In this document: one piece after another, positions 1 through 18,531 of the stretch
Numbering within the stretch: position 1 is the first letter of the stretch
Layout: each line of letters starts with the position of its first letter
Source: Candidatus Hodarchaeota archaeon
Lineage (GTDB): Archaea; Asgardarchaeota; Heimdallarchaeia; Hodarchaeales; Hodarchaeaceae
DNA: 18,531 nt
Assembly (NCBI GenBank): GCA_016839785.1
Contig: JAEOTQ010000036.1
Location: 1-18,531 of the forward strand
Direction: 5' to 3'
Made by a program: the position numbers and the translations under genes
Notes under the pieces: generated by a model
Database searches by the model: none
The model's input: only the letters and a program-made list of their open reading frames with translations
Told to the model about the DNA's origin: nothing

Positions 1-2
1 CC

Positions 3-242
3 GCCGGACGCGAGGCGCTAATGAAAGCAGTGATCGTTGATTTAGTTGATCAAAACTTTGTTTTGATTTCCGGTGGTGGTGTATCCGCTGTTAAACGACG
101 TCGCTGTAATATTAAGCATATTCGCCCACTAGATACTATTATAAGTATCAAACGGGGAGCAAAGGATGATGTAATTCAAGAGGCAATTGATAAAGCGGGT
201 CTCCTTGACGAGATCAAAGAACCTTTACAGATTACTGTATAA
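3..242 (+). CDS. rpl14e: 50S ribosomal protein L14e (5'-truncated by window edge)
   Basis: Frame is open from nt 3: AGREALMKAVIVDLVDQNFVLISG...VKRRRCNIKHI matches the archaeal eL14 pattern AGREAGxxxVIVDxIDxNFVL...VKRRRxNxxHL. The true start lies upstream of the window. Usual position before cbf5. Confidence 0.93.
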   Translation, partial: AGREALMKAVIVDLVDQNFVLISGGGVSAVKRRRCNIKHIRPLDTIISIKRGAKDDVIQEAIDKAGLLDEIKEPLQITV

Positions 243-271
243 ATTCTTTTTTCCATATATGGAGTCTTTTT

Positions 272-1246
272 ATGACTTCCCCTTTTTTTGTAAAGGTAGA
301 AAATTACCACAGTAGTCCTGACTATGGCATACCTCCTGAAAAACGCAGTGTTCCAGAGCTGTTGAATCTAGGCATCATAAATCTTGATAAACCTGCGAAT
401 CCAACCTCTCATGAAGTTACAGCATGGGTAAAACATATCCTTAGTATTAAAAAAGCAGGACATGGGGGTACCCTTGATCCCGCAGTCACAGGATGTCTTC
501 CAATAGCACTTGGCCGTGCTACACGATCTCTCCAAGTTTTGTTACCTGCAGGAAAACAGTACATTTGTATTATGAAACTTCACGATCCTAGATCACAGAA
601 TGAAGTAGAAAAAGTACTCGAAATCTTTCGTGGGAAAATATACCAAACACCTCCAGTGAGAAGTAATGTAAAAAGACAGTTACGAGTGAGAAAAATATAC
701 GAACTCGAGCTTATTGAACATCTTGATTCTCAATATTCATTACTGAGAATAAAATGTGAAGCCGGAACTTACATTCGTAAACTTTGCCATGACATTGGAT
801 TAATTCTAGGCACTGGGGCAAATATGCATGAATTGAGGCGTACCCATACAGGTCCATTTAATGAGAGCATGAGTAAAACATTGCAAGATCTAACCGACGC
901 TTGGTATTATTATAACGAAAATAGCGATGAAAAGGGAATTCGTGAAATAATCCTACCGATAGAAGCAATTTGTGTCCATCTTCCGAAAATCTTCATTCGT
1001 GACTCTGCTGTTGATGCTATTTGTCACGGTGCCCAGCTTACTCTTCCAGGGGTGATAAAATTCACTAGAAATATTGATAAGAATAGTTTACTGGCAATTC
1101 TTACCATGAAAGGAGAATTAGTGGCTTTTGGAAAAAGCATCATGACTAGTAAAAAAATTTCAGAATTAAAAAATGGGTTTTGCGCTAAACCCATTGCTGT
1201 TTTTATGGAAAAAGGAACTTATCCTTCCTCATGGAAAGAAATTTGA
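272..1246 (+). CDS. cbf5: H/ACA RNA-guided pseudouridine synthase Cbf5 (TruB family, C-terminal PUA domain)
   Basis: LDKPANPTSHEV, KAGHGGTLDP (catalytic Asp), CEAGTYIRKLC, PUA domain SAVDAICHGA...KGELVA. Confidence 0.97.
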   Translation: MTSPFFVKVENYHSSPDYGIPPEKRSVPELLNLGIINLDKPANPTSHEVTAWVKHILSIKKAGHGGTLDPAVTGCLPIALGRATRSLQVLLPAGKQYICIMKLHDPRSQNEVEKVLEIFRGKIYQTPPVRSNVKRQLRVRKIYELELIEHLDSQYSLLRIKCEAGTYIRKLCHDIGLILGTGANMHELRRTHTGPFNESMSKTLQDLTDAWYYYNENSDEKGIREIILPIEAICVHLPKIFIRDSAVDAICHGAQLTLPGVIKFTRNIDKNSLLAILTMKGELVAFGKSIMTSKKISELKNGFCAKPIAVFMEKGTYPSSWKEI

Positions 1247-1313
1247 TTTCTGAATAGTTTAGGGAAAAATGAAAATCTAAACTCTGGGATAAAGCCTGAA
1301 AAGGATAGGAGAA

Positions 1314-1331
1314 AAATTACCTGAGTAATTT
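1314..1331 (-). terminator. Hairpin AAATTAC-N4-GTAATTT running into a T tract on the minus strand just after rps11; probable terminator
   Basis: Perfect 7-bp inverted repeat 8 nt past the rps11 stop, between convergent genes. Confidence 0.4.
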
Positions 1332-1339
1332 ATGCAACT

Positions 1340-1741
1340 TTATACACGACGGCCTCGTCTTCCACCACGTTGCCTTGTACTATCGTGAGGAATGGGCGTT
1401 ACTTCTTCAATTCGTGTAATTTGTAGTCCTGACCTCGCAATTGCCCGTATAGCAGCTTGTGCTCCTGGACCTGGATTTCGTGCACCAGAACCCCCAGGGG
1501 CTCTAACCTTAACAACAATTTTTCTTATCCCTTTTTCTTTTGCAGCTCTTGCTATTTCGTGTCCAACCTTCATTGCGGCATAAGGGGATGATTGGTTACG
1601 ATCTGCACGAACAACCTGTCCTCCAGAAGATTTTGCAATGGTTTCAGCGCCAGTCATATCGGTCAAAGTAATTATTGTATTATTATATGAGCTTAAGATA
1701 TGGGCGATTCCAGTAGATGGATTTTTGTTTGCTTTTGACAT
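1340..1741 (-). CDS. rps11: 30S ribosomal protein S11 (uS11)
   Basis: [49 protein letters not shown]...GGRRGRRV. Confidence 0.98.
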
Positions 1742-1766
1742 ATTCTCTAACCAACTTTTTCAAAAA

Positions 1767-2327
1767 TTATTCTCTTCTCTCCGATGGAGGGGGACTAACA
1801 GCCCTTGTAGCTGGGACACTCAAGGCTGGATGTGCAGAATCATTATATGGAGAGCTTGGAGAATAAGCAAGTAGTTCTTCTTCTCCACGTTTTACATGAT
1901 AACTTGGAGCGGTGACTTTTCGGCCTTCTAGCGAAATATGTCCATGGCAAATCATTTGTCGGGCTTGCCAGGGTGAATTAGCTAATCCAATTTCGTGAAC
2001 AATAGACTGTAATCTTCGTTTTAAAAATTGTTCAACATTGAGAGAGAGAACATCATCAGTCAGTCCCTCTTCGTTTGCCATAATTCCCATCCGAAACAAT
2101 TTCTTAACGAGAATATTCCGTTCGGTTTCTCTTTGAGATTCTGGTAAAGCAAGTGATGCACGAGCTCTTGATCTGTATTTTCGGAGAATAGTTTGAGCTT
2201 TCCAAATTTCTTTTTTATTTCTGAGCCCAAATCGTCCCATATATTGCATTTCCTCTTCAATTCGTGTTTTATTAAACGGATGTCGAGGACCTTCAAGTTT
2301 TTTCCGTAATTTCCTAGGATCTCCCAT
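1767..2327 (-). CDS. rps4: 30S ribosomal protein S4 (uS4)
   Basis: MGDPRK...GLRNKKEIWKA...RRLQSIV...QARQMICHGHI. Start placed at ATG 2327 because the GTG at 2336 lies within the SD-like AAGGTGA. Confidence 0.97.
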   Translation of the reverse strand: MGDPRKLRKKLEGPRHPFNKTRIEEEMQYMGRFGLRNKKEIWKAQTILRKYRSRARASLALPESQRETERNILVKKLFRMGIMANEEGLTDDVLSLNVEQFLKRRLQSIVHEIGLANSPWQARQMICHGHISLEGRKVTAPSYHVKRGEEELLAYSPSSPYNDSAHPALSVPATRAVSPPPSERRE

Positions 2328-2337
2328 ATTTTTCACC

Positions 2338-2787
2338 TTATTGCTTTACTTTCTTCTTTGATACTCCGATTGTTGTTCCACCACGGCCAGAAGTTTTTGT
2401 TCTCTGCCCTCGGACAGGGAGTCCTAAATAATGTCGAATTCCTCTGTATGATCTTGTCTTTTTCTCTCGTTCAATATCAAGGCGAATAGTATCAATTAAA
2501 TCATTACTAATAATATGTATATCTTCACCTGAAACGATATCCTTCTGACGGTTGAGCATCCATGTGGGGATATCAAAAGCGGAGCAGTTTGTTATAATAT
2601 CCTCTATTAACTGAATCTCATCCTCAGTTAAAAACCCACATCGCATTTCGGGGTCTATTTCAGCTTTTTGACAAATCTGAGTCGCAAGACGGTAACCTAC
2701 TCCACGTATCTTGGTAACAGCATGAGCTACAAGCCAATTTCCTGGACAATCTGCTCCTGCAATCCTTAATTGGTGATTATACTCCAA
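2338..2787 (-). CDS. rps13: 30S ribosomal protein S13 (uS13), TTG start
   Basis: IRGVG, IPTWMLNRQKD, SYRGIRHYLGLPVRGQRTK. Confidence 0.98.
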   Translation of the reverse strand: MEYNHQLRIAGADCPGNWLVAHAVTKIRGVGYRLATQICQKAEIDPEMRCGFLTEDEIQLIEDIITNCSAFDIPTWMLNRQKDIVSGEDIHIISNDLIDTIRLDIEREKKTRSYRGIRHYLGLPVRGQRTKTSGRGGTTIGVSKKKVKQ

Positions 2788-3089
2788 TGTTAATTCCTAC
2801 TAATATTTGTTTTATAATGAATAGTTTGAACATCAAACACTCAAAGGTGTTTTCCGTTTTGCTATTCTCCTCTGCTTGATAAGGAGTTTGACTACCCTAT
2901 ATTATGGTTACGAACAGAATATGATCTGATTTGTATGCGGATCTTTTCAAGATACGATACTTCATAACTCAATTTCTCCCTCTTCCTTCGAAAAAGGGGA
3001 TTAATTTCTTTGAATTTTCCTAATAATAGATCTAATCATCTTTACTGTCGAATCTTGACCCAAAGTTAATTGAAATAATCAGAATTAGG

Positions 3090-3206
3090 CGCCGGGGGAG
3101 AGATTTGAACTCTCGAGCTCAAAGAGCACATGCTTTACGGTCGAAAGGATGATTCCTTCCTACGGTATTTCCAGGCATGCTTCCTGCCGGACTAGAATAC
3201 CCCGGC
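3090..3206 (-). tRNA. tRNA-Ser(GGA) with 34-nt intron at 37/38 (3135..3168)
   Basis: Acceptor GCCGGGG/CCCCGGC, discriminator G, anticodon stem CATGC/GCATG with CT-GGA-A^A loop, long variable arm GCTC-TTT-GAGC, T arm GAGAG-TTCAAAT-CTCTC. Followed by CCT, so CCA is not fully encoded. Confidence 0.95.
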
Positions 3207-3232
3207 TTTTTGTAATATGATTATTTTTGTTG

Positions 3233-3246
3233 TTATAAGATTTTCT
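3233..3246 (-). promoter_or_regulatory. BRE-TATA promoter of tRNA-Ser
   Basis: Minus strand AGAAAA-TC-TTATAA; the TATA lies 27-32 nt upstream of the mature tRNA 5' end. Confidence 0.55.
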
Positions 3247-3435
3247 TCTTCTTGTCGAAGCATTTGAGACTCTTATCTGCTTATTCTCCATTTCTGGAGC
3301 AAGTTAGTTTAAGGATGAGGTTCTCCATCATTATTCTGGAATTTAAAAGATGTTTTTTGATCTTTTTCTCACAAGTTTCACTAATTATATGTTTATAATT
3401 TTACCAGCTCAAGAATTTTAGTGATTATAAACGTA

Positions 3436-3457
3436 AAATTACCTTATTTGGTAATTT
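3436..3457. repeat. Perfect 8-bp inverted repeat AAATTACC-N6-GGTAATTT
   Basis: Read directly. Shares its arms with the palindrome at 1314-1331. Lies in the divergent intergenic region. Confidence 0.6.
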
Positions 3458-3722
3458 GGCATTTTTTGTTTGTCATAATGCACAAGAGCTTATTCATCTT
3501 AATGATCTTGATATGAGTAATTGAATAAATTAAATTTTGATGATATAAATTAAAAATTTCCATTTTCATGGACGAAGGAACGGTATTTATTTCACTTAAG
3601 CCAAATATTGACTTTTTGTCGGCATTGCAAAATTATTTGAAATAAGACTAGACTTATATTAGTGGGTATTAGACCTATTCCTAAACGGATTTATCTGAAC
3701 TTGTGATAAGGAGATTAATTTT

Positions 3723-5399
3723 TTGAGAGAAACATTTGTAAAAACTTCAAGAGGACTACTCACACTTACAGTTATTGGCATTTTCACAATTGTATTAGGT
3801 TTTCTCTACTATTCTGGCGTAGCTTCAGTAGACAGATTGTTTTTAGGCTTGGATTATAAAATCTTATTTGCATTCGGCTTTTACTTAACAATCATGACTG
3901 CTTTACCTTCACTATCGGTGATGGATGCCAGAGGGAAAACAAGTGTAAAGAAGATATATCCTCATTTAATACTCTTATTCAGTATCAGCTTATTAGGTAT
4001 TATTTATTCATTGTTAGTTTATGGTGGTTTTATCACTCCGATTGATACAGAAGTAGGTACATGGTTCGATTTCTTCCTTCTTTCTGGTGTTGTCTTCTGC
4101 GTGAGTTTATTACCATTACTGTTTGGTGTTCGTGATCGTGAACGACTTTGGAATCTCAAATTTCTCTATATAGCTCTTACATTAATAGGATTGATTTTAG
4201 AAACATTATCAATGTTAGTCTATGGCCATTATATTGATGATTTAATTGATTCAATCCCACTAGTCGGAGGAACTTCCTGGGATGTCTTATTCCTAAGTGG
4301 AGGGATATTTTTAATTTTAGGAATATTTCCATTATTAATTTCAGCTAGTCATGGTTTCCGCAATTTTCTCGACAGTACTAGGTTACTCTGGCTAATTACA
4401 GTAGTAATTGGGTTTGTTTTAGTCATTCTTTCGCTTCTTATTAGCATAGAAATTCTTGATTCAAACATCCTTCTAGATACCGAATGGACTGTTATTTATT
4501 CGTTTGGAAGTTTATTAATGCTTTCAACTGCAGCGTTCCTTTCTAGTTCAAGGAAATTTAGTGGTGTCTTAGATAAATTAAAATTCATTTGGGTCCTTAC
4601 ATTACTTATCGGAGTATTGATGGTGATAACTTCATTTTCACTTGTTTTATCATCTTCTTCCGAAGTACAAGACTTACTAAGTTTAGCAAATCAAAACTAT
4701 ACGTTTTTAGGTTATTCGTGGGATATAATGCTTATGTTTGGAGCAGTTTTCTCATTCGTCTCAATAATTTTCATGACTTCAGTTCTTTACTTTGAGACAG
4801 AAGAAGTGAGTGGGGACTTCCAGACATCTGACCTCTCTACCGATTCTTTCCTAGACTTGAAGACTACTCCAACAGAAATGGTTACTTACCTTGAGATATT
4901 AAGCAATAATGAAAGTAATTTGATAAACCAGTTCAAAGAAGCTGTTAGGGATGATAAATTTCGACCTCGTGTTTATGAATCTTTAGTAAAGCACTATGAA
5001 GGACGAATAAAATCATATAAAACTAAAATAGGCAGTCTTCGTAAAGCTAAACCAGGAACTCCTCAAGCTGACAAAGTGGGTGCTTTATTCGATTCTGTAT
5101 TAGGTGAAACACCTACACCGAAACCAATTCCAAAAACTCCCACGGTAGAATCTAAACCTGTAGGTCTTCCAACATCACCTCCTCCACCTCCGTCAACCCC
5201 TCCTGTAGCTCCTCCTATACCGACAGTTAGCATTCCTCCTCCATCTCCAACAATTCCTGAACCAGCAATGCCATCTGGACAAACAGGTGATTCTCCTCTT
5301 GATTTAATTGCGGATGCAAGATCAACAAGCATTGCAGAATTACGTGGAGAAATGCTCAAAGAGCTTCGTCGACTACGAGAAATTTTCAAAGAAGAATAA
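3723..5399 (+). CDS. Uncharacterised polytopic membrane protein (about 10 TM in about 70-aa repeats) with a cytoplasmic helical region, Pro-rich tract and conserved-looking C-terminal helix
   Basis: 558-aa ORF with TTG start preceded by AAGGAG. Hydrophobic aa 12-357, helical aa 385-441, Pro-rich aa 463-517. Confidence 0.85.
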   Translation: MRETFVKTSRGLLTLTVIGIFTIVLGFLYYSGVASVDRLFLGLDYKILFAFGFYLTIMTALPSLSVMDARGKTSVKKIYPHLILLFSISLLGIIYSLLVYGGFITPIDTEVGTWFDFFLLSGVVFCVSLLPLLFGVRDRERLWNLKFLYIALTLIGLILETLSMLVYGHYIDDLIDSIPLVGGTSWDVLFLSGGIFLILGIFPLLISASHGFRNFLDSTRLLWLITVVIGFVLVILSLLISIEILDSNILLDTEWTVIYSFGSLLMLSTAAFLSSSRKFSGVLDKLKFIWVLTLLIGVLMVITSFSLVLSSSSEVQDLLSLANQNYTFLGYSWDIMLMFGAVFSFVSIIFMTSVLYFETEEVSGDFQTSDLSTDSFLDLKTTPTEMVTYLEILSNNESNLINQFKEAVRDDKFRPRVYESLVKHYEGRIKSYKTKIGSLRKAKPGTPQADKVGALFDSVLGETPTPKPIPKTPTVESKPVGLPTSPPPPPSTPPVAPPIPTVSIPPPSPTIPEPAMPSGQTGDSPLDLIADARSTSIAELRGEMLKELRRLREIFKEE

Positions 5400-5415
5400 G
5401 ATTTTGATTATCGGT

Positions 5416-5443
5416 GAGAGGGAAAACTCTCCCCTCCTTTTTT
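5416..5443 (+). terminator. Hairpin GAGAG-GGAAAA-CTCTC followed by CCCTCC and T6; putative terminator
   Basis: Located between the convergent stops at 5399 and 5457. Confidence 0.4.
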
Positions 5444-5456
5444 GAGGATTGTTTGG

Positions 5457-7328
5457 TTATTTCCAGGATATAACCAATTCGTCATCTCTGAACGCCCTCT
5501 GAAATACATCACCGATCTCACTATTGGTTGCTATCTTAATTTTTCCTGATTTGGATGTAGTAGCATTAAAAAATTCAATGGGGGAGGAATCTTCAGATTC
5601 TTTGATGAAAAAGCTTATTTCTCTATTTTTTATTCGTTTAGGAAAGCTAATCGTAATTGTTCGTTTATGAAAAGTTATATTTTGTCGCTTAAGTTGACTA
5701 AATCCTGAATTCTGGAAACTTGAAGGAGATTTGTTTACATCGAGCTTCACATTCAAAATTCGTTCTATCGTCTTTATCGTCGCTCCTTTTTGCCCAATCA
5801 CAAGAGGAATATCTTCTTCTTGGGCATGAATTACGAAGCGATGTCCAAAGTTATCTTTTGGAACAATTTCAACTGATTGGTTTGTATATTGTTCCACCAC
5901 GCCCTTTATCTCGGCTATACGCTCTGGTTTAATTTTTTTTGCTTTGTGATCGGATTCATGCAAAGGAATGACAACAGTTTGTTCCCCAAACGTGTACATT
6001 TCATAAACTACATTTCCAGTTAAGAAATCACGGACTTCAACTACCGGCCGAGCGAGATCACTCTCGAATAATCCTGATGGAACCTTTACAGTCATTTTTA
6101 CTTCTAATATTGTCTGTATTTGCCCAGCCTCAATATACAATATAGTATCAAGTACACTAGGAATGACTCCTAGTTCTAGTTTTCCGATGAATCTTTGAAT
6201 AGCGTCTATGGCTGTACTAGAGTGAATTACTCCAATTAATCCAATTCCAGCCAAGCGAAGGTCTGTATACAAGCGAAAATCATCTTGATCGCGGATCTCA
6301 TCAAAAATAGTGTAATCTGGTCTAGATAACAAAAGAATATCATGAATTTCAGAGCGTGTACCAAAGTTCTTTGAATATTGGGTAATTTCTGCTTTTAGAT
6401 TCAGATCTCTTGGGGATTCAATCGTCTTAATGATTTTCCCCATTTCATAGTAAAATAGTGCTAAGGCACGAGTAAAAGTTGTTTTTCCAGCTCCAGGCCT
6501 ACCTGCGACCAATATCCCTTCGGCCTTTTCTTCAAGACGCTGATTTAAACGTGATGCCAGCCCATATTCTTCTAGTGCCATTCTTTTCAATGGACGGACA
6601 GCAGTAATTTCCCAACCATCAGAAAATGGAGGACGAGTAATTACAATCCTCCTATCTTCATACTGAACGATTGTTGATGTTTTTCTATCAATTTCAATAA
6701 AAGTATCAGGAAAGAAATCAGCTTTTTCTAGGATCTCATCAGCGTAATCAATTATTACTTCTTTTACAATAATTTCGGAGGAAAATTGTAAAAACCTTAC
6801 GGCACCTGGTTTTCCCTTTTTTACAAACACAGTTGTTCCTTGTTTGATATGAATACTCATAGTTTCATTATCAAAGTACCTATCAATTTTCAATTGCTTT
6901 TCATGCTGCCTAAGAGTGTTTGACTTAATGAATAGAGTTTTCACACCCATTGATTGAGCACTTAAATTCTGAATGTTATCAGAAGTGATTAGAGTTCCTC
7001 CTTCTTTCCATGCTAACTCACGAATTAATGCATCAAGTTCCCCTAACTCGAATTGGCGAGGTTTTCTCCCCCCTACTGAAAAAACGATCTCTTTCTGCTC
7101 ACAAGCTGATCTGATAAACTTGAGTTGTTCCAATCCATTTATTCCAGTTTTTTTACCTAAATTTGCTTGGTTTTCTAGTTCTAAAAGAAGTGCAATGGGG
7201 ATGGTGATTGTTGAACCAATTTTGATTTTGTGATTCAAAATTAGTTCCTTGAGTCCTCCATTTATAACCACAGATGTATCAGGAACATAGTGATCCTCCT
7301 CCGATCCAAAGTCAAATCTCCCATCCAT
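5457..7328 (-). CDS. PINA: PIN-domain P-loop ATPase with KH domain (PINc/VapC-family ATPase, Holliday-junction branch migration)
   Basis: PIN motif VPDTSVVING...ELENQANLG, Walker A GRPGAGKT, TIESPRDL, Walker B TIFDEIR, DLARPVVEVRDF, KH motif VIGQKGATIK. Confidence 0.93.
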   Translation of the reverse strand: MDGRFDFGSEEDHYVPDTSVVINGGLKELILNHKIKIGSTITIPIALLLELENQANLGKKTGINGLEQLKFIRSACEQKEIVFSVGGRKPRQFELGELDALIRELAWKEGGTLITSDNIQNLSAQSMGVKTLFIKSNTLRQHEKQLKIDRYFDNETMSIHIKQGTTVFVKKGKPGAVRFLQFSSEIIVKEVIIDYADEILEKADFFPDTFIEIDRKTSTIVQYEDRRIVITRPPFSDGWEITAVRPLKRMALEEYGLASRLNQRLEEKAEGILVAGRPGAGKTTFTRALALFYYEMGKIIKTIESPRDLNLKAEITQYSKNFGTRSEIHDILLLSRPDYTIFDEIRDQDDFRLYTDLRLAGIGLIGVIHSSTAIDAIQRFIGKLELGVIPSVLDTILYIEAGQIQTILEVKMTVKVPSGLFESDLARPVVEVRDFLTGNVVYEMYTFGEQTVVIPLHESDHKAKKIKPERIAEIKGVVEQYTNQSVEIVPKDNFGHRFVIHAQEEDIPLVIGQKGATIKTIERILNVKLDVNKSPSSFQNSGFSQLKRQNITFHKRTITISFPKRIKNREISFFIKESEDSSPIEFFNATTSKSGKIKIATNSEIGDVFQRAFRDDELVISWK

Positions 7329-7975
7329 CAGGCATCACCATTGTCAGAATTGTTTGTAGGAGATATTTCATCTCTGAACTCATATTCTAAATTATTATAT
7401 TCCAGCTCTAGTTGAGAAGCTTGATAATATGTTACATCTCCTAATCTATCTATTACAGATAATAGTAGCTTCTTTCTATCAATTTTTGCTTGTTTTACGA
7501 TTTGATCTAGGAGATCCAGATCAACATCCTCGCCTTCAGGTATTGGATAAATAACCGTTTTACTCACAGATTCTCCAGGTTTTCCTCCTCTTGAGTAAAT
7601 TCTAAAAGGTGCGGTAATCCGAGTCCCAATGCTAACAACATACCCCCGATTACGTAAATCTTTATATACTAAGTACCTACTCCAAAATTTGGGATTAACT
7701 TTTGTGAAATGGGTTACAAGTTCTTTTGATGCAATATCATTCCCAGTATCACTCAAATTTAAAATAATCCTCCCTCTATCTAGGAGTAGTAAAATCTCTT
7801 CAGGTTCTAAACAAAGAGTATTCTCTGATATCCAATGACCAAAATACCCATTTTCGAAAATCTCTGATGCAAGCGGCTTCTCGATTGTTAATTGAGGCGT
7901 TGACAAATCAAATATTATGGATGGGGGTGCTTCATCTTTGGATGATGGTTCTTCTTTCAATTCTCTTAATTCCAT
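7328..7975 (-). CDS. endA: tRNA-intron endonuclease (EndA) family subunit, probably a non-catalytic structural subunit
   Basis: GYFG, LCLEPEE, YLVYKDLRNRGYVV, FRIY, RKKLLL, IDRLGDVTYY. The catalytic Tyr and His positions read Ile120 and Val137. Its stop overlaps the PINA start (TGATG). Confidence 0.88.
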   Translation of the reverse strand: MELRELKEEPSSKDEAPPSIIFDLSTPQLTIEKPLASEIFENGYFGHWISENTLCLEPEEILLLLDRGRIILNLSDTGNDIASKELVTHFTKVNPKFWSRYLVYKDLRNRGYVVSIGTRITAPFRIYSRGGKPGESVSKTVIYPIPEGEDVDLDLLDQIVKQAKIDRKKLLLSVIDRLGDVTYYQASQLELEYNNLEYEFRDEISPTNNSDNGDA

Positions 7976-8402
7976 GACTTTTTAAAGGTTTATAATTCAC
8001 AAATGGAATTTCAGACCTAATTTCTAATTCTTTGAAAATTTCCCTTCATTTCATACAGAATGAGTATCATTTTTTAAAATAAATACAACTAAGGAAAAAA
8101 AGGTCTAAGGATCCAAAATATTAGTTTCACTGATAAGTTTTAATCTGAATCTTTCTGTTAAAATAAGCAGAGAGATTATATTTTTTCATTTATCTTTTGT
8201 CTGTTCTGTGACAATTTTTCTACTAAGTGATTTTCTAACTTTAAATCCTAACAAGAAATTGAGTAAAGAACACTTTGTAAAAACAAAAACAAAAAAACCC
8301 TGACGAAAAAGCAAGTAATAGACGTGTATAAGATTCTATAAACATATACAGCCCTCAACTGAGGAAAATTCAAAATTATTAAGAGATAGGAGAGCGTAAA
8401 CA

Positions 8403-9401
8403 TTGGGTCACAGAAAAAAACATGCACCACATAGAGGATCATTAGGATATCGACGAAAGAAAACAATCCGTCACACATCTCGCATGAGAACATGGGCCTC
8501 GTCTGCAGAGTCAAGATTATTGGGTTTTGCTGGTTACAAAGCTGGAATGACCCATATTGCTATGATAAATACAGATCGTAGATCCCCTTTTTATAAACAA
8601 GAACAATTTATACCTGTGACCGTAATTGAAACACCTCCTATGGTCATATTTAGTATTCGGACCTACACTAAAGATTCTGTAACAGACCAAGGAAAAGTGC
8701 GTAGCCAAATATGGGGCGAGAAAATCGAGAAAGATCTTGGATTACGATTACAAGTACCTAAAAGTAAACAAAATATAAAACAGGCAATTAGTCTAGAGAA
8801 AGAATCGCTGAGCGAAGTAACTGAAGTTAGAGTACTCGCACATACTCTTCCTCGCGAAGCTGGCCTTTCACAGAAGAAACCCGATATTATTGAAATTAAG
8901 GTCGGGGGTACAGTCACTGAAGCCTTTGATTACGCAACAACGATATTGGATAAAAAAATGTCATTAGATGATGTGTACAAAGCAAGTGATTTCGTAGATG
9001 TGAATGGTGCTACAAAAGGGAAAGGATTTGCAGGCCCTGTTAAAAGACACGGGATTAAAATTCTACCTAGAAAAACCCGAAAGGGTAGGCGAGTTGTTGG
9101 ATGTATAGGACCATGGCATCCTGCTAGAGTTATGTGGACTGTACCACGGGCTGGTCAATTAGGGAATTTCACCAGAACTGAGTATAATAAACAGATATTA
9201 AAAATTGGGGAAGATGGAGAGGAAGTGACTCCCTCAAATGGATTCAAACGATATGGAAGAGTTACTCGTCATTGTTTAATTCGTGGAAGCGTTCCTGGTC
9301 CTGCAAAGAGATTAATTCGATTGAGAGATCCAATAAGACCAAAACCTGTTGACATAGAGGATTTACAAATCACATATATCAGCACTGCTGCTAAAAATTA
9401 G
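8403..9401 (+). CDS. rpl3: 50S ribosomal protein L3 (uL3), TTG start
   Basis: MGHRKKHAPHRGSLG, GFAGYKAGMTH, TKGKGFAGPVKR, GPWHPARVMWTVPRAGQ, RTEYNK. Confidence 0.98.
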   Translation: MGHRKKHAPHRGSLGYRRKKTIRHTSRMRTWASSAESRLLGFAGYKAGMTHIAMINTDRRSPFYKQEQFIPVTVIETPPMVIFSIRTYTKDSVTDQGKVRSQIWGEKIEKDLGLRLQVPKSKQNIKQAISLEKESLSEVTEVRVLAHTLPREAGLSQKKPDIIEIKVGGTVTEAFDYATTILDKKMSLDDVYKASDFVDVNGATKGKGFAGPVKRHGIKILPRKTRKGRRVVGCIGPWHPARVMWTVPRAGQLGNFTRTEYNKQILKIGEDGEEVTPSNGFKRYGRVTRHCLIRGSVPGPAKRLIRLRDPIRPKPVDIEDLQITYISTAAKN

Positions 9402-9427
9402 TGAAAGAAGAGAGAGTTGCATAGAAA

Positions 9428-10222
9428 ATGAAATCTACAAAGGTTCCAGTCTTCAATATTGAAGGGAAGGAAGTTGAGAAAATTCAATTGGCTGAAGTTT
9501 TTCAAACTCCATTTCGTCCCGATTTAATTAAAAGAGCTGTTTTGGCGAGTCGTCGAAATAGACAGATTCCTTATGGTGTCGATCCTAGAGCCGGAAAGCG
9601 TACGTCCGCAGAAAGCTGGGGAACAGGTCGTGGTGCAGCTAGAGTGCCACGAGTAAAAGGCTCTCGTACTCATTCAGCAAGTCGTGCTGCTCTTATACCA
9701 TTCGCAGTTGGTGGGCGACGTACTCATCCACCAGAGGCCCAACAAAATTTTTCTGAAAAAATCAATAGGAAAGAGCGAATATTAGCAAAGAAATCAGCAA
9801 TTGCAGCTACAACTGATCCAATCCTCGTTGAATCACGTGGGCACATTATTGAGGAAGTAAATTATTTACCATTAGTTGTGACTGATGATCTTGAGTCATT
9901 AAAGAAAACTAAGGATGTTCAAACAGCCTTCAAAAGCTTAGGATTGTCTTACGACTTAGCAAAAGCAAAACGTAGAAATACACATGTCCGAGCAGGGAAG
10001 GGAAAACGACGTGGAAGAAAATACAAGAATGGTAAATCAGTATTGTTGGTAGTAGCTAATGACATGGGGATACTCCAAGCCGCTAGGAATATTTCTGGTG
10101 TTGATGTTGTGTTTATAGACCAATTAAGTACTGAACATCTCGCTCCTGGAACCCATGCTGGACGATTGACAATATGGACAAAATCTGCTGTTAATTATCT
10201 GAAAGAACTGGAGAATAATTAA
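9428..10222 (+). CDS. rpl4: 50S ribosomal protein L4 (uL4)
   Basis: RPDLIKRAV, TSAESWGTGRG, RAGKGKRRGR, LAPGTHAGRLTIWT. Confidence 0.98.
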   Translation: MKSTKVPVFNIEGKEVEKIQLAEVFQTPFRPDLIKRAVLASRRNRQIPYGVDPRAGKRTSAESWGTGRGAARVPRVKGSRTHSASRAALIPFAVGGRRTHPPEAQQNFSEKINRKERILAKKSAIAATTDPILVESRGHIIEEVNYLPLVVTDDLESLKKTKDVQTAFKSLGLSYDLAKAKRRNTHVRAGKGKRRGRKYKNGKSVLLVVANDMGILQAARNISGVDVVFIDQLSTEHLAPGTHAGRLTIWTKSAVNYLKELENN

Positions 10223-10256
10223 TTTAGTTATATTGACAACCACAGGTTTGATTAAA

Positions 10257-10532
10257 ATGAAATTCGATCACCCTCAAGATATTATCAAATATCCTCTAAT
10301 CACAGAATCTGCATTCAACAAGATGGATAGCATTTACGAAAACGCTTTAGTCTTCATTGTAGATCGGCGTGCAACAAAACATCAAATTAAATTTGCCTTC
10401 GAATCACTCTACAAAGTTTCTGTAGTTAAGGTTAATACTCTTATCACACCTCAAGGCAAGAAAAAAGCGTTCATTAAACTTGTACCTGAGAATAGTGCTT
10501 TAGATCTCGCAACGGAAGTAGGAATTATATAA
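10257..10532 (+). CDS. rpl23: 50S ribosomal protein L23 (uL23)
   Basis: IIKYPLITESA, LVFIVD, KVNTLITPQGKKKAFIKL. ATG 10257 preferred over TTG 10233. Confidence 0.96.
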   Translation: MKFDHPQDIIKYPLITESAFNKMDSIYENALVFIVDRRATKHQIKFAFESLYKVSVVKVNTLITPQGKKKAFIKLVPENSALDLATEVGII

Positions 10533-10545
10533 GTAGGTGAAATGA

Positions 10546-11292
10546 TTGGGAAAAAGAATACTAGTACAAAGACGTGGACGTGGATCACCAGTTTTTCGTG
10601 CATTGTCGCATAGAAGAAGAGGTAAAGCACGTTATTTACCTATCAAGGATAAAGAACTAACAGGAAAAGTTGACTTTACAGTAATTGATTTTATCCATGA
10701 GATGGGTCGAGGTCTTCCTTTGATGCTAATCCGTTATGAAGATGGAGATGAATGTCTTCTTCCAGCCCCGGAAGGGGTTCATGTTGGCCAAAAATGCGAA
10801 CAAGGAGAAGAAGCTGAACTGGAAGTTGGGAATATCGTTCCAGTCCATAAAATCCCAGAGGGAGTTTGGATCTGTAATATAGAAATGCGACCTGGCGATG
10901 GAGGCTCACTTTGTAGAGCGTCAGGGACACATGGTCAAGTTCGTGGTCAATCTAAGTCAGGGCCGTCAATCCAATTACCTTCAAAATACACACGTCAGGT
11001 TCATAAAAACGCACGTGCAATGATTGGGGTTATTTCAGCTGGTGGTAGACCTGATCGCCCATTTTTGAAAGCAGGACTGAAAAGAGCTTTTATGAGGGCA
11101 AAAGGTCATAAGGCGTTTCCTGTAGTACGTGGAGTTGCAATGAATATCGTTTCCCATCCTTTTGGTGGTGGTGCTCATCAGGGACCTGGACAACCTACGA
11201 CTGTTTCGAGAAATGCTCCTCCAGGTAGAAAAGTGGGCTTAATTGCAGCACGTAGGACTGGTCCAAGAAGAGGAAGAATCAGAAGAGAATAA
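10546..11292 (+). CDS. rpl2: 50S ribosomal protein L2 (uL2), TTG start
   Basis: MGKRILVQRRGRG, RGVAMNIVSHPFGGG, NAPPGRKVGLIAARRTG. SD GGTGA lies 5 nt upstream. Confidence 0.98.
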   Translation: MGKRILVQRRGRGSPVFRALSHRRRGKARYLPIKDKELTGKVDFTVIDFIHEMGRGLPLMLIRYEDGDECLLPAPEGVHVGQKCEQGEEAELEVGNIVPVHKIPEGVWICNIEMRPGDGGSLCRASGTHGQVRGQSKSGPSIQLPSKYTRQVHKNARAMIGVISAGGRPDRPFLKAGLKRAFMRAKGHKAFPVVRGVAMNIVSHPFGGGAHQGPGQPTTVSRNAPPGRKVGLIAARRTGPRRGRIRRE

Positions 11293-11299
11293 AGATTTT

Positions 11300-11944
11300 T
11301 TAACCTGAGATTTTCTTCTTGACCTTTTTTAATCGAACAAACGATTCTCTTTCGCGCTCTGCTAGTGTTAAACGAATCCACTTAACTGTTACCTCAATTC
11401 TTGGAATTATTATATAGTTCAGAGCGTTTACCCGTCTTTTAGTTTCAATTATCTCCTTTGATAATCTCGAAATGGTCGATTGGACCTCTGCCAATTGAAC
11501 TATTGCTTGGAGACTTGTTTTAAACAGAAAAAGGTTTTCATCAAATTTGGCAGATGTTCGTTTCATCGAATAAGTCATATCTTTTTGGTCTTCTACCTCA
11601 GAATCTATGAGATTGAACATAGGAACTGATATTCCCATTAAGCTTCGTTTCTTACTCTCTAAGTGGTAAACTTGTTTAAAATTTGAAACAACGGCTTGTA
11701 TTTCTGTTATGCCAAGTTGTAGCTCTAATTTTCTATATTCTTTTTGGGCCAGTCTTGTTTTTTCGAGTGCTTTTTCCTTTCTTTCTTTATAGGCATTTAC
11801 TGACGTAAGAAGTTCTCCAGTTAAAGCCTCAAGCTTTTCACTAAGTAGTTCGTATCCCTTTGTAGCTAGTTCCAATCTCTGATTAAGTTCAAGCAACTGC
11901 ATACGAGTTGGTGTAATTCCTGGAATAATGTCTTCCGTACTCAT
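11300..11944 (-). CDS. atpD: A/V-type ATP synthase subunit D
   Basis: PTRMQLLEL...LATKGYELLSEK, MGISVP, EIIETKRRVNALNYIIIP, LAERERESFVRLK. SD GAGGT at 11951-11955. Confidence 0.95.
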   Translation of the reverse strand: MSTEDIIPGITPTRMQLLELNQRLELATKGYELLSEKLEALTGELLTSVNAYKERKEKALEKTRLAQKEYRKLELQLGITEIQAVVSNFKQVYHLESKKRSLMGISVPMFNLIDSEVEDQKDMTYSMKRTSAKFDENLFLFKTSLQAIVQLAEVQSTISRLSKEIIETKRRVNALNYIIIPRIEVTVKWIRLTLAERERESFVRLKKVKKKISG

Positions 11945-11962
11945 TAAAATACCTCGATTTAG

Positions 11963-12077
11963 TGCGGGGGGTGAGATTTGAACTCACGAAAGTCTACACT
12001 AACAGATCTCTTCCTCTACTTCATATTGAGAGTAGATCTTGAGTCTGTCCCCGTTGACCTGGCTAGGGAACCCCCGC
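11963..12077 (-). tRNA. tRNA-Leu(CAA) with 30-nt intron (12008..12037 if at 37/38)
   Basis: Acceptor GCGGGGG/CCCCCGC, discriminator A, anticodon stem ACAGA/TCTGT with CT-CAA-G^A loop, long variable arm AGT-GTAG-ACT, T arm GTGAG-TTCAAAT-CTCAC. CCA not encoded. Confidence 0.95.
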
Positions 12078-12135
12078 AGGGTAGTTCAAGCATTTTACAT
12101 TATTTACATACGGGTTTCAATCAAATAAGAAGGAA

Positions 12136-12150
12136 ATTTAAAGATTTCGG
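12136..12150 (-). promoter_or_regulatory. Candidate BRE-TATA (CCGAAA-TC-TTTAAAT) for tRNA-Leu/atpD
   Basis: Archaeal consensus-like element about 60 nt upstream of the mature tRNA 5' end. Confidence 0.35.
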
Positions 12151-12178
12151 GAGTGAAATTCAATAGTTGCCTTTTGAA

Positions 12179-13009
12179 TTATACATTTTCGAGACGACTA
12201 AATGTAATCATCATCGCCTCTTCAAGTCTTAAAGAACGAGTCCCATATTTTTGCATAACATTCACACACATATCAAAGACATCACTGGTTTTTTTTCCTT
12301 CTGCCTTTAAGAGTTTAGGAATTCCGCTATAAGGCCCCCCGAAGGCAATTATCAGATCTTTGTTTAGATCTAATTTTTGTTTCAGGGAAGAAAACTTCTC
12401 ACATGTTCTGGATGTAGCAATTTTGTATTCTGATCTATTTGCTAAGACTTTACTCAGAGTCTGTTGATATGCGCTGACAGAGTAACCCCAATATTCTTCT
12501 GATGGGGGATTAGATAATACTATAGCCTTGAATTTACCGTCAGTCTTAATTAATTGTACTGTAACACGGATGGTTTTCTCTTTCAATGATTTTTTCCATC
12601 CCTCCACCTCTAGAAGTTCTATTCCTCCCACATCTGCCACAACACGATTTTGATTCAGAAAGATGGCAGCTTCCCGGATTTCATTTCTCTTTAAATCACG
12701 AGTTTTTGCATGATGAGGAATTGCTAAGGGGGAAAGAATCCCCACAGCAGCAGTATCTCGTGAAAGGGGAAACAATCGTTTGCGCAAATATTGGGGACAT
12801 TCGACATATTTTAAAATTCTGGTAATGATTCTTCTTTCTCGATTCGCACGGGCGGGTTTTAAGAGAGGATTATGATATACTACAATGTTTTGGACCTGGA
12901 AAATCGCTGCTATTCGGCTTAATTGGAAGAGCTTTTCAGTTTTTGAACGTATATCACTATTATCACTTACTGCAGAATCAGGAATGGCGATTGATCGATG
13001 AATAGGCAT
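12179..13009 (-). CDS. SPOUT-family RNA methyltransferase (MTH1/DUF171/SPOUT1-like)
   Basis: SIAIPDS, RIAAIFQV, YVECPQYLRKRLFP, YWGYSV, AFGGP, TRSLRLEEA. Confidence 0.93.
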   Translation of the reverse strand: MPIHRSIAIPDSAVSDNSDIRSKTEKLFQLSRIAAIFQVQNIVVYHNPLLKPARANRERRIITRILKYVECPQYLRKRLFPLSRDTAAVGILSPLAIPHHAKTRDLKRNEIREAAIFLNQNRVVADVGGIELLEVEGWKKSLKEKTIRVTVQLIKTDGKFKAIVLSNPPSEEYWGYSVSAYQQTLSKVLANRSEYKIATSRTCEKFSSLKQKLDLNKDLIIAFGGPYSGIPKLLKAEGKKTSDVFDMCVNVMQKYGTRSLRLEEAMMITFSRLENV

Positions 13010-13105
13010 TATTATCCTCTGATTTCTACAATTGTGATTATTGGATTGAGTTGGACGTAAATATCAATATTGATTCAAGTTATTGTTCAATATTACCTCG
13101 AAAAG

Positions 13106-13987
13106 TTAGTCTTTCTTTTCATATTCGTGTATATATGCCCTGATAATATCTCGTGTGTTAATTATTCCTAAGATTTCACCACTCACACTTACTACAGGCA
13201 TCTGATCAAGGTTTTTCTGAACCATTTTCTTAGTAACTTCATGAATAGTTGTTCCAGTAAAACATTCTTCAACATTACGTTCCATAATATCATTAACTTT
13301 CATATTACTAGGAAGAGTAAGAGTTTTGGAGCCAATAATCAAGACGGATTCACTATCCCAGGATGAACTATCATTTTCAGCACCGTGACCAGTTCGACTT
13401 GTGCTTTGTGAATCTAGAATTTCGGCTACTTTTAGGAAGTCATTCTGAGTGATAATTCCAATCATCCCAGATTCATTAAGAACAGGAAGGCCTTTTTGAT
13501 GACTGACACGGAGAATCTTCGCTGCAATATTCACTGGGGTTTCTTCCCATATTGTTGTTACATTGGGATTAAAGTAGCTTTTAACATCTGATTGGATCTT
13601 AGCTTTAAGGATTACTTTCTTGATCAAGTCATTTCTCGCGACTAAGCCTATTAAGATTTTTTCATCCGTATCATCTACAATGGGAATTCTCTGAAACACA
13701 TTTTCCTTATATATTCTTGCAGCATCGATTACTAAATCGGTTGATTTCAATGTAATAACGTCTCTTTTCATAAGTAAAGATAGTTGTGTCTCATCAGGAT
13801 TCCTAAATAAATCCGATCTTGATAGAATACCTACTAATTTATTTGAATCTTTTTTTAATACAGGATAAACACTTAAACCTGTTTTACGAATGGCCTCAAT
13901 TAATAAATCTCTATTACCCGGAATGTTCATGGTAACTAGATCTTCTCTTTGAGTCATTATTTTAGAAAGGGGTATATCTTCCGTCAT
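13106..13987 (-). CDS. CBS-domain protein (four CBS motifs, two Bateman modules)
   Basis: YPVL...LVGILSRSDL, RIPIV...LIGLVARNDL, LPVL...IGIITQNDF, MPVV...ILGIINTRDI. ATG 13987 preferred over TTG 14005. Confidence 0.92.
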   Translation of the reverse strand: MTEDIPLSKIMTQREDLVTMNIPGNRDLLIEAIRKTGLSVYPVLKKDSNKLVGILSRSDLFRNPDETQLSLLMKRDVITLKSTDLVIDAARIYKENVFQRIPIVDDTDEKILIGLVARNDLIKKVILKAKIQSDVKSYFNPNVTTIWEETPVNIAAKILRVSHQKGLPVLNESGMIGIITQNDFLKVAEILDSQSTSRTGHGAENDSSSWDSESVLIIGSKTLTLPSNMKVNDIMERNVEECFTGTTIHEVTKKMVQKNLDQMPVVSVSGEILGIINTRDIIRAYIHEYEKKD

Positions 13988-14071
13988 TATATTCAGCCAC
14001 TTCAAATTTTATTTGGTTAATCTAAAGAAAGACGTAGAAAAAAAATCTATACAAGAATATTCTATCTGTCG

Positions 14072-14248
14072 TTATTGAAACAGATTTAAGATAAGAATTA
14101 GTCCTACAAATGCGATCGCTAGTCCAACTGTCCAATAAGGGCCGATTTTTAACCCTGGTGAATCCGATTCGGAATAAAACCGTATTAATCCTGCACCAGT
14201 GGCAGGCATCGGAGAATCATCACGTTTTTTTGATTTTCTGACACTCAT
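14072..14248 (-). CDS. secG: Preprotein translocase subunit Sec61beta/SecG (58 aa; absent from the ORF track)
   Basis: Hand translation MSVRKSKKRDDSPMPATGAGLIRFYSESDSPGLKIGPYWTVGLAIAFVGLILILNLFQ*: AGLIRF motif plus one C-terminal TM. SD-like AGGAG upstream. Confidence 0.93.
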   Translation of the reverse strand: MSVRKSKKRDDSPMPATGAGLIRFYSESDSPGLKIGPYWTVGLAIAFVGLILILNLFQ

Positions 14249-14524
14249 ATTCTAAGCTCCTGTCATAAATGCCTAGATTGATTTGATCATCGTTTCAAGT
14301 TATCTGAATCCGGATTTACTTAAGAAGTTTTACATTGGGATAAACTATTGGGAGAATCAATTGAAATTTCCAATAGTTGAGTAGAAGAAAATTCTCAACA
14401 AAATTAAGCTGAAGAAGAAGACAAAAAGAAACTTGTGGTGCTTCATTTTTTTTTTAGAAAATGGGGAACAGAATCGCTATTAAGCAATATTGACAGAGAA
14501 TTAGAATTTGTCAGATAATTTTGA

Positions 14525-15268
14525 TTATCTGAATACTGCGAATCCTCTTTCCAGTCTCCACCACATCCAGTCTAGCCAATCCGCAAACTGATCGATGATT
14601 GGAACATCCATTTTTTCTATGATTAAAGCGAAGAATATCGTACCAAAAAAGCCAATCACTTTGGATGAAACATCATGTGCCCAATAAAAGGCAGTTTCCG
14701 AATCCATTTCGAATTGTGTTACTAAGAAAGATACACACCATAGATGGAAGGTAATTCGTAAAGTGTTTCCAATGAATAATGCGATAAAAAACACGGTACT
14801 TGCTCGTATCTTCGCTGTCCAAGTCGCTTCAGTGATCATAATGATAGCTAAGAGTAATCCTCCCGCTTGCATACCTGTACATGCTTTTACAATCCAATAA
14901 TCACCGTTTGTTGATGGAATGTGAATTCCAGGTGTTTGTGTGGTTGCCTCAAGGAATGGAAATTCACCTCCTCGTAAAAAATCTGGGATAACTGAATTTG
15001 GATCTAATGTAGGGATAGGGAAGTTTTCAATTCCGATAAAAACTAGTATTTCGTGAATTATATTACGAGTTGGTATTTCCAGAAAGACCCAATCGGGAAC
15101 TGTGTATATAAGAAATGTTACAATAGTAGCAATCAGTAGAGATGAAATCATTAATTTATCATTATGATAACGTTTTGGTGTTGTATTTTTTTCTTCAATT
15201 ATTTGATTTCTTTCGCCTTCCAACTGCCCTTCATCAGGGTTTGTAGATAATTCGATATTACCTTTCAT
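14525..15268 (-). CDS. Exosortase/archaeosortase family membrane transpeptidase
   Basis: Multiple TM segments with the Cys-Arg-His triad: IVKAC*TG, GNTLR*I, WAH*D. Confidence 0.85.
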   Translation of the reverse strand: MKGNIELSTNPDEGQLEGERNQIIEEKNTTPKRYHNDKLMISSLLIATIVTFLIYTVPDWVFLEIPTRNIIHEILVFIGIENFPIPTLDPNSVIPDFLRGGEFPFLEATTQTPGIHIPSTNGDYWIVKACTGMQAGGLLLAIIMITEATWTAKIRASTVFFIALFIGNTLRITFHLWCVSFLVTQFEMDSETAFYWAHDVSSKVIGFFGTIFFALIIEKMDVPIIDQFADWLDWMWWRLERGFAVFR

Positions 15269-15500
15269 TTCAGAACTCTTCTAATTCCTATTCTCTAATT
15301 ATGCTTATTGATAATTGAATTTATATTTTGTTTCGTATGCAGATAGAAATTGATGGCATAATTCAGTTAACAAAGGAAAACAAATTGTTAAAATTGTATT
15401 TTTTCGTTTATCGAATCAATTCTCATCTTTCAGGTCAGTGATGTAGCGAAATCTTTTCTTCATAAAAATAAATTGTCCCTGTAGAATTATCCTTTTCTCT

Positions 15501-17150
15501 TTAAGTTAAAAAATTGTCAGGATTCTTTAGCGTGTACCATCCATAAGTAACCTTGCAAATATCCTTTTCTACGAGTTCTCTGAGAACTTGTTTGATCTGG
15601 TCTTTTGAAAGTTTAACTTCCGATGTTAAGAGATTTGATTGTGCTTTATACTGAGGCCGCAGCAATAACGCTTGAATGACCTGGATCTCTGAATCCGACA
15701 ACTTAAATCCCTTCGGGATGTTTAAATCAGGCGTTGATTGAATCGAGCTCTCTGAGGCTAGACTTCCTCTTTTTTGCTCCAAGATGTGTTTATCTTTTAA
15801 AATGTACCATCCATAAGATACCCTAAGGATTCCCTTGTCCACTAAATTTCTTAAGACTTCTTTTAAAATGCTTTGTTTCAAACCTGTTGGACGGGTTAAT
15901 AAGTTTGATTGAGCTTTTAGGTTTGGCCTTGACTTAATTGCTTTTATAGTAGCTATTTCTTCCGAAGTCAAACCCTCACCAGTCCGAGAGATTCTTGGAG
16001 ATTTTTTCTTTTTCTTCTTTCGATTTGAATCAGAAAAAGTCTTTTTAAAGAAAGGTAAATGACTCTTCTTTATGATAAACCAGCCGACTTGAGTTCTAAG
16101 AAGTCCCTTAGAAATTAAATTACGTAAATGTTTTTCTGCCTCTTCTATTGCAATATCTAAATCTTTAGCTAAAATTTCAGGTTTTGTTCGATGTTTGATT
16201 CGAGCAAAGGTGCGATCTAGTATTTCCATTTCAATTTCTGTTGGAAGATCTTCTTCCCAGTTGTCTTTTCTGAATAAACCTGTTGTTTGTTTTAAATATG
16301 GGGCGACATCGTTCGAGTACGATTTGTCTGGAGGTTCCATCCTAAAAAGATCAGAATCAGGATCTTTATTATTCTCTGGTACAGATCTTGCATCACTAGA
16401 GGGAGGTTTTTTGAACAAACTTTCCTCATCATAATCATCTGTCGCATTTTCATTCGAGGTACTGCTTCGTGGTATAATTTGCTCCTCACTCAATCGTGTT
16501 TTCACTGAAAGTTCCGAAGAGTTGGGATTTTCACTTGCTTTTTTTGCACTAAAACCTATTTCTGGACTAGGTTTTCCATTAATTGGTTCAGAAGATGGTT
16601 TAGATTTTACTGCAGACATTACTGGAGATATTGTAGGTTTTATCTGTTTAGTTGATAATTTTGAACTACTAGATAATTGTGATGGCCTTTTAAGTTTCGG
16701 TTCTTCCTTTTTTACCGATTCTGAGCCAAAAATCAGGGTTTTTTGTGTCTTTTCGAGCGTGACTTCAGCCACATTGAATAATGACTGGATTTTTTCTGCA
16801 AAAGAATCGAAAGAGGCCCCTATGCCTGCTACTTCGCATGTAATACCTTCGTCTGATTCTGTTTTTAGTAGATATTTCGAGCGTATTTTCTGAACATTTA
16901 ACTTATTCAGACTAAAAAATTCCCGAATTTCACGATTCATGACACTCGATTCATCACCATGAATTTCAAGAACGTACTGTTGTTGTTTTGGTTCAGAACG
17001 TGTTTCTTCAATATAAAATATAATCGAAGGAAAATCTGGAATTCGTGGAGTAGCATGAACACTATTATCAATAAATTCAATTTCACGAAATCTACCACGT
17101 GCCTTTAGAAAGTTCACAAAATCATTTAAAACAGCGTTTTGTCTGAACAT
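15501..17150 (-). CDS. Uncharacterised protein: globular N-terminal domain, S/P/K-rich disordered linker and three tandem winged-helix-like repeats
   Basis: 549-aa ORF; repeats at aa 302-361, 394-452 and 484-542, each ending LRxLxxKG/D...GW(Y/F)xxK. Confidence 0.85.
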   Translation of the reverse strand: MFRQNAVLNDFVNFLKARGRFREIEFIDNSVHATPRIPDFPSIIFYIEETRSEPKQQQYVLEIHGDESSVMNREIREFFSLNKLNVQKIRSKYLLKTESDEGITCEVAGIGASFDSFAEKIQSLFNVAEVTLEKTQKTLIFGSESVKKEEPKLKRPSQLSSSSKLSTKQIKPTISPVMSAVKSKPSSEPINGKPSPEIGFSAKKASENPNSSELSVKTRLSEEQIIPRSSTSNENATDDYDEESLFKKPPSSDARSVPENNKDPDSDLFRMEPPDKSYSNDVAPYLKQTTGLFRKDNWEEDLPTEIEMEILDRTFARIKHRTKPEILAKDLDIAIEEAEKHLRNLISKGLLRTQVGWFIIKKSHLPFFKKTFSDSNRKKKKKKSPRISRTGEGLTSEEIATIKAIKSRPNLKAQSNLLTRPTGLKQSILKEVLRNLVDKGILRVSYGWYILKDKHILEQKRGSLASESSIQSTPDLNIPKGFKLSDSEIQVIQALLLRPQYKAQSNLLTSEVKLSKDQIKQVLRELVEKDICKVTYGWYTLKNPDNFLT

Positions 17151-17319
17151 TTTTATTTATTTCCTTTTATATATCAAGATTAACCCCAAGATTAAAAGAG
17201 TAAAATTTTAATGCCGTTAGAAGCTAAATTAACTCATAGTGAAAAACTTTTCTTTATTTCCTTAATGAAGAGATGATTTTCTGGTTTCAGAAATTCTAAT
17301 AGAAAGCAACATTTGATCA

Positions 17320-17760
17320 TTACTTCACTTTATTGGATTGTTCATCTTTAAAAAGATGTTTTAAGGAGCTAGGGATGGTAAAAGTTGAATTTTCTAATTC
17401 TTGAAGGTTGATTTGAGTATTATCTCTTGAAATATTCTCCCATAGCCTATTATATTCCATTACAGAAATTCCGAGGGGAGGAGACAGAGAGCTTTTTACG
17501 TTCGTGATTTCATATTCAGCAACGGTCAGAGAGACTGCTTCTTCCTTTACCTCTGTTTTTTTCGAATGGTGGTCCGTGAGCTCTATCAAACCAAATCGTT
17601 GTAATTCTGCAAAGAACGCAATAATTGTTTGAATATCAAAGGATTTCATTTTTTTTGCTATCTGAGGAATTGAGAGATCATTATCAACAAGATGTTTCAT
17701 GATTTCCCTTGTTATTGGTCTTTCTAACAATTTTTCAGCTGTAGAATCAATTTTTGACAT
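17320..17760 (-). CDS. Winged-helix-turn-helix protein (ArsR-like N-terminus), putative transcription regulator
   Basis: PITREIMKHLVDNDLSIPQIAKKM...FAELQRFGLIEL follows the wHTH pattern. Confidence 0.65.
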   Translation of the reverse strand: MSKIDSTAEKLLERPITREIMKHLVDNDLSIPQIAKKMKSFDIQTIIAFFAELQRFGLIELTDHHSKKTEVKEEAVSLTVAEYEITNVKSSLSPPLGISVMEYNRLWENISRDNTQINLQELENSTFTIPSSLKHLFKDEQSNKVK

Positions 17761-17783
17761 TTAAAAAACTGTATTCTTGCTTT

Positions 17784-17791
17784 TTTATAAA
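17784..17791 (-). promoter_or_regulatory. TATA box (TTTATAAA) 24-31 nt upstream of ATG 17760; probably a leaderless transcript
   Basis: Minus strand GGTAAAAAA-TTTATAAA; no SD motif before the ATG. Confidence 0.45.
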
Positions 17792-18007
17792 TTTTTTACC
17801 CCGATAAGCCCTTATTTCAATGACAAGGTATCAATACCTATTATATTATGATTTGAACAGTCAAATCGTTGGAACTAGTTCGCAATTATATAAAATTTTT
17901 CTTTCCTTCATAAAAATGTTAATAACTCGCCATTGAATCACTCCCTTGACCAATTAATCAACCGAATAATATTATTTAATTTAAAATAGTCGTCAAAGGC
18001 GGATTAA

Positions 18008-18531
18008 ATGACATCTGTTCAAGATATAGTTGTTGAATGTAAAAATTTAAGGAAATCTTACATCTTAGGAGAAGTAAGGGTTGATGCCCTTCGAGGGATT
18101 AATATGAAAATCAGCAGGGGAGAGATGGTTTCGATAATGGGTCCTAGCGGATGTGGTAAGACAACCCTTCTCAATATTGTCGGTTCATTGGATAACCCGT
18201 CCTCTGGACAAGTATTGCTTGAAGGAAGCGATATATCTCGAGCAAGCGAACAACAGCTTACAGAAATAAGGCGAAAAAGTGTAGGTTTCATCTTTCAATT
18301 CTATAATCTTCTTCCAGTTCTAACTGCTTTAGAGAATGTCGAGCTACCGATGTTGATAGCAGGAATATCTAAAGATAAGCGTGTTAAAAGAGCAACAGAA
18401 TTACTAGAGAAAGTAGATCTTTTGAGACGAAAAGACCATAAACCAGATGAGTTAAGTGGAGGAGAACGTCAGAGAGTTGCCATTGCACGATCCCTTGCAA
18501 ATAAACCCACAATATTATTAGCTGATGAACC
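18008..18531 (+). CDS. ABC transporter ATP-binding protein, LolD/MacB-like (3'-truncated; absent from the ORF track)
   Basis: Hand translation MTSVQDIVVECKNLRKSY...GPSGCGKTT (Walker A)...GFIFQFYNL...LSGGERQRVAIAR (signature)...ILLADEP (Walker B). Confidence 0.96.
   Translation, partial: MTSVQDIVVECKNLRKSYILGEVRVDALRGINMKISRGEMVSIMGPSGCGKTTLLNIVGSLDNPSSGQVLLEGSDISRASEQQLTEIRRKSVGFIFQFYNLLPVLTALENVELPMLIAGISKDKRVKRATELLEKVDLLRRKDHKPDELSGGERQRVAIARSLANKPTILLADE

Follow-up and report, generated by a model that had tools for sequence, protein, structure and literature searches.

A predicted Hodarchaeales membrane anchor with an ultra-conserved C-terminal helix as a proposed docking tail

Gene and protein at the locus

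The analysed DNA, called the window below, is an 18,531-nucleotide stretch from a Candidatus Hodarchaeota archaeon. It carries on the forward strand a gene whose product is composed, from the N-terminus onwards, of (i) a membrane domain; (ii) a cytoplasmic juxtamembrane helical hairpin; (iii) a short conserved motif; (iv) a Pro-rich linker and (v) an ultra-conserved tail (Table 1). A total of 39 homologues and 31 cluster representatives have been found for the 558-aa protein, and the synteny around its gene is conserved.

Table 1. Features of the locus, with positions counted from the first letter of the window
Feature	Position (nt)	Strand	Residues (aa)	Basis or remark
Conserved upstream motif ACTAGACTTATATTAGT, including a TATA-like box	3647..3663	+		recurrence in aligned upstream regions
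GGAG ribosome-binding-like site	3710-3713	+		from the sequence
TTG start codon	3723-3725	+		homologues begin at the same residue
Whole gene, proposed Hodarchaeales membrane anchor with docking tail	3723..5399	+	558 plus stop	one open reading frame
Membrane domain, ten predicted transmembrane helices, N-terminus inside	3723..4802	+	1-360	hydropathy, hhalign, AlphaFold2
Cytoplasmic juxtamembrane helical hairpin	4863..5057	+	381-445	invariant block FKEAxRxDKFRPRVxE
Short conserved motif ALFDSVLG, pattern [ILVA]F[DE]xxLG	5082..5105	+		directly before the Pro tract
Disordered Pro/Ser/Thr-rich spacer, about 60 aa	5112..5291	+	464-523	40% Pro at 464-525 (window scan)
Ultra-conserved C-terminal tail SPLDLIADARSTSIAELRGEMLKELRRLREIFKEE, proposed docking helix	5292..5396	+	524-558	conservation and AlphaFold2
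Antisense open reading frame, 108 aa, not a gene	5063..5389	-		Gly-rich mirror of Pro codons
Small hairpin with a T-rich run behind it	5416..5441	+		17 nt after the stop

The TTG codon was chosen by the script as the start in 18 of the 22 gene copies compared, and GGAG(A/T)T precedes the start in most of them. Most of the 20 upstream regions aligned contain a motif of the type CACTAGACTT-T(A/T)TAAGT at a distance of approximately 60-75 nt from the start, and the final ~110 nt ahead of the start are almost invariant between the window and four further loci (L001-L004). Judging from this recurrence, the motif is probably the gene's own promoter. The upstream neighbour is divergent and the downstream neighbour convergent, which together with the conserved upstream motif points to a separate transcription unit. 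In the conserved leader no RNA fold stands out (z = 0.39). The hairpin and T-rich run behind the stop codon possibly mark the end of transcription; this terminator-like site is weak, since shuffled sequences give 1.1 such sites on average, and it is the sole one between positions 3200 and 5500.

Hydropathy analysis of the protein revealed ten peaks, at residues 11-29, 47-65, 82-100, 118-136, 148-166, 188-206, 224-242, 256-274, 291-309 and 337-355, and the corresponding transmembrane helices form five repeats of a two-helix hairpin. Comparison of the repeat units with hhalign gave probabilities of 91-97% for R2-R3, R3-R4, R4-R5, R3-R5 and R2-R4, 77% for R1-R2 and R1-R4, and less than 10% for R1-R3, R1-R5 and R2-R5. 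The AlphaFold2 model of residues 1-360 has block pLDDT values of 61-93, exceeding 70 in all but two blocks. With 16 Lys and Arg residues on the N-terminus and the even loops versus one on the odd loops, both protein ends are predicted to be cytoplasmic; the tail, whose extracellular location the earlier note had named as a result that would speak against its proposal, is therefore placed inside by the charge pattern.

The family and fold searches of the membrane domain were negative. Pfam, NCBIfam, PADLOC and PHROGs yielded 0 families for the 558-aa protein, and the whole-family profile gave nothing significant against the PDB. Foldseek of the AlphaFold2 model against the PDB returned 0 matches at E <= 0.001, with a best TMq of 0.31 and transporters at or below 0.21; for the homologue P0006 the ESM Atlas gave no feature matches and TM values of 0.33 or less, with structure neighbours at 0.28 at most. 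Thus, the membrane domain matches known transporter, channel or membrane-enzyme folds neither by family profile nor by structure, and the earlier description of an unannotated polytopic protein holds within the libraries searched. The cytoplasmic loops of the domain are somewhat better conserved than the outer ones (0.65 vs 0.56). An informal reading of the invariant columns, as opposed to a formal test, showed no conserved polar residue within the bilayer. Taken together with the missing transporter fold match, this suggests that the domain serves as an anchor or scaffold and not as a catalytic or transport unit, although a transport or sensing role is possible.

Contrary to the earlier note, the Pro-rich tract does not directly follow the last transmembrane helix, which ends near residue 355; approximately 100 residues of helical cytoplasmic sequence lie in between. 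The juxtamembrane hairpin is built from helices 383-409 and 415-441 (pLDDT 63-76 in the AlphaFold2 model), its columns F404 to E419 are invariant among 29 homologues, and its mean identity amounts to 0.62 in the close family and 0.19 in the wide family. In the ALFDSVLG motif, which is covered by an AlphaFold2 helix of low confidence (447-460), F456 is shared by all 29 sequences aligned and Phe is kept in 9 of 10 sequences of the wide alignment; a similar LFDKTLG is present in the soluble relative P0067.

The segments SPPPPPSTPPVAPPIP, IPPPSP and GDSPLDLIADARSTSIAELRGEMLKELRRLREIFKEE, quoted in the earlier note from the stretch 5109-5399, are present letter for letter, and the stretch corresponds to residues 463-558 plus the stop codon. 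AlphaFold2 assigns pLDDT values below 50 to residues 443-528, and the length of the linker ranges from 48 to 147 residues in 52 relatives. Long Pro runs are depleted in these 52 linkers: 155 PPP runs were observed vs 255 in shuffles and 17 PPPPP runs vs 37, which argues against selection for a profilin-type polyproline. A single PPPPP occurs in the clade of the window and most relatives have none. The tetrapeptide P[ST]AP is enriched, with 11.3 occurrences in shuffles and 45 in the linkers, a count that none of 1000 shuffles attained; it is the commonest order among tetrapeptides of the same composition (45 vs 5-35) and occurs in 22 of 37 non-redundant linkers. It is absent from the protein of the window and present in one of the nine sequences of its clade (P0001-P0009). 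A late-domain reading of P[ST]AP was rejected, as the enrichment seen overall does not extend to the window's own protein.

Conservation, shape and spread of the tail

The tail is by far the best conserved part of the protein. The membrane domain of 29 aligned homologues has a mean pairwise identity of 0.52, the Pro-rich linker one of 0.44 and the tail one of 0.985, so that the expectation of a conserved tail behind a diverging linker was borne out; residues 532-556 are identical (1.000) in 406 of 406 pairs. On the DNA level 22 copies were compared, i.e. the window and 21 further loci. The 34 tail residues are invariant in all of them, apart from one K to S exchange (two copies) and a final E or D. 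At the same time synonymous variants occur at every tail codon for which they are possible, and this free variation of the codons indicates that selection acts on the protein. The pN/pS ratio is 0.046 in the tail and 0.41-0.63 in the other three regions, values that are only indicative because pS is saturated at 0.65-0.80. The tail peptide is conserved more strongly than the neighbouring ribosomal proteins, which at the same loci are 67-100% identical to those of the window, and each of the 27 genomic copies encodes a protein that stops 0-1 residue past ...IFKE. The invariance of the tail in the family is far beyond chance, and at the protein level the purifying selection on the tail helix is nearly absolute.

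Other sources of this conservation were considered and rejected. An RNA element or an antisense gene is contradicted by the synonymous variation at every tail position having synonyms; the same freedom of the sense codons leaves no second coding constraint from the antisense reading frame, and Rfam gave no match at the tail region. Gene conversion does not keep the tandem paralogues of one locus alike, since 13-20 of 32 tail codons differ synonymously between them, with 1-2 residue changes.

In the AlphaFold2 model the tail forms one continuous amphipathic helix of approximately 33 residues (525-557), predicted with moderate confidence (pLDDT 46-70) and unpacked in the monomer. A helical wheel of the 12 distinct tail versions places the variable positions 539, 542, 546, 549 and 556 at 100-200 degrees and reveals an unvarying stripe of I537, L540, M544, L548, L551 and F555, flanked by R541/R552 and E543/E547; this tally used the pattern that fixes the conserved positions and hence re-describes known sequences, being no independent test. 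The hydrophobic moment of the tail is unremarkable, as 230 of 2000 shuffles reach it. Within the close family even the helix face that varies in distant relatives is invariant. Such invariance of all faces exceeds the usual need of a helix lying in a groove, and would fit burial from all sides, several partners or self-assembly.

The named relatives all belong to Hodarchaeales/Heimdall-type Asgard archaea, P0057 being named Hodarchaeales, and homologues in lineages lacking actin or ESCRT, which would speak against the proposal of the earlier note if they were common, were not seen among the records found. The tail motif has been detected in 70 instances in 68 proteins, 53 of them identical to the 26-mer of the window. 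In the distant paralogues P0050, P0051, P0053, P0055, P0057, P0059 and P0062 the mean identity falls to 0.22 in the membrane part and stays at 0.895 in the tail core, which again sits at the C-terminus. The soluble protein P0067 carries three tandem tail cores with a period of 41 residues; K546 is replaced by Thr in three of three repeats and G542 by Glu in two of three. Its structural model is poor (pLDDT 49.9), so that only the helicity of the repeats is readable, and P0067 matched neither the PDB nor the winged-helix protein of the window. Conversely, relatives of 370-383 residues consisting of the membrane domain only (P0049, P0056 and P0060) nest inside the tail-bearing clade in a quick tree. 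These sequence comparisons show the tail helix to be a portable module.

Further searches added little to this set. Among 12 matches from a tail search on short proteins, 11 were cut-off pieces of the same family (P0046 and P0066 included; P0076, of 53 aa, left out), and a profile word search with the wide alignment gave three matches, swamped by Pro-rich words. As a separate observation, the tail pattern produced 212 matches in genome contigs, 186 of which are unconfirmed as relatives, with about 70 expected by chance on a rough estimate that assumes uniform base composition; some of the 186 may be other tail-bearing proteins.

The tail was also compared with known families and motifs. The earlier note had suggested a comparison with WH2, VASP_tetra and MIM1, and membership in them found no backing: the whole protein and 29 homologues gave no Pfam match to WH2 (PF02205), VASP_tetra (PF08776) or Snf7, nor to FH2, EVH1/WH1 or another formin/Ena/VASP/WASP signature domain. 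The 37-aa tail searched alone at E up to 10 likewise matched none of WH2, VASP_tetra and Snf7, in a search where the HMMER filters drop most matches above E ~0.1. The sole Pfam match to the tail, the OAR motif, had an E-value of 0.018, did not reach its own cut-off and was taken as chance. With the tail as query, the PDB yielded no WH2, VASP, CHMP or Vps2 chain by sequence or by profile, and a seven-sequence tail profile gave 0 matches at E up to 10. The sole PDB sequence match is the designed helical repeat protein dTor_3x33L (4yy2, 4yy5; LELIAEASGTTREEVKEKFLKELRK vs LDLIADARSTSIAELRGEMLKELRR, E 6e-6). As this protein is man-made, the likeness reflects a helix-forming propensity and not ancestry; it would suggest two helices joined by a capping turn, whereas AlphaFold2 gives one continuous helix. 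A reading of I-x-x-A-x-x-x-S-x-x-E at 529-539 as a ubiquitin-interacting motif was dropped because the strongly conserved part comes after it. The string SIAELRGEML does not occur in the main texts of the papers searched, and those on Asgard WH2, proline-rich/transmembrane and MIM proteins hold no description of the tail family.

Alternative readings of the tail helix

The earlier note had proposed that the protein tethers cytoskeletal or membrane-remodelling machinery by a tail of WASP/VASP or ESCRT MIM type; the polytopic anchor, the Pro-rich linker and the terminal helix stand, but neither identity gained a positive test. As a membrane-anchored actin assembly factor, which we consider distinctly unlikely, the protein would bind G-actin through a WH2-like helix and recruit profilin-actin by its Pro tract, with P0067 acting like a tandem-WH2 nucleator. 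The succession of a membrane-associating module, a Pro-rich region and a short conserved helix near the C-terminus is indeed shared with MIM/MTSS1 and the WASP/WAVE/Ena-VASP regulators; WH1/EVH1, I-BAR, WH2 and VASP_tetra matches are missing here, however, and the anchor is an integral ten-helix domain. In WH2, an extended LKK[TV]-type motif comes after a short amphipathic helix. SIAELRG followed by LKEL (545-548) loosely resembles this arrangement, and the tandem copies of P0067 recall the tandem-WH2 nucleators. However, the tail helix is longer than a WH2 and runs in the model without a break through LKEL, where WH2 is extended; in P0067 Thr takes the place of K546 in all three repeats and Glu that of G542 in two; the most conserved stretch extends beyond the LKKT-like position (RRLREIF), which is not known as a WH2 feature; and eukaryotic WH2 motifs are poorly conserved, unlike the invariant tail. 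The missing WH2 matches and the depletion of long Pro runs also count against actin assembly. In published work, the LKKT-type motif of Asgard gelsolins reads LKDV, LVDV or LRRV, the third residue being acidic in Loki; the in vitro affinity of Heimdall and Thor profilins for polyproline is weak; and actin filaments run into membrane protrusions in cultured Hodarchaeales strains. The Asgard actin regulators described there are mainly profilins and gelsolins, which leaves a niche for a tail-bearing one. As an ESCRT recruiter or substrate, an equally improbable role in our opinion, the protein would offer its helix as a MIM1-like ligand to Vps4 or another MIT domain, and its Pro tract would contact MIT or the ESCRT-I UEV in a MIM2-like or P(S/T)AP-like way. 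The MIM1 consensus is (D/E)xxLxxRLxxL(K/R). In the best register, R541-x-x-M544-x-x-E547-L548-x-x-L551-R552, the segment MxxELxxLR fits four of the five positions of LxxRLxxL(K/R), while the first acidic position is occupied by Arg and the consensus Arg by Glu, a deviation already pointed out in the earlier note and now found invariant in all 12 distinct tail versions. We know of no ESCRT precedent for three tandem copies such as those in P0067. The placement is of the MIM1 type, with helix 525-557 at the extreme C-terminus behind the disordered residues 443-528, and a flexible Pro-containing region ending in a Leu-rich amphipathic helix is also the layout of ESCRT-III tails; PMC7240154 describes Leu/Ile-rich MIM1-like helices and Pro-rich MIM2-like motifs in Asgard ESCRT-III subunits. 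The carrier, in contrast, is a ten-helix membrane protein with neither a Snf7 match nor a Snf7 fold, hence no ESCRT-III, and no CHMP or Vps2 chain was retrieved with the tail. The enrichment of P[ST]AP across the linkers would suit a UEV contact, UEV-Vps23 and ubiquitin being reported as encoded by Hodarchaeia, but the window's protein lacks the tetrapeptide, as do eight of the nine sequences of its clade.

Self-association, by which the tails of copies or paralogues would bundle like the VASP tetramerisation helix and cluster their anchors, is in our view unlikely, yet it would explain the tail invariance by the requirement that the paralogues all remain compatible with one another. A hydrophobic stripe flanked by Arg and Glu is typical of helix bundles, and the 3-4-4-3-4 spacing of the hydrophobic residues (537, 540, 544, 548, 551, 555), bordered by conserved Arg and, on the opposite side, by conserved Glu, agrees with it, as do the identical tails of several paralogues, tandem ones included, the invariance of every helix face within the main family and the match to the unit of a designed helical repeat protein. 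Approximately 22 core residues are short for a stable bundle, however, and a Pfam VASP_tetra match is missing; the AlphaFold2 helix is unpacked in the monomer, which says nothing on oligomers. It is very improbable that the protein is a transporter, channel or sensor whose C-terminal helix regulates its own membrane domain in a ball-and-chain manner. The ten helices with internal repeats, the somewhat better conservation of the cytoplasmic loops and the long flexible segment that precedes the terminal helix would be in line with such a regulator, but the tail, ~0.9 identical where the membrane domain falls to 0.22, does not co-vary with its supposed receptor. Moreover, the tail motif occurs in the soluble P0067, membrane-only relatives exist, and no transporter fold or family match was obtained by Foldseek, Pfam or NCBIfam.

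A proposed membrane tether and its meaning

The best explanation, to which a probability of roughly 0.6 is assigned, is that of a lineage-specific membrane tether whose portable helix serves as the docking site for a conserved partner in the cytoplasm. The predicted ten-helix anchor spans the cytoplasmic membrane and has both of its ends on the inner side, and its last helix is followed in order by the helical hairpin, the disordered Pro/Ser/Thr spacer and the terminal amphipathic helix. The spacer would act as a non-collapsing leash rather than offering a series of specific binding sites; its reach at full extension is put by the author at ~20 nm, an estimate and not a computed value. The terminal helix would be a docking motif capturing one or more highly conserved soluble cytoplasmic partners, which are thereby held within reach of the membrane. 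A comparable principle is known from ZipA, which binds the FtsZ C-terminal peptide, and from Get2/CAML, whose tethered helix captures Get3: in each case a membrane anchor and a long disordered linker carry a small conserved docking element for a soluble partner. There is no sequence or fold relation to these proteins, and the anchor, the orientation of the C-terminal helix and the lineage differ.

The chances are about even that the partner of the tail is some still unknown protein. In a more specific and tentative version of the tether, which we regard as unlikely, the tail helix would be the handle of a Hodarchaeales-specific membrane-to-cytoskeleton coupling, in which anchors with varied leashes and a three-copy adaptor plug into actin (WH2-like, with an Asgard-type LK(D/E)x) or into ESCRT/Vps4. 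If this coupling exists, its members would have no known archaeal precedent as membrane-anchored factors of filament assembly or remodelling.

A synthetic peptide of the 35 tail residues suffices as bait for the partner. The tail family bears on the question of how actin filaments or the ESCRT machinery connect to the membrane in Hodarchaeales. With actin or Vps4 as the partner, part of a eukaryote-like coupling of membrane and cytoskeleton would predate eukaryogenesis; with any other partner, the tail would define a new interaction hub of Hodarchaeales cells.

Architecture of the membrane protein

The 558-residue membrane protein encoded in the window is read here, with a probability of about 0.6, as a membrane tether presenting a conserved putative docking helix. 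The final 96 codons and the stop of its gene occupy 5109-5399, and the sequences quoted in the earlier note are found in the reading frame letter for letter. A hydropathy scan identified ten membrane helices (11-29, 47-65, 82-100, 118-136, 148-166, 188-206, 224-242, 256-274, 291-309 and 337-355). Lysine and arginine number 16 in the N-terminus and even-numbered loops versus 1 in the odd-numbered loops; according to the positive-inside rule both ends, and hence the tail (residues 524-558), are therefore predicted to face the cytoplasm. Profile-profile comparison groups the ten predicted helices into a two-helix hairpin repeated five times. The units R2-R3, R3-R4, R4-R5, R3-R5 and R2-R4 match with 91-97% probability, R1-R2 and R1-R4 with 77%, and R1-R3, R1-R5 and R2-R5 with less than 10%.

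The AlphaFold2 model built on 29 homologues (mean pLDDT 71.4, pTM 0.60) has a confident membrane domain, with block means of 61-93 that exceed 70 in all but two blocks. Further elements are a helical hairpin 383-409/415-441 (pLDDT 63-76), a weak helix 447-460, a disordered region 443-528 (pLDDT below 50) and a single terminal helix 525-557 (pLDDT 46-70). The proline-rich tract, put after the last membrane helix in the earlier note, therefore does not adjoin that helix: about 100 helical residues separate the two. The tract spans 48-147 residues, about 40% of them proline, among 52 full-length relatives. Just ahead of it stands a motif [ILVA]F[DE]xxLG, in which F456 is invariant (29/29) and phenylalanine is kept in 9/10 of a wide set.

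Pfam, NCBIfam, PADLOC and PHROGs yielded no family when searched with the protein, with its parts, with its distant relatives and with 29 homologues, and the tail alone matched only the OAR motif in the library search, under its cut-off. No natural relative was found in the PDB by sequence with the family profile, the tail alone or a seven-sequence tail profile, the sole match being a designed helical repeat. Foldseek gave no match to the model at E <= 0.001; the best was a designed helical barrel (TMq 0.31), with transporters at TMq 0.21 or less, and the Atlas structure neighbours of homologue P0006 are no better. The tail motif string was not found in the literature searched, nor was a description of the family in the passages of the topical literature covered.

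Conservation and portability of the tail

The alignment comprises 29 of 40 sequences (the query and 28 hits), leaving out the near-identical P0002, P0003 and P0005 and the short or truncated P0009, P0024-26, P0036 and P0038-40. Every residue from S524 to E557 is invariant except I529, and position 558 is glutamate in 28 of the 29. Mean pairwise identity is 0.52 in the membrane domain, 0.62 in the juxtamembrane helices and 0.44 in the proline linker, which varies in both sequence and length; it is 0.985 in the tail and 1.000 (406/406 pairs) in the tail core, residues 532-556. The tail is conserved while the linker diverges, and the observation of the earlier note, polyproline followed by an amphipathic helix at the end of a membrane protein, is confirmed more strongly than the sequence alone could show. 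Across the 22 DNA copies (the window and 21 loci) every tail codon with synonyms is polymorphic, leucine and arginine using up to six codons each, and pN/pS is 0.046 in the tail versus 0.41-0.63 elsewhere, with the caveats that pS is saturated and that path-averaging inflates the non-synonymous count for Arg, Leu and Ser. Tail conservation thus acts at the protein level.

In five loci (L005, L008, L011, L012, L015) the membrane-protein gene is preceded by a tandem paralogue, about 38% identical and with nearly the same tail; such a paralogue (e.g. L008, 3744-5432) ends in SLDLIAD(A/T)RSTSIAELRGEMLKELSRLREIFKE(D/E). A single copy is present in the window and in loci L001-L004, its closest relatives. 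Two tandem tails within one genome differ synonymously in 13-20 of 32 codons and in 1-2 residues, which rules out gene conversion as the cause of their likeness. Ribosomal proteins in those loci are 67-100% identical to those of the window, a degree of conservation that the tail equals or exceeds.

Distant relatives from the exhaustive search (P0050, P0051, P0053, P0055, P0057, P0059 and P0062; 554-631 aa) are built alike, from membrane hairpin repeats through a helical region and a Pro-rich linker to the tail. Although their membrane part is only about 0.22 identical and their juxtamembrane part 0.19, identity in the tail core, ARSTSIAELRGEMLKELRRLR(D/E)IFKE, is 0.895. A DVVG(S/T)-like sequence takes the place of the first nine tail residues (SPLDLIAD), the linkers are Gly/Pro-rich and reach 147 aa, and P0057 is named Hodarchaeales. 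P0067, a soluble relative of 344 aa, carries three tandem copies of a motif related to the tail, (K/R)KTSIAxLRxEMLTE(I/L)xxLRExF, which begin at residues 15, 56 and 97. LFDKTLG, its form of the [ILVA]F[DE]xxLG motif, comes next, and the C-terminal part is helical. The protein has no match in family, PDB or defence libraries and was modelled poorly alone (pLDDT 49.9). P0049, P0056 and P0060 (370-383 aa) consist of the membrane domain only, and P0063 bears an unrelated basic tail instead. In a quick maximum-likelihood tree of membrane domains, where long branches meet and several tail-less rows are contig-end fragments, the membrane-only relatives nest inside the tail-bearing clade and the long-linker types occupy branches of at least 1.5 substitutions per site.

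Altogether 70 motif instances occur in 68 proteins, in 12 distinct versions, 53 instances being identical to that of the window. In the 22 genomic sequences all 27 occurrences of the motif lie at the very C-terminus of family members, with none elsewhere. On this sequence evidence, the tail is a portable module. A contig scan with two tail peptide patterns matched 212 genome stretches, 26 of them confirmed as relatives of the query; since roughly 70 chance matches are estimated, some of the remaining 186 may be further tail-bearing proteins.

Distribution and genomic setting

A word-indexed search identified 39 homologues (38-99% identity), every named one being Hodarchaeales, Hodarchaeota, Heimdallarchaeota B3_Heim or "Promethearchaeota". 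Exhaustive HMMER analysis of 1.84 billion cluster representatives gave only 31 matches at E <= 0.001. The scan of one genome per species gave 21 loci, all in Asgard MAGs: 8 labelled Hodarchaeota or Hodarchaeum, 7 Heimdallarchaeota, 3 Promethearchaeota, and 1 each Hermodarchaeota, Thorarchaeota and "uncultured archaeon". Gene order is the same at the oddly labelled loci, whose ribosomal proteins are 67-91% identical to those of the window, like those of the other loci; the odd labels are therefore read as naming noise. The heimdallarchaeosortase match is independent evidence for placing the window in the Heimdall/Hod lineage and implies sortase-processed surface proteins.

Features of the window and their coordinates
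Feature	Position	Strand	Remark
tRNA gene, probably tRNA-Ser(GGA)	3090-3206	-	Rfam tRNA, 41.5 bits, E 3e-7
Conserved leader	3612-3722	+	last ~110 nt before the start
Conserved upstream motif ACTAGACTTATATTAGT	3647-3663		
Membrane-protein gene	3723-5399	+	one open reading frame, 558 codons, TTG start
PIN + PilT-like ATPase + KH protein gene	5457-7328	-	NCBIfam PRK13764, 686 bits; conserved convergent neighbour
EndA, tRNA-splicing endonuclease gene	7328-7975	-	4 kb from the tRNA gene
A/V-type ATPase subunit D gene	11300-11944	opposite to the L3-L4-L23-L2 row	apart from any other ATPase subunit gene in the window
Heimdallarchaeosortase gene	14525-15268	-	NCBIfam NF045528, 278.5 bits vs cut-off of 130
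549-aa protein gene	15501-17150	-	weak matches to several winged-helix families in the C-terminal half
146-aa protein gene	17320-17760	-	no match at all in Pfam and NCBIfam

Where the contig is long enough, the common order is Cbf5 (+), S11-S4-S13 (-), the membrane protein (+), the PINA-type PIN-KH ATPase (-), EndA (-) and L3-L4-L23-L2 (+). Against the Holliday-junction branch-migration ATPase PINA model, the convergent neighbour scores 497 bits, under the cut-off of 800. With one divergent and one convergent neighbour, its own upstream motif, a GGAG site and a TTG start (in 18/22 copies), the membrane-protein gene looks like its own transcription unit, to whose function the neighbours give no hint. 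The leader is nearly invariant in five genomes (the window and L001-L004), whose proteins are 79-85% identical, and most of 20 aligned upstream regions contain a shorter core, CACTAGACTT-T(A/T)TAAGT. No RNA fold stands out in the leader (z = 0.39), which may comprise a promoter and a regulator binding site.

Elsewhere in the window, the tRNA gene, seen only in a permissive Rfam run and missed by ARAGORN and by Rfam at the gathering threshold, has a long variable arm and a 36-nt anticodon-loop insertion, probably an intron; its anticodon loop reads CU-GGA, hence the probable assignment. In the stretch 10546-11944 the ribosomal row ends after L2 and is followed by the A/V-type ATPase subunit D gene. 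Winged-helix matches of the 549-aa protein lie around residues 304-351, 397-445 and 481-536, and its first 300 residues have no match in Pfam or NCBIfam.

Candidate partners of the tail

In the 12 motif versions, the changing positions 539, 542, 546, 549 and 556 lie at 100 to 200 degrees on the helical wheel. Unchanging are a hydrophobic stripe (I537, L540, M544, L548, L551, F555; spacing 3-4-4-3-4), L545, R541 and R552 on one flank, and E543 and E547 on the other; as the search pattern fixed the conserved positions beforehand, this tally describes the sequences and is no independent test. The hydrophobic moment is unexceptional (reached by 230/2000 shuffles). A footprint so broad and one-sided, flanked by opposite charges, fits a helix bound in a groove as well as one packed in a bundle. 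Even the "free" face does not vary in the main family, which points to a helix that is buried all round, has several partners or self-assembles.

The earlier note had proposed the tail as a candidate recruiter of actin or ESCRT, an assignment for which no membership test gave support. An actin-linked, WH2-like element would suit the overall layout: "SIAELRG...LKEL" loosely resembles WH2, the LKKT-like position reads LKDV or LVDV in Asgard gelsolins, and Heimdall and Thor profilins bind polyproline weakly, both according to published work, and P0067 has three tandem repeats. This reading is nevertheless quite improbable, given that there is no profile match, the predicted helix runs continuously through LKEL, Lys and Gly are lost in P0067 and strong conservation extends past the WH2-like part. 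Proline runs are moreover depleted in the 52 linkers (PPP 155 versus 255 in composition-matched shuffles, PPPPP 17 versus 37), a pattern to be expected for an extended spacer but not for sites that bind profilin or EVH1; PPxY, YPxL and (F/W/L/Y)PPPP are absent from them. The chance of an ESCRT-linked, MIM1-like element is likewise slim. ESCRT-III tails, Asgard ones included (PMC7240154), likewise have a Leu-rich end helix behind a Pro-rich stretch, 4/5 MIM1 positions are matched, and P[ST]AP, the commonest order of its four residues, is enriched (45 versus 11.3 in shuffles, 45 being reached by 0/1000) and present in 22/37 non-redundant linkers. However, the consensus Arg is replaced by an invariant Glu, there is no Snf7 fold, and P[ST]AP is missing from the window's own linker and found in only 1/9 sequences of its clade (P0001-P0009). 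Bundling of the tails with each other, with which the hydrophobic spacing, the charged flanks and the tail identity across paralogues agree, is considered unlikely.

The architectural part of the earlier proposal, a membrane tether with a conserved predicted cytoplasmic helix on a disordered leash, withstood three computable refutation tests. Such a tether would present its putative docking helix to the cytoplasm on that leash. Hodarchaeales strains are now in culture, according to published work. By analogy, this new, lineage-restricted family would work like known flexible-tether adaptors; the likeness lies in the working principle. Its putative docking motif is unusually constrained and portable.
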